Below, piece after piece: positions 1 through 64,000 of a stretch of 64,000 bases of DNA (positions within the stretch are counted from its first letter, which is position 1; every line of letters begins with the position of its first letter). This stretch comes from Leptospiraceae bacterium (GTDB taxonomy: Bacteria; Spirochaetota; Leptospiria; Leptospirales; Leptonemataceae), in the NCBI GenBank assembly GCA_040217195.1, contig JAVJNR010000006.1, positions 32,001-96,000 of the forward strand. Direction: 5' to 3'. Under the pieces are notes generated by a model, which saw only the letters and a list, made by a program, of their open reading frames with translations, was not told the DNA's origin and did no database searches. Position numbers and translations under genes: made by a program.

Positions 1-455
1 GGAAAACCAAGGAACTGGGAGAAGTCTCTGAATCAAGCAATGCGATTACCTTGCGAACATCCATAATCGGCCATGAACTCGCTTCGAATTACAGTCTTGT
101 GGACTGGTTCCTTTCACAGTCAAATACCGTGCAGGGCTATACCAGAGCAATGTACTCGGGCTTTCCTACCATAGAATTGGCCGAAATAATTCGAAATCAT
201 ATAATTCCGCGATCAGAACTAAATGGGCTCTATCATGTTTCCTCAGAGCCTATATCCAAATTTGAGCTGCTAAAGCTCATTGCCGCGCGATACAAGCATG
301 AAATTGATATTGTACCGGAGAGTAGTACCGAAATAAATCGGGTATTATTATCTGATCAGTTCCGAACCATCGCCGAATATACTCCGCCGAGCTGGACGGA
401 CCTGGTTGATAAGATGTATCGGTTTCGATATGATGGAAAACCCAATGTTCAATAA
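1..455 (+). CDS. RmlD-like (dTDP-4-dehydrorhamnose reductase family) SDR reductase, 5'-truncated by the window edge
   Basis: Frame is open from base 3 (KTKELGEV...ITLRTSIIGHEL, SLVDWFL, FPTIELA, GLYHVSSEPISKFELL), typical of the RmlD-family C-terminal half; lies in a sugar-nucleotide operon. Confidence 0.8.
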   Translation, partial: KTKELGEVSESSNAITLRTSIIGHELASNYSLVDWFLSQSNTVQGYTRAMYSGFPTIELAEIIRNHIIPRSELNGLYHVSSEPISKFELLKLIAARYKHEIDIVPESSTEINRVLLSDQFRTIAEYTPPSWTDLVDKMYRFRYDGKPNVQ

Positions 456-1461
456 TAAAGTCTTAATGATAACCGGAGGGACCGGTTCCTTCGGCAACGC
501 TGTATTGAAGCGTTTTCTGGATACGGATGTGAAAGAGATCCGAATTCTCAGTCGTGATGAGAAAAAGCAGGAAGATATGCGAATCGACCTGGCAAGCGAT
601 CGTGTGAAATTCTACATAGGGGATGTCCGCGACTATAAAAGCGTGATGCAACCCATGCTTGGTGTGGATTACATATTTCATGCTGCGGCATTGAAACAGG
701 TACCCTCATGCGAATTCTTTCCCATGGAAGCTGTAAAAACTAATGTGCTTGGCACGGAAAATGTTCTTTCTGCAGCACGGGAAACTGGCGTAAAAAAAGT
801 AATTGTTCTGAGTACAGATAAAGCAGTGTATCCCATTAATGCTATGGGCCTTTCCAAGGCTATGGCGGAAAAGATTGTAGTGGCGAAATCCCGTGACCTC
901 GGCCAACTGGAAGAGCCTCCTGTATTCTGCGCTACGCGATATGGTAACGTCATGGCTTCTCGTGGGTCGGTCATTCCATTGTTTATCAATCAGATCAAGG
1001 CTGGAAAACCTCTCACAGTAACGGATCCAGAGATGACTCGCTTCCTGATGTCGCTGGAAGACTCTGTGGACCTTGTTCTTTATGCATTCGAAAATGCGAA
1101 GCCTGGAGATCTATTCATTCAGAAAGCACCGGCCTGTACTTTGCAGGACCTGGCTTTGGCGCTGAAAGAGATTTTCAAATCTGAAGTGCCGGTAAATATT
1201 ATCGGAACCCGACACGGTGAGAAGCTTTACGAATCGCTGGTTTCAAGAGAAGAGATGGCTCGTTCCGAAGATATGGGTCGATATTATCGAATCCCGGCCG
1301 ACAATCGAGATTTGAACTATAATAAGTACTTTTCCGAAGGGGAGCAAGAGATCTCCGGGCTGGAAGACTATACGTCCCATAACACGGATCGCCTAGATGT
1401 ATCCGGAGTGAAGGAGTTGCTCCTTAAATTGGATTACGTACAACAGGAACTTAATGTTTAA
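445..1461 (+). CDS. fnlA: UDP-GlcNAc 4,6-dehydratase/5-epimerase (FnlA/CapE/WbjB family)
   Basis: TGGTGSFG, SRDEKKQ, FHAAALKQVPSCEFFP, STDKAVYPINAMG, RYGNVMASRGSV and GTRHGEKLYE motifs; start placed at ATG 445 (MFNNK). Confidence 0.9.
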   Translation: MFNNKVLMITGGTGSFGNAVLKRFLDTDVKEIRILSRDEKKQEDMRIDLASDRVKFYIGDVRDYKSVMQPMLGVDYIFHAAALKQVPSCEFFPMEAVKTNVLGTENVLSAARETGVKKVIVLSTDKAVYPINAMGLSKAMAEKIVVAKSRDLGQLEEPPVFCATRYGNVMASRGSVIPLFINQIKAGKPLTVTDPEMTRFLMSLEDSVDLVLYAFENAKPGDLFIQKAPACTLQDLALALKEIFKSEVPVNIIGTRHGEKLYESLVSREEMARSEDMGRYYRIPADNRDLNYNKYFSEGEQEISGLEDYTSHNTDRLDVSGVKELLLKLDYVQQELNV

Positions 1462-2578
1462 GATAGTAACCTTTGTGGGCACCCGGCCTGAGATCATCAA
1501 AATGAGTCGGGTAATTGCAGAATTTGACAGGCATACAAATCATGTTCTGGTGCATACAGGCCAGAACTATGATTACGAGTTGAACCAGGTGTTTTTCGAC
1601 GAACTGGAAATTCGAAAACCGGATCACTTTCTAGAGGCAGCCGGCGAAACAGCATCTCAAACCATTGGCAGAGTGATAGAGAAGGCAGAGCAGGTTTTGC
1701 TACACGAACAACCAGATGCCGTGGCTTTATATGGAGATACGAACAGCTGCATGGCCGTGGTGCCCGCAAAAAGGCTTAAGATTCCTGTGTTTCATATGGA
1801 AGCCGGAAATCGTTGCTTTGATCAAAGGGTCCCGGAAGAGCTGAATCGTAAGGTAATTGATCATCTAAGCGACATCAACATGGTTTTGACCGAGCATGCG
1901 CGCAGGTACCTGATAGCCGAAGGACTTCGTCCGGAAACTATTTTTAAAACCGGTTCGCATATGGAAGAAGTGCTCAGTCATTATTCTGATAAGATTGAAA
2001 GCAGCAATGTTCTTGAATCGGAGGGCTTGAGACCCGGCGAATACTTCCTGGTAAGTTTACATCGCGAAGAAAATGTGGATTCACCTGAGAATTTGAAGAT
2101 GGTAATGGAGTCTTTGCTCGGCCTCGTGGAGAAGTTTCAAAAGCCGGCTGTAATCTCCACTCATCCGCGGACTCGCAAGAGACTCCAGGAGTTCGGTGTA
2201 GTCACCGACAATCCTATGCTCCGTTTTGTGAAACCGTTTGGATTTCTGGGCTACATTAAACTTCAAAAATCGGCTTATTGCACTCTTTCTGATAGCGGTA
2301 CCATCACAGAAGAGTCCGCATTGCTCGGATTTCCAGCTGTAATGATTCGCAATGCCCATGAGCGACCTGAGGGCATGGACTCAGGCACACTTATCATGTC
2401 AGGCCTGGAAAAAGAAAGAATTCTTCAGGCCGTCGAGGTGGTCTGCAGTGAGCAGAAGGCGGGTTTCGTAGCCAAACCTGTGGCTGACTACGCCGGAGGT
2501 GGGGTTTCGTCTCAGGTTTTGAGGATAGTGCTCAGTTATACTGGCTATGTAAACCGAACAGTCTGGCGTAAGAATTAA
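1454..2578 (+). CDS. Non-hydrolysing UDP-N-acetylhexosamine 2-epimerase (FnlC/WbjD/WecB family)
   Basis: GTRPEIIK, HTGQNYD, HMEAGNR, HREEN, SDSGTITEE and ERPEG motifs; overlaps the upstream gene. Confidence 0.9.
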   Translation: MFKIVTFVGTRPEIIKMSRVIAEFDRHTNHVLVHTGQNYDYELNQVFFDELEIRKPDHFLEAAGETASQTIGRVIEKAEQVLLHEQPDAVALYGDTNSCMAVVPAKRLKIPVFHMEAGNRCFDQRVPEELNRKVIDHLSDINMVLTEHARRYLIAEGLRPETIFKTGSHMEEVLSHYSDKIESSNVLESEGLRPGEYFLVSLHREENVDSPENLKMVMESLLGLVEKFQKPAVISTHPRTRKRLQEFGVVTDNPMLRFVKPFGFLGYIKLQKSAYCTLSDSGTITEESALLGFPAVMIRNAHERPEGMDSGTLIMSGLEKERILQAVEVVCSEQKAGFVAKPVADYAGGGVSSQVLRIVLSYTGYVNRTVWRKN

Positions 2579-3811
2579 ATGCGAATCTGCATAATCTCTG
2601 ATGACTACATGCCAGACAGTATAAAAAGTGCTGGCCGAATGATGCATGAGCTGGCTCTGGAGTTCAAAAGGCAGGGCCATCAAGTGCTGGTCATCGCACC
2701 TGCAGTGGGGGGGGCTCGAAAGTGGGTCGAAGACGACTACCAGGGCATTCAGGTGGGTCGGTTTCGCTCGGGGCGAATCAAGAATGTGTCCAAGCCGCTT
2801 CGGGCCATCAATGAAATGCTCCTGTCCCGGAAAGCCTATCGGGCCGGAAAGAAAACCCTCAGATCTAATCCTTGCGATGTAATCGTATACTATTCCCCGA
2901 CCATTTTCTTTGGCTCTCTGGTGGCTCGATTGAAGAAGCTCTGGAATGCGAAGAGCTTTTTGATTTTGCGGGATATCTTCCCCCAATGGGTGGTGGATCA
3001 TGGCATGCTGTCTGCGAACTCCCCGATTATTCGTCTATTTCGCATTTATGAGAGAATTAACTATCGAGCAGCGGATGTAATAGGCCTGCAGTCTCCGGCT
3101 AATCTGGAATATTTCAAATCTTACTATCCAGATTTTGGCTTTTGCACTGTGCTCTTTAACTGGTCCGCTCCAGTAAACCTGAGCAGGGATATCCGGTGGC
3201 GAAAGAAATTCGGGCTTGAGGATCGAACTATCTTTTTCTATGGCGGCAACCTGGGCCATGCCCAGGATATGAATCAGATAATTCGACTGGCCGGCTCAAT
3301 GCAGAAATACTCCGGAGCTCACTTCTTGCTTGTGGGTGCTGGAGATGAAGTCCCATTAATAAAGCGTTATATCCAGGAATCTGAAATCAAGAATATGACT
3401 TACGTAGAAGCGGTTCCGCAGCAAGAGTTTCAGTCCATTATGGCCGAGACGGACGTTGGGCTGTTCAGTCTTCATCGAAACCATACGACTCATAATTTCC
3501 CCGGAAAGGTGCTGGCCTATCTGGCCCAGGGGCTTCCCATTCTTGGGGCCGTAAACCCTGGCAACGATATTCAGAGTGTAATCAACCGAGCGCAGGCGGG
3601 TCTGGTATGCGAATCCGGAAATGATACGATCCTTCTAAAAAATGCTGTATCTTTATTGGACGCTGCCACCAGAAAATCCATGAGCAAGAATGCATCGAAA
3701 CTTCTACATGGCACTTTCTCCGTGGAGTCTGCAGTAAATCATATCCTTGCCAGCGTGAGCAGGGTAGGAACAAATATGAATGGTGTCTCCGCGGAGGAGG
3801 GGAAAAATTGA
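2579..3811 (+). CDS. GT4 glycosyltransferase (WbuB-like)
   Basis: YYSPTIF, LRDIFPQW, YGGNLGHAQ and FPGKVLAYLAQGLP motifs; abuts the epimerase. Confidence 0.85.
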   Translation: MRICIISDDYMPDSIKSAGRMMHELALEFKRQGHQVLVIAPAVGGARKWVEDDYQGIQVGRFRSGRIKNVSKPLRAINEMLLSRKAYRAGKKTLRSNPCDVIVYYSPTIFFGSLVARLKKLWNAKSFLILRDIFPQWVVDHGMLSANSPIIRLFRIYERINYRAADVIGLQSPANLEYFKSYYPDFGFCTVLFNWSAPVNLSRDIRWRKKFGLEDRTIFFYGGNLGHAQDMNQIIRLAGSMQKYSGAHFLLVGAGDEVPLIKRYIQESEIKNMTYVEAVPQQEFQSIMAETDVGLFSLHRNHTTHNFPGKVLAYLAQGLPILGAVNPGNDIQSVINRAQAGLVCESGNDTILLKNAVSLLDAATRKSMSKNASKLLHGTFSVESAVNHILASVSRVGTNMNGVSAEEGKN

Positions 3812-4731
3812 AGCCTGTTCTTATAACAGGGGCATCGGGCTTTCTTGGTTCACGCCTTATAGAATTGCTAAAGTCCGATCAGAAGAGCTACCTGACTCTT
3901 TCGCACAAAGATCCGACAGCTCTAACGAAGAAAACTCCTGCCATTTCAAGCGTAATTCATCTGGCTGGCCTGGCTCATCGTATGGATCGGCAGTCCGAAG
4001 GTGACCTGGAGTATTACAGGGAAGCCAATGTCCGGTGGCCCGAGAAAGTCGCTGAGTTAGCAATGGCATCCGGAGCGCATCGCTTTATTTATATTAGCAC
4101 AGTAAAGGTCAACGGCGAGTATACGAATGAGGACCCATTCTCTGCAGGTGATTTGCCAGATCCTCATGGGCCCTATGCGATTTCGAAGTTAGAAGGGGAA
4201 CGTGCTTTATTTGATATTTGCCGTAACCGTATGGAGTTTATCGTAGTGCGTCCACCTCTGATCTATGGGCCCGGCGTTAAGGGAAACCTACTACGGCTAA
4301 TGAGATTGATCAACAAAGGGTTCCCTCTTCCTCTGGGGGCTGCCCGCGGGATTCGTTCTATGATTTCGGCCACGAATCTTTCCGACTTTTTGATCTATTT
4401 GACCGGATTAAAGCGCAGAGTGCCCGAGTCTATTGCTGGACTGTATGACCCAGAAATGGACCCGCTGTATCCGGTTTACTTTCCTTCAGACATCGAAATA
4501 AGCACGGTGGACCTTATCCGATTATTGGCCCGGAATATGAAAAGTAGGGCCTTGCTCGTACCGGTACCACCGATAATATTCAGGCCCACCGGTTTATATG
4601 AACGATTGTTTCGATCTTTGAGTGTGGATTCTCGGGAATGCAGGAACCTGGGCTGGAAAAACCGTGTGACTGCCTCGGAGGCACTGGCAGAAATGGTCCA
4701 GAGTTACCTTTCTCCCCATGCTCAACTCTGA
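3808..4731 (+). CDS. NAD-dependent epimerase/dehydratase (WbpV/WbpK-like 4-reductase)
   Basis: ITGASGFLG, HLAGLAH, STVKVNGE, YAISK (YxxxK) and RPPLIYGPGVKGN motifs. Confidence 0.85.
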   Translation: MKPVLITGASGFLGSRLIELLKSDQKSYLTLSHKDPTALTKKTPAISSVIHLAGLAHRMDRQSEGDLEYYREANVRWPEKVAELAMASGAHRFIYISTVKVNGEYTNEDPFSAGDLPDPHGPYAISKLEGERALFDICRNRMEFIVVRPPLIYGPGVKGNLLRLMRLINKGFPLPLGAARGIRSMISATNLSDFLIYLTGLKRRVPESIAGLYDPEMDPLYPVYFPSDIEISTVDLIRLLARNMKSRALLVPVPPIIFRPTGLYERLFRSLSVDSRECRNLGWKNRVTASEALAEMVQSYLSPHAQL

Positions 4732-5737
4732 TCTGCTTCAGCTTTGTATTATTCCGCTCACTGCCTTACTATTTGGACTTTTCCTTCGTTTTTTTCCAAA
4801 CACCCTGCTCGACCATCCAAACCAGAGGTCCAGCCACAGAGTGTCCCGCTCAAGGGCCGGTGGACTCTTATTTGGCACCGCCTGGCTACTGGTATCGATT
4901 CTGGGCGCGGCCCTTGGATTGCCTTTAATTGAAACCTTATCTGAGGGGTCCGGTCCAATTCCCATTTGGATTCGGCCAAATAATGCCAGCTCCTGGTGGT
5001 TTCTGCTGGGAGCTGGAATTATCTGGCTTAACGGGCTCCTGGATGACTTTCATCAGTTACCGGCCAGATACCGAATTGTTATGCAGGCCCTGGGGGTTGC
5101 CGCGGGGATCCTGGGCCCGGAGGAGTTTCGAAGCTCCATCAACCCATTTCTGTTAATTCTGATCTGGATTGGTCTCGTCTATTATATCAACGTATTCAAT
5201 TTCATGGATGGCACCGACGGGCTTGCCGCTTCGGAAGGTATCTTTCTGGTGGTAGCAGTTTTCCTTCTAGGATTTGGAGGCCTTGCTTTCCAGCTTCTGG
5301 CCATTGCGGTTACCATTTTTCTGTTCTGGAATCTACCCAGGGCGCGGATGTTTATGGGAGATGCTGGAAGCAATTTACTTGGATACGTAACCGGAATTGC
5401 ATTGCTTCAAGTTTTCATGAGCAGTCCCAATCTGGCTTTCTTACTACCGGTGGCATTCACTGTGGATACAACATTAACACTACTTCTTCGCATGGCCCGT
5501 GGTCAGCCATTCTACGTAGCTCATAAAGAGCATGCCTACCAACACCTGGCAGGCAGATTCGGTCATAGCATTGTGCTTGTGCTCTATTCTTTTTTCAATT
5601 TGATGATATTAGTAATGGGAATCTGGATAAATACTTTAACAGGCGTATTTGTGACCGGTCTGGTAGTGGTGCTGCATATTTTGGCACTGATTGTATTCTA
5701 TATTGCAGGGGCGGGTCGTCCAAGATCGGATTTCTAA
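4718..5737 (+). CDS. Undecaprenyl-phosphate HexNAc-1-phosphate transferase (WecA/WbpL, MraY-like family)
   Basis: Polytopic; PNQRSSH, GLLDD, NVFNFMDGTDGLA, FMGDAGS and HKEHAYQ motifs. Confidence 0.9.
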   Translation: MLNSDLLQLCIIPLTALLFGLFLRFFPNTLLDHPNQRSSHRVSRSRAGGLLFGTAWLLVSILGAALGLPLIETLSEGSGPIPIWIRPNNASSWWFLLGAGIIWLNGLLDDFHQLPARYRIVMQALGVAAGILGPEEFRSSINPFLLILIWIGLVYYINVFNFMDGTDGLAASEGIFLVVAVFLLGFGGLAFQLLAIAVTIFLFWNLPRARMFMGDAGSNLLGYVTGIALLQVFMSSPNLAFLLPVAFTVDTTLTLLLRMARGQPFYVAHKEHAYQHLAGRFGHSIVLVLYSFFNLMILVMGIWINTLTGVFVTGLVVVLHILALIVFYIAGAGRPRSDF

Positions 5738-5782
5738 CGGCAAAAGCATGAACAGATTGCATTATCGGTTGTTAATAGAACA

Positions 5783-7669
5783 ATGAAGCATAGACTGAAT
5801 CAAATCCTTCATCTGCTACCCCGTATCAAGGTACCACTTGTAATGGGCGTGGACTCTTCTATAGTAGGCCTGGCAATCCTGGCCGCATTCTTGCTTCGCC
5901 TTGAATCCAGTCTGACTCAACTGCTGGCAACTCCCTATATGCTACCGGCTCTGTTAATCGGCCTTCCTGTGCAAATGACCGTTTTCTGGTTTGCCGGATT
6001 ATACCGTGGAATCTGGCGCTTTTCCAGCATTCCTGATTTGACTCGAATCCTGGTCGCCACCCTCCTGGGTGTTAGTGCCAGCGCTCTGGGTTTGTTTTTC
6101 TTCAACAGATTGGAGAATATCCCTCGAAGCATCTTTGTGATTGATTGGCTTATTCTGGTCGTTGGGCTTGGTGGAGTTAGATTCAGCTATCGTATATTTC
6201 GAGACTCCCTGCGCCCGGGAACCGCTAACAAAGCCATCATCATTGGAGCGGGGCGTGCTGGAGAGCAGCTATTCCGTGAGTTCAAGAACAATCCTGCGTT
6301 GAACATGGGAGTTGTAGGTTTTATCGACGATGAACCTGCATTGAAAGGGAAGTATCTACACGGTGTACCTGTTTTTGGGGGAATCCCACGTGTACCAGAG
6401 GTAGTTAAGATTACAGGCGCTACGGAAATCCTGATTGCCATACCTACAATCGATAATAAGAAAATCCGTCAAATTGTGGATCTCTGTGCAGATCTGGGAG
6501 TCAGCGTAAAGCGGCTACCTGACCTGAGTAGTTTTGTAACTGGAAAAGTCATCGCCACTCAGCTGAAATCTGTGAGTCCGGAAGACTTGCTGGGCCGGCC
6601 GCCTGTGGAACTCAATCGTCAGGCCATGGCGGAGATGCTTGCAGGTAAGCGGGTTCTGGTAACCGGTGCTGGCGGATCCATTGGCGGGGAACTGTGTCGT
6701 CAGATCGTCGCCTTTCAACCGGCTTCTTTGATTCTGGCCGAAATTACCGAGCTCTTTCTGTACGAAATAGAAAGGGAAATGTCTGAACTGGCACCTCGCC
6801 TGCCGGTCACTTATTTAATTCAGGATGTGCGAAACAAAAAAGGCGTAGAGCGAATGTTTCGGGATCACCGTCCGGAAGTAGTATTTCATGCTGCCGCGTA
6901 TAAGCACGTGCCTCTTATGGAAGGAAATCCCTGGCAGGCTATTGAGAATAATGTGGGTGGCACCCGAAACGTGGCCTCTGCTGCAGGCTCCTTTGGTGCT
7001 GAAAGGTTTGTTCTGGTATCTACCGATAAGGCCGTGAATCCTACAAATGTTATGGGAGCCACGAAGCGCGTATGCGAAATGGTTTGCACGGAATTGCAAC
7101 GGGATTACCCGGACACTCGCTATATTGCTGTTCGCTTTGGGAATGTGCTCGGAAGCACTGGTAGTGTTATTCCACTTTTCCAGAAGCAAATTGAAGCCGG
7201 GGGACCGGTAACGGTTACTCATCCTGACGTGCGACGTTACTTCATGTCCATACCGGAAGCAGTGCAACTGGTAATGCAGGCCGCCGCTATGGGCGCTGGT
7301 GGAGAGGTTTTCGTTCTGGAAATGGGCGAACCAGTTCGGATTGTAGACCTGGCTCGGGAAATGATCGCTCTTTCTGGCTTTATCCCGGAGCGGGAGATTA
7401 AGATTGTATTCACCGGACTTCGCCCCGGGGAAAAACTCTATGAAGAGTTGCTTACAGACGCCGAGTCCACAGTGGCTACCTCCCATCCGGGAGTCCGCAT
7501 TGCCAGGTTGTCCAAGAATACCCAGGACTTTCGGGAACGGATGGACTCTTTACTTAAGACAGGTGCTGCCACTTCAAGGACGGATTTGATGGAACAGCTA
7601 AGAGCTATTGTTCCTGAATATGGTCCTGCCATTGAAGCCAATCGAAAGAGGTTGCGCCTGATCCAGTAA
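5783..7669 (+). CDS. Membrane-anchored nucleoside-diphosphate sugar dehydratase (WbpM/PglF/CapD family)
   Basis: N-terminal TM helices; GAGRAG, EDLLGR, TGAGGSIGGEL, HAAAYKHVPLME, STDKAVNPTNVMGATK and GLRPGEKLYEEL motifs. Confidence 0.92.
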   Translation: MKHRLNQILHLLPRIKVPLVMGVDSSIVGLAILAAFLLRLESSLTQLLATPYMLPALLIGLPVQMTVFWFAGLYRGIWRFSSIPDLTRILVATLLGVSASALGLFFFNRLENIPRSIFVIDWLILVVGLGGVRFSYRIFRDSLRPGTANKAIIIGAGRAGEQLFREFKNNPALNMGVVGFIDDEPALKGKYLHGVPVFGGIPRVPEVVKITGATEILIAIPTIDNKKIRQIVDLCADLGVSVKRLPDLSSFVTGKVIATQLKSVSPEDLLGRPPVELNRQAMAEMLAGKRVLVTGAGGSIGGELCRQIVAFQPASLILAEITELFLYEIEREMSELAPRLPVTYLIQDVRNKKGVERMFRDHRPEVVFHAAAYKHVPLMEGNPWQAIENNVGGTRNVASAAGSFGAERFVLVSTDKAVNPTNVMGATKRVCEMVCTELQRDYPDTRYIAVRFGNVLGSTGSVIPLFQKQIEAGGPVTVTHPDVRRYFMSIPEAVQLVMQAAAMGAGGEVFVLEMGEPVRIVDLAREMIALSGFIPEREIKIVFTGLRPGEKLYEELLTDAESTVATSHPGVRIARLSKNTQDFRERMDSLLKTGAATSRTDLMEQLRAIVPEYGPAIEANRKRLRLIQ

Positions 7670-7802
7670 TGGGGCTGACGATGCCGGAGGTGGGTCTGAA
7701 CAGTAGTAGGTTTGGATCTTCAGTGCTTTTCAAATTGATATTCCTCGATCGGACCCTCTGGCCGTTCGGAATGGTCACTGGTCAGGTATCTGCCCGAGAC
7801 GC

Positions 7803-9707
7803 CTATTGCCTGCTTAATACTGTCTCAATGATCTGAGCTTTGTCCAGAAAACGATAATCGCAGATTATTCGGGGATCCGGCGGCCCGGTCAGCGGTTGCA
7901 GGGGTGCTTTACATTCGAATTTTTCCAGATGCCTGTCGGAATGGATTCTGAGTGGAAAGGAACCGTCACCGGCCAACAAAGGGTAACGGAATGTCTGAGT
8001 GTTTGAGGCCTCATCCACTGCAGTCTCTAGATGTCCCACATTTTCGAATAGAAGGTAGTCCCTGGAAATGCTCTGGCTATGCCAGAACTGAAGACCTGCC
8101 AGACTGATTAATAGAGCCGATGCGAACACATTTCGGTGCAGATTACTGAGTCTCCAGATCGGACCAAAGAATTTGTGGAATGGGTTTCCCTTTCCGGGGT
8201 ATACAGCCAGTGGCCCCAGAACTGCAATCCACCAATTAAGCTGAACGACGCGAATGTACCACCATTCTTGAAAACTACCGTATAAAATAATCGAAGCCAG
8301 ACCTGCTAGTATGATTCGGGCCGAGACTATCCTGACGTTGGTTTCATTCTGCGAATTTATAGTCTCGATCAGTCGATGAAATGTCAGGAAGTACAATGAA
8401 CCAAGCGCAATAATGCCCGGGATACCGTATCCTACGCCTATCTGAAGTAAAAAATTATGCGAACTAGAATAGGTTCTTTGAAAGCCTTCTGAGCGAAGAA
8501 TGAGATCGTTCCAGAATCCGAAGGACTCCACTCCTCCCCCAGAAACTGGGAAAACGGACAAGAGTTCCAGACCCGATCGAAACAATTCTGCACGAACTCC
8601 AAGAATTTGCTGGGGCCAGGAAAAGTAGGCTGCGAACGGTAGCAGCAAAGAAAGAATACCCAGTGCTAATAATAGCAACCCCAGAGAAGCCCTGGAAGAA
8701 ATAGGCCTGACACCGCTCAGAAAGAAAATTATCACAAAGAAGAAAGTAGCAAGTAGTCCCGCCCGTGATCCAATCAACAACTGCAAATAGATTATTGTAA
8801 TAAACATCAGGGCGCTGCAAACGTTGACTCTACGATTCGAAGGAATGCCGGAGTTCGGTAGTAGAGCCAGAGCGAGCCCTACCAGGGGGAGACAGGAGAC
8901 CAGATATACCGAAAGCCAGCTCCGGTTCCAGAATAATGAATTCGGGGAGTCCGTGAGCGCAGGGCTCAGGTTCATGAGAATTGGAAAATGGTTGTAGCTT
9001 CGCTCTACATAGCCGCCGAGCCTAATATGCAAGGAATCCAGCGCACCGGCCATTCCTGGAAACCAGGCTTCTATGAGTCCGACTGCCATAACCAGGGCGG
9101 GTCCAATGAGCAATGCCAGCACCATCAGTCTCCTACCTTGCCCTGTGAGTCTAGAAGCGTGGCAGAGACCCTTCCAGACCGAGTAGCTAATCGAACCTGT
9201 TAGCAGGGCAATAAGGACTGAGTAATGGGGTAGCCAGTCTCGACTGCTCAAGAAGTGAAAAGGAAGCAATTTGTACCCTTCGAAGGCTTCGACCAGGTAA
9301 TATGCACCACTAAAAGAAATCACGGAAAGTAAGCATGCAGCCAGGACAATTGGATTTCCCAGTGGGGGGGCTTGAATCGAATTCTTAATTCTTGATTCAT
9401 GCAGCCAGATCCAGACAGGTGTTTGTATCAAAGCGAAACAATATATCTCCACGAACCGTCCGCCCGGATGGTTGCCAAAGAAGATACCCGCCAGGGTTAG
9501 GAATGCAATTCCCAGTGGAACCGTTCTGAAGGTGAGTAGACCAGAGACCAATAAAAATATAGTAAAGGCAACATAGTACCTCAGCGGGTAGAATTGGGCC
9601 ATTGAACCCCAGGTAACAATTAGAAGTAACACGCAGATGGACAGAGATACGATGCCTACAAGCCGCTTTTCGTAGCTTGATTGGTTCAGGTTCTGGCTAA
9701 TCACCAT
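7803..9707 (-). CDS. O-antigen ligase/Wzy_C-like polytopic membrane protein
   Basis: Many TM segments; GSRAGLL, R..LFRSGLE..PVSGGG and SSHNFLLQ motifs resemble WaaL/Wzy_C. Confidence 0.65.
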   Translation of the reverse strand: MVISQNLNQSSYEKRLVGIVSLSICVLLLIVTWGSMAQFYPLRYYVAFTIFLLVSGLLTFRTVPLGIAFLTLAGIFFGNHPGGRFVEIYCFALIQTPVWIWLHESRIKNSIQAPPLGNPIVLAACLLSVISFSGAYYLVEAFEGYKLLPFHFLSSRDWLPHYSVLIALLTGSISYSVWKGLCHASRLTGQGRRLMVLALLIGPALVMAVGLIEAWFPGMAGALDSLHIRLGGYVERSYNHFPILMNLSPALTDSPNSLFWNRSWLSVYLVSCLPLVGLALALLPNSGIPSNRRVNVCSALMFITIIYLQLLIGSRAGLLATFFFVIIFFLSGVRPISSRASLGLLLLALGILSLLLPFAAYFSWPQQILGVRAELFRSGLELLSVFPVSGGGVESFGFWNDLILRSEGFQRTYSSSHNFLLQIGVGYGIPGIIALGSLYFLTFHRLIETINSQNETNVRIVSARIILAGLASIILYGSFQEWWYIRVVQLNWWIAVLGPLAVYPGKGNPFHKFFGPIWRLSNLHRNVFASALLISLAGLQFWHSQSISRDYLLFENVGHLETAVDEASNTQTFRYPLLAGDGSFPLRIHSDRHLEKFECKAPLQPLTGPPDPRIICDYRFLDKAQIIETVLSRQ

Positions 9708-9860
9708 TTTGCTCCGGGATTTAAGAGTAAAATCTCTGAAAGACCCGGCCCTCCTTTCGTTGAAGGCATGAAGAAGCTACTAAAGGATTTGGACTGTTTT
9801 CGTTGCATACTGGATTCGTAAGGTACGCATGAATTCCGCGAATGGTCGATCCAACGCTTG

Positions 9861-11207
9861 CTATGAATTCGCATTGTCGGTTCGTCCGATGATTTGAGGT
9901 CTTCTCCCGGACCGCAGGACCAGGATCTGCCGGGGAGAACGAAGTAGTCTGCTTCGCCAATCCGTTACGGCAAATGTAAGAACTGTGGCCAGAAGTATCA
10001 ATGGGCCCATAAAATGCAGGAATGGCAGAATATAGCCCAGGGTCTGCAACTGGATTCCCCTCAGAAGAAAGGAGTTTATGAAAACCTTTACTGAATGAAC
10101 ATCTGGCCAGAGTGCAAGCAGCAATAGGAACCAGAAGATTGCAGTTCTGGCGCGAAGGCCCATTCTTCGGTTTAGATAGAGAAGGAAGGGAAAGTAAAGG
10201 AGCAGATAATGATTCCAGAATATTCCCATCAAAACCGGGGGAATTATCATTATTGCAAGCCGCTGGTGTAGGCCAATCCTTGATGAAGTGGCATAGATGA
10301 AAAGTAAGGTTCCTATGAATAGCCTGATGATCATAGAAATAAGCGATGGATTCTCCGGGGCTGGTTCCCAGTGGAAATGATTCATCCAGTTCGGCGCAAA
10401 GCTGATCTTATGAATCAGTGCAGACAGACTTGCATTATTGTAAGCGAGAATAGAAATTTCACCGTGAGCCACAGTTTGATTCCAGAAATCCAGCATTGGA
10501 CCCGGAAGCCACAGGATCTGAATTCCGAGTAGTAGAAGAAGGCTAACAATAAGTAGCAGGAAAAGCTTTAGATTTCGGTCGATTAGCGGAACTGCCAATA
10601 AAAATGCAGCCCAGGGTTTGATAAGAACTGCAAGAATAAAAAATCCAATCGAATAGCCCCTATGGTCTTTGCGAACCCGGTAAAAATAGACCGGAATAAG
10701 AAGAGCTAAAAATTCAATGTTCTGTCCATATTGTAAGGAATCGAAGATCGCATCCGTCATACTTAGCAGCCCTATGATCAATAGACCCGTTATGTAACTT
10801 CGACTCCATTTATCAGCCAGTTGAGCCAGGAGGATAGACAGCCCGATGATCTTGAGCAATAGAAACACGATCTTAAAGGCCTGAAAAGATCCGAGCAATA
10901 AAAGTGGAGAGATTAAAAGCAGGTAGGCTGGTAGATAAAGGAACGATGTGTCTGTGGCCATCCCATCCATTTGTTGCGATTCAAACTCAACCCAGGCTTT
11001 GCTCCTTGTCTGGCCGTAGGCGCTATTTTTGTAGATCGTCTCACCCTGACCGCTCCAGAGGAGATTTGCGGCAACATAGGTGGGAGATAAATCCACGTGG
11101 CGCTCCATATCCAGGCCCTGACGGAAAGTGGAAAATAAGAGAAAGAGCAGGGCAAAGATAAAGAAGGAAATCTTAAGATTCTTCATTGGAATGCTCTCTT
11201 GCTTCAC
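9861..11207 (-). CDS. GT87/DUF2029-like membrane glycosyltransferase (GT-C fold)
   Basis: Polytopic; DL..TYVAA, FLYLP, YGQN, LIKP, NNASL and WNHY motifs. Confidence 0.65.
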   Translation of the reverse strand: MKQESIPMKNLKISFFIFALLFLLFSTFRQGLDMERHVDLSPTYVAANLLWSGQGETIYKNSAYGQTRSKAWVEFESQQMDGMATDTSFLYLPAYLLLISPLLLLGSFQAFKIVFLLLKIIGLSILLAQLADKWSRSYITGLLIIGLLSMTDAIFDSLQYGQNIEFLALLIPVYFYRVRKDHRGYSIGFFILAVLIKPWAAFLLAVPLIDRNLKLFLLLIVSLLLLLGIQILWLPGPMLDFWNQTVAHGEISILAYNNASLSALIHKISFAPNWMNHFHWEPAPENPSLISMIIRLFIGTLLFIYATSSRIGLHQRLAIMIIPPVLMGIFWNHYLLLYFPFLLYLNRRMGLRARTAIFWFLLLLALWPDVHSVKVFINSFLLRGIQLQTLGYILPFLHFMGPLILLATVLTFAVTDWRSRLLRSPRQILVLRSGRRPQIIGRTDNANS

Positions 11208-11754
11208 AACGGCTCAATCTCTGTACTAGTGATTCCATCAATTTGTTTAGTTTTTCCTTTTCCTTTCTGCTGTTGAAACGTGCGGAAAATGGAAGAGTCA
11301 AAGACATATTGAATTGTGCAAATTGAATGCCATCCTGGAACCGTCGCGAACTATAGATCAATGTATAATGCGAGAAAATATTTCTCTGCCAGAACCGGTA
11401 TCCGAATAACTGGCCACCCTGGTTTAGGTTCAAAAGATCCTTCCCGAGTTCTGGTTCTGGAAGCAATAGCAACTGAGTACGCTGGTCATCCTCCCGGAAG
11501 TACAGACCATCCGGTGTTGCGGAACTGGCGATGTGACCTGTATCTTTACCCTCGGAAATAAGAAAACTCCGGGCCATGGCCTCAGGTTTAAAGCAATAAT
11601 CGAATTCTTCGGTTTCAGGCAAATAGATGGAGCGAATGTGTGTCACGCTTGGCCTGGCCAGATTTTCCAGCAGGCAGAACCCAAGAAAGATGGATAGTGC
11701 GATGCTGATCCGGCGTAATTTCCTCATTTTGTTTGTTCTAAGCGAGCTACTCAT
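11173..11754 (-). CDS. Hypothetical protein with N-terminal membrane anchor/signal peptide
   Basis: 193 aa ORF co-oriented with and overlapping the GT87 gene; basic-then-hydrophobic N-terminus. Confidence 0.6.
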   Translation of the reverse strand: MSSSLRTNKMRKLRRISIALSIFLGFCLLENLARPSVTHIRSIYLPETEEFDYCFKPEAMARSFLISEGKDTGHIASSATPDGLYFREDDQRTQLLLLPEPELGKDLLNLNQGGQLFGYRFWQRNIFSHYTLIYSSRRFQDGIQFAQFNMSLTLPFSARFNSRKEKEKLNKLMESLVQRLSRCEAREHSNEES

Positions 11755-11822
11755 ATTAGGCGCCTACTATTGATTTAGCTGTCAAGGTCTTCCAGGTTCT
11801 ATCCAAAAGAATGCCGATTCCT

Positions 11823-13865
11823 TCAATTATCTTTAGTTGTGTCCCCATCGTTGCTTACATTCTCCTGACATTCATTGATCAAGCCGAAAGGATCAGATAT
11901 ACTGCCCTGCCCAATGGATCGCAACTGCGCGGATCGTTGGTAACCCAGCAGGCAGGCTGCATTGGAATGACTATTGCGAATGCATTGCAAAAAAGCCTCT
12001 CTGGCTTCCGATTGGTATCGCTCAATATTCGGAACTGTTTGCCAGCGAAAAAGTGCCAGGCTTGCATTCTTCCGTAACCAGGCAGGATCCATAAAACTTT
12101 CTGGCAACAGGCGCCACGGATTCTCGTATTCCCCGGCTGTCCCCAGGTTTGGCGGCGCGATCTTGAAAAAAGCTACGCCCTGGCATTCAACGATTGGAAC
12201 ACCAATACCAAGGTAAGATCGGGCAATATTCCTGACCTCTTTTTCAAGTCTGAAGTGTTCTACTGAAACAATTGTGCAAAGTAGAGCGAATATTCCGGAG
12301 GTCCACATAAGGGTCGATTCCCGGATGGAGGAATGCTTCCAATTCTTAAAGCTGTATCCGGTGGAGAGTAACCCTCCCCAGAAGAGGAACGAAATGGCTG
12401 GAATATCGAGAAGGAACTCTACCAATCCATGAAGCATTATTCCGCCAAGCAGGGCCATTGCTGCACCGTGCCCGGCACGATGCCGGTCTGGCAGAATCGC
12501 GCTGAGCATCATCGAAAAAAAAGCGAGTAATCCGAGCCATCCGAAACTATTTACAAATTCTATTACTACGTTGTGGCTGTGCACGTACAGTCCGTCCGTC
12601 CCTCGAAGGAGGCCGATCACTTCATTTGAAGTCTCATGGTTTGATTCGGCGAGAAATACAGCCAAATGATCCATCACAAATGGCCCGCCTCCAACGGTCT
12701 GACCAATGATACCTCGATTGAAGATCAGCTCCAGATAGTTGCCCCAAAGGGGAAGCCTTGCATGACTAACAGAGTCCATGGTCACCAGCGTGGGTTGGTT
12801 TTGCAGGATCATCAGGGAAAAGATTGTGATTATCGAAACAATCAGGGGCATACAGGCAGCCCCAATCAATAAAAACGGTCGGCGACTAATGGGATTCATG
12901 CGGGACATTAAGAGGACAAGTGAGCCGTAAACCAGTGCCAGCAATGCTCCTTCTGATGAAAGCAGCAATACTATCATACACCCTGAACTCAGTACCAATA
13001 GGGGCAGCGCCGGTCTCAACAACTTTCTAAATCGGTCAAGAGACCCTTTTACCGGCCAGTCGTATTCACGGAGGGTTGCGGCTACAAATACTACTCCGTA
13101 TGCCAGGTATGCAGCGACCCGATTAGGGTTTATCTCATATACTACCGTTTTAAATAGGGTTTCCGGGCGAAGTAGCGCTAGCGCCGAGTAGATGATAAGA
13201 TTAATTAAAAGTGCTATACCGATTGCAGAAATCAGAAATTTTCTTGGAAGACCCAGCCACAGAAAGGCCGGCAGCAAGAACAGGGCGCCTGTGCGAAGAA
13301 GGGAAAAATAAGAGTCTGAATAGACCGAACCCAACAAGCTGAGGGCGATGAAACTTAAGAAAGACCCAATGAGCACTTTTTTCTCGCTTAATCGACCAAG
13401 AATTAGACGGTAATTTAATCCGGGGAGAATAATCGCGGGCAATACTAAGGCGGACGGTGCGAAATGAAACCATCCATCCATGAATATCCCACTCAGTGTA
13501 AGCGCCACAGTTCCGGCCCATACTTTCCGAGCCGACCATTTGAGTTGGCTCGAAATGAGAAAGAACAGAAGATGGAAGACCAGGAGGTAAGGGGTAGCCT
13601 GTGCTGTGCCCGGGAGATCTTCGGGCCGTTGCAGGATAGCCCGGGAAAAGTAGGACAGAGCCATGGTGAGAACAGAGAGAATGTGTAGAATTGAAATGCG
13701 ATATTTCTTACGAAGGAAGCCCCGGATCAGGTAGCCCAGCAGAAACAGAAGAAAGTATATCCCAACGATCTTAATCGCATTTCTGGGAACTACCGAGGCC
13801 ATCATGACCAGTGCTATTAGCTGCAAGGCACATCCTGAAAGAGCTATCAGTTGTTCACGCTTCAT
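11823..13865 (-). CDS. O-antigen ligase-like polytopic membrane protein with soluble C-terminal domain
   Basis: Many TM segments; NPN, ARLPLW, HSHN..IE...FGWLG and HGLVEF motifs. Confidence 0.65.
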   Translation of the reverse strand: MKREQLIALSGCALQLIALVMMASVVPRNAIKIVGIYFLLFLLGYLIRGFLRKKYRISILHILSVLTMALSYFSRAILQRPEDLPGTAQATPYLLVFHLLFFLISSQLKWSARKVWAGTVALTLSGIFMDGWFHFAPSALVLPAIILPGLNYRLILGRLSEKKVLIGSFLSFIALSLLGSVYSDSYFSLLRTGALFLLPAFLWLGLPRKFLISAIGIALLINLIIYSALALLRPETLFKTVVYEINPNRVAAYLAYGVVFVAATLREYDWPVKGSLDRFRKLLRPALPLLVLSSGCMIVLLLSSEGALLALVYGSLVLLMSRMNPISRRPFLLIGAACMPLIVSIITIFSLMILQNQPTLVTMDSVSHARLPLWGNYLELIFNRGIIGQTVGGGPFVMDHLAVFLAESNHETSNEVIGLLRGTDGLYVHSHNVVIEFVNSFGWLGLLAFFSMMLSAILPDRHRAGHGAAMALLGGIMLHGLVEFLLDIPAISFLFWGGLLSTGYSFKNWKHSSIRESTLMWTSGIFALLCTIVSVEHFRLEKEVRNIARSYLGIGVPIVECQGVAFFKIAPPNLGTAGEYENPWRLLPESFMDPAWLRKNASLALFRWQTVPNIERYQSEAREAFLQCIRNSHSNAACLLGYQRSAQLRSIGQGSISDPFGLINECQENVSNDGDTTKDN

Positions 13866-13974
13866 TGGTTGTTATCCAACGCGGCTCTCCAGAAAAAAAT
13901 CCGAAGGACCGCGAGCCACGTTAGGCCCGGGTCCACCGGCCCGTCCAGTCTTTCCCCAATTCTTGAGTAGGATC

Positions 13975-14298
13975 TTAGCTAAACATATGCGTTTTGGTAG
14001 CCAGCGGAATCAGAACAACAGCCAGGTTCATAATAATGGCCAGAAGCCCCGGAACACCCCTCTTCTGAATCCAGCCAATTATCCCCAGCACAAAACCCAA
14101 TCCGGCCAGGATAGCCATAGCAAGGCCCTGCATATCCGAGGCATCCTCATAGGACTGCCACAGCCGACGATCCATGTCGCTTTCATGGACACGCTCGAAA
14201 AATGCCTGCTCATTGGGATGAGTTTCTACCAGATGATAGATGCCAACCCCCAGTCCCAGAATACCCAGTAACATTGCTGCGATTGTTAATTTGCTCAT
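13975..14298 (-). CDS. Small hypothetical membrane protein
   Basis: 107 aa with three hydrophobic segments; GGAG upstream of the start. Confidence 0.65.
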   Translation of the reverse strand: MSKLTIAAMLLGILGLGVGIYHLVETHPNEQAFFERVHESDMDRRLWQSYEDASDMQGLAMAILAGLGFVLGIIGWIQKRGVPGLLAIIMNLAVVLIPLATKTHMFS

Positions 14299-14517
14299 TG
14301 AATTTCTCCATTGACCCCGGTAGCATTCGAAAACGCATGATTGTCAGGTTATTGGACAACCGAAAGCCCTCTGAAGACTATTAGTCAGTCTATGGGTATC
14401 AAGGAAAAACTACAAACCCTGATACGAATTTCATCCGCATTAACCAACCGTCGGGGCGACTTTGACTACAGAATTGGACCAATAATCCGACAGGAATTCC
14501 TGACGGCTTAAGTGAAG

Positions 14518-15489
14518 TTACGGGCTGCCGGTTTCAATGCGAATTCCCAGATAAATCATGGATTCCGTTTCTATCCTAGTAGAGTTGAGAGAGTTCCAAT
14601 CTCGAATAATGGCCCAGGGGGCGGAAACCGGATCACCAAAATAAGTTGCGCTTCGGATGAAGTAATCCATCCGGCTCTGGCGACGGTGCAAGCCAATCAG
14701 CAGGTATTGCTTGAGACGGCCTGTATTGGACGTTAAGTCCCATTCAATGGGAGCTAACAATCTAAGATGCATGCCTATCGTGGCCACCCTCAATCCCAGG
14801 TGGTATTGTTCGAATAGTGCTGTCGTACCCTGGAAGCTTGTTCCCTGCGACTCTTGCTTTCCTTCACCCCAAATGGAAAAATAAGGCTCTACTTCCCATT
14901 TGGCAGCCGTTCCCAGGTTCGTGCGAAACAGTGTAGATATTTCTATAGATTGCCAGCGTTGATCATAGTTGCGAAATCCCAGTACTCCAACTCCATTGGC
15001 CAGCGGGAAGGCTTCATAATCAAAGTCCTCCTGTCTGGAGTTGAAGATCAAAAAGGTGCCTAGACTCCAACCGCTGCCCTTAAACCTGTATCCTGCTCCG
15101 GCCTCCGCCCGATAGGCTCCAGCGTTACTGGTAATGCCTTTCTGCGCATAGAACTGGCCTGCCCATGGATCCAGAACGAATTGATTTCGGCTGGTATCAT
15201 TGGGTGGGCTTTCGACGATCTCTGCCGCTAAACCCAGGCGAAGGACCCATGAATTCCAGCTGAGGCTGCTACTGAATTCCGGGCGGTAAAAGGCCACTGG
15301 ACTTAGATTGCTCAGGCCCACTACGGAATTGCCCGGGAAACGTTCCCGGGCATAATAGGTATCATAAAGAGAGCTATCCAATACCCCGGCCCCTAGCATT
15401 AAATCCGTCGTGACTTTCGGGGATTCCGCATTGCTGACTGACCAGGAAAATAAACTCAGGGACATTAATAGCAGCCCACGATAGATCAT
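14518..15489 (-). CDS. Hypothetical exported protein, probable outer-membrane beta-barrel
   Basis: Signal peptide; aromatic/Gly-rich alternating strands (YRAEAGAGYRF, MIYLGIRIE). Confidence 0.6.
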   Translation of the reverse strand: MIYRGLLLMSLSLFSWSVSNAESPKVTTDLMLGAGVLDSSLYDTYYARERFPGNSVVGLSNLSPVAFYRPEFSSSLSWNSWVLRLGLAAEIVESPPNDTSRNQFVLDPWAGQFYAQKGITSNAGAYRAEAGAGYRFKGSGWSLGTFLIFNSRQEDFDYEAFPLANGVGVLGFRNYDQRWQSIEISTLFRTNLGTAAKWEVEPYFSIWGEGKQESQGTSFQGTTALFEQYHLGLRVATIGMHLRLLAPIEWDLTSNTGRLKQYLLIGLHRRQSRMDYFIRSATYFGDPVSAPWAIIRDWNSLNSTRIETESMIYLGIRIETGSP

Positions 15490-15641
15490 AACCTACGAGA
15501 AAGAGTGTTCCAGAGAATAGCAATAAAAAAGGCCGCAAAAAAGCCTCAAAAATTAGGTTTAACATCTGCGATCTTTGGTCGTCCAATACAGAACTGCTAC
15601 AGAAAAGCCCGGACGAGATAACACCGGGTAAGGAAGATTCT

Positions 15642-16757
15642 ATGCAAAGAAAGCAAATACTGATATTTCCTATTTCCGTTCTGGCTGTGGTGGCCTTACT
15701 TTTGGCACCTCAGAAATCGGAAGCGCAGGTAACATGTGTGGGCTCAGCCTGCTCTGTGAGCCCTATACCGGCTTCCAGCTTTAATGATACTCTGGCAGCT
15801 TTTAAACTACAGTTTGCGGATCCATTGGCCAAGGACATGGTGGATGCAAGCGTACTGGCAGGTATTGGAAGCGTGCCCATGGGCTCCATAAACATGGATG
15901 GCTGGACTGTAGGTCTGGGAGTTGTGGGAACCAATGAGCCAGAGTCCTTTACCAACGTTGTAGTTCCGGACATTGGCGCTTATTACAATGTCAAGACTGT
16001 GGGTGTAGGGCTCAGTCCGCGAATCTACGGTGGGGTCAACATGGGATTGTTCTTTGAAAAGACCCCCATGTATCGAGTTGCGAATCGTTTTGAGGTATAC
16101 CTCAGTCTGTTCGATGCACGTTACACCTACGGTGGAGAAACCAAACTGGAGACCCTGAGCTCCGGCCTTCGTCCCACGGATCAAACGAAGGTAAGTGCGT
16201 ACTACCGAGGTCTGGATATTCGCTACCAGCTTGTAAAACGAGACAAAAGGGCCAGTCCGCTATTTCGCTGGAACGGCCTAACTCTTGGTCTTGGGTTTCA
16301 TCATACCAGGCAGTCCATTTCTTACTATCAGGTTAACTCCTCCATTCAGATCGCTCAGTTCAGCGGCGGCCAAATCATCTGGAACGGAAATAATCAGGCC
16401 AATATGGATACGAATATAACCTCGGTACCAATTGAATTTATGACCGGGATTCAGCTTCTGTATTTTCTCAACCTTAACATTGGGGGTGGAGTCTCTATCA
16501 ACAAAGGGTCCACAAACTTCACGGTTAACCGGTTCGGACCAATCTTTCTGGCCTCTGAACTGGAAAAGGTTGCTGGTGTGCAAGCTCCCGAGGCCAGCCT
16601 ATTCATGAACGTTCCTGGCGATGGGCCTGTAGATCGATACACTGGATTTGGCCGCCTGGGTCTTACCTTCAACATCTGGGTTGTGAAACTGGATGTTGAA
16701 GCCATGACAGCCGGTAGTACTCAGGGAGTTCAGATAGGGCTTCGCATGGAATTCTAG
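15642..16757 (+). CDS. Lsa36-like leptospiral surface/outer-membrane protein
   Basis: Signal peptide followed by VTCVGSAC; WNGLTLG, SVPIEFMTGIQLLYFL; ends in C-terminal Phe; family recognised from memory. Confidence 0.6.
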   Translation: MQRKQILIFPISVLAVVALLLAPQKSEAQVTCVGSACSVSPIPASSFNDTLAAFKLQFADPLAKDMVDASVLAGIGSVPMGSINMDGWTVGLGVVGTNEPESFTNVVVPDIGAYYNVKTVGVGLSPRIYGGVNMGLFFEKTPMYRVANRFEVYLSLFDARYTYGGETKLETLSSGLRPTDQTKVSAYYRGLDIRYQLVKRDKRASPLFRWNGLTLGLGFHHTRQSISYYQVNSSIQIAQFSGGQIIWNGNNQANMDTNITSVPIEFMTGIQLLYFLNLNIGGGVSINKGSTNFTVNRFGPIFLASELEKVAGVQAPEASLFMNVPGDGPVDRYTGFGRLGLTFNIWVVKLDVEAMTAGSTQGVQIGLRMEF

Positions 16758-16808
16758 AGTTTGCAGATACTTTCATCTTCCAGAAAGAATAGTTTCCGGG
16801 AGATGATC

Positions 16809-16836
16809 AAAAGGGCTCCGTTCAGGGAGCCCTTTT
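16809..16836 (+). terminator. Intrinsic terminator (possibly bidirectional)
   Basis: AAAAGGGCTCC-gttcag-GGAGCCCTTTT, about 50 bp after the stop of the upstream gene. Confidence 0.7.
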
Positions 16837-16941
16837 GAATTTATAGAACAAGCCTCATCATTTTCAGTCATCACAATGCGCCATGGCTTTGTGGCCAAAA
16901 GCGGTTTTACAGCACAGGGCCGACCGGGAAGCTGGCCCGAC

Positions 16942-18171
16942 ATGGCTCTCATCGTACAGAAATTCGGCGGGACTTCCGTGGGGGACACGGACAGGATTCG
17001 CTCCGTAGCAAATAGAATTAAAACTTACTATGAGCATGGCCATCAGCTGGCTGTAGTTGTGTCTGCCATGGGCAAAACCACCGATCGATTGGTGGATATG
17101 GCCCAGGAGTTGAACGATAATCCTCGAGCCAGAGAGCTGGATATGCTTTTGGCTACAGGCGAACAGGTTAGCATTGCATTGCTGGCCATGGCTCTGGACG
17201 GAATGGGAGTGCCCGCCATCAGCTTTACAGGCGGTCAGGTAGGTATTATTACAGATACGAAACACTCATCGGCTCGAATTCAGGAAATTGATACAACCAG
17301 GATTCGTCCCTATCTTGAGCAAAGACAGGTCTGCATTGTAGCCGGATTCCAGGGAGTGGACAAGGAAGCAAACATTACTACCCTGGGACGCGGAGGTTCA
17401 GACCTGACAGCGGTTGCTCTGGCTGCAGCTCTCCAGGCCGATGAATGTGAAATTTTTACAGATGTGGATGGAGTCTACACTACGGACCCGAACAAAGTGC
17501 CCACTGCCCGTAAAATGAAAGCGATCGCATACGAAGAGATGCTGGAACTGGCCCGCCTGGGAGCCGGAGTCCTTCATTCTCGCAGTGTTGAAGTAGCCTC
17601 AAAATATGGAATCGTAATTCATGTTCGGTCCAGTTTTAATAACGCAGAAGGAACCAGAGTGGTGCCAGAGGATCAAGTTATGGAAAAAGTAGTTGTACGC
17701 GGAGTAACTCTTAAGACAGACGAAGCTAGAATTTCGGTGATTGATATTCCCGATCGCCCAGGTCTTGCTGCCAGTCTGTTTAATCGCCTGGCACGGGCCG
17801 ATGTAAACGTTGATATGATTGTCCAGAGCTCGGGGAAGGAAAATCAAAATACCATTTCTTTCACAGTTCCGCGAAACACCTTAAAGGTGACTCGAGAAGT
17901 TGTGGATGGCTTTCTTTCGGAGCAGCAGGCTGGAAGTCTGGAAATAGATGAAAAGATTGCCACGATATCTGCGGTGGGAATAGGTATGAAATCTCATTCT
18001 GGCGTTGCTGCATCCATGTTCGATGCACTGGCTCACAACGAAATTAATATCGAAATGATTTCCACATCTGAAATCAAGATTACAGTGGCTGTAAAGGAAG
18101 AGCAGGGACGTAAAGCTCTTGAAGTAGTGCACAATGCCTTTGGTCTGGATAAAACAGGTGAGGACTCCTGA
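16942..18171 (+). CDS. lysC: Aspartate kinase
   Basis: MALIVQKFGGTSVG, VVVSAMG, TTLGRGGSD, TDVDGVYTTDP and two ACT domains; start moved to ATG 16942. Confidence 0.95.
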   Translation: MALIVQKFGGTSVGDTDRIRSVANRIKTYYEHGHQLAVVVSAMGKTTDRLVDMAQELNDNPRARELDMLLATGEQVSIALLAMALDGMGVPAISFTGGQVGIITDTKHSSARIQEIDTTRIRPYLEQRQVCIVAGFQGVDKEANITTLGRGGSDLTAVALAAALQADECEIFTDVDGVYTTDPNKVPTARKMKAIAYEEMLELARLGAGVLHSRSVEVASKYGIVIHVRSSFNNAEGTRVVPEDQVMEKVVVRGVTLKTDEARISVIDIPDRPGLAASLFNRLARADVNVDMIVQSSGKENQNTISFTVPRNTLKVTREVVDGFLSEQQAGSLEIDEKIATISAVGIGMKSHSGVAASMFDALAHNEINIEMISTSEIKITVAVKEEQGRKALEVVHNAFGLDKTGEDS

Positions 18172-18211
18172 GGTTTTTCGATTTGCATCGGCGGACGGCA
18201 GATTAGATTAT

Positions 18212-18296
18212 TGAATCCATTCGCGGGATTCACATTCAATGAGTAAACTGAATCCATCGGGCGGGATTCGCATCCAATGAGTAAACTGAATCCATC
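18212..18296. repeat. Imperfect 37-38 bp tandem repeat (about 2.3 copies) spanning the murI start
   Basis: TGAATCCAT..GCGGGATTC.CAT.CAATGAGTAAAC begins at 18212 and 18249; partial third copy at 18287. Confidence 0.85.
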
Positions 18297-19194
18297 ATCT
18301 CCGATAGGGGTCTTCGATTCTGGCATGGGCGGACTAACCGTGCTTTCTGAGCTGGTATCGGCCCTGCCGCAAGAGGATTTTATTTACCTGGGGGATACGG
18401 CTCGAGTTCCGTATGGCTCCAGGTCACCGGGAACCATTCTTAGATACAGCCGCGAAGTTAGCCAGTACCTGATGCAATTCGATATCAAGATGCTGGTCAT
18501 AGCCTGCAATACAGTTAGTGCGCACGCTGAATCAATTATACGGAAAGAACTTCCCTGTCCTGTAATAGGAGTGATTCATCCCGGAGCTCGTGCAGTGGTT
18601 TCCCAGTCCCGGTCCGGGCGTGTAGGTGTTATAGGCACTCGATCCACGATAAAGTCCGGTGCCTATGAGCGCGAGATTCGTTCTTTGAATCCTGAATTGA
18701 GTGTTTTTTCCAGAGCCTGTCCTCTTCTGGTCCCTGTTGTAGAGGAAGGCTGGATGGATAAGAAGCTCACTCATCAGATTATTCAGGAGTATCTGAGCGA
18801 AATGGTGCGTGAAGAAGTGGACTCTCTGGTTCTGGGTTGTACGCACTATCCACTTCTAAAAAAAGCGATTAAGGATCAGTATCCGGATCTTAACCTCATC
18901 GATTCCTCTGTGGAAACGGCCCTGGCCGTAAAACAGCAGCTGGTGGAAGCTTCCCTTTTAAACTCCAGAACCTTGCCGGAAGATCCGGCCAGAAAAACCC
19001 AGACCCCGGCAGACCCCGGCAGAGAAAATCCGACAGCCTCTGATTCTGGCTCCACAGAAAATACAAAAACCGGCTCTGGATCAGTTCGAATTTTACTTAC
19101 CGACGTTACCGATCATATAGAGAGTCTGGAACGTTTGTTTTTCAGACATCCATTTCAGTCCCTGGAAGAAGTGCAAATCGATGATCTGTCCTGA
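18277..19194 (+). CDS. murI: Glutamate racemase
   Basis: PIGVFDSGMGGLTV, DTARVPYG, IACNT and LGCTHYP motifs. Confidence 0.95.
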   Translation: MSKLNPSSPIGVFDSGMGGLTVLSELVSALPQEDFIYLGDTARVPYGSRSPGTILRYSREVSQYLMQFDIKMLVIACNTVSAHAESIIRKELPCPVIGVIHPGARAVVSQSRSGRVGVIGTRSTIKSGAYEREIRSLNPELSVFSRACPLLVPVVEEGWMDKKLTHQIIQEYLSEMVREEVDSLVLGCTHYPLLKKAIKDQYPDLNLIDSSVETALAVKQQLVEASLLNSRTLPEDPARKTQTPADPGRENPTASDSGSTENTKTGSGSVRILLTDVTDHIESLERLFFRHPFQSLEEVQIDDLS

Positions 19195-19422
19195 AATCCG
19201 GGCGCAGACCAGATCTATTTCATCGTCTGCCTAAAACCTACACGCCGAACGTAAAAGCTACCTGGCTCAATGAAGGTCCAAATTGATTCGCCGCATCCAG
19301 AGGACGTTGGTTTCGAAGGGATCTGGAGTAAACCGGAAGTGAGAAATCTAAATCAGCAATCGGAAAATTGAATCTCTATTAGTATTGCTTGCGCTGGATT
19401 TGAGGGCTGATAGCAAGAGCGT

Positions 19423-20511
19423 ATGGCCCGCACATTCATCGTTGCTCCAATCATTTTTTTTTGTATAAGCTGCATTTCCCCCATGAGCAGAGAATCGGCA
19501 GCCGCAGAGCAATTCATGGATCAGATAACGTCAGCCATTGATCAAACCTGCAGAACCGCTCAACCAGTCTCATTCCGGATAAATGATATTGACTCCTTTT
19601 ATATGATTCAAGGGGCCCCGGTGAATCGATCGGGAGATCAGGAGATTCATACGCTGTCCGGTGATAAGCTGGAAGACCTGGGAAAGAATCGTATGAAGCT
19701 TGTTCCAGGCAAAGCTGTGATGATTTCTCTGATAGTCAATGGACAGCAGATCGATGGGACCATGCAGGGGCCTCCCTGTGAGATATCTGTACCGGCCATT
19801 TCCTACAGAGGATCTGATCTGCGGATCGAGCCGCTGGCAGGTGTGTCCGTTCTAGTCATGGCTTCCTATAGAGGTGATCTTGAATCGGTGAGGCGATATC
19901 TGGATGAGAAGGTAGATATCAATGGTCAGAATCAGGTCAGTGCTTTAATTGCTGCAGTCGATGGAAATCGAACCTCTGTGGTGGCCCTTCTATTGCAGAG
20001 AGGAGCGGATCCAAACCTGAAGGCCGATTTTAACGGACAAACGGCGCTTCATTTTGCGGCCAAGAGGGGCAATCTGGGGGTTGTCATTCTATTGCTGGAA
20101 AGCGGGGCCAAACCGGATGCGGTGGACCCTTCTGGTCATACGCCTCTCTGGGGTGCCTCTTTTCAAAATCATCCGCAGGTCATCAGGGCCCTGGTGAACC
20201 ACGGAGCGAATCTACAGCACAAGGATGGAAACGGCAATACCGCCATGTCCATTGCGGCTGCCGGAGGAGGGCGGGAGGCCATCGAAGAACTGTCCGCTCT
20301 GGGCCTGGAGCCAGATCAGCCCAATCGATTTGGTCGCACTCCACTGTTTGACGCTGTGGACCATGGAAAGATCGATGCACTGAAGGCACTTCTGAATCTG
20401 GGGGCGAATCCCAATCAAAGGACAATCAGTGGCAATACACCGCTGCAGGCGGCCCAGAACAATGGACAGACAGTGATCATTCAAATTCTAAGGGATGCGG
20501 GTGCTCGGTAG
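19423..20511 (+). CDS. Ankyrin-repeat protein, probable lipoprotein
   Basis: N-terminal hydrophobic stretch with Cys; repeated G.TPL/TAL..A...G......LL..GA units in the C-terminal half. Confidence 0.85.
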   Translation: MARTFIVAPIIFFCISCISPMSRESAAAEQFMDQITSAIDQTCRTAQPVSFRINDIDSFYMIQGAPVNRSGDQEIHTLSGDKLEDLGKNRMKLVPGKAVMISLIVNGQQIDGTMQGPPCEISVPAISYRGSDLRIEPLAGVSVLVMASYRGDLESVRRYLDEKVDINGQNQVSALIAAVDGNRTSVVALLLQRGADPNLKADFNGQTALHFAAKRGNLGVVILLLESGAKPDAVDPSGHTPLWGASFQNHPQVIRALVNHGANLQHKDGNGNTAMSIAAAGGGREAIEELSALGLEPDQPNRFGRTPLFDAVDHGKIDALKALLNLGANPNQRTISGNTPLQAAQNNGQTVIIQILRDAGAR

Positions 20512-20693
20512 ATTCGAATTCGGGCCCAATCCATGGCCGGAAATCTGGAAATCTCTTGCCCTCCTGAAAGCCTGGGATTATGTCTCATTAGGCTGCCCCG
20601 GGTGCTCCGGAGCCATGCTGCCTGAATCAGGTCGCCTCCTGAATCAGTCTGAACACCGCCCCATTGTACCATCGTAAATTAAGTAAAAAAGTA

Positions 20694-20720
20694 TTGACGT
20701 AACTTTTGTTACCCTATCTT
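20694..20720 (+). promoter_or_regulatory. Candidate lexA promoter with palindrome GTAAC-N4-GTTAC (putative SOS box)
   Basis: TTGACG (20694) and TATCTT (20715), with a short 15 bp spacer, flank the palindrome at 20699-20712, just upstream of lexA. Confidence 0.5.
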
Positions 20721-20730
20721 TTGTGTGGTT

Positions 20731-21345
20731 ATGAAGGATCTCACCGAAAAGCAACAGGCCATACTTAATTTTATTGAAGAATCGATCAGATCCCAGGGAT
20801 ACCCGCCAACCATCCGAGAAATTGGAGATACCTTTAGCATCACAGCTAAAGGAGCCTATGACCATTTAAAGGCCATTGAAAAGAAGGGCTACATTAAGTG
20901 TGTCAAGAATCGAAGTCGGGCTATCGAGCTTTTGAGAACGTCTGCCGGTGGAGAGCCCATGACTCTGGAGCAGACGGTCAGTGTACCGCTGGTAGGTCGC
21001 GTGGCTGCCGGGTTGCCCATTCTGGCTCAGGAAAACATTGAAGAATATCTGGCATTTCCCAAGAATCTGGTACCGGACGGAGGAGTGTTTGCACTTCGAG
21101 TGACCGGCGACTCCATGATCGAAGCAGGCATTCACAATGGCGATATTGCAGTGATCCAGAAGGCTGACACTGCAGAAAATGGAGAGATTGTAGTGGCCCT
21201 GATCGAAGATGAGGCGACTTTGAAATACTTCTATAAAGAAAAGAAGAGAGTCCGCCTTGAGCCTGCCAATCAGGCGTATAAACCGATCTTTGCCACCGAA
21301 GTAATGATCATCGGTAAGTTGGTTGGACTTTACAGACAGTTTTAG
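20731..21345 (+). CDS. lexA: SOS repressor LexA
   Basis: LTEKQ..IL, GYPPTIREIG wHTH, VAAG cleavage site, GDSM (catalytic Ser) and ATLK (catalytic Lys). Confidence 0.95.
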   Translation: MKDLTEKQQAILNFIEESIRSQGYPPTIREIGDTFSITAKGAYDHLKAIEKKGYIKCVKNRSRAIELLRTSAGGEPMTLEQTVSVPLVGRVAAGLPILAQENIEEYLAFPKNLVPDGGVFALRVTGDSMIEAGIHNGDIAVIQKADTAENGEIVVALIEDEATLKYFYKEKKRVRLEPANQAYKPIFATEVMIIGKLVGLYRQF

Positions 21346-21357
21346 AATCCTGGGGAC

Positions 21358-22500
21358 ATGCATCCCGCATTTTTCTATGGGCTTCTAAAGCCTGTATTAT
21401 TCTCTCTGGATCCAGAAAAAGCTCATGAGCTGGTTACCGGTCCTGCCAGAACCCTTATGGGGCTACCGGGTGGGGCAGCCTATCTAAAGGCTACCCTCGG
21501 CTATGAGAGTGATGCCCTGGGTGTACAATGCGCTGGCATCCACTTTCCCGGACCAGTGGGGATGGCTGCCGGATTCGATAAGACCGGGCAACTCTATCCA
21601 TTTCTGGCATCCGCTGGTTTCCATTTCGTTGAATCTGGAACTTTTACTCCCAGACCCCAGGAGGGAAATCCACGGCCCAGGCTTTTTCGCTTTCCGGAAC
21701 AGGGAGTACTCATAAATCGCATGGGCTTTAACAATCCCGGTATGGACCAGGCAAGCAGTGCTTTCGCCGATCAGGATGCAAAGCGAAAGAAATCGGGAAA
21801 GAACAGATCCTGTCCACGAGGAGTGAACATTGGAAAAAATAAAGTTACTCCAAACGATGAGGCCATCCAGGATTATATCAAGGCTTTTCGCTCATTGGAG
21901 CCGTACGCGGATTATATCACAATCAATATAAGCTCTCCGAATACTCCCGGGCTGCGAGACCTTCAGTCTGCAGCATTTCTTGGAGAGTTACTATCAGAGC
22001 TTTCTGGAATCGCAAAGGAAATAGACAGCACAACTCCTATCTTTGTGAAGCTGGCACCGGACATAGATGACAGAGATTTACCGGCATTGATCGAGACTTC
22101 CCTGAATGGATCTGCGGCGGGGTTGATTCTAAGTAATACAACGATTACTCGAGATTTTGTAGGAGCTTCTGAGAAAATGAAATCCACGGAGGGTGGTCTG
22201 TCCGGTTGCCCATTGTTTGCCAGAAGTACCGATCTTCTTCGCAGGACCAGAGAGATTATCGGCTCCTCCGCTTCATTGATAGGCGTTGGAGGTATTGATT
22301 CGCCCAAAACAGCCCTGGCAAAGATACTGGCCGGAGCAGATTTAATTCAAATCTACACTGGCTATATTTTTCAGGGGCCAGTGCTGCCAGCCAGGATCAG
22401 TCGGTTTCTGGACCGGGTCTGCAGGACAGAGGGTTGCACGGTTCCGGACCTAACGGGCAAGGAAAAGGAATTCTCTCACTGGCTCAAGGAAGCCTCCTGA
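21358..22500 (+). CDS. pyrD: Quinone-dependent dihydroorotate dehydrogenase (class 2)
   Basis: DPEKAHE, AAGFDK, GNPRPRLFR, INRMGFNN, NISSPNTPGLR, KLAPD and GGLSG motifs. Confidence 0.93.
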   Translation: MHPAFFYGLLKPVLFSLDPEKAHELVTGPARTLMGLPGGAAYLKATLGYESDALGVQCAGIHFPGPVGMAAGFDKTGQLYPFLASAGFHFVESGTFTPRPQEGNPRPRLFRFPEQGVLINRMGFNNPGMDQASSAFADQDAKRKKSGKNRSCPRGVNIGKNKVTPNDEAIQDYIKAFRSLEPYADYITINISSPNTPGLRDLQSAAFLGELLSELSGIAKEIDSTTPIFVKLAPDIDDRDLPALIETSLNGSAAGLILSNTTITRDFVGASEKMKSTEGGLSGCPLFARSTDLLRRTREIIGSSASLIGVGGIDSPKTALAKILAGADLIQIYTGYIFQGPVLPARISRFLDRVCRTEGCTVPDLTGKEKEFSHWLKEAS

Positions 22501-22544
22501 TGGGAACAGCCTTGACACTGATGTGGCTGAGCCCATAGAAAGAT

Positions 22545-22886
22545 ATGGCCACCGAAGAAAAATCAGGAACCGAACGATCGGTACGGGTCTGGCAAGAACT
22601 GGATCTGGATACAGTTAAGAAGCATTTGCTTCTCATCGATGACCTGTATGGGACCTGCGCAGCCTGTAAGCAAATCGGACTTAACTATCTCAAAGATCCC
22701 AGCTGCAGCGGTTGCGGTACTGAATTCAAATATCTGGCCACAAGATTAAAAGATCCGGCTGAGACCGGAAAAATCCTGAGACGAATCATCAAAGAAAAAT
22801 TACCTCTTACTTTGATAGATAGAGAAGATTACGAAAAGGCTGTAGCAGAAAAGAACCTGGGCGGTCTATTTAAGGAACCGGAATAG
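22545..22886 (+). CDS. Small hypothetical protein with two CxxC motifs (zinc-ribbon-like)
   Basis: CAAC...CSGC; TTGACA at 22512 suggests its own promoter. Confidence 0.7.
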   Translation: MATEEKSGTERSVRVWQELDLDTVKKHLLLIDDLYGTCAACKQIGLNYLKDPSCSGCGTEFKYLATRLKDPAETGKILRRIIKEKLPLTLIDREDYEKAVAEKNLGGLFKEPE

Positions 22887-22943
22887 CCATTACGCCATTT
22901 TGGACGATTGGCTGACCCACCAAGATTAACAATAGATAGTCGT

Positions 22944-24431
22944 CTAACCGGTTCCGCTACCAGCTACCTGGACCTTCTTACTGGAGGGCTCGGAAATATG
23001 TTTTACCGAATCCTTCAAAGGCATTAGATCATAGAAGAAAATAGGGTAGCTTCGGTCTCCATAGATCCTTCGAGCTCGCTCCACATACAGGGCACGGTGT
23101 AGCTCTTTTTCCAGGCTTTTCCTTTTATCCTTTAGATACAGTCCGGCCTTTCTTCGAAGCTTGATGAAATCCTGGTTCAAGTCCGATCGTTGCCAACCTC
23201 GACTCCTGGCTTCATGCCACTGCTGGATGATTTCATCTCTCTGCTGGCTTAGCTTACAGTCCCTGGAAAGAAACCGGGCCGGATCAAAGCGAAGCTCCCT
23301 GAGCTCCAGTTCAACTTCTGATACACTTCGGGAGGCCACAGGCAAATCCGCTCTGGGCTCCATACTGAGACTTGCTGTAGTTACCAGAAACGGGGCTGCA
23401 TCGCATTGAAAGAAATCTGAGATAAGATTTTCGGTGATTCGATCGTATCGGCCACCGCCCGTTCCATGTATGAATAGATCACAGAAGAACAGTCTAAAGA
23501 ATAGACTCGTGGTAACGGCCCTGGGGTAGATGCTTCCCCTTCCGGCCCTTACAGACTGGATGGCTTTCTTAAATCCCTCATCCTGTAGAGGTTCACGGAT
23601 TCCATCTTCAATATACCAGAATGGCAATTCTCCGCTGGCTTCATCCAGATCGGGCAGAGGTTGTGCCTGATTCTTGATCTTTCTTTCCAGTCGGTATCGC
23701 ATGAGTTCCGCATTATATCGATTCCTGAATTCATCGCAGCGTTCAGCTATGAAGGAAGCAAAATAAAGAAAGGCCTCTGAATCAAAAAGAGTTGATGCTC
23801 TTACATCTCTGATCTGCAGGCCCAGTCTTTCATGGGCCAGGCGTCGCAATTCTGTGGACGGATCAAGAATAGAATTCGATTTCATTAATGCATTGCGGTA
23901 TTCCTGAATCATCTTCCTGGTTGCTGCACGAGTGCCTGGTTCCAGAACCAGATGCAGTCCCCTACATGCCTCATCGCAGGCCTTCAGCAAGGCCTGGCGA
24001 TCTCTTTCGGTAAGTTCAAGAGAACCGACAATTCTACTGGAATTACCGTAGCGGACAGTTCGCTTCTGCACCGGCCAACGGGATGTGCCGGCAATGGTAC
24101 TGGAATAATCCAGGTCCATCAAGGATGGATAAGTGAATTCAAGATCCACTTCGTCGGTATCCAGAACTATGTTGTAGGCAACCCCATTGTAGCGGCGGGC
24201 CAGAGCATCAGCCAGAACATCCTTAATCATCAATCCAGGATGATAGAGTACCGGTTGATGACCGGCAGATATTAACAAGCCACAATCTCTGGACCAGCCC
24301 ACACTCTTTCGCAGGGCAATGGCCTGCTCCTTAAGAGTGTCCGGGCAGAGAATTCCGGCCTTGCATTTTTCCAGTCGATTCTGAATCTTCTGGTCCAGAG
24401 AATCGATGTTTTCGGGAAGTGTAATGCTCAA
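22944..24431 (-). CDS. Divergent BshC-like protein (putative cysteine-adding enzyme)
   Basis: SAGHQP, LDTD and FIHGTGGGRYD motifs with a coiled C-terminal region; start overlaps the stop of the bshB1-like gene. Confidence 0.5.
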   Translation of the reverse strand: MSITLPENIDSLDQKIQNRLEKCKAGILCPDTLKEQAIALRKSVGWSRDCGLLISAGHQPVLYHPGLMIKDVLADALARRYNGVAYNIVLDTDEVDLEFTYPSLMDLDYSSTIAGTSRWPVQKRTVRYGNSSRIVGSLELTERDRQALLKACDEACRGLHLVLEPGTRAATRKMIQEYRNALMKSNSILDPSTELRRLAHERLGLQIRDVRASTLFDSEAFLYFASFIAERCDEFRNRYNAELMRYRLERKIKNQAQPLPDLDEASGELPFWYIEDGIREPLQDEGFKKAIQSVRAGRGSIYPRAVTTSLFFRLFFCDLFIHGTGGGRYDRITENLISDFFQCDAAPFLVTTASLSMEPRADLPVASRSVSEVELELRELRFDPARFLSRDCKLSQQRDEIIQQWHEARSRGWQRSDLNQDFIKLRRKAGLYLKDKRKSLEKELHRALYVERARRIYGDRSYPIFFYDLMPLKDSVKHISEPSSKKVQVAGSGTG

Positions 24432-25108
24432 CGGTAACCCTCGGGCCAGTTTTTAAAGAGAGTGATTTCTCTTTGATAGAATGGTTCGGCAGCATCCACT
24501 CCGGCCTGAAATCCCCAGTACTTGTTCTCGTTGAGCACACTTTCTATTAGGTGTTCTTTGCTGCCCGCCTTGAACTGAGATTCATAGCAGTGTATGGCCT
24601 TTCTCTTTTTCTCAATCTGGGCTGAAACATCAAATACGTAGGATGGTTCCATTCGAAGACGGATGTGTACCGGGAAGTAATAGATCACCCGTCGGGGAAA
24701 AAACGGTTCTCCCGGAATGTCTGATTTGGTTAGCTTCGAATAGAACCGTGCAGACTCGGCCAGTTGGCCTGCAGCAATATGATCCGGATGGGCATCCACC
24801 GGATAGGGTGCAAAGATATAATCCGGTTTGAATTTACGAAACTCTGCTGCCAGCTTCTTTCTGTTTTCTATTGTCTCTTCTAGATATCGGTTCGGCATAT
24901 CCAGTGTAATCCTGGGGGCGCCCAGAATTGAGGCAGCCTTCTGGCTTTCTGCGGCTCGAATATCTGGAGAGCCATGAGGAGTGGGTTCCCCATCAGTGAG
25001 ATCCAGAATCTGTACCTCATGGTTTTCCACCAGAGAGGCCACCGTGCCACCCATACCCAGCTCCACATCGTCCGGATGAGCGCCCATACAAAGGATTCGC
25101 ATGCCCAT
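24428..25108 (-). CDS. bshB1: PIG-L family deacetylase, BshB1-like
   Basis: GAHPDDVELGMGGT, DLTDGE, HPDH and YESQF motifs. Confidence 0.7.
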   Translation of the reverse strand: MGMRILCMGAHPDDVELGMGGTVASLVENHEVQILDLTDGEPTPHGSPDIRAAESQKAASILGAPRITLDMPNRYLEETIENRKKLAAEFRKFKPDYIFAPYPVDAHPDHIAAGQLAESARFYSKLTKSDIPGEPFFPRRVIYYFPVHIRLRMEPSYVFDVSAQIEKKRKAIHCYESQFKAGSKEHLIESVLNENKYWGFQAGVDAAEPFYQREITLFKNWPEGYR

Positions 25109-25168
25109 TTAAACAGTTTCGCAAATTATGGTCTGAGGGGAAAGAGAATTGTCAGCATTCTACTGTTA

Positions 25169-26029
25169 TCAGGTCTTCTTTCTGGCCTGAATGCAAATGG
25201 ATCGCAAATTGCACCCTGGACAAACCCGGGAATTCCATCTCCCGGTACAGCCCCCTAGAATGCCCGGTCGTGTGAGAGCAAAATCATACTTCAGCGGATC
25301 CTCCGGATGCACCAGGCTCAGCCCCAGAGAAATCTGAGCTGCCATTTCCCAATCATTCGTTTTTCTCCCAGTGAATTCCAGATTCTGGCCAATTCTTGCC
25401 ATATGGACATCGAGAGGAACAATCAAATCTGCAGGGGAAAAGCTGCGGTAAAGTCCCAGGTCCGGGTAGCCAGTCCGAACCATCCATCTAAGGTACAGGC
25501 ACAGTCTTTTGCGAGCTCCACGTCCGGTGGATTGACCAATCCAGTGCACCAATCCGGATGTTCGTCGGGATTTCGGAATTCCTTCAACGAATGAATGCTG
25601 AAATGCAGATATTCGCTGAAGGGTACTTTCCTGTGGAGTTCCAAAAAACCTTTCCAGCGGCAGTAAATCGGATGGATTTTCTTTAGATTCGAATACCATT
25701 TCTGCCATCCGACGAACAATGGTCTGTACATCAGTGGAGCTCTGGAATCGATAATACGGAAACCTGGTCTTAAGCTTTGTTTTGCTGGCGGCCAGATCCA
25801 ACAGAAAACCATGGGGAGCATCGGTCAGCACTGGCAGCAAATTCCTTAGAAAGGATTGAATGGAGCTGACTCTGCCGTAAGCGAATAGAGCTGCCAGCAA
25901 TGAAACGATCTCCTGATCCTCGGGGGCCCTGGAGATCTGTTCATGCACCAGAGCTAGAGGATCCGAATCCAGAAAATCGCTGGAGTTGTATTGTTGATGC
26001 ATTAACTCCAGAATCTCTTTCATTTTCAA
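25169..26029 (-). CDS. TIGR02757/DUF2400 family protein
   Basis: DPL, AALFAYGRV, KRLCLYLRWMVR, DLG, PLDVH and DPLKYDFAL motifs. Confidence 0.85.
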   Translation of the reverse strand: MKMKEILELMHQQYNSSDFLDSDPLALVHEQISRAPEDQEIVSLLAALFAYGRVSSIQSFLRNLLPVLTDAPHGFLLDLAASKTKLKTRFPYYRFQSSTDVQTIVRRMAEMVFESKENPSDLLPLERFFGTPQESTLQRISAFQHSFVEGIPKSRRTSGLVHWIGQSTGRGARKRLCLYLRWMVRTGYPDLGLYRSFSPADLIVPLDVHMARIGQNLEFTGRKTNDWEMAAQISLGLSLVHPEDPLKYDFALTRPGILGGCTGRWNSRVCPGCNLRSICIQARKKT

Positions 26030-28632
26030 TCCTGATCGAGACCGCCTACGTTGTCGCGAGTGATTTTCACAGATTTGCGTTTGCCCGTAGATTCTGTATT
26101 TTCCTCTAGATCTTCGGATGCATGGGATCCCTTCTCCCGGTCCAGGCGTAGAAAGGATAACAGCGCTGTAAGCGGTCCCTGTCTTGGTGCAAACTCCAGG
26201 GCCAAAAATGTTGTATCATCATCCGGTGAGCGGGAACCACGAAATCGATTTAGCTCTTCCCGGAGTTTTAAATTTATCTCTTCAAGCGGTTTGTCACCTT
26301 CGTCCAGAAGAAACCGTGCGAATCTAGATTCACCGAAGGCTTCTTCATTCGGCGCAAAGGTTTCGAGTACTCCGTCCGAGCAAAGGAATAGACGTTGACC
26401 GGGCCTTAGATCGTAGGTACTGGTGCGATAGGGGCTGGGTAGCACTCCCAGTAATCTCTGAGTGTCTTCTAGTTTAATAATCTGGTCTTCCTGGGGGCTT
26501 CGAATCAACGGTCCTGGATGCGCTGCATTCAAGTATTCCATTTCGCCTTTATCCCGGTCCAGAACAAGTGCAAACAGGGTGAAGAATTCATTACCTTCGT
26601 ATCTATCCAGAAGAAAAGAGTTTAGAGTGTTGACCGTTTCTACCAGGTTAGAGCCACCGGCCAGATGAGATCGCACAATACTACGCATCGCGTTGACCAG
26701 ATACCCGGTACCAAGGCCATGGCCGCTAACGTCCCCCAGAAATACGGCACTCTTGCTTTCATCCAACTCAATGTGATCCAGGTAATCTCCAGTAACACTG
26801 ATTACCGGCAAGTTAAAGTAGGACATTCGAATGCCCGGAGGCAGATTCTCAAAGCTACTGGATACCTGGCGCTGGAATTGGCCGGCCAGATAAACCTCTC
26901 GCATTTTCTGCCTTTTTTCCACTTCCTGAAAAAGAAGAGCAAAATTCTCTACCATCATACCTGCCAGGCGAGATGCCTCCTGGAGATAGCGAATTTCGCT
27001 TAGAAGCAAACCATCCCTGTTTCTGGGCTTTCCTATCAGAAGTGCAGCTCTTGTAGGTAGCTTCAAGCGTTCAGTAAGTGAATTGCTGTTCAGTTTAAAG
27101 TAGGAGTTCTGCTTTTCCTTCTGGGACTTGATTTCTTTCAAATGCTCCTGAAATCTGAGCCGCAAAGAAGGCATTTCCGTTCCTTCGATACCTACAGCCA
27201 GATGAATCCGGTTTCTGTATAGAAACTTATAGAGCTCACCGCGAACCCCCGTTCCATAGGTCAAATAGGATGTGACCACAATTCGCTCAGGAGCCACATG
27301 TCTCCACAGTGGACTACCGTCTGGCAATCTCAGGATTCCTTCCGTGCGAATCCGGAGATCCGGAAAAGTAGATGTGGAAAAAAGCAAATATGCTTTCTCT
27401 ATATTGAGGGTTCGTTCTATCTCTCCAAGGAAGGCGGCTGCAGTGGACTGAATCTTGAGTGGATAGCTCATCAAGCTGGCCAGTCTCTTGAGAGACTCAG
27501 CAAGTTCACCGCTGGGTCGAAGTAATTTCTTATCCAGAATCCTGGAAGTGAAGCGGCGGGCCGGATCCATAAAAAACGTTATGGAAAAGATAATAACAAT
27601 ATGGAGTATCCACCGAGCATCACTCAGGCTTTCCGGCAATACCAGGCTGATGGTGAGCAGGGCCAGACCATAGATTCCAATAAAAACCACCGTTAGAATT
27701 CCGGCCAGGAGCGAACGGGTGAGTATGAGCTGAAACGGAAGCAGATGGATACGATACGTTCCATAGAGCAGGGTTGCTGGAAAAATGAAGAATAATAGCA
27801 CCGGCACAAGGAACGGATCCATGCGCCACAAAAGCATAGTGGTCATGGCAGAAGGCAGTATAAGCCCTACCAATGTACCCAGAACCAGGATCCATTGTTT
27901 GATACGATCGATTCCCTCTGCATCCGTGCGAAATGCGGCTTCAAGTTGAATGGCCAGAACTATCAGTGTAACCGCCAGGTAGAGATAGCCAGCCAGGTAG
28001 GTGAGGTTATGTACACTTTCTTCTCGGTCCGATCCACTATAGGCGAGTAGAGAAAAGAACAGAACAAAGAGCAACTCCCCCAGAGCAAGTTGCTGTGGTA
28101 CTTCCTTTCCTGTAGTGCGAAGACCTAGATTGAGAAGTGCTGGAATCAGCAAAAAACCGGCTACCTGCCAGAGTATCATGCCATCCTGGTAGGCCAGCAG
28201 ATACATTCCGGAGACTATATAAAACACTGTGGCGAAACAAAAACCGGAGAGATGAAAATCATTTCCGTAGCTGAGAAACCAGATTCCACAAAGAAAGGAT
28301 AAAAGAGCATAGAGAATTAAGAGCTTATATATCTCCAAAAAGTCCAGGAGGTCGAAGCGAACCGTCTGGAAGATCTCTTCTCCACCCTGAGAGATAACTC
28401 GATGAATTTGCGGAAAATCCGAGGTTGTGGATCTCTTTAATGCAGGCTTTCCATCTACCAGCATGATTCGATCTGATGGTAATAGATTCGTTTCACTGCT
28501 ATAAACGACGGTGCCATCGGGCAGGTAAAGAAAAGGCAGTCTGTAAACTTCACGGGAAAAGAGCAGGAGGATGGCAGCGCCCATAAGAAAGGCTGCCAGC
28601 GGATATACCCACCGGTTCATGAGAAGACTCAT
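26026..28632 (-). CDS. Membrane-bound PP2C/SpoIIE-family phosphatase with GAF-like region
   Basis: Multiple TM helices, then GDY, GDVSGHG, CSDGV and DDTT catalytic motifs. Confidence 0.88.
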   Translation of the reverse strand: MSLLMNRWVYPLAAFLMGAAILLLFSREVYRLPFLYLPDGTVVYSSETNLLPSDRIMLVDGKPALKRSTTSDFPQIHRVISQGGEEIFQTVRFDLLDFLEIYKLLILYALLSFLCGIWFLSYGNDFHLSGFCFATVFYIVSGMYLLAYQDGMILWQVAGFLLIPALLNLGLRTTGKEVPQQLALGELLFVLFFSLLAYSGSDREESVHNLTYLAGYLYLAVTLIVLAIQLEAAFRTDAEGIDRIKQWILVLGTLVGLILPSAMTTMLLWRMDPFLVPVLLFFIFPATLLYGTYRIHLLPFQLILTRSLLAGILTVVFIGIYGLALLTISLVLPESLSDARWILHIVIIFSITFFMDPARRFTSRILDKKLLRPSGELAESLKRLASLMSYPLKIQSTAAAFLGEIERTLNIEKAYLLFSTSTFPDLRIRTEGILRLPDGSPLWRHVAPERIVVTSYLTYGTGVRGELYKFLYRNRIHLAVGIEGTEMPSLRLRFQEHLKEIKSQKEKQNSYFKLNSNSLTERLKLPTRAALLIGKPRNRDGLLLSEIRYLQEASRLAGMMVENFALLFQEVEKRQKMREVYLAGQFQRQVSSSFENLPPGIRMSYFNLPVISVTGDYLDHIELDESKSAVFLGDVSGHGLGTGYLVNAMRSIVRSHLAGGSNLVETVNTLNSFLLDRYEGNEFFTLFALVLDRDKGEMEYLNAAHPGPLIRSPQEDQIIKLEDTQRLLGVLPSPYRTSTYDLRPGQRLFLCSDGVLETFAPNEEAFGESRFARFLLDEGDKPLEEINLKLREELNRFRGSRSPDDDTTFLALEFAPRQGPLTALLSFLRLDREKGSHASEDLEENTESTGKRKSVKITRDNVGGLDQD

Positions 28633-29921
28633 TGAGCTTCTCCTGCCTGCAGATTCCCTTTCCTGGCAGATCGAATATCCAGAATGACTCGATTGCTGTG
28701 CTCCACTCTGTATAGAATCCCCGGGCTAAGATCTACATAGTTTCTCCAGCCCGGCGAAATGAGTATTCGGTCCGGTTGTGTTGTATCCTGGAAGCGAAAC
28801 TGCTTTCCTTCTACAAAAACAGTCATGGAACCACCGGCATGGAACTGCGCTATTAGCATTTCCACTCCAGGTTCGGTGCGAAGCAGTGAATCCTCTTTTC
28901 GCATATGACCCAGGATGCGATGGATTGTAAGATCATTTTCCAGGTGAATGAGAGAATATAAATGACCCAGCAACCCGGAAAGCACCAGGCCAGATACGCC
29001 TCCACCCTTGGCCGTTGCGAAGATAACAAGAAATAGACTGTCGCCGACTATAAAGAATTCCTGCACTGAACTGCCGCTATCATCTTCATGGGGCTCGATC
29101 TGAAAGCCCGGAAATGAAGGGACCCGGGAGTTTTTCATCAAGCTGTGAACCTTTTCAGCGCTCTGCAGTTCCTTTTCGAATTCACCTGCATCGATGATTT
29201 TACTACTCAAAATGTGGTTTTGAATGCTAACAGCCGCTTTACCTGCAAATAGTTGCAGCGCTCGATCTGCGAATTTATTGCGCGGCGGTTCCATTAAGAA
29301 CAGGAATCCAAGTAGTCTTGTGCGAAAAATGAATGGTACAATCCAGGCAACGCGATTTTGTTGCATTATATCGCGCAGTGTTTCCGGTACTTCTTCGTCA
29401 TCGATGCTGGCTATTTTTCGAAATGCCTTGAACTCTCTTTTCAGTTCCTCTGTCTTCTGATAATAGATCGCATTTCCTTTAATGATCTTTCCGTTCTTGT
29501 AAATATGGAATCGGTAGTTTTTTCTGTCCTCAGAGAGCAGTGCGATCCTTGCAGATGAAATCCTGAGCCAAAAAAGAAGGTCTGGAATAATCTGATGGAG
29601 CAAGGAATCCACAGAAAACTGTCGAGCCAGAAAGTCCAGGTGATGGATATCTTCATCGACCAGAGTCTCCCAGTCCTGTCTTTGAAACAGGTGGCGCAGT
29701 AGCGATTCCCGGGCCGGAAATAAGATTAATACTGAAAGTACAATAAAAAGAAGGGTTACCAGGTTTTCTCTTCTGGAGTCATCCACCGGTGATTCGCCTC
29801 CGGATGGAAAAATCGCATGGAGGAGAAAGAACAGTCCGGTGATGACTACGGCCGAGGAAGCGGTAACCAGCCAGCTTTGGAGGCGATATCTGCCCGCCGG
29901 TGTATTCCAGATCTTTGACAT
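28629..29921 (-). CDS. Membrane protein with GAF-like domain and degenerate SpoIIE-like C-terminus
   Basis: Two TM helices; GAF-like VPFIFRTRLLGFL...AAVSIQN; EKELQSAEKVH linker; PP2C Asp motifs absent; ATG 29921 lies 1 bp after the argJ stop. Confidence 0.65.
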   Translation of the reverse strand: MSKIWNTPAGRYRLQSWLVTASSAVVITGLFFLLHAIFPSGGESPVDDSRRENLVTLLFIVLSVLILFPARESLLRHLFQRQDWETLVDEDIHHLDFLARQFSVDSLLHQIIPDLLFWLRISSARIALLSEDRKNYRFHIYKNGKIIKGNAIYYQKTEELKREFKAFRKIASIDDEEVPETLRDIMQQNRVAWIVPFIFRTRLLGFLFLMEPPRNKFADRALQLFAGKAAVSIQNHILSSKIIDAGEFEKELQSAEKVHSLMKNSRVPSFPGFQIEPHEDDSGSSVQEFFIVGDSLFLVIFATAKGGGVSGLVLSGLLGHLYSLIHLENDLTIHRILGHMRKEDSLLRTEPGVEMLIAQFHAGGSMTVFVEGKQFRFQDTTQPDRILISPGWRNYVDLSPGILYRVEHSNRVILDIRSARKGNLQAGEAQ

Positions 29922-29922
29922 T

Positions 29923-31227
29923 TCAGGTCGTATAGTCCGCATTCAACCGAACATAATCTGCCGTGAGATCGCTGGACCAGAATCTTTCGAACTGAGTGCC
30001 CAGATCCAGGTCCACCTTGAGTCGAATCTCCGGGCTCTGAAAATGCTCCTTTAGCTTTTCCAGGTCTGGACCCAATTCTTTACCAGCTCCCGCAAACAGT
30101 AGCTGATCCCCGGCATAGATTTTGATTTGATCTGGCTTGATTGGTTCGTCAAATACCTTTCCAATGGCCATGATGATCCGTCCCCAGTTCGGATCTGCTC
30201 CATGAATGGCCGTCTTGATTAACGGGCTGTTAATGAGGGAACGTCCAAACTTATAGGCGGATTCCTTAGTCCTGGCCCCCACAATCATAACTTCGAAGAA
30301 CCGACTGGCACCTTCTCCATCCCGTACAATTTCGCGGCTCAGGTAGATACAGGTACGCAGGACGGCCCGAATGAACTCCAGATCCTCTTCAGAAATATGG
30401 TCGGGCCAGGGGTTGGAACGTTCTATTCCATCCGCAGAGTCTCCGGTAGGGGGTAACGGGTCTCCCAGAATTGTTTCCAGGGTTTGCTCGGCCCATAAGT
30501 CCTCCAGCGCTGCAGGAAAACGAAAAGGAGGTCTGCCGGTGGCCCCATTGGCCATTAGCACCACCGTGTCACTGGTGGAAGTATCGCTATCTACGGAGAT
30601 CCGATTGAAGCTTCGGTTTACGCAGAATTTCAGCAAACGATTCAGGTCCCGGGCCTCCATATTAGCATCGGTAACCAGGTAGGAGAGCATGGTGGCCATG
30701 TTAGGTTCAATCATCCCGGCCCCTTTCGCAATACCCAGCACAGTACTTCCATTTTTGAGTGAATATCCCTTTATCTTGGGAAAAGCATCCGTAGTCATAA
30801 TAGCTTTGCTAAAGGCATCAAAATCCGCGGAATCCAGTTTCCCGGGCAGATCCTTACAGGCTGCTTCCAGGCGGTCCGCAGGTGGCATTCGGCCAATGAC
30901 GCCGGTACTTGATGGCAGAACCAGGCTCTTGTCGATATTCAGGGCTTCAGCTGTCCAGAGACACATGTCCTGGGCCAATTTTAACCCTGCCTGACCTGTG
31001 GCGACGTTAGAATTCTTGGAATTAACTACGATGGTTTGCAATCTACCATCTGCAATGTGTTCGCGCCCAACAATGACCGGGTTGCCCGGGAATTGATTTC
31101 GAGTGAATACGGCAGCAGCGGTGGCCGGACGACTACTATGGATACAGCCAAAATCCAGGGTATTATCTTTAATGCCTGCATTCCATCCGCAGGCAAGGTA
31201 ACCGGATGGCACTGGTACTTGAGACAT
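29923..31227 (-). CDS. argJ: Ornithine acetyltransferase/N-acetylglutamate synthase
   Basis: AAVFTRN, SSTGVIG, AIMTTD, KGAGMIEPNMATML, DTSTSD, DGEGA, DPNWGRI and NADYTT motifs. Confidence 0.95.
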   Translation of the reverse strand: MSQVPVPSGYLACGWNAGIKDNTLDFGCIHSSRPATAAAVFTRNQFPGNPVIVGREHIADGRLQTIVVNSKNSNVATGQAGLKLAQDMCLWTAEALNIDKSLVLPSSTGVIGRMPPADRLEAACKDLPGKLDSADFDAFSKAIMTTDAFPKIKGYSLKNGSTVLGIAKGAGMIEPNMATMLSYLVTDANMEARDLNRLLKFCVNRSFNRISVDSDTSTSDTVVLMANGATGRPPFRFPAALEDLWAEQTLETILGDPLPPTGDSADGIERSNPWPDHISEEDLEFIRAVLRTCIYLSREIVRDGEGASRFFEVMIVGARTKESAYKFGRSLINSPLIKTAIHGADPNWGRIIMAIGKVFDEPIKPDQIKIYAGDQLLFAGAGKELGPDLEKLKEHFQSPEIRLKVDLDLGTQFERFWSSDLTADYVRLNADYTT

Positions 31228-31260
31228 AAGCCAGCAGCATTCACTGCGGGCCTGTGATTG

Positions 31261-32613
31261 TCAAGCGCGAGCGCTGCTTAGATGGATCGCCAGCATGCTC
31301 AAATCATCCGTTGCACGCGAGTCTTCCCTAAAACTCTCCCAGTAATGCAGCATTTCCCGGTTTACCTGTTTTGGCTCCGGGCGGGTGCGCGATAATATGT
31401 CTTCAATGCGATGAGCTCCAAACATTTCGCCTGCCGCATCCCTCTGTTCCAGGATTCCATCTGAGCATGCAAAGAGCAAATCACCTTCTTGAACTCTGTA
31501 GTGGACAGGCTCAATGACCAGATCAGAATGCATTCCTAGAAACGGTGCCTGCTGCGAGTTCCCGATTCCGCTTTTTTCCAGGCGATGGGTACGATGATTT
31601 CGGGTAATCCAGAGCATTCCATGGCCAAAATCATAAACGGAGGCTAGTTTCTTTTTTCTGTTCAAGACCAGAGCGATTCCCGTAGCGTACATTTCTGAAG
31701 GGCTCAGTTCATAGGTGATACTGTTTAATTGGCGAAGCATCGCCTTTGGCCGGATTTTCTCCGACTCCTGAGATTCCAGTCTATGCTCCAGCATCGTATG
31801 CAGGGCCGTTCCGATGATGGATACCATGCTGCTGGCTTTCAATCCTTTGCCGCAAACATCGAATAGTAGAAATAAGGTGGAATGATCTGAAAGTTCATAT
31901 GACTGAACAAAGTCTCCTCCAGGGCCGGCCAGAGGAGCAACGTATCGGCTGGATTCCACCGAAGGCAGGTCTGAGGTCCTGGATCTAATTTTATTTCGAT
32001 TCGGATTGGCATGCACTAGACTATGCGTTTCCTGCGGACGCCATTGAAGCAGTGCATGCTGGGCTTCCAGGCAGGCTTCACTATCTCTTCGCAAGAACGA
32101 GTTCATTCCGCGAAGCACCAGATCCACCGTGGAAATTCCATAAAACTGTTCGTCCAGAGTTACTACGAAAGGGTCAAAACGGTTTTCTTCCGGACGAGCC
32201 ATCAAAGCGCTGGATGCTTCGCTCAGTGTGGCATGCGCATCCATGATCACCGGGCCGGTACGCATCATGGATTTCAATTTTACATCAGGGCGCAGCATTA
32301 GCTCTCGACTGTAATGGTTCTTACTTAGAATGGCCAGAAACTGGTTTCGCAGAGTGTAGCCGCTGATCCTGCCCTGATTGTCCTGAACGGGTAGATAGTG
32401 CAGGTTTGGATAATTTCTATAGAGCTCATAGGTTTGTACGGCCGGATCATCTTCGCAGGGAAGGTTATAGTCATAGCCGGAAAGTTCCTGCAGGCGATGT
32501 ACGGTAAGTACCTTTCGTCCCACCTCAAAGGCAGAGAAGATGGGCAATGGTCCTGAACTACCGGGATCTCTGAGCGCTTCTGTGTATTGGTCTGCGATGG
32601 CAGTACTCTGCAT
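31261..32613 (-). CDS. CBS-like domain plus PP2C/SpoIIE phosphatase
   Basis: N-terminal CBS-pair-like region (LPVQD..GRISG, PVIMDA, FDPFVVT, YGISTVDL); GGDF, FDVCGKG, SDGI and DDLS motifs. Confidence 0.8.
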   Translation of the reverse strand: MQSTAIADQYTEALRDPGSSGPLPIFSAFEVGRKVLTVHRLQELSGYDYNLPCEDDPAVQTYELYRNYPNLHYLPVQDNQGRISGYTLRNQFLAILSKNHYSRELMLRPDVKLKSMMRTGPVIMDAHATLSEASSALMARPEENRFDPFVVTLDEQFYGISTVDLVLRGMNSFLRRDSEACLEAQHALLQWRPQETHSLVHANPNRNKIRSRTSDLPSVESSRYVAPLAGPGGDFVQSYELSDHSTLFLLFDVCGKGLKASSMVSIIGTALHTMLEHRLESQESEKIRPKAMLRQLNSITYELSPSEMYATGIALVLNRKKKLASVYDFGHGMLWITRNHRTHRLEKSGIGNSQQAPFLGMHSDLVIEPVHYRVQEGDLLFACSDGILEQRDAAGEMFGAHRIEDILSRTRPEPKQVNREMLHYWESFREDSRATDDLSMLAIHLSSARA

Positions 32614-32633
32614 GCTACCAGTGAGGTTCTATT

Positions 32634-32686
32634 CTGTTACACTGTTATGACTGTTTGTGCATCTATGTTTAACACTTTGCTTACAA
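32634..32686 (-). promoter_or_regulatory. Pho-box-like array of 11-bp direct repeats
   Basis: Minus strand reads ttGTAAGcaaa-gtGTTAAacat-agATGCAcaaa-caGTCATaaca-gtGTAACag with exact 11-bp phasing, about 20-70 bp upstream of the CBS-SpoIIE gene. Confidence 0.55.
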
Positions 32687-32910
32687 TTTGCATGCAACCT
32701 GTCCTGTGTACAGGTGCTGTTCTCCTTCCGGGGGCCCCGAATTCTTTCTCCCGTCATGGTTTTTCACTCTTTGAGATCCAAAAAAACTGATTGGGCCCCA
32801 CTGTCGGGCCTGGACGTTTCCGTGGATTGATACCTGGAAGGGGAGCTGGTCCGGTTGTTTCGTTGCGGGTTTTTACTTGTAGATACCGGCCCCTGACCGC
32901 TTCTGCATCC

Positions 32911-33672
32911 ATGAGCGAAAAACCATTTAAAGGAAAAGTGGCTCTAGTCACTGGTTCTGCGCGAGGTATTGGACGATCCATTGCCGAGGATTTTGCAGAA
33001 TGGGGAGCCGACCAGGTAATCCTGGATATGAATCAAGAGGACTGCGATAAGACTGCGCAGGAAATCTCTTCACAGTTTGGTGTGAAAGCTGTAGGTGTAG
33101 CCTGCAATGTTACGAATAAGGAGCAGGTAGGCCAGGCTGCGGATAAGATCAAGGCCGAGTTCGGTGGCCTGAATTTCCTGGTAAACAATGCCGGTATCCT
33201 CAGGGACAATCTTCTGATTCGTATGAAGGAAGAAGACTGGGATATTGTTATGGATGTGAATCTCAAGGGGCCATTTCTGGTTACCCAGGGCATGCTTCGC
33301 ATGCTGATGAAAGCGGAAGGCGGTGGTCGAATCGTGAATATCAGCTCCGTTTCTGGCCTGGTGGGTCAGGCAGGTCAGGCCAACTATTCCTCAAGTAAGA
33401 GCGGATTGATTGGCTTTACGAAAGTTGTGGCTCGTGAGTACGCATCCAAAGGCTTGCTTTGTAATGCTATTTGTCCGGGCTATGTTCAAACCGATCTGAC
33501 CGGAGGGCTAACCGAGGAAGTTCAGGAAATGCTGAAAGAATCCATCCCTCTGGGGCGTGCTGGTCGCGTGGAGGACATTTCTCGTGTGGTTCGATTCCTC
33601 TGCTCCGACGACGCTTCCTTTATAACAGGAAACGTGATCCGAGTGGATGGCGGAACAGCCATAGGAATGTAA
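32911..33672 (+). CDS. fabG: 3-oxoacyl-ACP reductase
   Basis: VTGSARGIG, NNAGILRD, GQANYSSSK and PGYVQTD motifs; start moved to ATG 32911. Confidence 0.88.
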   Translation: MSEKPFKGKVALVTGSARGIGRSIAEDFAEWGADQVILDMNQEDCDKTAQEISSQFGVKAVGVACNVTNKEQVGQAADKIKAEFGGLNFLVNNAGILRDNLLIRMKEEDWDIVMDVNLKGPFLVTQGMLRMLMKAEGGGRIVNISSVSGLVGQAGQANYSSSKSGLIGFTKVVAREYASKGLLCNAICPGYVQTDLTGGLTEEVQEMLKESIPLGRAGRVEDISRVVRFLCSDDASFITGNVIRVDGGTAIGM

Positions 33673-33729
33673 TCTGTATGAAAGTTATTCACGGTCGGCC
33701 TGTATTATTGCAACGCCGGCCGTGAATAA

Positions 33730-34827
33730 ATGCAGCATAAAACGCTTGCCATATTGTATCGATCATTACAGGGTCCGGGAATGGACCGAGAACTGCTGTA
33801 TCCGGAGCGATCCCTACCATTAAAATTCGAGCCTGAAGAACCGAAAGAAAGGACTCTGACTGGCCTGTTGGATTGGATACAAAAGAATCGATTACAGTTA
33901 AATGAGCTTCTGGTGCTCCATGGTGCTCTGCTATTCAGAGGGTTTCCGGTCTGGGAACCAGAAGAATTTGAAGCTGTGGCCCGTGCCCTGGAGCCGGACC
34001 TAAAAAATGCCGCATACCATGGCACAGCCCCCAGAAATAGCCTCACCGATTACGTTCAGAGTTCTGTAGAGCTCCCCGGGTATTACCCCATTCCCCAGCA
34101 CATAGAGATGAGCTATCTGAAGAACAAGGCCAATCGGTTGTTCTTCTGGTCCATGCTCCCGGCCCGGAGTGGTGGGGAGACTCCAGTCACAGACTTCCGC
34201 CAGGTGTACAGGGATCTTCCTGCTGAAGTGGTTGAAGCTTTCGAAACTCGTAACGTTAAGATTATTAGGAACTACAGTGGACCCGGGGAAAAGAGCCGGT
34301 TTGATTTACTTCAATTTAAAGGCTGGGATGAGATTTTTCATACAACCGAGAGGGAAGAAGTGGAGCGTCAATGTGCGCTTAGCGGCACTACGCCAGTCTG
34401 GAAAAAAGAGAATTCGCTATGTTTGATCAACAATCAATCCGCCGTGCGATCCCATCCTGATACCGGCGAACCGGTCTGGCATAACCATTCCCAGGCCTTT
34501 CATATCTCTACCGCTGTAGCTGAATACCGAAGATTAATCAAGTATACAAAGAAGCCGGCTCTTTTCTTTTTTATGCTTCTTGCAGGTGTCATGAACCGGC
34601 TACAAACACTTCGAAAACCCAGAGAAGACCTGGCATTACATTGCCAGTTTGAAGACGGAGGCGAAATTCCAGATTCCTACATGGAAGCTGTGAGGGATGC
34701 AATCTGGAAGAATACCGTAATCTTTCCCTGGCAGAAGGGCGATGTGCTGGCAATCGATAATCATTCCACGGCTCATGGACGAATGCCGTTTCGCGGACCG
34801 CGAAAGACTGCTCTGTGCTACGCATAA
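33730..34827 (+). CDS. TauD/TfdA-family Fe(II)/2-oxoglutarate dioxygenase (SyrP-like)
   Basis: HGALLFRGF, PQHIEMSY (HxE), GGETP and WQKGDVLAIDN...HGRMPF motifs; alternative start at 33781. Confidence 0.85.
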   Translation: MQHKTLAILYRSLQGPGMDRELLYPERSLPLKFEPEEPKERTLTGLLDWIQKNRLQLNELLVLHGALLFRGFPVWEPEEFEAVARALEPDLKNAAYHGTAPRNSLTDYVQSSVELPGYYPIPQHIEMSYLKNKANRLFFWSMLPARSGGETPVTDFRQVYRDLPAEVVEAFETRNVKIIRNYSGPGEKSRFDLLQFKGWDEIFHTTEREEVERQCALSGTTPVWKKENSLCLINNQSAVRSHPDTGEPVWHNHSQAFHISTAVAEYRRLIKYTKKPALFFFMLLAGVMNRLQTLRKPREDLALHCQFEDGGEIPDSYMEAVRDAIWKNTVIFPWQKGDVLAIDNHSTAHGRMPFRGPRKTALCYA

Positions 34828-34829
34828 AT

Positions 34830-35768
34830 ATGTCAAACCTACAGGACGTACAACTCAACCTTAATATCGAAGCATTGCTTCTGTTAAACCTGATACTTGC
34901 GATTATCATGTTTGGCGTAGCTCTGGACCTGCGATTCCGGGACTTCAAGATAGTATTCCATCTCCCCAGGGCTCCGTTGATCGGTCTGGTGGCCCAATTT
35001 CTGTTGCTGCCGGCTTTTACCTATCTGTTGGTTCAGATATTAGATCCTGAGCCCGGCATGGCTCTTGGAATGATCCTGGTCGCAACCTGTCCGGGGGGGA
35101 ATGTTTCTAACGTAATGACGCATCTGGCTCGTGGAAACACCGCTCTATCTGTTAGTATGACTGCTATTTCTTCGGCTGCTGCGGTAATTCTTACTCCGAT
35201 TAATTTTGCCTTCTGGGGTTCTCTGGATCCTGCACATGCGGCTTTGCTTCAGGAGCTGGATGTCAATCCGTTGCAGATCTTTTTTAGCGTGGTTCTGGTG
35301 CTCGGTGTTCCGCTTTTAATCGGTATGACCGTGGCGGCTCGATATCCGAAATTCGCCGCTCGCGCTCGAAACCACATTCGATATCTATCATACTTCTTCT
35401 TTCTTGGATTTATTGCTGTAGCGTTCGGTATGAATGGGGACTACTTTGTTGAATTCATTGGACTTATCTTCCTGGGTGTGTTTCTGCATAATGCAATGGG
35501 CTTCGCACTGGGGTATGGGTCGGCCCGCCTTCTTGGCATCCAGAAACGTGATGCCCGGGCCATCAGCCTGGAAACGGGAATACAGAATGCAGGTCTGGCT
35601 CTGGCGCTGGTTCTGACCTACTTTTCTGAGCAGGGAGGCATGGCGATTATTGCTGGCTGGTACGGAATCTGGGAATTAATTGCCGGGCTCATTCTTGCTG
35701 CCATTTGGGCAAGAAGGGCTCCCGCAACAGAGGATTCCGATTTGCTCAATAAGTCCCAGGGCAAATGA
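34830..35768 (+). CDS. Bile acid:sodium symporter (BASS) family transporter
   Basis: IMFGVAL, CPGGNVSN, GNTALSV and ETGIQNAGL motifs. Confidence 0.9.
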   Translation: MSNLQDVQLNLNIEALLLLNLILAIIMFGVALDLRFRDFKIVFHLPRAPLIGLVAQFLLLPAFTYLLVQILDPEPGMALGMILVATCPGGNVSNVMTHLARGNTALSVSMTAISSAAAVILTPINFAFWGSLDPAHAALLQELDVNPLQIFFSVVLVLGVPLLIGMTVAARYPKFAARARNHIRYLSYFFFLGFIAVAFGMNGDYFVEFIGLIFLGVFLHNAMGFALGYGSARLLGIQKRDARAISLETGIQNAGLALALVLTYFSEQGGMAIIAGWYGIWELIAGLILAAIWARRAPATEDSDLLNKSQGK

Positions 35769-35841
35769 GGAAACCTCGGGTCAGAGCAGGGCAAGCATGT
35801 CCAGCTACGATAGATTCTCCTGCGTGTTCAGGCTGAATCGA

Positions 35842-36189
35842 TTAAATAGCCTCTTCGCCTCGTTCACCGGTGCGAATTCGAATGCACTGTTCCATGGGAA
35901 TTATGAAGATCTTTCCATCCCCAATCTTTCCTCCCCCGGCGGTGCGGGCCGATTCAATCAGTGCCTCCACTGCATTTTCGGCCAGATCATCCGGTACAGC
36001 AATTTCAAGACGCAGCTTTTTTACTAGATGGATGAATACTTCGCGACCGCGAAATACCTCTCTATATCCCTTTTGCTGACCGTACCCCTGTGCATCGGAA
36101 ACCGTCAGTCTATAGATTTCATGCCGGTTCAATGCATCTCGCACTTCTTCCAGACGATGCGGCTGTATTATCGCTATGATTAGTTTCAT
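35842..36189 (-). CDS. P-II nitrogen regulatory protein (GlnB/GlnK family)
   Basis: MKLIIAIIQP, GYGQQKG, GKIGDGKIF and IRIRTGE motifs; GAGGGGG RBS. Confidence 0.93.
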   Translation of the reverse strand: MKLIIAIIQPHRLEEVRDALNRHEIYRLTVSDAQGYGQQKGYREVFRGREVFIHLVKKLRLEIAVPDDLAENAVEALIESARTAGGGKIGDGKIFIIPMEQCIRIRTGERGEEAI

Positions 36190-36383
36190 AGACCCCCTCG
36201 CTTAGTTTCACTTACTTCCTTCTGCCGCAGGCGGTATTCTGATTCGATGGCCTTCGATAGATCCACAGACGATTCCGCTCTTTTTTATTTTATATAGTTC
36301 TAATTCCGGACAGCTACCTCGCAGCTACTATTCATCCAATAAACCAGATTCAAATCCACAGAAATGCAATCAGGATTTCTCGA

Positions 36384-37460
36384 TCAATCCGAGACCTGAA
36401 GTCCCATGGCTCGCAATTCCCGTTTAATCACTGCCAGACCGATACTGGGATCCAGCTTCTTGATCTGTTCGGCCTGGCCCTGCCTTACGTTCTCCTGGAT
36501 CTCTTCGGATTCAAGTACAAAAGAAAGTGTTTCAGCAATGGCCGGGTAATCTCTTCCATTAATCAAGATGCCTCCCGAGCCCAGGGTTTCCGGTACAGCG
36601 GCTGCAGCTCTTGCAACAACCGGAATCTCCATATGCATGCATTCAGCCAGAGGAACACAAAAGCCTTCATGATCGCTCATGGAGAAAAACAATTGAGCTG
36701 CCTCATAGCAAGCCATCACTTCCTGGTCTGACACCATACCGGTAAACACTACATCCCGATTCAAATTCAGTTCTGTAATAAGGTTACGTATCTCTGCCGT
36801 GTAGGCACGAACCCCGGGATGAAAGGATCCCACACATATGAGCTTCGCATCTGGCTGAATCTTTTTTAGAAAATAGAAGGACTTGATCAAGTCCTGATGC
36901 ATTTTATTTGGAAAGATTCTACCGACGAATACTATGTTCGTATTCCCAGGCTGCAGATAGGGCAATGCCGATTTTTCATGCTGCTTCCGGGGCCGTGGAA
37001 AGAATACAGGCTTTACTGCAATGTTTTCATAACCCAGCTTTCGCAGTTCCCCTGCATTGTAATTGGATACAGTTATGACTCTGGAAAAATGGGGCTTTAG
37101 ATCTCTCAGTGTTTCTCTGGCCTGGTCCAGGGCATCTGCCAGTCTTCGATTATAGGGCCTTACATATTTGCCAGGGGTTATATTATGGAATACCATGAGC
37201 TTCTGCCCTGTCAGACGAGGAAGCCGGTCCAGCATGCGAGTGAAGAAAGAATAATGGTAGATTAGTATTGAATCTGCTGCCGGCCGGTAATTGCTGAAGT
37301 GGCGGACCCTGGAGGCATCCTTCTCCGCAAAGTTTTCGCTAAAGATATCCGATTGGTATCCCTGCTTTCGCAGAAAGTCCTGAATGATCAATGCTTCATT
37401 GGATATCGCATCACCGGCAGCAAAACCGGCGCAGAATTGGTCAACGGAGAAGCGAGGCAT
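36384..37460 (-). CDS. GT4 glycosyltransferase
   Basis: GDAISN, HNITP, FVGRI.PNK and SDHEGFCVPLAECM motifs. Confidence 0.85.
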   Translation of the reverse strand: MPRFSVDQFCAGFAAGDAISNEALIIQDFLRKQGYQSDIFSENFAEKDASRVRHFSNYRPAADSILIYHYSFFTRMLDRLPRLTGQKLMVFHNITPGKYVRPYNRRLADALDQARETLRDLKPHFSRVITVSNYNAGELRKLGYENIAVKPVFFPRPRKQHEKSALPYLQPGNTNIVFVGRIFPNKMHQDLIKSFYFLKKIQPDAKLICVGSFHPGVRAYTAEIRNLITELNLNRDVVFTGMVSDQEVMACYEAAQLFFSMSDHEGFCVPLAECMHMEIPVVARAAAAVPETLGSGGILINGRDYPAIAETLSFVLESEEIQENVRQGQAEQIKKLDPSIGLAVIKRELRAMGLQVSD

Positions 37461-37470
37461 GGGGATAGGG

Positions 37471-37881
37471 TCAGGGAAATTCCTGGGCTGTGCGAATGCT
37501 TTTGCAATCAGGGTTGGACTTCAGAGCATCCAGTCTGGCGGTGCAATCTTCCGAGGCCTCCAGAGTATCGCTGCATCTGGTATATCGATCGAGAATGGTG
37601 CCTTCATCCATTAGTTCCTGCAGACCTGCAATCTTCTGATATTGCCCGGAAAGACATAGATCTCGGTCCATTCGTTGCAAGAACAGATCCCTTTTCTGAG
37701 GCTGATCCTTCATTTTCTGGGCCATATCTTCTTTCAGGCATTCAACTATAGCGTTGCAGAATCGATCTGCAGTTGCCTGATACCTGGCTTCGATAGATGG
37801 ATCAGGTTTTTCCACGCACCCGGCCAGGAACATGATGCAACCTGCCAGGAGTAATGATGTGCCACGAATCACTGGGTTCAT
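37471..37881 (-). CDS. Small Cys-rich lipoprotein
   Basis: Start at ATG 37881 (MNPVIRG) gives the lipobox FLAGC; six further Cys. Confidence 0.7.
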   Translation of the reverse strand: MNPVIRGTSLLLAGCIMFLAGCVEKPDPSIEARYQATADRFCNAIVECLKEDMAQKMKDQPQKRDLFLQRMDRDLCLSGQYQKIAGLQELMDEGTILDRYTRCSDTLEASEDCTARLDALKSNPDCKSIRTAQEFP

Positions 37882-37995
37882 ATATCCGTTGCAGGTTCGC
37901 TGAGCCAGCACTTGAGGCAAGTAGATAATATTTGAACCACAGCGCTGATCAGGGACCTGAATTGACTTCAACAATGCTGCCGGGAAACTGTCCCT

Positions 37996-38445
37996 GTGCA
38001 GGATATCTATGTCCCTCCAGGCGGTCCACCCCAGGGTGCACCGCCACCTCGAGAAATCTTCAGCATCCTTGGCGAGTCTGGCATCCGCTCTTTGCTTCGA
38101 GCCCATTATCGAAATCTGGCCAGGTCCCCGATTCACTTTCTGTTCCCCTCGGAAGAGGATGCACTGATGGCTGCGGCCGATAAATCAGCGGACTTTTTTA
38201 TACAGCTGATGGGTGGGCCGCCACTGTTTGTGCAAAAACATGGCCCTCCCAGAATGCGTGCCAGGCACATGCCCTTTGAGGTTACGGAATCCGGCCGGCA
38301 GGAATGGCTTAAATGCTTTCAGGAGGCTCTGGAGGAAGAGTCCTTTCCGGCGGAGCATCGGCAGGCATTTGATGCATTCCTGGATTCCTTTTCTGCCTGG
38401 ATGGTGAATTCCCGGGGCTCTGATCTGGGAGAGGGGTACCGATAG
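37996..38445 (+). CDS. Group II truncated hemoglobin
   Basis: FFIQLMGGPPLF..KHGPPRMRARHMPF, W..CF and WMVN motifs. Confidence 0.85.
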   Translation: MQDIYVPPGGPPQGAPPPREIFSILGESGIRSLLRAHYRNLARSPIHFLFPSEEDALMAAADKSADFFIQLMGGPPLFVQKHGPPRMRARHMPFEVTESGRQEWLKCFQEALEEESFPAEHRQAFDAFLDSFSAWMVNSRGSDLGEGYR

Positions 38446-38566
38446 GCTGCATTAGAGCTTCCTATCGGTTCGGGTTGCTCCGGTCATCCGAATGTCCTAC
38501 CTTTCAGGTCGCATCCAAAGCGCCGTATTTCCTTGACCTACCATAGCCCTTCGGAAGCATTCCTGC

Positions 38567-40510
38567 ATGGAGAAGGATTCTCTCTACTACCTGGTCCGGG
38601 ATACCGTGGCCACCTATGCAGAACGACCCTGTTACTGGGTGAAGGCTGACGGTCAGAACTTTTCTGCTGTCACTTACTTCAACTGGCGGGCCGATATGAA
38701 ACGCTTTCAGGCCTATTTGCTTTATGATATTGAAGTGGCCCATGGCGAAAAGGTGGGCTTGCTATGCGACAATCGATACGAGTGGAATCTTGTTAGCCTG
38801 GGAATCGATGGCATTGGCGCTATCGATGTTCCCCGGGGATGCGATGCCACAGACCAGGATATTGAATATATACTGAATCATACGGAATGCCCTGTGCTGG
38901 TGGTGGAGCATGAAAGGATGCTTAAGACCATCCTGAAGCTACTTCCTAAACTGGGATCTTTAAAGCATATTATATCCATTGATCCTCCCGAAAAACATAA
39001 GAAGCTGGAGGACCACCACGCTGTACTGAAGAATGCAGGTATTCAGCATCACTTTCTGGTGGATATGCTCGATCGAGGCGAAGAGCTTCTCAATGAGCAT
39101 GGAGAAGCTCTACTGAAGCGCCGAGGTGAGGCTATTGCTCCTAACGACCTTGCTACTATAATCTATACCAGCGGTACAACTGGAACTCCTAAAGGTGTAA
39201 TGCTGGAACATCGTAGTTTTTGCTGGGAAGTATCTCAGATGCAGCAAGTGCTTCCCATGAGCGAGGAAGACCGGGTTGTTATTTTTCTTCCTCCCTGGCA
39301 TATAGCTGAGCGATTGCTGGAAGTAACATTGATTGCCTGTGGTTCCAGTATGGCAAATTCATCCATTATTCAGCTGGCCGGTGACCTATCGGCTGTGAAG
39401 CCAACCTGCCTGGTAAGTGTTCCCCGGGTCTGGGAACAGTTGCATAAAAGAGTAATGGATAATGTGCGCAAGCAGCCAGAGAAGAAGCAAAAGCTCTTCC
39501 AGTTTGCAACCAATGTGGCTCAGACTAGAATGGACATAGTGGATGCACTTTCGGATCGCTTCGCGGAGACCGAAGAGGTGACTTCTCAGGAAAGATTAAT
39601 CCGAAAGATTATCGCTATGGCTCTTCTGATTCCGTTTGGTATTCTTAACGTTGCTGCGCAGCTAATACTCAAGAAAGTCAAAAGCATCTTTGGCGGCAGG
39701 ATGAAGTTTGCCATCTCCGGAGCGGGCGCGCTGCCCGAGCATGTGGCCGTATTCTTTCGATCCATCGGTATACCCATTCTTGATGGCTATGGTATGACTG
39801 AAACCACGGGTGTTGCAGCCATTGGAAGATTGCCCTGGCCTCGTCGAAGCTGTGTAGGAGAACCGCTGCCGGGCGCGCAAATCCAGCTAAGGGATGATCA
39901 GGGCCGTCCAATTACACAGCCCGGCCAGAAAGGTGTGGCGTGGCATAAGGGACCTCATGTAATGAGAGGCTATTACAAGAATAAAGAAAAGACCGATGAG
40001 ATCCTAAAAGATCGATGGCTTAACTCCGGTGATATCTTTATGTGGACTACTGCAGGCGAAATCAAGTTTGCCGGTAGAGCAAAAGATACAATTGTTCTTG
40101 GTGGCGGCGAGAATGTCGAGCCAGGGCCCATTGAGATCAAACTTGGTGCAAGCGAATTCGTTTCACAGGTTATGGTGGTGGGCCAGGACAAGAAAACCCT
40201 GGGAGCTCTTATTGTTCCCAATGTGGACAGGGTAAAAGAAGAGCTGGGGGACTCATTACAGGTGCCGGAGGATCTGGCGGCCTGGAACGAAAGTAAAGAG
40301 CTCCACAAATTCTTTGCCAGCATTGTGAAAGATGCGGTTAGCACCCAAAACGGATTCAAAGCTTTCGAGAAAGTCACAACTTTCGCTTTCCTTCCCAAAG
40401 AACTGGAAAAGGGAAAAGAGATGACCGAAACCATGAAGATCAAGCGAAACGTTGTGCTGGAGCAATATGAATCTCTAATTGAACATATGTACAACCATCA
40501 CGGAGTTTGA
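38567..40510 (+). CDS. Long-chain fatty-acid-CoA ligase (AMP-binding)
   Basis: YTSGTTGTPKG, GYGMTET, GPHVMRGYY and GRAKD motifs. Confidence 0.92.
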   Translation: MEKDSLYYLVRDTVATYAERPCYWVKADGQNFSAVTYFNWRADMKRFQAYLLYDIEVAHGEKVGLLCDNRYEWNLVSLGIDGIGAIDVPRGCDATDQDIEYILNHTECPVLVVEHERMLKTILKLLPKLGSLKHIISIDPPEKHKKLEDHHAVLKNAGIQHHFLVDMLDRGEELLNEHGEALLKRRGEAIAPNDLATIIYTSGTTGTPKGVMLEHRSFCWEVSQMQQVLPMSEEDRVVIFLPPWHIAERLLEVTLIACGSSMANSSIIQLAGDLSAVKPTCLVSVPRVWEQLHKRVMDNVRKQPEKKQKLFQFATNVAQTRMDIVDALSDRFAETEEVTSQERLIRKIIAMALLIPFGILNVAAQLILKKVKSIFGGRMKFAISGAGALPEHVAVFFRSIGIPILDGYGMTETTGVAAIGRLPWPRRSCVGEPLPGAQIQLRDDQGRPITQPGQKGVAWHKGPHVMRGYYKNKEKTDEILKDRWLNSGDIFMWTTAGEIKFAGRAKDTIVLGGGENVEPGPIEIKLGASEFVSQVMVVGQDKKTLGALIVPNVDRVKEELGDSLQVPEDLAAWNESKELHKFFASIVKDAVSTQNGFKAFEKVTTFAFLPKELEKGKEMTETMKIKRNVVLEQYESLIEHMYNHHGV

Positions 40511-40620
40511 TGCGCAGGCCGGATGCGTAAACTTAGCATTCGCATCTGTGCTTCGCACGCTTGCAGCCTGTAACCTGGAAATCTCTGGAAAGCACAGCCA
40601 GTTCAAAAATTCTAGTCTTC

Positions 40621-41412
40621 GTGAGCATCTTTACAATCATTTCCCCCGCGAAGCGTCTGGGTAGTATAGAGCGAACGGCGAAGATGCCCCATGAGTCTAC
40701 CGTTCCTGAGTTTGAAAGCAGAGCGCAAAATCTTGCCTCGGTGCTATCCAGAAAAACCGTCCCTCAGCTCATGGAATTAATGAGTATCAGCAAAAACCTG
40801 GGCGAATTGAACCTGGAGCGATATAAAACGTTTCCTGCGAATCTGGAAAGCTCTCATGCAAAAGAAGCCATACTTCAGTTCCAGGGCGATGTATTCCAGG
40901 GTCTTGAGCTAGCCAGCTATGGGGCAAGAGACAATAAGTATCTGAAAGATCACCTGGGGATTCTATCTGGAATGTATGGTATTCTAAGACCATTTGATAA
41001 GATGCATCCATATCGCCTGGAAATGGGATCTCGTTTATCTGTGGATGGTGCTGCAAACCTTTATCAATTCTGGGGACATCGGATTACAGATGCTTTGAAT
41101 ACCAGACTGAAGGAGTCTGGATCCAGGGTACTTATGAATCTGGCCTCGGAAGAGTATTCCAGGAGTGTGGATTTTTCCAGCATTCAGGCCTCCATAGCCT
41201 CCGTGGACTTTCTGGATTTTCGAAATGGAAAGTGGAAAGTTATATCCACCAATGCCAAGCGCGCACGAGGGATAATGCTAAATTGGATTATCACGACTCG
41301 CCCGGCATCCATATCTGCCCTAAAGAAGTTCAAGGATGGTTACGAATTTTCCGAGGAAGTGGCCGACTCAAATGGAGTGCACAGACTGATTTTTCATAGG
41401 ATGGAGTCCTAG
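40621..41412 (+). CDS. yaaA: Peroxide stress protein YaaA family
   Basis: ISPAK, FQGDVFQGL, LSGMYGILRP, YRLEMG, NLASEEY and AKRARG motifs; start placed at GTG 40621. Confidence 0.88.
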   Translation: MSIFTIISPAKRLGSIERTAKMPHESTVPEFESRAQNLASVLSRKTVPQLMELMSISKNLGELNLERYKTFPANLESSHAKEAILQFQGDVFQGLELASYGARDNKYLKDHLGILSGMYGILRPFDKMHPYRLEMGSRLSVDGAANLYQFWGHRITDALNTRLKESGSRVLMNLASEEYSRSVDFSSIQASIASVDFLDFRNGKWKVISTNAKRARGIMLNWIITTRPASISALKKFKDGYEFSEEVADSNGVHRLIFHRMES

Positions 41413-41428
41413 GAAGTTCCGGGGAGCT

Positions 41429-42628
41429 CTAGGCCACTGTGCTTCGCCTTGCTTCGGCCCGGGCGATGATCTGCTTTTGAATCTCCGATGTGCCGCCGCC
41501 GATTTCTGAGATTTTTATATCTCTATAGAGTCTGCTCACTTTGTATTCATCCATATATCCGGCGCCGCCGTGGATCTGAACAGCCAGGTTTGTGCATTCC
41601 CGGGCGTACTGAGAAGTCATCAATTTAAGTTCCGAGGCCCGGGCAGACATCTCCAGAGTCTCTCCATTATGTTGCATCTTTCCGGCGCCCTGAGCCTGAT
41701 CAAAGAGCCAGGCGGTCTCTAGTAGCATCCACCGGGAAGCTTCCAGTCTTGTTTTAATGTCTGCCAGCATAAAGGCTACACTTTGATGTTTGGCAATCAT
41801 TCTGCCAAAGGACTTTCGCTTTCTTGCAAATCCCCGGCTTTCATCCAGACAGGCTTCCATCACTCCCAGGCAATAGGCGCCCATGGAAAGTCGTTCCAAG
41901 TCAAAAACCTTCATGGTCTGTCGAAATCCAGCCCCTGGTTTGCCCAGGATCTGGGATTCGGAGATAGATACGTTGTCAAAGAATAACTCCCCTGTGGGAG
42001 ATCCCCTGAGTCCCATTTTCTTCAGTGCTTTGCCTCTGGAAACACCCTTCGCTGCAAGATCTACAATGCACAAGGTCAGTCCGGAAGCTCCGGTTGGCTT
42101 GTGTCCATCTTTGCAGTACCTTGCCAGGACCAGAGCGAAATCCGCATTCGGTGCATTTGTGATATAGGACTTACTACCATTCAATAACAGGTGGGAATCA
42201 TGCCGAACGAGTGTAGTGGCCAGACTGGCCACATCGCTGCCAGAACCGGACTCGGTCACAGCCAGGCTTCCTACGCTTTCCCCGGAGATTAGAGAGGGAA
42301 GATATTTACGCTTTTGGTCTTCGCTGCCAAAATGGGCGATGGGCAGTCCAAAAAGGCCTGCGGAAGCACCTGCAGAGAAGAAAGTGGAACCACAATGATA
42401 GGCCAGAATGGACTGGGCCAGTACTGTAGTGAGAAACGTTGCATCCTGGCCACCAAATTCCGATGGATGCAACAGTCCCAGGTATCCAGCTGAGCCCAGT
42501 TTTTTCAGTATTTCGCTGCTAATACCTTCATGCTCAATACAATCTACATTCGGCGCAATTTCCTCTTCGCAGAATCTTCGAAAGGTATTCTGAAATTCTA
42601 ATTGTTCATCGCTCAGGCTCAAGTTCAT
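41429..42628 (-). CDS. Acyl-CoA dehydrogenase
   Basis: TESGSGSD, NGSKSYITN, KMGLRGSPTGE, QIHGGAGY and GGTSEIQ motifs. Confidence 0.93.
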   Translation of the reverse strand: MNLSLSDEQLEFQNTFRRFCEEEIAPNVDCIEHEGISSEILKKLGSAGYLGLLHPSEFGGQDATFLTTVLAQSILAYHCGSTFFSAGASAGLFGLPIAHFGSEDQKRKYLPSLISGESVGSLAVTESGSGSDVASLATTLVRHDSHLLLNGSKSYITNAPNADFALVLARYCKDGHKPTGASGLTLCIVDLAAKGVSRGKALKKMGLRGSPTGELFFDNVSISESQILGKPGAGFRQTMKVFDLERLSMGAYCLGVMEACLDESRGFARKRKSFGRMIAKHQSVAFMLADIKTRLEASRWMLLETAWLFDQAQGAGKMQHNGETLEMSARASELKLMTSQYARECTNLAVQIHGGAGYMDEYKVSRLYRDIKISEIGGGTSEIQKQIIARAEARRSTVA

Positions 42629-42732
42629 TGTATTCTCCAGATTCGGTCAGGGATTTAAAGAGATGAGTTGGGTCGCTTCAATCAGTGCTTTGCTTGGAAG
42701 AACTTCCTGGAGCTATCCTTTATTTGGCGCGC

Positions 42733-43884
42733 TCAGGATGCCAGATTGGCTGCAATGATGGAGCGCATCACTTCGGACGTTCCTCCGCCCAGAGTGCCCA
42801 GTCGAGCATCCCTGTAAGCTCGCTCCACAGGATACTCATGGATAAAGCAATAACCGCCAAAGATCTGGCCCATATCATAACCTAACTCAATGGCTGCTTC
42901 TGTGGCATAGAGCTTGGCGATGGAGCTTTCTACAGGTGTGGGAATTCCTTGATCCTTTTTGGACGCGCTGCTATATACCAGTAGTCGGGAGGCATCGATT
43001 TTCATTCTTGCTCGTGCGATCTTATCTTGAATGGCCTGGAAGTTCACTATCGCTTCTCCAAACTGTTTGCGTGCCTTCGCATACTTAATCGCCTCCGCCA
43101 GCATATACTGCATGAAGCCAACGCCGCTGGCAACAAGTACGGTTCTTTCCCATTCAAGGGTAGCACGACCCACACGAAGAAATTCAGTATTCTCCCTGGA
43201 AATCATATTCTCCTCTGGTACTTCCATATCTTGAAAGATAAGCTCACTGGTGGTGCTGGTACGCATGCCCATCTTATTCAATTTACGACCAACGCTGAAT
43301 CCTTTGAAGCTTTTCTCTACAATGAATACGCTAATGCCCATGGGGCCCCGACCTTTATCCGTCACTGCCATGACAGTGAATACATCGCCAATGGGACCAT
43401 TCGTAATGAACATCTTTGAACCATTTAAGATGTAGCGATCGCCCTTCTTTACAGCACGAGTTTCCATGCTACCGGCTGCATCGCTTCCTGAACCGGGCTC
43501 GGTCAATCCCAGGCCAGCGATCCATTCGCCGGTTGCCAGACGAGGTAGATATCGTTGTTTTTGATCTTCGCTGCCGCATAGAACAATGGGCATACTACCT
43601 ATGATCGTATGAGCTCCCCAGGCCAGGGTCAGTCCGCCATCGGTGGACCCGCGGGAAAAGGCCTCCGTAGCAAGGGTGGTGGTTAAACAGTTGGCTCCCT
43701 GTCCTCCGTATTCTTCCGGAAATGGCAGCCCTAAAAGCCCCATGTCTCCCATTTTTTTCCAGATCTCCGGATCCCATCGGCCTTCCAGATCCCTTTGTTC
43801 TGTACTTGGGCGAATCTCATTTTTTGCGAACTCGTACACAGAATCGCGAAAATCCACCAGTTCTTGAGGAAGAGTGAAGTTCAT
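42733..43884 (-). CDS. Acyl-CoA dehydrogenase
   Basis: TEPGSGSD, NGSKMFITN, RKQFG, QIFGGY and GGTSEV motifs. Confidence 0.93.
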   Translation of the reverse strand: MNFTLPQELVDFRDSVYEFAKNEIRPSTEQRDLEGRWDPEIWKKMGDMGLLGLPFPEEYGGQGANCLTTTLATEAFSRGSTDGGLTLAWGAHTIIGSMPIVLCGSEDQKQRYLPRLATGEWIAGLGLTEPGSGSDAAGSMETRAVKKGDRYILNGSKMFITNGPIGDVFTVMAVTDKGRGPMGISVFIVEKSFKGFSVGRKLNKMGMRTSTTSELIFQDMEVPEENMISRENTEFLRVGRATLEWERTVLVASGVGFMQYMLAEAIKYAKARKQFGEAIVNFQAIQDKIARARMKIDASRLLVYSSASKKDQGIPTPVESSIAKLYATEAAIELGYDMGQIFGGYCFIHEYPVERAYRDARLGTLGGGTSEVMRSIIAANLAS

Positions 43885-43899
43885 GGTTGCATTGCCCGG

Positions 43900-44535
43900 C
43901 TATCTGCCGAAGGACCCTCCATGAATGATTTTCCTTAGCTTCTTTCTTATCTCTTTAATGTCCGATGTGCTGGGCTTGCTATTTCGATAGATGCCCTGGA
44001 CCAGAGCTGTGAGGGTCAATTCCACAGCTCCGAAAAATGCAATGCTTAATAGTTCCGTATCTGTGTCGCTGTCTATGTCGCCGGCCTTCTTGCCGGATTC
44101 AACAATGCCCTGAATTTGGTGCAGAATTGCTCTTGCACTTGCCATTTCACTATCAGGATCCACATTTCCTGAGCGCACCACTTCCTGGACCAGAAGATGA
44201 ATCATCTCCGGATTTGCCAGGTAGGTATCCAGCATATAGTCGCTAATTCGTCCCAGCTTTTCGGTAAGTGATTCCTTCTCCTGGCCAATTCGCGCGATTC
44301 GATCACTGAACCTGGTTGCAACACTTTCCAGAATGGTTTCCAGAACCTTCTCTTTGGAACCGAAGTAATGATATACCAGACCATAGGCAACGTCTGCCTC
44401 GGATGCAATATCTGAAATTCGGGTGCCATGATACCCTTTACGGGCCATCACCTTCACGGCTGCCCGCAAAATCTTATCCTGACTGCCCCTTGCCTGGGAT
44501 TCTTTTGCCTGTCCTCTTGCCACTGTGGGAACCAT
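43900..44535 (-). CDS. TetR/AcrR family regulator heading the acyl-CoA dehydrogenase genes
   Basis: ILRAA..VMARKGYHGTRISDIA.EADVAYGLVYHYFGSKE HTH; start codon uncertain. Confidence 0.9.
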   Translation of the reverse strand: MVPTVARGQAKESQARGSQDKILRAAVKVMARKGYHGTRISDIASEADVAYGLVYHYFGSKEKVLETILESVATRFSDRIARIGQEKESLTEKLGRISDYMLDTYLANPEMIHLLVQEVVRSGNVDPDSEMASARAILHQIQGIVESGKKAGDIDSDTDTELLSIAFFGAVELTLTALVQGIYRNSKPSTSDIKEIRKKLRKIIHGGSFGR

Positions 44536-44537
44536 TA

Positions 44538-44562
44538 GACTGATTGACAAATCAGTCAATCA
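44538..44562. promoter_or_regulatory. Overlapping palindromes, candidate TetR operator
   Basis: GACTGAT-N6-ATCAGTC (44538-44557) and TGATTGAC-N6-GTCAATCA (44541-44562), directly upstream of the TetR gene. Confidence 0.6.
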
Positions 44563-44757
44563 AAAATCTGAATTAGTCACAAATCCGGGAATGCGAGCTT
44601 CTGCAGTCTATTGGAAATTTCACCCTGTTCAGAAGTATGTCTGGCATGAGGTCTCCCAAATACCGACCAGTACTTGAGTTTTTTGCTGCACTGTATTAGA
44701 TTAATAGGAATCCACCCCGAAAGAAGCGGGGTGTAGCAAGACATATAGGAGATTGCA

Positions 44758-45570
44758 ATGCGAACTAGTCGGAAAGTAACAATAACAGGCCTGACCGGAG
44801 CCCTCATGGCTCTGCATTTATTCTCGGTAGGTTGTCAGAAAGAGCCTCTGGTGGAAGGAACGGATCTGGAATATGAGCAAGATGGAAAGCCCTACCTGGG
44901 TTACCTGGCAGTGGATAAAAACCAGGAAGGAAAAAGGCCTGGCATTCTATTGATCCATGAATGGACCGGCCTGGGTGACTATGTAAAGAGAAGAGCCGAT
45001 CAGCTGGCAGCTATGGGATATACGGTATTTGCCATGGATATGTATGGAGAAGGGATTCGGGCTTCCAATCATGATGAAGCGGCGGAGCTAATGACTCAGT
45101 ACAATGAAGATCGTCCTACGATGCGGGCAAGAATGGATCGAGCCATGGAAGTACTGAAAGAGCAGGGAACTGTGGATGGCGACCGAATTGCAGTCATTGG
45201 CTATTGCTTTGGGGGCGGTGCAGCCATTGAATACGCTTTGAGCGGAGGCGAAGTTGATGCCATCGTTAGCTTTCATGGAATGCTTGCCTCTCCCAATCTG
45301 GAAAAGGATGTGGAAAACATTAAAGCATCCATTCAGATTCACCACGGTTCGGATGATGGATTCGTTCCATCAGAAGTCGTAAATAATCTAAAGTCTAATC
45401 TGGAAAAGGCCGGCGTTGACTTCAAGTTCTTCAGTTATCTCGGAGCCGTGCATGGTTTTACTCGGGCCAGCGCTGGCAACGATAAGGAATCCGGAATTGC
45501 CTATAACAAGGAAGCGGATGAGAAATCCTGGGAAAGAATGACAGAGTTTCTGGATTCTGAATTGAAATAA
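44758..45570 (+). CDS. Dienelactone hydrolase family protein, probable lipoprotein
   Basis: HEWTG, GYCFGG, SFHG and HGFT motifs; lipobox-like SVGC; AGGAG RBS. Confidence 0.9.
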   Translation: MRTSRKVTITGLTGALMALHLFSVGCQKEPLVEGTDLEYEQDGKPYLGYLAVDKNQEGKRPGILLIHEWTGLGDYVKRRADQLAAMGYTVFAMDMYGEGIRASNHDEAAELMTQYNEDRPTMRARMDRAMEVLKEQGTVDGDRIAVIGYCFGGGAAIEYALSGGEVDAIVSFHGMLASPNLEKDVENIKASIQIHHGSDDGFVPSEVVNNLKSNLEKAGVDFKFFSYLGAVHGFTRASAGNDKESGIAYNKEADEKSWERMTEFLDSELK

Positions 45571-45591
45571 TCAGATCGTAGAATGAATCGC

Positions 45592-45624
45592 AGAGCGGGC
45601 CGGCCAGAGTACCGGCCCCGTTCT
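45592..45624. terminator. GC-rich hairpin between convergent genes
   Basis: AGAGCGGGCCGG-N8-CCGGCCCCGTTCT. Confidence 0.5.
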
Positions 45625-45651
45625 TGTACGTGGTTCGTTAAACGCTACCGA

Positions 45652-46371
45652 TCAATCGTCGCCGCCGAAGAATCCCAGACGAACCAGGAAATAAAGCAAC
45701 GTTGCTATGGAAGTGGCTGCTGCGGCCACATAGGTCCATGCGGCTGCATTTAGAACCTGGCTTACAGCCTTTTGTTCTTGAGGCGAACCCATTCCAATTT
45801 CTGGAAGTACCTTCTTGGCCCGACTGGAAGCATCCAGTTCCACAGGAACGGTCACCAATTGAAAAAGCACCACTGCACTGAATAGAATGACTCCTGCCCA
45901 GGTTATGTAATAACCCAGGGGGCTCTGCATGAACATCATCAATCCTCCGCCCACAAGTATGAGAATCCAGCTCATATTGGAGCCAAATCCGGCAAGTGGC
46001 ACAATTGCAGAGCGAAATCCGAGCAGCGGGTAATCAACCTTATGCTGCACGGCATGTCCCGCTTCATGGGCCGCCACTCCTGCAGCAGCGATACTTGTGG
46101 ATGAATAGGTATCATCCGACAGTCTCAAAGTCTTGCTTGTGGGATCGTAATGATCTGCCAGTGAGCCCCGAATATGCTCAACCTTTACGTTGTGTAGTCC
46201 TTCGCGATCAAGCAGCATTCTTGCCACCTGGGCTCCGGTCAGGCCTCCACTATTCCTGTAGCTGGACCATTTCTTGAACGATGATTTAACCTTAAAGCTG
46301 GCCCACATGCTCAACAAAAGGCATGGACCGATGAATACAAAGTATAGAGGGTCGAAAAAACCTAATCCCAT
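45652..46371 (-). CDS. Membrane zinc metallopeptidase (YugP/Zn_peptidase_2 family)
   Basis: GLTGAQVA, DHYDP, AAHEAGHAVQH, PVELDASSRA and AAAWTYVA motifs. Confidence 0.9.
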   Translation of the reverse strand: MGLGFFDPLYFVFIGPCLLLSMWASFKVKSSFKKWSSYRNSGGLTGAQVARMLLDREGLHNVKVEHIRGSLADHYDPTSKTLRLSDDTYSSTSIAAAGVAAHEAGHAVQHKVDYPLLGFRSAIVPLAGFGSNMSWILILVGGGLMMFMQSPLGYYITWAGVILFSAVVLFQLVTVPVELDASSRAKKVLPEIGMGSPQEQKAVSQVLNAAAWTYVAAAATSIATLLYFLVRLGFFGGDD

Positions 46372-46579
46372 TAATTTCTCCTATTTGCTAATGACTATAC
46401 TGCGCCAGCATCCGGCCGGCAACCAAATTTGCTGAAACGTAAACTCTGTGTCTATATGGTTGAGGATTCTTCTATAATAAGTCGCCAATTAGTTGCTCCT
46501 GTCAAAGTCTGAATTATGGTGCTGGCTCAGAGGGCACGATTCACTAGAGTGTATCTATGAAGCCGGGAAAGGAGCTGGT

Positions 46580-47635
46580 CTAGATTATCAGCGGAATGCT
46601 TCTGGGCACCACAGAGAATAGAAGCATCCTGGCTGCCGGGGCTCCTTCAACGCCCATCATGGGTAATAGTTCTCCGTCAGTTTCTGAATCCATAGTAATG
46701 GTAGGTATTAAAAGGATTCTCTTGGCCTGAAAGGATTGCAAGCCCGGGATTTGATCTACCAGGCCATCATAGAAGTGCCTGCTGTCCGATATCATCTTAT
46801 GCGTGGGTGCAGGGGTCATATGAACTGCATGAAAGTAGCCATCGTCCAGGTAAGCCGGAGGAGCCCAGAGCATTCCACCACCGTTGTATCGGCCATTGCA
46901 GACAAATAGGTTAAGCAGGGGACCGGAGAGCTCTTCCCAGGGGCTATTCTCATCCCTGCAATAAAGTACCCGGGCACTGGTGCTCTTGTAAGATAGGAAG
47001 GTCTTTAGGCTGTGATAATAGTAGGCAAATGCTCCCGATTGAATCCTGGATCGAAACAGGCTGCGAACAATATGCCCGCTCATTCCGCTGGAGGCGATGT
47101 TGATAAATAGTCTTCTCTGGATTTGAGTTTCTTTCTTTAGATCTCGAATCGTTCTTTCCAGTTCCCTTCGCTGCTTCGCATTCCTGGGTAAGCCCAGGTT
47201 CATTATTGGAAGCAACTCCACCTGTCCAATGTCTGCCCAGATCCATCGATTCTGTTGAAGGGCCACATCGTAGCCGTCCGAGAGTTCTCTTAGAGTCCGA
47301 ATAAAGTCGGCCCCGGAATTTAGATCCACAACTCCCAGAGGCACCTTTCGCGATAGAATTCGGTTTCCGTCGAAATAGCCGTTCAATACTTCGTTGATTG
47401 TTCCATCGCCCCCGGCTGCGATGATTTGATCATGGGTACGTCCAAGCAATGCTTCGCGAGTTCGATGACTGGCATCCTGGGGACCTCTTGTTATGTACAG
47501 ATCGAAGTCTGTGAGCTTTTCGCGCAAAGCAGCTTTGACCCGCTCAAATTCTGACAGTCCATCTCCCCGACTTGCAGCGGGGTTCAGAATGATCAGCCGT
47601 CTGGGCTGGCTAGGTTTCTTACGAAAAAAGAACAT
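46580..47635 (-). CDS. Diacylglycerol/lipid kinase family protein
   Basis: ILNPAAS, AAGGDGTINEVLNG, NGRYNGGGM and DGE motifs. Confidence 0.85.
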   Translation of the reverse strand: MFFFRKKPSQPRRLIILNPAASRGDGLSEFERVKAALREKLTDFDLYITRGPQDASHRTREALLGRTHDQIIAAGGDGTINEVLNGYFDGNRILSRKVPLGVVDLNSGADFIRTLRELSDGYDVALQQNRWIWADIGQVELLPIMNLGLPRNAKQRRELERTIRDLKKETQIQRRLFINIASSGMSGHIVRSLFRSRIQSGAFAYYYHSLKTFLSYKSTSARVLYCRDENSPWEELSGPLLNLFVCNGRYNGGGMLWAPPAYLDDGYFHAVHMTPAPTHKMISDSRHFYDGLVDQIPGLQSFQAKRILLIPTITMDSETDGELLPMMGVEGAPAARMLLFSVVPRSIPLII

Positions 47636-47900
47636 CCAGGATAACTCACCGATACAGCCCGAAATCATCCCCATGAAGTGGATGTGGTTTGCCTTTACCA
47701 GACAATGGGCATTATTTTAAATGCAGTTGAGGGGCCGAATTGCCCTTGAGCCAACGGAATGTGCGGGGCCCCGCCGGATCTGTCAACAATTTAGGCCCGG
47801 TAATATCTGTTAGGTGGAAGCTGAAAATTTTATCTTTCCCTAAAATCTCTGCTGGAGAAGAGGGGATCCTGGTCCTGAATAGGACCGAAGGAGCATTTAC

Positions 47901-48230
47901 GTGCTAGACACAATACCTGAAGACATCCAATACAACAATACATCGCTTATCATTCGCTGGAAAGATGGGAAAGAGTGCTCCTATGATCTGCTCCAGCTAA
48001 GGCGAAAATGTCCCTGCGCACAATGCAGGGGAGGTCATGGTCCTGTGGCCAATCGCCAGACAAATTCCATCGAGCAGATTCGCCTGGTGTCCTGGAAAAA
48101 AGTGGGCCGTTATGCATTACAGCTTACTTTTTCAGACAATCACGATCTTGGCATCTTTACCTATGATTTATTGCGGAAAGGATGCGAAGAGGGAAAAGGC
48201 TACGTCCCACCGGATGAACGCGACCAGTAG
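47901..48230 (+). CDS. DUF971 (gamma-butyrobetaine hydroxylase N-terminal-like) protein
   Basis: LRRKCPCAQC, VGRYA...FSDNH.LGIFTY motifs; AAGGAG RBS. Confidence 0.85.
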   Translation: MLDTIPEDIQYNNTSLIIRWKDGKECSYDLLQLRRKCPCAQCRGGHGPVANRQTNSIEQIRLVSWKKVGRYALQLTFSDNHDLGIFTYDLLRKGCEEGKGYVPPDERDQ

Positions 48231-48265
48231 CTCGCGGAATCTTTTTCGATTGTGCAACAAGCATT

Positions 48266-48550
48266 CTAAGCATTTTCACCGGGAAGCCAATCATTTAACT
48301 CCGGAGAAATCATGGGCCGGAAGGCCTCCACATAGGCGCCATTGTGCCATTGTAGATAAGCCAGGATGTAGTCGCCTGTATCTTCTCTGCGATACAGAAT
48401 TCCTTCCCAGCCGCGGTCTACCAATTGCATGACCTGGAGGGTTTTACCATCCCATTCTATGCTTCGTATCTGCGGATTCTTTGAATCTCCGCTCACGGTA
48501 GTGTGGAGTCCTTTTCCTGGTTCTGGATAATCAATCTGTTTGCCAGCCAT
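48266..48550 (-). CDS. Hypothetical protein
   Basis: ATG 48550 (MAGKQIDYP) gives 94 aa; overlaps the 3' end of the TetR gene. Confidence 0.5.
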   Translation of the reverse strand: MAGKQIDYPEPGKGLHTTVSGDSKNPQIRSIEWDGKTLQVMQLVDRGWEGILYRREDTGDYILAYLQWHNGAYVEAFRPMISPELNDWLPGENA

Positions 48551-49113
48551 TGTATTAAGCCTTTCAAGTCTTCCCTTGTATAAACATTGCCGAGAGGACC
48601 CTTTTGCGGAGTTCCCGCCAGGGGAAAGAAAGAAGAAGTGCAAATCGCAATCCATTTTGCATCCTCCTGTGGCCGAATGACTGAATTGGACGCTCTGGCC
48701 TGCTTGAGAATTTCTTCGATTGTTGTCAGAAACTGCTTCTGAGCTATTTCAGGTGTTTCGGGGGCCCATCGAAACACAGCCTCGGCCAACTCCATGGGGC
48801 CCTTCTGGTTTTCTCCAAAGGGCTGCCAAATATCGAAAAATCCCAGCAAATAGGCATTCAATTTTGACAGGGGCTTCTTTTTGCTATCCAGGATTTCCCT
48901 GGAGAATTCACGATGGCGATCCGCAAATGCAAAAGCAACCTTGCGAACAATGGATTTCTTATCCTTGAAATAGGTGTAGACCGTTCCAACGCCCACTCCG
49001 GCCTGGGTAGCTATGTCCTGGATTGTCGTTCCCTTTACCCCTTTGTTCAGGAACAGGTGGATGGCTGCATCCACCAGGGCTTGATCCTTGTCTCCGCTGC
49101 GAGGTCTAACCAT
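48493..49113 (-). CDS. TetR/AcrR family regulator
   Basis: AAIHLFLNKGVKGTTIQDIATQAGVGVGTVYTYFKDK HTH. Confidence 0.9.
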   Translation of the reverse strand: MVRPRSGDKDQALVDAAIHLFLNKGVKGTTIQDIATQAGVGVGTVYTYFKDKKSIVRKVAFAFADRHREFSREILDSKKKPLSKLNAYLLGFFDIWQPFGENQKGPMELAEAVFRWAPETPEIAQKQFLTTIEEILKQARASNSVIRPQEDAKWIAICTSSFFPLAGTPQKGPLGNVYTREDLKGLIQWLANRLIIQNQEKDSTLP

Positions 49114-49168
49114 AGAATGCCCGTATCAAAATCGCCTCTATTCTCAAGAATACAAAAGGATCCCTGAT

Positions 49169-49516
49169 CTATGATTGGGACGATTCGCTCTGAAAGTAAA
49201 GAAACATTGGAAAGCTAAATGCCAGGCTACCCAGAAATGCAAGAACCAGATAAATCAATACCTGGAGTAAGGATCCTGTTCTTTTAAAGACATACCAGAG
49301 AAACAATGCCAGTAGCATCATCGCTTCAATCATAAATGCCTGTGCCACAGGGTTGGCCATTGCCCGGGCATTTAGCTCTGGCTGAGTCATTAGCGCATGA
49401 AGATAGATTCCATTTGGGCCAATGGCAGCAGCGATTGCAATTAGTAGCAGAACAATGCGCAGGGATTTACTGAGAACTATCTTATTTCCTGAAATGGGCT
49501 GGGTGTGAATTTCCAT
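49169..49516 (-). CDS. Small membrane protein (DUF2834-like)
   Basis: Three to four hydrophobic segments; ANPVA and SLAFSFPMFLY motifs. Confidence 0.6.
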   Translation of the reverse strand: MEIHTQPISGNKIVLSKSLRIVLLLIAIAAAIGPNGIYLHALMTQPELNARAMANPVAQAFMIEAMMLLALFLWYVFKRTGSLLQVLIYLVLAFLGSLAFSFPMFLYFQSESSQS

Positions 49517-49686
49517 TAGTGAATATTCGGGAATATTTATTCATTAATCAAGCCCTTTTTACGGAATAATTAATGGCTGAAAATCTGATACGGAAGACAA
49601 GGATTTGGGTAGGATTTACCTGTGGAAGCCTGGCGTCCATTGGCTGTAACGATTATAGGAGGGAATACCGAGGAAAAGAAATACTG

Positions 49687-49760
49687 TGCGCCCAGGAGGA
49701 TTCGAACCTCCGACCTTTTGATTCGTAGTCAAACACTCTATCCAGCTGAGCTATGGGCGC
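49687..49760 (-). tRNA. tRNA-Arg (anticodon ACG)
   Basis: Reverse complement GCGCCCATAGCTCAGCTGGATAGAGTGTTTGACT-ACG-AATCAAAAGGTCGGAGGTTCGAATCCTCCTGGGCGCA forms a full cloverleaf; CCA not encoded. Confidence 0.97.
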
Positions 49761-49936
49761 CGCTGATGAATAAAAATAATTGGTGCCCTGTACGGTCAAC
49801 CGGAATGCCAGTTCAAGGATAGCTTTGAGCGGTGAGGATCCATAGTGTGCCGGATAATAGCGGTTCCGGCTTCCATAGAATTACACTGTTGACAATTATC
49901 CGGTACCGGGCCCCAATCTAATGGAGAAATCATAGT

Positions 49937-50743
49937 ATGAATACGCGGAGTAATTCCATGAGTCAAAGCAGTACGGGCCACAAGAAGGGCACAGGCAATC
50001 GTATCTGGCTCGGTGTTCTGATCATTCTTTGCCTGGTCCTGGCAGGTTTTGCTGCTCTGGCCAGTGTGGCCTATTGGAGACTTCAAAGGGAAAGCCGAAC
50101 TAGAATAGTGCATCTGGAGCGAGAGGTGGAATCCAGGCAGGAGCAAATGAATCGGATGCTGAAGGACCAGACCGGTCTGGAGGCCAGTCTGGAAGAAATG
50201 CAACTGGCCCTGGAGCAATTACGTAAAAGGCAGCAAGCGGCCGAGAGTAGATTGGAGAAGTTCAAGTCATTGCTACAGTCATTGCAAACCATGAGGGATG
50301 CAGGATCCCTTACGGTTAAAGTAGTGGATGGACGTGCTGTACTGGCTCTGCCCATCGATATACTATTTCCATCCGGTTCCAGCAATCTATCGCCGCGCGG
50401 TAAAAAGGCTATTCAGGATCTTGCAAAGGTGCTTAAAGAAATCGAAGACCAGAGATTTCAAATCGAGGGTCATACCGATACAGATCCAATTGCTCTGAGG
50501 GGTTATACGAACTGGGAACTTGCATCGGAACGATCTCTGGTTGTGTTACATACAATGATCGCATCTGGAATGGAAGCAAATCGCATCAGTGCGGCCAGTT
50601 ACGGGGCCACTCGGCCCGTTGTGGAAAATCGAAGCCCTGCGAATAAGGCGCTCAATCGCAGGATTGAAATTGTTCTGGTTCCGGATCTATCGGATTTACC
50701 TGGAGCTACTCAGATGCAGGAAATGCTGGATGCACTGGAATGA
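49937..50743 (+). CDS. OmpA/MotB-family peptidoglycan-binding membrane protein with coiled coil
   Basis: One TM helix and a coiled coil; ILFPSGS, IEGHTD, NWELASER and NRRIEI motifs. Confidence 0.88.
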   Translation: MNTRSNSMSQSSTGHKKGTGNRIWLGVLIILCLVLAGFAALASVAYWRLQRESRTRIVHLEREVESRQEQMNRMLKDQTGLEASLEEMQLALEQLRKRQQAAESRLEKFKSLLQSLQTMRDAGSLTVKVVDGRAVLALPIDILFPSGSSNLSPRGKKAIQDLAKVLKEIEDQRFQIEGHTDTDPIALRGYTNWELASERSLVVLHTMIASGMEANRISAASYGATRPVVENRSPANKALNRRIEIVLVPDLSDLPGATQMQEMLDALE

Positions 50744-50791
50744 AATACTGATTAGAACCCACGGGGGATTTGTCCTGCGAAGCAGGAAGGA

Positions 50792-51340
50792 TCAAAAGTC
50801 GATGGCCAGTCCTGGAAGTAGTCCCACGACTATGAAACTTATGGCCAGGCTATAGCCGCTTAAAAAGCTAAAGAAGCTCCATTTCAACCAGTAGAATTTT
50901 CGGCCCAGGATCATGGTGCTCATACGATAAAGGTCGTGCGCCACATGTTTTCCAATTTCATTGGTATCGGAAAGTGCATCGGCCATTTCTTTAACGTAAG
51001 TATCTTCATCGTAATCTTGAATGGAAGAAAAGTGCAGCAGATAATGGAACCTGTCGCCTTTCTTTGTATATTTCTTCGGTAGTAGCGAAATAATAGCGAA
51101 CAGAATGCTCAGCAAGGCTGTTATTACCGCCACCAGGATACTGGGCAGAAAATCCTGGCGACCCACTCCGCTTAATGAGATGGGAATCAGAAATGAGTTA
51201 ATGGTCAGGATTGCATAGGCCCGGCGATCGGCGAAGCCAATGTAGCTCAAATGCTTGGCAATGAGTGCGCTCAGAATAGACCCGCGAAAGGCCGCGGGCC
51301 ATTTCCAATCATCTGCAGTTTGCGGGGACGTTTTGGACAT
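50792..51340 (-). CDS. DUF5706 / Pycsar-effector-like membrane protein
   Basis: H...IGFADRRA..ILTIN followed by a TM pair, LLPK, LLHFSSI, ILGRKFYWLKWS and a final TM. Confidence 0.65.
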   Translation of the reverse strand: MSKTSPQTADDWKWPAAFRGSILSALIAKHLSYIGFADRRAYAILTINSFLIPISLSGVGRQDFLPSILVAVITALLSILFAIISLLPKKYTKKGDRFHYLLHFSSIQDYDEDTYVKEMADALSDTNEIGKHVAHDLYRMSTMILGRKFYWLKWSFFSFLSGYSLAISFIVVGLLPGLAIDF

Positions 51341-51404
51341 AGCTTTTGGTCCACCGTAATGAGAGATTTAGCTCTATCTACTAAAAATCGAAATCAGGTT
51401 GTTT

Positions 51405-52442
51405 CTATTTAGGAACATGCCGCGCCAGAAATCGATCATTGGTATTATTCCAGAGGTCGACCAGGGCTTTACGTTTCTGATTTAGCTCGCTGTTGATTGC
51501 GTTGGCCCGGTTGACCAGTGAATTATACTCATTTACCAGACGGTTATAGGAATCCACCTGAGCCTGTGTCCTGCTCGATGCATCTACAGACTCCAGCGAC
51601 TGCTGGGCTCTTTCAAGCTGATCCTTTTTTAATGCCAGGTCCACGAATACGGCAGTCTTTTCTGCTTCTTCATCATAGAATTGCATTACCTGCCGGGCCA
51701 CGCGCAACAGAGAATCATCTCCTTTGTGAGCTTTAATACTCTGTAGCTTTTCTAGACCTTCTCTGGCATACTCCTGTAGAGACTCCCTGTTTTGTTCGAT
51801 GCCACTTATATCGTCCTTGTCCAGGGCTTCCATCAAGTAGACTTCCTGCTTGTAAGGCTTAAAATAGATGAGAAAGATATCGCTTTGATATCCCATAGCA
51901 GCGCTGGCCAGACTTAGCTTTCGACCGGTCTCATCGTCCCGTTCTACCAGGTTTATATTGTAGTCGGAAGCGAATTTCTCTTCTACTGCAGCGGCGTCGT
52001 CGGCTGCTTCGTCCAGGCGAAGATTGGCCTGTCGACGGGCTTCCATGTAGGCCTCCATCGTATCGTAGGACTCCTCGGCGATCTTCTTTAGATCCACCAG
52101 GCGGCCATAGTCCTCATTCAAGATCGCATACATGGTTTCCAGTAGTTCCAGCGTGGATTCTCTGTATCGATCATCGCCTTTATACGGGGCTAGTCTCTGC
52201 ACCCTCTGGATTGCATCTCTTACGGAATTAATTAAATTGCGTCTTTTTCGTTCCAGGTCTGCAGGGTCCTTGCTATGCGCGACGCTCTGCATGTAAGTAA
52301 GCATATTACCGCGAATGGGTTCCACAGGCTGGCCAACCTCTTTCATATGGGCCAGTGCACCTGCAGGGGTTCCATCCGGCGCCGGAATGGTGGCGCAATG
52401 AACCAGCAAGAATGCAGTGATCAATATCAGTGCCTTTTTCAT
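51405..52442 (-). CDS. Helical lipoprotein, LIC11966-like surface protein
   Basis: Lipoprotein signal (LLVHC); AEESYDTMEAY, FASDYNINL and IEQNRESL motifs; family recognised from memory. Confidence 0.6.
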   Translation of the reverse strand: MKKALILITAFLLVHCATIPAPDGTPAGALAHMKEVGQPVEPIRGNMLTYMQSVAHSKDPADLERKRRNLINSVRDAIQRVQRLAPYKGDDRYRESTLELLETMYAILNEDYGRLVDLKKIAEESYDTMEAYMEARRQANLRLDEAADDAAAVEEKFASDYNINLVERDDETGRKLSLASAAMGYQSDIFLIYFKPYKQEVYLMEALDKDDISGIEQNRESLQEYAREGLEKLQSIKAHKGDDSLLRVARQVMQFYDEEAEKTAVFVDLALKKDQLERAQQSLESVDASSRTQAQVDSYNRLVNEYNSLVNRANAINSELNQKRKALVDLWNNTNDRFLARHVPK

Positions 52443-54476
52443 CTATCTACTCCTTCCTTTTTTGTCCGTCAGTTCGATATAATCGTTTAATATATAGAAT
52501 GCTTCTTCCAGGTAGGGATCACCCTGCAGTTGTTTGATTCGTTCTTCGTATAAGTTCCTGGTATATGGATCTACGGTCTGGGAAGCCCGGTCATAGGACT
52601 GAACCGATGCCTGAAATGCGGAGACCCGGTAATCCCCGGCAGACATTCCAGCCTGAAGAGCCAATCGAATGGGCTCCATCTCTTCGTAGAACTCGTCCGG
52701 TTCCAGGGTTACTGATTCGGGCATGCTGCCCAGGGCTTCCAGATTCTCCAGAAGGTTTATTACGATGCGAAAACCGTCTGAATCGTCCACTCTGTCTTCG
52801 CTACGGTCCCGGAGTTCAGACAGTGGTAGTTCCGGACCTTTTTCGTATGGTAATCGCTTTTCTATATCGTCTGCTTCCAGAACGGAAGGTAGATCGCCTT
52901 CGCGGTAAACAAAAGGGGAATATTGAGGAAGTGCAATATGAGGTTCAACTCCCACTCCCTGGTGGCTCTTGCCCTGTAGATTATAAAAGATTCTGGTAGT
53001 AATATTCAGGTAACCCGGGGAACCGATGGCCGGATCTCTGAATGGAAGCATCCTCTGAGCTGTGGCCTTGCCAAAAGTTCTTCGACCGACAATTAAAGCC
53101 CGGTTGTAATCCTTCATGGTTCCGGCAAAGAATTCGGAAGCGGAAGCACTTTGCTCGTTTACCAGAACCAGAAGTGGATCTCTGTAAACGGCACCTCGAT
53201 TCGGGTCTTTGAAGATCTCCACCTGGTCTCCCTGGACCCCGAAGAATAACGGACCGGAGTCTATGAACAGTCCGCATAGATCTTCTGCTTCTGCCAGAGA
53301 ACCACCGCCATTATTTCGAAGATCAAGAATCAGACCATCGATTCCTTCCCGGCGTAGCTTGATAATTTCGGCGGCTACATCGCTTGCACTGGCAGGTAAC
53401 TCTTCGGATTCCCAGGATTGATAGAAAGAGGGAAGATAAATATAGCCAAGCTTTCGTTCGCCTCTTAGAATAAAGCCGGTAACAATGTTCTCTTCCAATC
53501 TTACTGTTTCTTTTTGTAGTGTTACCTGAATGATTATTCCGTCTGGCTTACGAATTTTGAATACTCCTGGACCGGAGTTATGGGAGCTTAAAATTTCCTG
53601 AAGCTCTGTGGGACCCAGGTCTGCTCCATAGATTCTCTCTTTCCTGGCCGGGAAACGCACTTCAATGATTACATCCCTGGGATTGATCTGACCGGACTTC
53701 CAGGCGGATCCACCTGGCACAATTCTAGCAATCTCGATTTCATTCAATGCATTGGAGCGAAGCACCAGGCCAAAGGATTTGCCCGTGGAAGAGAGACTCT
53801 GTTGAAACCGATCCATATCTTCCGGGCTAAGAACGGCCGTATGCGGATCGAAGCGACTGAGAAGAGCTCTACAATATAAAAAGTAGAGATATCTCTGCAA
53901 TCCTTCCGGGGGGCTCAGGCCCTTTTGCAAACTACGAATTCTGGATCGAATCACTTGCTCTTTAGTTTCTGAGAATTCGTCGGTGATGAGTTCTTTAAAC
54001 TGCTGCTTGTTGGTTGGAAGATGTTCCAGATAGATTCGTCGCAATATTTCGAACTTAACAAGCATACCCAATCGATGCCGCAGTTCAATTTCATCCGTAT
54101 AGTCTACATCAGAGAGCTCAAGTTCGCCGGTAAAATCCAGCCGGGATGATTTAAGTCCGGTTAGAGTACTAATTGCATGGCGCACACGAAGAGAATAGAG
54201 GTTACGAACAAGAACCAAAAACTCAAGGCTGGCCTTTCCCCGGTTTTGTTCTTCCGATTCCATGAATACATCTATGTCTTTTTCTGTGAAGATACTTCTG
54301 GTTGGATCAAGTTGTCTGAAAAAAAGGTCCAGTGCCGCTTCATAGTCGCTGGAGGACAGATTCGGAGCCTGAACATGGGCTCGATTGGCCAGCTCTACCG
54401 GTGGAAATAGGATCTCAGCGGTATCCGCTCTTAATAGAAATGGAATGAACAGAATTACAATTAATGAACGACGCAT
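52443..54476 (-). CDS. Carboxy-terminal processing protease (S41, Prc/Tsp-like)
   Basis: DPHT, PDZ-like segment, LPSFY, DLRNNGGGSL, SASASE and GKATAQ motifs. Confidence 0.9.
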   Translation of the reverse strand: MRRSLIVILFIPFLLRADTAEILFPPVELANRAHVQAPNLSSSDYEAALDLFFRQLDPTRSIFTEKDIDVFMESEEQNRGKASLEFLVLVRNLYSLRVRHAISTLTGLKSSRLDFTGELELSDVDYTDEIELRHRLGMLVKFEILRRIYLEHLPTNKQQFKELITDEFSETKEQVIRSRIRSLQKGLSPPEGLQRYLYFLYCRALLSRFDPHTAVLSPEDMDRFQQSLSSTGKSFGLVLRSNALNEIEIARIVPGGSAWKSGQINPRDVIIEVRFPARKERIYGADLGPTELQEILSSHNSGPGVFKIRKPDGIIIQVTLQKETVRLEENIVTGFILRGERKLGYIYLPSFYQSWESEELPASASDVAAEIIKLRREGIDGLILDLRNNGGGSLAEAEDLCGLFIDSGPLFFGVQGDQVEIFKDPNRGAVYRDPLLVLVNEQSASASEFFAGTMKDYNRALIVGRRTFGKATAQRMLPFRDPAIGSPGYLNITTRIFYNLQGKSHQGVGVEPHIALPQYSPFVYREGDLPSVLEADDIEKRLPYEKGPELPLSELRDRSEDRVDDSDGFRIVINLLENLEALGSMPESVTLEPDEFYEEMEPIRLALQAGMSAGDYRVSAFQASVQSYDRASQTVDPYTRNLYEERIKQLQGDPYLEEAFYILNDYIELTDKKGRSR

Positions 54477-54597
54477 GAAAACCCACTAAATTCAGATGGC
54501 CATGTAGCCTGTACTACAGACTCTAAATAATCAATGAATTTTCAGTTTCTTTTTGCGGATCCATTCTTGGGACAAATTGGTAGTCTGATCTGAGAAA

Positions 54598-56352
54598 TTA
54601 GCCTTCTTCTTGCCAGCAATTCCTTCTTCTGACCAGGCGGTCATCATTCCAGAGTGCAGAACGCTGAATCAACTCTTCCACAGTAATCCCGTATCTTTCC
54701 TCCAACATTTCAATGGCCGGGGAGCCCGCCTGCTTATGCGATTTTAGTTTATCAAGTCTCTGTTCTATGTCCGGTACCATGGCAAGAAGAGCTGGATCCC
54801 ATCTGGAAATAGTTCCATATGGAGTGGACATGATTTCATCGTAGCGATGATCGCCTGTGCTGCAAAACAACACATCCTTGGCCAGGACCTCCAGTGTGCC
54901 AATGGAATGCTCATGACCTGGGCGGAATCGCAATAGAATTGGCAATCGGGCTACATATGCATCGCTAATGCCCTGTTCATCGATGATATGTACATAAGGT
55001 CCGGCGGACAGGCCCACATATCCCAGGCCCATGCCTTCCATACAGGTTGCTTCCGCCTGGCTATTGGCTATTCGAAAGGTACGATAATTGAGGCAAGATT
55101 GCAGCTCGGATAGCTCCTGACCACGCTTTCCCCAGGGATGGTTCGTAGCCTGCAACAAGCCCGGTCCTTTAGTCTCGAATTTTTGTACAAAGTGAAACCG
55201 TTCGTTAGCAATAAAGCCCCGGGACTGAGGAATGGGGATGAACATAGCCACGATACTTGCGATGGCAAAAACGGCCAGGACTCTGGATGGATGAGCATCC
55301 CAGCGCGAAAGAAATCCATTCCATCTTGCAGGCAATGGAATGGTGAACAATCTACGCGCAAGCCAGGCCATCATAATTAATTCTGGTAATAGGAATCGAA
55401 AGGCCATGAAGTCACCGCCCAGGCGCATCACATAAATGATCATTAGAAGGGGCGCCCCAAGGTCACGAACCAGGCGAAACCAGTTCGTGGATCTTCGGGC
55501 TGGATCTTCTGTGGTGGGAGCATTGTAGTAGGTCAAATAAGCATAAGCCAGTAGAAGCAGAATCAAGATCCAGGCAGTAGGCGCAAATGCGATGGAGTGT
55601 GCCAGGTACTTAATTCCCTGAATCCAGTAGCTATCCAATCCGGCTTTTGCATAATATGTGTTCGGGAATAGCTCCCCGTAGTACAGATACCGAAACAGAT
55701 GCCAGGAGCCAGCGACTATTAGAACTGCGAATGCCGCTCGACCGGCCCGACCAATTAGTTGCAGCCGATTCAAATGCTTCTGGCGGAGCAATTCCCAGAT
55801 AAAAAAGAAACCATACCAGACAGCAAACAAACCAAGTTCAGGCCGAATAAGGTAAAGTAGCCCCAGGTAAAAACCCAGAAGCCCCGGTCTTTCTGCAGGT
55901 CGATTTTGTTCCAGCATCAAGTAGAACAATCCCAGTACAAATGCTAGAAGTCCTAGCTCCATGCCGGAGGCAGCAAATTGCCGAAACCCCGGATGAGCAG
56001 CCAGCAAGAAGGGAATCAGCAGATGAAGGTAACGAAATGGGGTTGAATCGCCTTCCGGGCGCGATGGAGTCCGAATCAGAAGAAGCAAGCCTGCCAATCC
56101 CAAAACGGCGCCCAGGAATACGGCTGTTATGGAAGAATTCAGCCCAAAGCCTCTAAAAATCACCAGAATCAAAAACCAGAGTGGATGGGTGTATACCTCT
56201 GTTTGTTCTCCGGGGTTAAAAACTGGTCCCATTGTATGGTAAAGGTTTTCCACAGCTCTGAGGGTGATGGCGGCATCCTCTGCCAGCCAGGCTTCGCTAA
56301 GCAAACCAAACGTAGAAAGCAGGATCAGGACGGTTAAGATTACTGGGCGCAC
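54598..56352 (-). CDS. Polytopic membrane glycosyltransferase-like protein (GT-C, AftB-like motifs)
   Basis: EDAAIT, GPVFNPGE..EVYTHPLW, GME, RPE, YYGELFPNTYYAK, GGDFMAFRFLLP and RPGHEH motifs. Confidence 0.65.
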   Translation of the reverse strand: MRPVILTVLILLSTFGLLSEAWLAEDAAITLRAVENLYHTMGPVFNPGEQTEVYTHPLWFLILVIFRGFGLNSSITAVFLGAVLGLAGLLLLIRTPSRPEGDSTPFRYLHLLIPFLLAAHPGFRQFAASGMELGLLAFVLGLFYLMLEQNRPAERPGLLGFYLGLLYLIRPELGLFAVWYGFFFIWELLRQKHLNRLQLIGRAGRAAFAVLIVAGSWHLFRYLYYGELFPNTYYAKAGLDSYWIQGIKYLAHSIAFAPTAWILILLLLAYAYLTYYNAPTTEDPARRSTNWFRLVRDLGAPLLMIIYVMRLGGDFMAFRFLLPELIMMAWLARRLFTIPLPARWNGFLSRWDAHPSRVLAVFAIASIVAMFIPIPQSRGFIANERFHFVQKFETKGPGLLQATNHPWGKRGQELSELQSCLNYRTFRIANSQAEATCMEGMGLGYVGLSAGPYVHIIDEQGISDAYVARLPILLRFRPGHEHSIGTLEVLAKDVLFCSTGDHRYDEIMSTPYGTISRWDPALLAMVPDIEQRLDKLKSHKQAGSPAIEMLEERYGITVEELIQRSALWNDDRLVRRRNCWQEEG

Positions 56353-56499
56353 ATCTCCCTATGGTTGGTGCCGATTTCCCTGGAAACCGATTTTTTCGCC
56401 CTGTGCCCCGCAGCATAAATCTATTTTGGGCTGGAAAGTTCTGCAGCCTTCTGCTACCTTGTTTACAGATAAGGGGTCAGGCCTAGACTGACCTCTTCA

Positions 56500-56845
56500 G
56501 GGGACGAAAAGGTTTCGACTGCTGTGATTTCGAGATCCAGGTCGCATGCGGAGTTGAGGAGCTTCTTAAAACCTCACCTTATAAGTGCTAACAACGAACA
56601 CGCACTGGCTGCATAATTAATGTGGTCACGCTCCCTGTAGTTTCCCTTCCGGGGCTACAGACGAGTGTCAATTTACGGAAGGTCTGCTAACTTGGTTCGG
56701 ATAGCGATTTAGCAGGAACATACTATTCGAAACGTCAGGTTGTGGTTTGTTGCTGCACCGATGCCTGCCGTAACGAGCAGCGACTAAGCATGTAGTGGCC
56801 TGTTTTTCGCGCCGTAGGACGCGGGTTCGACTCCCGCCGTCTCCA
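56500..56845 (+). ncRNA. ssrA: tmRNA
   Basis: 5' GGGGACG..GGTTTCGAC; 3' T-arm GCGGG-TTCGACT-CCCGC then CGTCTCCA; acceptor stem with the G3.U alanine determinant; internal tag ORF. Confidence 0.96.
56587..56616 (+). other. tmRNA proteolysis tag ANNEHALAA*
   Basis: GCT AAC AAC GAA CAC GCA CTG GCT GCA TAA, ending in the canonical ALAA. Confidence 0.9.
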
Positions 56846-57316
56846 CACTTGCAGGATAAATCTGCCATTGATAACGGCGTCCGTCGCGCTCCGCGAACGA
56901 CTCCCGCCGTCTCCAATTCGCTGCGCTCATTTGTTGGGCCGCCGCCAGGTCGTCGACCACTCCGTGGGCGACTCCCGCCGTCTCCACAGCGCAAGTGGGG
57001 GTAGTCGAGCGGCGAAGGCCGCGCCTCCTTGCACGGACTCCGCCGCGCTCGCCCGTCCTGGGCTCGCGTTTCGACCACCCCCACTTGCGGGGGGCCTCGG
57101 GGATGTGGACCTTTATTTGCATTCCCTTTATGGATCTGGTCAAACTGATAGCGAGCAAAGATCCCACTGTTTTGGTAAGGACTAGCCTGATAAAACTAGA
57201 CGTTAAACCCGTATCGAGCCACACCCAGGGATGGGTGTAGCCCTGGCTCGGTACAGGGATGTGCCGTGCCAGGGCCGAGATGCGGGTTCAACGTCCGGCG
57301 ACTCCCGCCGTCTCCA
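56828..57316 (+). repeat. Four exact copies of the tmRNA 3' 18-mer CGACTCCCGCCGTCTCCA
   Basis: Copies start at 56828 (the tmRNA itself), 56898, 56969 and 57299. Confidence 0.95.
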
Positions 57317-57610
57317 CAGCGCAAGTGGGGGTAGCCGAGCGGCGAAGGCCGCGCCTCCGTGGACGGACTCCCACACGCTCGTGCTTCCTGCACTCGCCTT
57401 TCGATCTATCCCATCTGCTGGTGTTAATAGCCTCCCTTCTTGTCTAATGATGGCCTGGGTTCGACCGAGCACGGAATAAGACCGTACCTGCTTCGAGCAA
57501 GTTTGTCATTCCAAACATGGACGTTGAACCTGTATCGAGCCGCTCCCACGGATGGGAGCAGTCTGTGCTCGGAACAGGGAGGTGCCGCGCGCAGACCGAG
57601 AGGGGCGGGT
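56967..57610. repeat. Two tandem ~315-330 bp structured cassettes with conserved palindromic ends and unrelated cores
   Basis: 56967-57089 matches 57297-57419, and 57199-57280 matches 57520-57601; intervening cores show no visible similarity. Confidence 0.9.
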
Positions 57611-57778
57611 AGGCCCAGTAACAGCATCGAAGGATATCCGCAACTTGCCAACTATTGTGTCCAAAATGCCTTGACAGTAACTTTGAATCCACCTCTTTTC
57701 ATGGGAACCATTCGAGCATCAAATAGTGTTGCGTGCAGTTCTACGCGATCCCATGCAATGCATCGAGGTACTCCATCC

Positions 57779-59056
57779 ATGAACGACATTCAGAAAGAGG
57801 GTATTGAGAAGCAGTTCCGCCAGGAGCTGCTGCGAAAGCTTACTCTTGGTGTCCGTCTGGGGTCAATGCTGATAGTCTTTGCCTTCTTTAGTTTTGCATT
57901 TATTGACAGAGTTTTTGATCCGGCCTACCCGGAACTACTGATGCGAATCCGAATTATACTGGTTTCCCTGGGTATTACGATTTTTCTGCTGAGCTTTGTC
58001 CCGTTATTTCGCAACTACTTGCCCATGCGCTTATTGAGTTTCGTTCTGGTTCTTATATCCGGCGGAGGTGTGGCCGTATTGACGGAGCTTACCGGTGGCT
58101 CCGTTAGTCCCTACTGGGCCATGATTATTGTTACGTTCTTCGGTGCCACATTGCTCTTGAATTTCTCTGTGGCCGGTTCGTTCACAGTCTATCTGCTGGT
58201 GTTCATTTTCTACGATGCCTTGCTAATCTACTCCGGAGAAAAGATAGGGACTATAAGTTTTGTAAGTAGCAATGCAGGTATCCTTCTGTCCATTGTTGTG
58301 AGTGTTACTGGTAGTGGCTATCTGCGCATACTCATGCACAGGGATTTCGAATCGAGGCATAGTCTGAATCGTGCATACGACGAGCTGAGTGGGCTGCACG
58401 AGGAACTCAGGGATGAAAAGGAACAGAGCGAAAGACTTTTGCTCAATGTATTACCCGAGCAAATAGCGGCGAGACTACGATCCAGGCAGGAGATCATTGC
58501 CGATCGATTTGACGAGGTGACTATTTTGTTTGCCGATATTGTGGGATTCACCACCTACTCCGACGGAAAGCCACCCGATGAAATCATTATAGTTCTGAAC
58601 CAGATATTCTCTATCTTTGACGAATTGACTGAAGTGCACAACCTGGAAAAGATCAAGACCGTGGGCGATGCTTACATGGTCGTGGGAGGACTTCCGGAGC
58701 CGAGCACGGACCATGCGCAATCGGTGGCATTGATGGCCCTTGAAATGCTTGCTCAGATACGGGATTTTAACTCTCGCAGCAGATCAGACTTCCATCTTCG
58801 TATTGGTATTAACTCCGGTGAGGCGGTGGCCGGAGTCATTGGAAATAAGAAATTCATATACGATATCTGGGGCGACTCTGTGAATATTGCCAGCCGCATG
58901 GAATCCACCGGCATTCCAGATCGAATACAGATCACAGAATCTACCCGTGCCAGACTGGATCATGATTTCTTGATCGAAGAACGCGGCATTGTGGAAGTGA
59001 AAGGTAAAAGACCCATGCGCACATTTTTCTTAAATGCGCCGCGAATACCCGCCTGA
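57779..59056 (+). CDS. Membrane-bound class III adenylate cyclase
   Basis: About six TM helices; SERLLLNVLP, ILFADIVGFT, EKIKTVGDAYM (Lys) and YDIWGDSVNIASRMES (Asp) give the ATP-type signature; GAGG RBS before ATG 57779; TTGACA at 57671. Confidence 0.9.
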   Translation: MNDIQKEGIEKQFRQELLRKLTLGVRLGSMLIVFAFFSFAFIDRVFDPAYPELLMRIRIILVSLGITIFLLSFVPLFRNYLPMRLLSFVLVLISGGGVAVLTELTGGSVSPYWAMIIVTFFGATLLLNFSVAGSFTVYLLVFIFYDALLIYSGEKIGTISFVSSNAGILLSIVVSVTGSGYLRILMHRDFESRHSLNRAYDELSGLHEELRDEKEQSERLLLNVLPEQIAARLRSRQEIIADRFDEVTILFADIVGFTTYSDGKPPDEIIIVLNQIFSIFDELTEVHNLEKIKTVGDAYMVVGGLPEPSTDHAQSVALMALEMLAQIRDFNSRSRSDFHLRIGINSGEAVAGVIGNKKFIYDIWGDSVNIASRMESTGIPDRIQITESTRARLDHDFLIEERGIVEVKGKRPMRTFFLNAPRIPA

Positions 59057-59260
59057 TCTATCGAAATACTGAGTCTCTTGGGACGTTGAACAGAACTGCT
59101 GGTAAGCCAAAGGAGCATGCCCAGCCTGCAAGGGCTCCTGATAATTGCAAGCAGGCAGCATTGGGCGCTTTGTTTCGCTCTGTGCCGGGCCAGTGAACCG
59201 GTGTTTTCTTGTTGGATCTGTAGGTCTAGTTTTCTGGCCCGTTTCGCGCAGGTGTCGGTC

Positions 59261-59515
59261 TTAGCTTCTCGCCGAGTTAACTTGTGATACAAATTCGTCG
59301 ACCAGACCGCGATTTTCAGGATCGATATCCATAAGGTTGCATACCTGGTTGTGCCCCTTGATTTTGATCCAGAGTTGGCCCTTTTTGTTTTCTTCAACTT
59401 CTAGGTTCTGTACATGACTTATGTGTATTCGCATGTTTCCTGCGTTGTAGAAGTTTTCAATAACTCTCCCGTCAAAAGATAGGATGTAACCTGCTGAATT
59501 TGTGAGCTCAATCAT
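59261..59515 (-). CDS. Small hypothetical protein
   Basis: 84 aa from ATG 59515 with GGAG RBS. Confidence 0.6.
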   Translation of the reverse strand: MIELTNSAGYILSFDGRVIENFYNAGNMRIHISHVQNLEVEENKKGQLWIKIKGHNQVCNLMDIDPENRGLVDEFVSQVNSARS

Positions 59516-59662
59516 GAATATCTCCAATGGCGCCCGGATCTGGTGGACGTTGCAAAAGATCCTGGGCGATTAAGAAATGAAAATCAAGTACATTATATGG
59601 TGGACCCGGCGCAGGGGATGAATGGGGGATCCTCTCCGCAATTGCCCTGGGATGAGCCGCTC

Positions 59663-62308
59663 CTACCAGCTTACCCCGCTATCGTTGGATTTCGCAAATC
59701 GAATCTCATCGGTACTGTAGGTAGTATAGGCTACATATAGATCGGTGCCGGCGGCAACAATAGCCGTGGCCGTGCCGGTCTGGCCGGTGGTATCTATAAC
59801 TCGGAAGTTCCAGGAACCTCCATCGTCCGTGGAGTAAGCCAGTTTGAGTTCGAATGTAGTATTATCAAAGTATGTGATGTAAATATTGGTGCCGTCCAGA
59901 GCCAGGGAGCTGTAGTCCCCCACATCGCCGGTGGAATCCACACCCTGAGTGGCCCAGGTGCCTCCAGTATCTGTGGAGCTGGCAAGCATCAGGTCTCCCG
60001 GTACAGAATCGTAGTAGCTGAAGTGAGCACGGGTTCCGTCCATCTTGAGCGATGTGGGCTCCGGAAAGTTTCCGCCAGCGGCTACCACCACTGGCGCATC
60101 CCAGGCACCTCCATCGTCCGTGCTTCGAACGAATTCCCATTGATCATTTACATTGTCGAAATAGGAGATACCCACCACCGGGGGGCCTCCGCTGGCTTTA
60201 TCCAGGGAGATTCCGCCGGCAAAATCAGTACCTGCAATATCTACCGGCGGATTCCAGGAAGCCCCGGAATCCGTGGACTGAGTATAGCTGATTCTCTGCG
60301 TTGTTGCATTTCTGTAGGCCAGATGGAGGGTAGCGCCATCCTTATCCAGGGAGGCCCAATCGCCAACATCGGATCCGCCGCCGTCCACTGTCTGAAGCGA
60401 GAAGCTGGCTCCTCCGTCCGTGGAAATGGCCATCTTCACGTCGCGATTTGTGAAATCATAATAGGCGATATAGATGCCGCTACCGTCCACCACCATGGAA
60501 TTGAACTGACCTACGTTGCCCAGGTTGTCCACAGTGCTCAAAGTCCAGGTCACTCCGCCATCGGTGGATCGAGCGAACTTCAGGGTATCGGTGGCATCAT
60601 CGTAGTAGGCGATGTAGACATTGGATCCATCCACTCCAATGGAATTGTAGTAAAAGCTGGCTCCGGTCACTGTATCCACTGTAAGGGTTCCATGTCCGGC
60701 ATCGGTTATGGATACAGCAATATTTGAAATTGTGAGCGGATTGTAGTTCGTATCGGCACTGGAGACAGAATGGGAGATACTACCGTTATGCGGTGCCTCC
60801 AGCAATGAGTCGTCCAGGCCGCTGATGGTCACAGTCTGGGCTATGTTCCAGGTTCCTGCAGTGAATGTAAAGGTGCAACTTGTAGCCGGCGCTCCACAAC
60901 TACCGCCGTTTACCCTGGTCTGCGCATCTGCATTGACGGTTATGGTTACGTTTCCGGTGGGCTCGCTCGTAAGCACCAGTGTATAAGTATCTGTGGCTCC
61001 CCCTTCTGTTACATCGGTACTGCCACTGCTTTGCGTTACCGTGATTCCTGCTGAATCATCATCGGTTATGGATGTATTGATGCTGGCCAGAGCATAGCCG
61101 TTATAATCCGGATCCCCGCTGGTTACCGAATGACTGATGGTGGCACTATGGGGGCCTTCGACCAGGGCATCGTCCACGGGCGAAACGGTGACCATTTGTC
61201 CTGTACTCCAGTTGGCGGCGGTAAAGGAAAATGTGCAGCTCGCTGCAGGTGCGCCGCAGCTACCTCCGGTTATCAAGGTCTGTGCATCGGCATTTACTGT
61301 GATGGTAACGCCTGCCGTGGGCTCACTTGTAAGCACCAGACCATAGGTATCTGTGGTGGAACCTTCCGTTACCGCAGTATTTCCGCCGCTTTCCGTGGCG
61401 GTAATCCCTGCGGAGTCATTGTCGGTGATAGACATGCTAACGGCTGTGGCTGGCAGGCTATTATAATCCGTATCCAGACTGGTTACCGCATGAGTTATTG
61501 TGCCGGTGTGTGGACCTTCGGAAAGTGCATCATCTATGGCTGTAATGGTAACTGTTTGCGGTGTGGACCAGCACTGAGCCCCGGGGCAGGTCCCATCGAA
61601 CGTTAGAGTTGCTGAGGCACCGCCATTCACCTGGGTCTGTAGATCCGCCGTTGCCGTAACGGTTACAGGTGAACCGGGCGCACTGGTGAGCGCTACAGTG
61701 TATGTGTCTGTTCCTCCCTCGGTGGCATTGGTACTGCCGCCGGATTCAACCACGGAAACCCCCGGCGAATCGTTGTCCGTTATGGAGACGTTCAGACTAT
61801 CAATCGTTATTCCCGAGTAATCTCCGTCAGTGCTGGTGGCCGTGTGGCTTATTGTGCTGGTATGTGGATTGGCCTCAATAGAGGCATCGTCCACGGCCGC
61901 GATAGTGAAGGTTTGTGCACTGCTCCAGCAATTGGCACCGGGACAGGTAGAATCAAAGGAAATGGTCATGGGAGAGGCAGTGGTCCCGTTTACGGTGATC
62001 TGTGTGCCATCGAAGATTATGTCTATTGAGACCGGGCTCGCCGGCTCGGTGTTCAGCTCAATGGTATAGGTGTCCGTGGCTCCGGCTTCCACCACATTTA
62101 TGGCACCTCCGTTGGGCGTTACAATGACAGCCGGAGTTCCCGGGGCCACATCGCAGTTCTGGCAACTCAGAAGCAAAGATTCCAGGGCCCTGTCCACGGC
62201 AGGATCGTCAGGAAAGGAATTGATACCACAGGCCGGCAGGAATGCCAGCAATGTACAGAAGTACCACTTGTTCGGTATTCTGCTCCAGGATTTTGGAGGT
62301 AAGGTCAC
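59663..62308 (-). CDS. Large surface lipoprotein: four Calx-beta/cadherin-like repeats plus Asp-box (BNR) beta-propeller
   Basis: Lipobox FLPAC; four ~120 aa repeats (E...TDTY..L...P...V...W...QT.T....DD...E..H...I.H); seven S.D.G..W/F boxes. Confidence 0.8.
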   Translation of the reverse strand: MTLPPKSWSRIPNKWYFCTLLAFLPACGINSFPDDPAVDRALESLLLSCQNCDVAPGTPAVIVTPNGGAINVVEAGATDTYTIELNTEPASPVSIDIIFDGTQITVNGTTASPMTISFDSTCPGANCWSSAQTFTIAAVDDASIEANPHTSTISHTATSTDGDYSGITIDSLNVSITDNDSPGVSVVESGGSTNATEGGTDTYTVALTSAPGSPVTVTATADLQTQVNGGASATLTFDGTCPGAQCWSTPQTVTITAIDDALSEGPHTGTITHAVTSLDTDYNSLPATAVSMSITDNDSAGITATESGGNTAVTEGSTTDTYGLVLTSEPTAGVTITVNADAQTLITGGSCGAPAASCTFSFTAANWSTGQMVTVSPVDDALVEGPHSATISHSVTSGDPDYNGYALASINTSITDDDSAGITVTQSSGSTDVTEGGATDTYTLVLTSEPTGNVTITVNADAQTRVNGGSCGAPATSCTFTFTAGTWNIAQTVTISGLDDSLLEAPHNGSISHSVSSADTNYNPLTISNIAVSITDAGHGTLTVDTVTGASFYYNSIGVDGSNVYIAYYDDATDTLKFARSTDGGVTWTLSTVDNLGNVGQFNSMVVDGSGIYIAYYDFTNRDVKMAISTDGGASFSLQTVDGGGSDVGDWASLDKDGATLHLAYRNATTQRISYTQSTDSGASWNPPVDIAGTDFAGGISLDKASGGPPVVGISYFDNVNDQWEFVRSTDDGGAWDAPVVVAAGGNFPEPTSLKMDGTRAHFSYYDSVPGDLMLASSTDTGGTWATQGVDSTGDVGDYSSLALDGTNIYITYFDNTTFELKLAYSTDDGGSWNFRVIDTTGQTGTATAIVAAGTDLYVAYTTYSTDEIRFAKSNDSGVSW

Positions 62309-62599
62309 AATACTATGATAGTAAAACCGATCTGATCATGTAAATTGCATATTTTTTAATCCGGTAGATTTGTGCTGCTTTGTTCGCCAGTTCCTGCATG
62401 CTCCCGGGCCAACGTCTGGCTACGGCAGCGTTGGGTGCTTTCCAGGTAATTAGCAGTAAAGCTGGCCGGTTAGTTTTTGCATGGATTAAATCCTGGAGCA
62501 AACTGTGGTGGGCAGGTTTCGCACTGCCCTTTGGCGCTCAGGATCGTGGCAGAACCTGGAAACGGACTGGATCTGCCCGAATTCAGTAGGCAAGCCCAA

Positions 62600-63415
62600 T
62601 CAGAAATCTATCGGGCGATAGTTTCCAAATCTATTCTTGAAATCTCCCGGAATAAATCGAAACGGCTGCACTATATGCATTTTCGAGCTCAGTACCTCTT
62701 TCTCGCCATTGAAGACCAGCAACTGAGCGGTTTCCTTTTCAAATACGTATAAATACGATCCGGATTTGAATTCATAGGTATGGAATCGCATGGTACCCAG
62801 AACATCAAGGCTCCCTCCTTCAATGATCAGTTCTGGTTTTTGACTTTGTTTATTGTCTGCTGGCCACGCAGTATAGCGATAGCCACTCTTTGTACCATCA
62901 ATTCTTATTATTCTGCGATTATCGCGTGCGATTAGAACAGGTTGCAATAATTCTTTCAATGATGAGTGCAATTGACGTTTTTCCTCTTCGATAAGGTGTG
63001 CCTGCAATTTCGATTCAAATTCGCTCTGGTTATTGATCACATACAAATATCCATCATAATGGGCCCAGATAACCCCCTGGTTCAGCATGATCCCTCGCCA
63101 GCCCACCGCACTCCAATTCTTATTGATACTGGAGCTTGCTATTTCGTTGATCAATTCTCGATCAAAAACATGCTCAAACCTCTGAAGCATTTCGCCTGCA
63201 TTTTGGACCGGGGGGATGGGATAATGGCGACGCAACGGATAATGGATGAGTCCAGCCATGGTCCGCCTATCATTCTTGCGGGCTGCATGGATAAACTGGC
63301 TTAGTACTTTCGCATTTTCATTCGCAATCGCGTAATCAGGAAATTCCTCACCAGTCAGGCTAATGCTACCTGATACAATGGTCAAAATTAGTATTGATAA
63401 CAGCTGCTTTCTCAT
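62600..63415 (-). CDS. Hypothetical exported protein
   Basis: Signal peptide; YPLRR.YPIP and VGWRGIML motifs; GGAGG upstream. Confidence 0.7.
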   Translation of the reverse strand: MRKQLLSILILTIVSGSISLTGEEFPDYAIANENAKVLSQFIHAARKNDRRTMAGLIHYPLRRHYPIPPVQNAGEMLQRFEHVFDRELINEIASSSINKNWSAVGWRGIMLNQGVIWAHYDGYLYVINNQSEFESKLQAHLIEEEKRQLHSSLKELLQPVLIARDNRRIIRIDGTKSGYRYTAWPADNKQSQKPELIIEGGSLDVLGTMRFHTYEFKSGSYLYVFEKETAQLLVFNGEKEVLSSKMHIVQPFRFIPGDFKNRFGNYRPIDF

Positions 63416-63666
63416 TTCTCATCCCCCTCCACCGGGTTTGCATTGACGTTTGCTGAAAGCCAGATAAATTTCGGTGGATGTACTGTAAAAAATTCGGGCT
63501 ACTCTTCCTACTTTCATCAGTGTTCTGGCCATTGTTCGCCTGTCAGCCAGAACCCTGGAAAATCCCATCCGAACTAGAAATAGAAAGCGAATACCTGACT
63601 GTCGAGCAGGCATCTGTGGCACTCTTTGGTAGCTACGACAAGGAAAATCAAGAATCAACCTGGAAC

Positions 63667-64000
63667 ATGAGAAAAGACAGAGATTTTTTTGATCGGATCA
63701 AGGGTCATGAGCTGACAGTGGCCCCTGATCAAGATATTATTCTCACAACTCAGTATCGCAGTGCTGATGTTAGCCGGAAGCACTCCGTAGCTTTACTGTA
63801 TACCACTTCATTTGGTATCATGGATACGATAGAAAATAGTCAAGCTTACGGAATTGTCAGTGTTTTGGATTCTCAGAAGTCAGAGTCCACATGGAAGCTC
63901 ATTCAACAGTCACACATCATCATCGAATTGGCTCACCTTCACTATGAAAGGCTTGATAATTGGGATGAAGTTGGGAAGCTAGAAATCGGTAAAGACAACG
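63667..64000 (+). CDS. Hypothetical protein, 3'-truncated by the window edge
   Basis: Frame is open from ATG 63667 (MRKDRDFFDRIKGHEL...) to the end of the window; absent from the ORF track because no stop is reached. Confidence 0.55.
   Translation, partial: MRKDRDFFDRIKGHELTVAPDQDIILTTQYRSADVSRKHSVALLYTTSFGIMDTIENSQAYGIVSVLDSQKSESTWKLIQQSHIIIELAHLHYERLDNWDEVGKLEIGKDN

Follow-up and report, generated by a model that had tools for sequence, protein, structure and literature searches.

Structure-conserved Y elements bounding tandem cassettes at gene 3' ends in Leptospiraceae and other bacteria

A tandem array behind the tmRNA gene

The window analysed here is a stretch of 64,000 nucleotides from a Leptospiraceae bacterium, in which the tmRNA gene is followed by a tandem array of short units (Table 1). 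An 18-mer at the 3' end of the gene occurs in four exact copies, starting at 56828, 56898, 56969 and 57299; a 17-mer motif of the tmRNA end is likewise present at four places in the whole 4.6-Mb genome, all of them within the window. These target copies bound two mini-units of 70-71 nt and then two cassettes of about 300-330 nt, each laid out as a hairpin of about 100 nt that forms a three-way junction (the "Y"), a core of about 100 nt, and a second Y in inverted orientation. The original prediction had proposed units that start with the tmRNA 18-mer; this scheme is confirmed and can be refined, as two mini-units without a Y precede the first cassette. All of the stems and hairpins that it quoted are present at the positions given.

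Table 1. Features of the array, in window coordinates.
Feature	Position	Strand	Description
tmRNA gene	56500..56846	+	tag ANNEHALAA; 18-mer from T-loop to 3' end (56828-56845) is the target
Mini-unit 0	56846..56915	+	70 nt; small hairpins, without Y; ends in target copy 2 (56898-56915)
Mini-unit 1	56916..56986	+	71 nt, without Y; ends in target copy 3 (56969-56986)
Cassette A left Y	56990..57089	- (GGA-loop form)	19-bp outer stem
Cassette A left Y loops	hairpin-1 57025-57030; hairpin-2 57055-57059		
Core A	57090..57198	.	109 nt; unstructured
Cassette A right Y	57199..57295	+ (GGA loops)	inverted copy of left design
Target copy 4	57299..57316	+	closes cassette A; 330-nt spacing
Cassette B left Y	57320..57419	-	chimera; crossover at or near hairpin-1 loop (~57355-57361)
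Core B	57420..57520	.	101 nt
Cassette B right Y	57521..57618	+	inner hairpins intact, their changes being compensatory; foreign sequence in the outer 3' arm

Mini-unit 0 has a 91% match in one relative's locus (L005), and mini-unit 1 is kept at 92-99% in four of the five genus relatives that have the tmRNA locus (L002, L003, L004, L005), being missing only from L006. Read on the minus strand, the hairpins of the two mini-units (56870-56960) show GNA triloops, a form typical of signals in single-stranded DNA. The gene 3' of the array (57779-59056) encodes a membrane adenylate/guanylate cyclase; among genus relatives the downstream neighbour varies and an upstream gene of 584 aa is conserved.

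Folded as single-stranded DNA and compared with 200 shuffles, left A gives z-scores of -3.9 (plus strand) and -4.7 (minus strand), right A -7.1 and right B -2.5, and the two cores +0.5 and +0.3. The left and right elements had been read as a single design in opposite orientations, and this is borne out since one covariance model (R2) matches the left Ys of both cassettes on the plus strand (A 93 bits, B 70 bits) and their right Ys on the minus strand (A 48.5 bits, B 44.7 bits). These scores are partly by construction, all four Ys being training rows of R2; an earlier model from left-type Ys alone (R1) already matched both right elements weakly (24.5-25.5 bits). The 3' arm of right A holds 8 nt identical to the 5' strand of the tmRNA T-arm, and no tmRNA target copy follows right B.

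The outer stems of cassette B had been described as more decayed. Left B indeed folds no better than shuffles (z -0.9, not significant), but its state reflects recombination into a chimera and not mere decay: its initial 39 nt match left A at 38 of 39 positions, and over 47 nt its 3' part has a 91% match to one half of another Y, located in the tmRNA array of a relative. Right B is a chimera as well, with a 3' arm of foreign origin. Automated scanning for chimeras brought up one case in 143 Ys and missed left B because its donors are partial.

Structure of the Y element

Across 49 Ys, 89.5% of cells in the two hairpins (11 pairs) are paired, against 57.7% after shuffling, and double-sided changes number 177 against 63, with relatedness uncorrected. 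None of 500 shuffles equals the observed pairing, a comparison that ignores kinship, and slid controls reach 23-40%. Mean column identity is 54%; paired columns vary, and the invariant positions are the loops and their closing pairs. Conservation of structure over sequence, as the original prediction held, is thus what the alignment gives.

On one strand, the hairpin-1 loop reads C-ANGGAN-G in all 47 matched Ys, and the hairpin-2 loop reads C-AGGAN-G in 39 and C-ACGAN-G in the other 8. The loops fit the CsrA/RsmE consensus, for which excerpts from PMC4005645 give ANGGAX on a stem as the high-affinity site. G-T pairs make up 2.3% of Y stem pairs and 7.7% in the tRNA stems of the same genome (p 1e-7), an imperfect control, and G-A-type mismatches favour the GGA strand by 51 to 3; G-T pairs carry no strand bias in two tests (p 0.10 and p 0.88). 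Because G-T pairs are few and the G-A mismatches lie on the GGA strand, we read the Y as a DNA fold on that strand, and DNA would be its working form. The low wobble content also speaks against the earlier suggestion of an array processed into structured RNAs, which we disfavour. Contigs from one RNA run (X11) cover the tmRNA alone, although contigs do not show that other transcripts are absent. A better minimum free energy of the GGA strand under RNA parameters (57 of 62) was set aside as confounded by G-richness.

In several Ys (L031:1543-1698, L036:11430, L051:3772, L032, G000:C1:3578) the hairpin-2 loop motif is immediately preceded by a recurrent insert of ~60 nt, which contains a terminator-like hairpin and is conserved at its right end. 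This insert may be a second miniature element that targets Ys.

Distribution

A search of the bacterium's own genome (G000) with R1 yielded 13 matches at E<=1, and ten of these belong to the training rows. Three tRNA genes of this genome are also followed by Ys, namely tRNA-Ser(gga), tRNA-Val(gac) and tRNA-Met(cat) (five Ys; vapBC in one unit), as is a cNMP-binding gene; at the last locus (L033, G000:C4 ~598250-598450) the Y pair is followed by five tandem repeats of ~48 nt. Arrays at the tmRNA locus occur in all five genus relatives that have it, and their number, order and cores differ, a variation between relatives that supports the original prediction.

More widely, Ys were found in 19 of 42 family genomes (R1) and, with R2, in at least 36 of 41 genomes of a sister-family genus (g22, which we take to be Leptospira) and at least 6 of 151 in a phylum sample. 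Two samples drawn around gammaproteobacterial genomes gave at least 7 of 151 and at least 11 of 75, respectively; the R2 counts are lower bounds because only 26-97 candidates were scored per genome. A strict pattern found 73 stretches among GTDB representatives, in Leptospirales-type MAGs, Moorella/Neomoorella/Peptococcaceae, Chromatiales and Arenimonas. At least five of these were dropped as chance matches, being coding and without a Y fold (L113, L117, L120, L128, L145), as were, on the same grounds, 9 of the 18 metagenome pattern loci inspected (of 53). Viral contigs gave no match to the strict pattern; BLAST returned one chance match among plasmids and none among phages.

The arrangement differs between lineages. 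One genome (G042) holds 66 dispersed, intergenic copies, and in the Moorella group and Gammaproteobacteria Ys stand at the tips of longer hairpins that are dispersed among housekeeping genes and occur in both orientations. The dispersal is REP-like, as had been suggested; no RAYT was found in the Y-rich genomes tested.

Several other arrangements were seen in the course of these searches. In Gammaproteobacteria (L238-L256) the Y lies within a composite repeat of 250-300 nt that has a conserved A/T-rich hairpin. A Y subfamily near the groES/ompA region of four genus genomes (L038, L046, L055, L069) adjoins motifs that we take to be DnaA-box-like. Behind tRNA-Asp and tRNA-Ser stands another repeat of several hairpins, which is distinct from the Y but shares its CANGGANG loops (L034:~360-420, L035, L052, G000:C1:~3370); at tRNA-Asp the array carries a 20-nt target copy of its own.

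Polarity and target copies at gene 3' ends

The analysis of position covered 187 distinct Y sites. In the range -6..45 nt behind a tRNA or tmRNA gene there are 27 of them, and in the same range behind an ORF stop 31, always with the TCC strand as sense. The polarity is thus 58:0, with no reversed case; many of these sites are orthologous, which lowers the number of independent events, and at least one of the ORFs counted is spurious. The preference for tRNA and tmRNA 3' ends anticipated from the window is real (27:0) but too narrow, for the Y is also found directly after stop codons (31:0).

At stop codons the spacing can be exact: in the g22 loci L283-L302, 9 of 30 Ys begin 0-1 nt past the stop, where the null is 0.26% per site. 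Three of 24 orthologous fusA loci have a Y right after the native stop, different in sequence each time, and the other 21 are empty, with the C-terminus unchanged. The stop-codon targets share no sequence beyond the stop codon itself, which would be hard for a classical recombinase.

At tRNA and tmRNA genes the target copies left behind measure 14-20 nt, and the duplicated blocks begin inside the T-loop (tmRNA, tRNA-His, -Ser and -Asp), most commonly at TT|CGA. In g22, 18 of 20 elements also contain the T-arm of their own target as an inverted copy of 9-15 nt (the mean for shuffles is 6.2); this copy tracks the T-loop variant of the tmRNA; in the window's own family such a copy is not above chance (6.6 vs 6.3).

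Cargo and turnover of units

That the cassettes carry variable cargo is confirmed in relatives, where the genes between units encode VapBC, GAF/cyclase proteins of 1961-2143 aa, an FN3 protein and lipoproteins. Larger blocks include one of 8.3 kb between units, closed by a tRNA-His copy, and one of 13 kb flanked by direct Ys. Ys also end RHS/CDI-type toxin-immunity modules, the 5'-truncated ones on the GGA strand. Arrays of CDI/colicin-D-like toxin-immunity orphan modules were seen in G043 (L070-L073), each module bounded by a Y inside a repeated coding segment.

Cores of the tmRNA arrays measure 81-109 nt. They had been called unrelated, which holds for most, but some pairs in relatives are 77-90% alike. 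Core A of the window matches nothing elsewhere in the genome or the fetched loci, and weakly resembles the cores of two relatives (21 pairs compared; p 0.003-0.007 without correction). As CRISPR-like spacers the cores were rejected, matching only other cores in the genome and loci searched.

Unit number appears to change by whole units: a metagenome contig (run X1) joins 57082 to 57416 and skips 333 nt, exactly one unit fewer, on the evidence of a single contig with 42 nt on its short side.

Search for a mobilising enzyme

The element had been predicted to be non-autonomous, and in agreement no mobilising gene was found in the cassettes examined. None emerged from the wider searches either: neither 250 neighbouring ORFs compared with Pfam nor 630 clustered ORFs within 900 nt of Ys at 275 loci gave an enzyme family common to different taxa.

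Several individual candidates were rejected. The prediction of a RAYT/HUH or GIY-YIG enzyme as neighbour or companion did not hold in the searches made: GIY-YIG matches in G356, G359, G378 and G058 are only UvrC-sized, and a small GIY-YIG gene of genus g1 does not adjoin a Y. XerC and XerD are housekeeping proteins, and the one Y after an xerD-like stop codon sits there as after any gene. The PF13495 profile is uninformative, matching 35 of 36 genomes; a cargo family of 273-342 aa is a lipoprotein-like protein and not an enzyme; and IS481/IS3-like, IS1595 and T5orf172 genes near single Ys, like a short recombinase 280 nt from a Y (L398), are not recurrent. Separately, the 3-Mb genome G042 has 17 GIY-YIG-like loci, with about 15 related ORFs of 200-500 aa (L338-L343 and others), and no Y at the seven loci checked.

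The 20 fetched loci with a tRNA-His array, which represent one clade chosen for having it, all encode an IntI-like tyrosine recombinase at a distance of 2-11 kb from the array. The recombinase scores 183-194 bits with TIGR02249, below the IntI cut-off of 265, and is a sedentary, syntenic neighbour of nadB. In G000 the gene has its own attC-like array; a scan found no attC-like site between recombinase and tRNA-His in any of the 20 loci, and no IntI-like gene lies near the window's own array. The gene was not found in eight Y-positive genomes and is present in genomes without a Y match. We regard it as a weak candidate mobiliser, for array-forming lineages only. The G000 locus (G000:C6:1-4023, L394; also L395, L397) consists of the IntI-like recombinase followed by gene cassettes with branched attC-like sites of ~220 nt, and is probably a sedentary integron of the order, separate from the Y system.

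Interpretation and alternatives

The reading that we favour, with roughly even confidence, takes the units as non-autonomous cassettes of DNA. Their folded Y ends would be recognised in trans, and the cassettes would recombine into gene 3' ends. The proposal starts from observed features—the conserved fold, loop consensus, polarity, duplication boundary, filled and empty sites, variation in unit number, chimeras and cargo—to which we add, by inference, DNA as the working form, a circular intermediate and the type of enzyme. The Y would be the cassette's recognition end, folding as single-stranded or extruded DNA on the strand that displays the C-ANGGAN-G and C-A(G/C)GAN-G loops and the G-A mismatches. 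Joining of the cassette to the 3' end of a gene would fall to an enzyme provided in trans, for which a site-specific recombinase that works on folded DNA is the most plausible type; at tRNA and tmRNA genes the crossover core would run from the T-loop to the 3' end, so that each integration may leave an intact gene and a 14-20-nt copy, and repetition a tandem array. Cassette A could then be excised as a circle of ~330 nt, its core flanked by two inverted Ys, and recombination between Ys or between target copies would add, remove and shuffle units and produce chimeric Ys. The window would hold near-empty cassettes with cores of ~100 nt, and relatives the gene-bearing ones. Several results count against this reading: no recurrent mobilising gene emerged from the ORFs scanned, circles were not observed, the window's family has no inverted target copy above chance, the stop-codon targets have no common sequence, the automated scan gave a single chimera in 143 Ys, and the loops agree with a consensus for RNA binding.

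An unlikely alternative is that these are REPIN- or TIR-like elements mobilised by a transposase of the HUH type (Y1/Y2), and that this enzyme is rare, has been lost or has diverged too far for Pfam to recognise. The loops would then be nicking or binding sites, and the arrays would arise from repeated insertion and strand transfer. The dispersed, high-copy intergenic Ys of G042, the Moorella group and Gammaproteobacteria would suit such a mechanism, as would half-elements broken off at the hairpin-1 loop, insertions into the hairpin-2 loop, and doublets inverted around a spacer in REPIN fashion; REP families without a cognate transposase are known, according to excerpts from PMC3733652. Against it, the RAYT/Y1 domain (PF01797) is found in none of five genus genomes and in none of G042, G043 and G058 (G356, G359 and G378 lay outside this search), and the five Y1 loci of G059 and G060 have no Y within 1.5 kb. 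The Y is ~100 nt in size and has no unpaired GTAG or CGTC tag. HUH insertion, furthermore, normally proceeds without target duplication, and target copies of 14-20 nt are present here.

Copying through RNA we consider quite unlikely: the GGA strand would be an RNA bound by a CsrA-like protein, with the 3' end of a tRNA, a tmRNA or an mRNA cleaved at its stop codon priming or accepting reverse transcription and the cDNA recombining in. Priming by an RNA end would explain the strict polarity and the zero spacing at unrelated gene ends, where Ys abut stop codons and CCA ends exactly. The CsrA/RsmE-type loops (ANGGAN in 47/47, AGGAN in 39/47; consensus from excerpts of PMC4005645), the presence of csrA in 5/5 Y-positive genomes and 3/14 controls, and the 5'-truncated RHS/CDI modules ended by Ys on the GGA strand all point the same way. 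However, the reverse transcriptase domain PF00078 is missing from G000 and G058, and the enzymes of G005, G359 and G378 have no Y within 1.5 kb; G-U content is low, 8 of 47 hairpin-2 loops read ACGAN, and at gene ends the GGA strand is antisense.

It is improbable, in our judgement, that the Y is a domesticated RNA element—a terminator, 3' stabiliser or CsrA sponge—selected at gene ends, whose copying needs nothing beyond homologous recombination or gene conversion and no enzyme of its own. Its presence in at least 36/41 g22 genomes, in many of them at the same tRNA-His site, and the T-rich tails after many Ys would agree with such a role, and a CsrA-like ncRNA has been predicted in L. biflexa (excerpts from PMC4863578). 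Against it, the Y is patchily distributed and has expanded in lineage-specific bursts, some orthologous sites are empty, each lineage has new targets, cargo turns over and targets are duplicated. An assembly artefact or chance palindromes can be largely dismissed as hardly credible, for although no read set spans the whole array, homologous arrays occur in five independent genus genomes and in another genus (L023), folding and covariation are significant, and independent contigs cover parts of the array.

A bolder reading can be put forward tentatively, and we hold it to be rather doubtful: a cross-phylum gene-cassette system not described before. In it a single Y end, defined by its structure and bearing CsrA-type loops, would be recognised by some machinery, perhaps encoded by the host, for which the 3' end of a gene as such (the CCA end of a tRNA or tmRNA, or a stop codon) is the signal. 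In some lineages a target-complementary segment within the element would retarget it, and toxin-antitoxin, RHS/CDI and signalling genes would be captured. Such a system, if real, would shuffle genes much as an integron does, with its targeting guided by nucleic acid or primed by RNA ends. The 58:0 polarity after gene ends including stop codons, together with the T-loop-tracking segments, poses a concrete mechanistic question, one that is testable in g22, a genus with many high-quality genomes and probably cultured members. A possible use is harmless, site-specific gene insertion.

Comparison with known systems

Rfam holds no match to the Y at gathering score, only chance matches at E<=10, and the literature searched contains no description of it (subscription papers, the cMITE catalogue and the L. 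biflexa ncRNA table lay outside this comparison).

REP/REPIN/BIME-RAYT and TIR/TIRYT elements, as described in excerpts from PMC3733652 and PMC6006769, are similar in being non-coding palindromes that form inverted doublets around a spacer; they too are intergenic, often near gene ends, non-autonomous and multi-copy, with lineage bursts. A REP is defined there (PMC3733652) as a short palindrome of 20-40 bp with an unpaired GTAG or CGTC tag. The Y, in contrast, is a three-way junction of ~100 nt with two fixed loop motifs, and the CGTC of the right element is paired within a stem and leaves no unpaired tag. It also differs in its strict polarity at tRNA ends and stop codons, its target duplications and its gene cargo, and the Y-rich genomes tested have no Y1 transposase, just as no Y lies beside the five Y1 loci. 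REPs near stop codons were reportedly described by Liang in 2015.

Integron cassettes and their attC sites share several properties with the Y system: folded DNA sites at a cassette end that are conserved in structure and variable in sequence, tandem arrays, toxin-antitoxin cargo and a strand asymmetry of mismatches. Y ends lack the RYYYAAC...GTTRRRY box order, and Y arrays are anchored on tRNA, tmRNA and CDS ends at many loci per genome, with two inverted sites per cassette, whereas an integron has its attI beside intI. The sites of the genome's own attC-like array (C6) differ as well, and R2 does not match it.

Islands formed by tyrosine integrases build tandem arrays at tRNA and tmRNA 3' ends and keep the target gene intact; tRNA sublocations for such integration are said to have been set out by Williams in 2002. 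The Y system resembles them in the intact gene, the 14-20-nt 3' duplication from the T-loop, tandem accretion and cargo of up to 8-13 kb. Unlike these islands, it has no integrase inside any Y cassette examined, its units can be as small as 70-330 nt, one structured end is common to different targets and phyla, and stop codons are targeted too.

Leptospirales are rich in cMITEs according to excerpts from a census (PMC11602168), and MITEs resemble Y cassettes in being small, non-autonomous and intergenic with inverted ends; Y ends, however, are conserved as structure and not as sequence TIRs, and the duplication is a 14-20-nt gene 3' end and not a short TSD. With the Csr/Rsm sRNAs (CsrB, RsmZ) the Y shares ANGGAN and AGGAN loops on stems (excerpts from PMC4005645), but it has two loops per unit, occurs at many loci, lies antisense at gene ends and is low in G-U pairs.

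The Y element thus blends traits of REPINs, integron cassettes and tRNA islands and lacks a defining trait of each: the tag and, in the Y-rich genomes tested, a RAYT; the attC boxes; and, in the cassettes examined, an internal integrase. It provides a searchable, structure-conserved mobile end that current annotation misses, and the same end links tRNA/tmRNA island arrays, REP-like dispersal and the shuffling of polymorphic-toxin cassettes—subjects that are usually treated apart.
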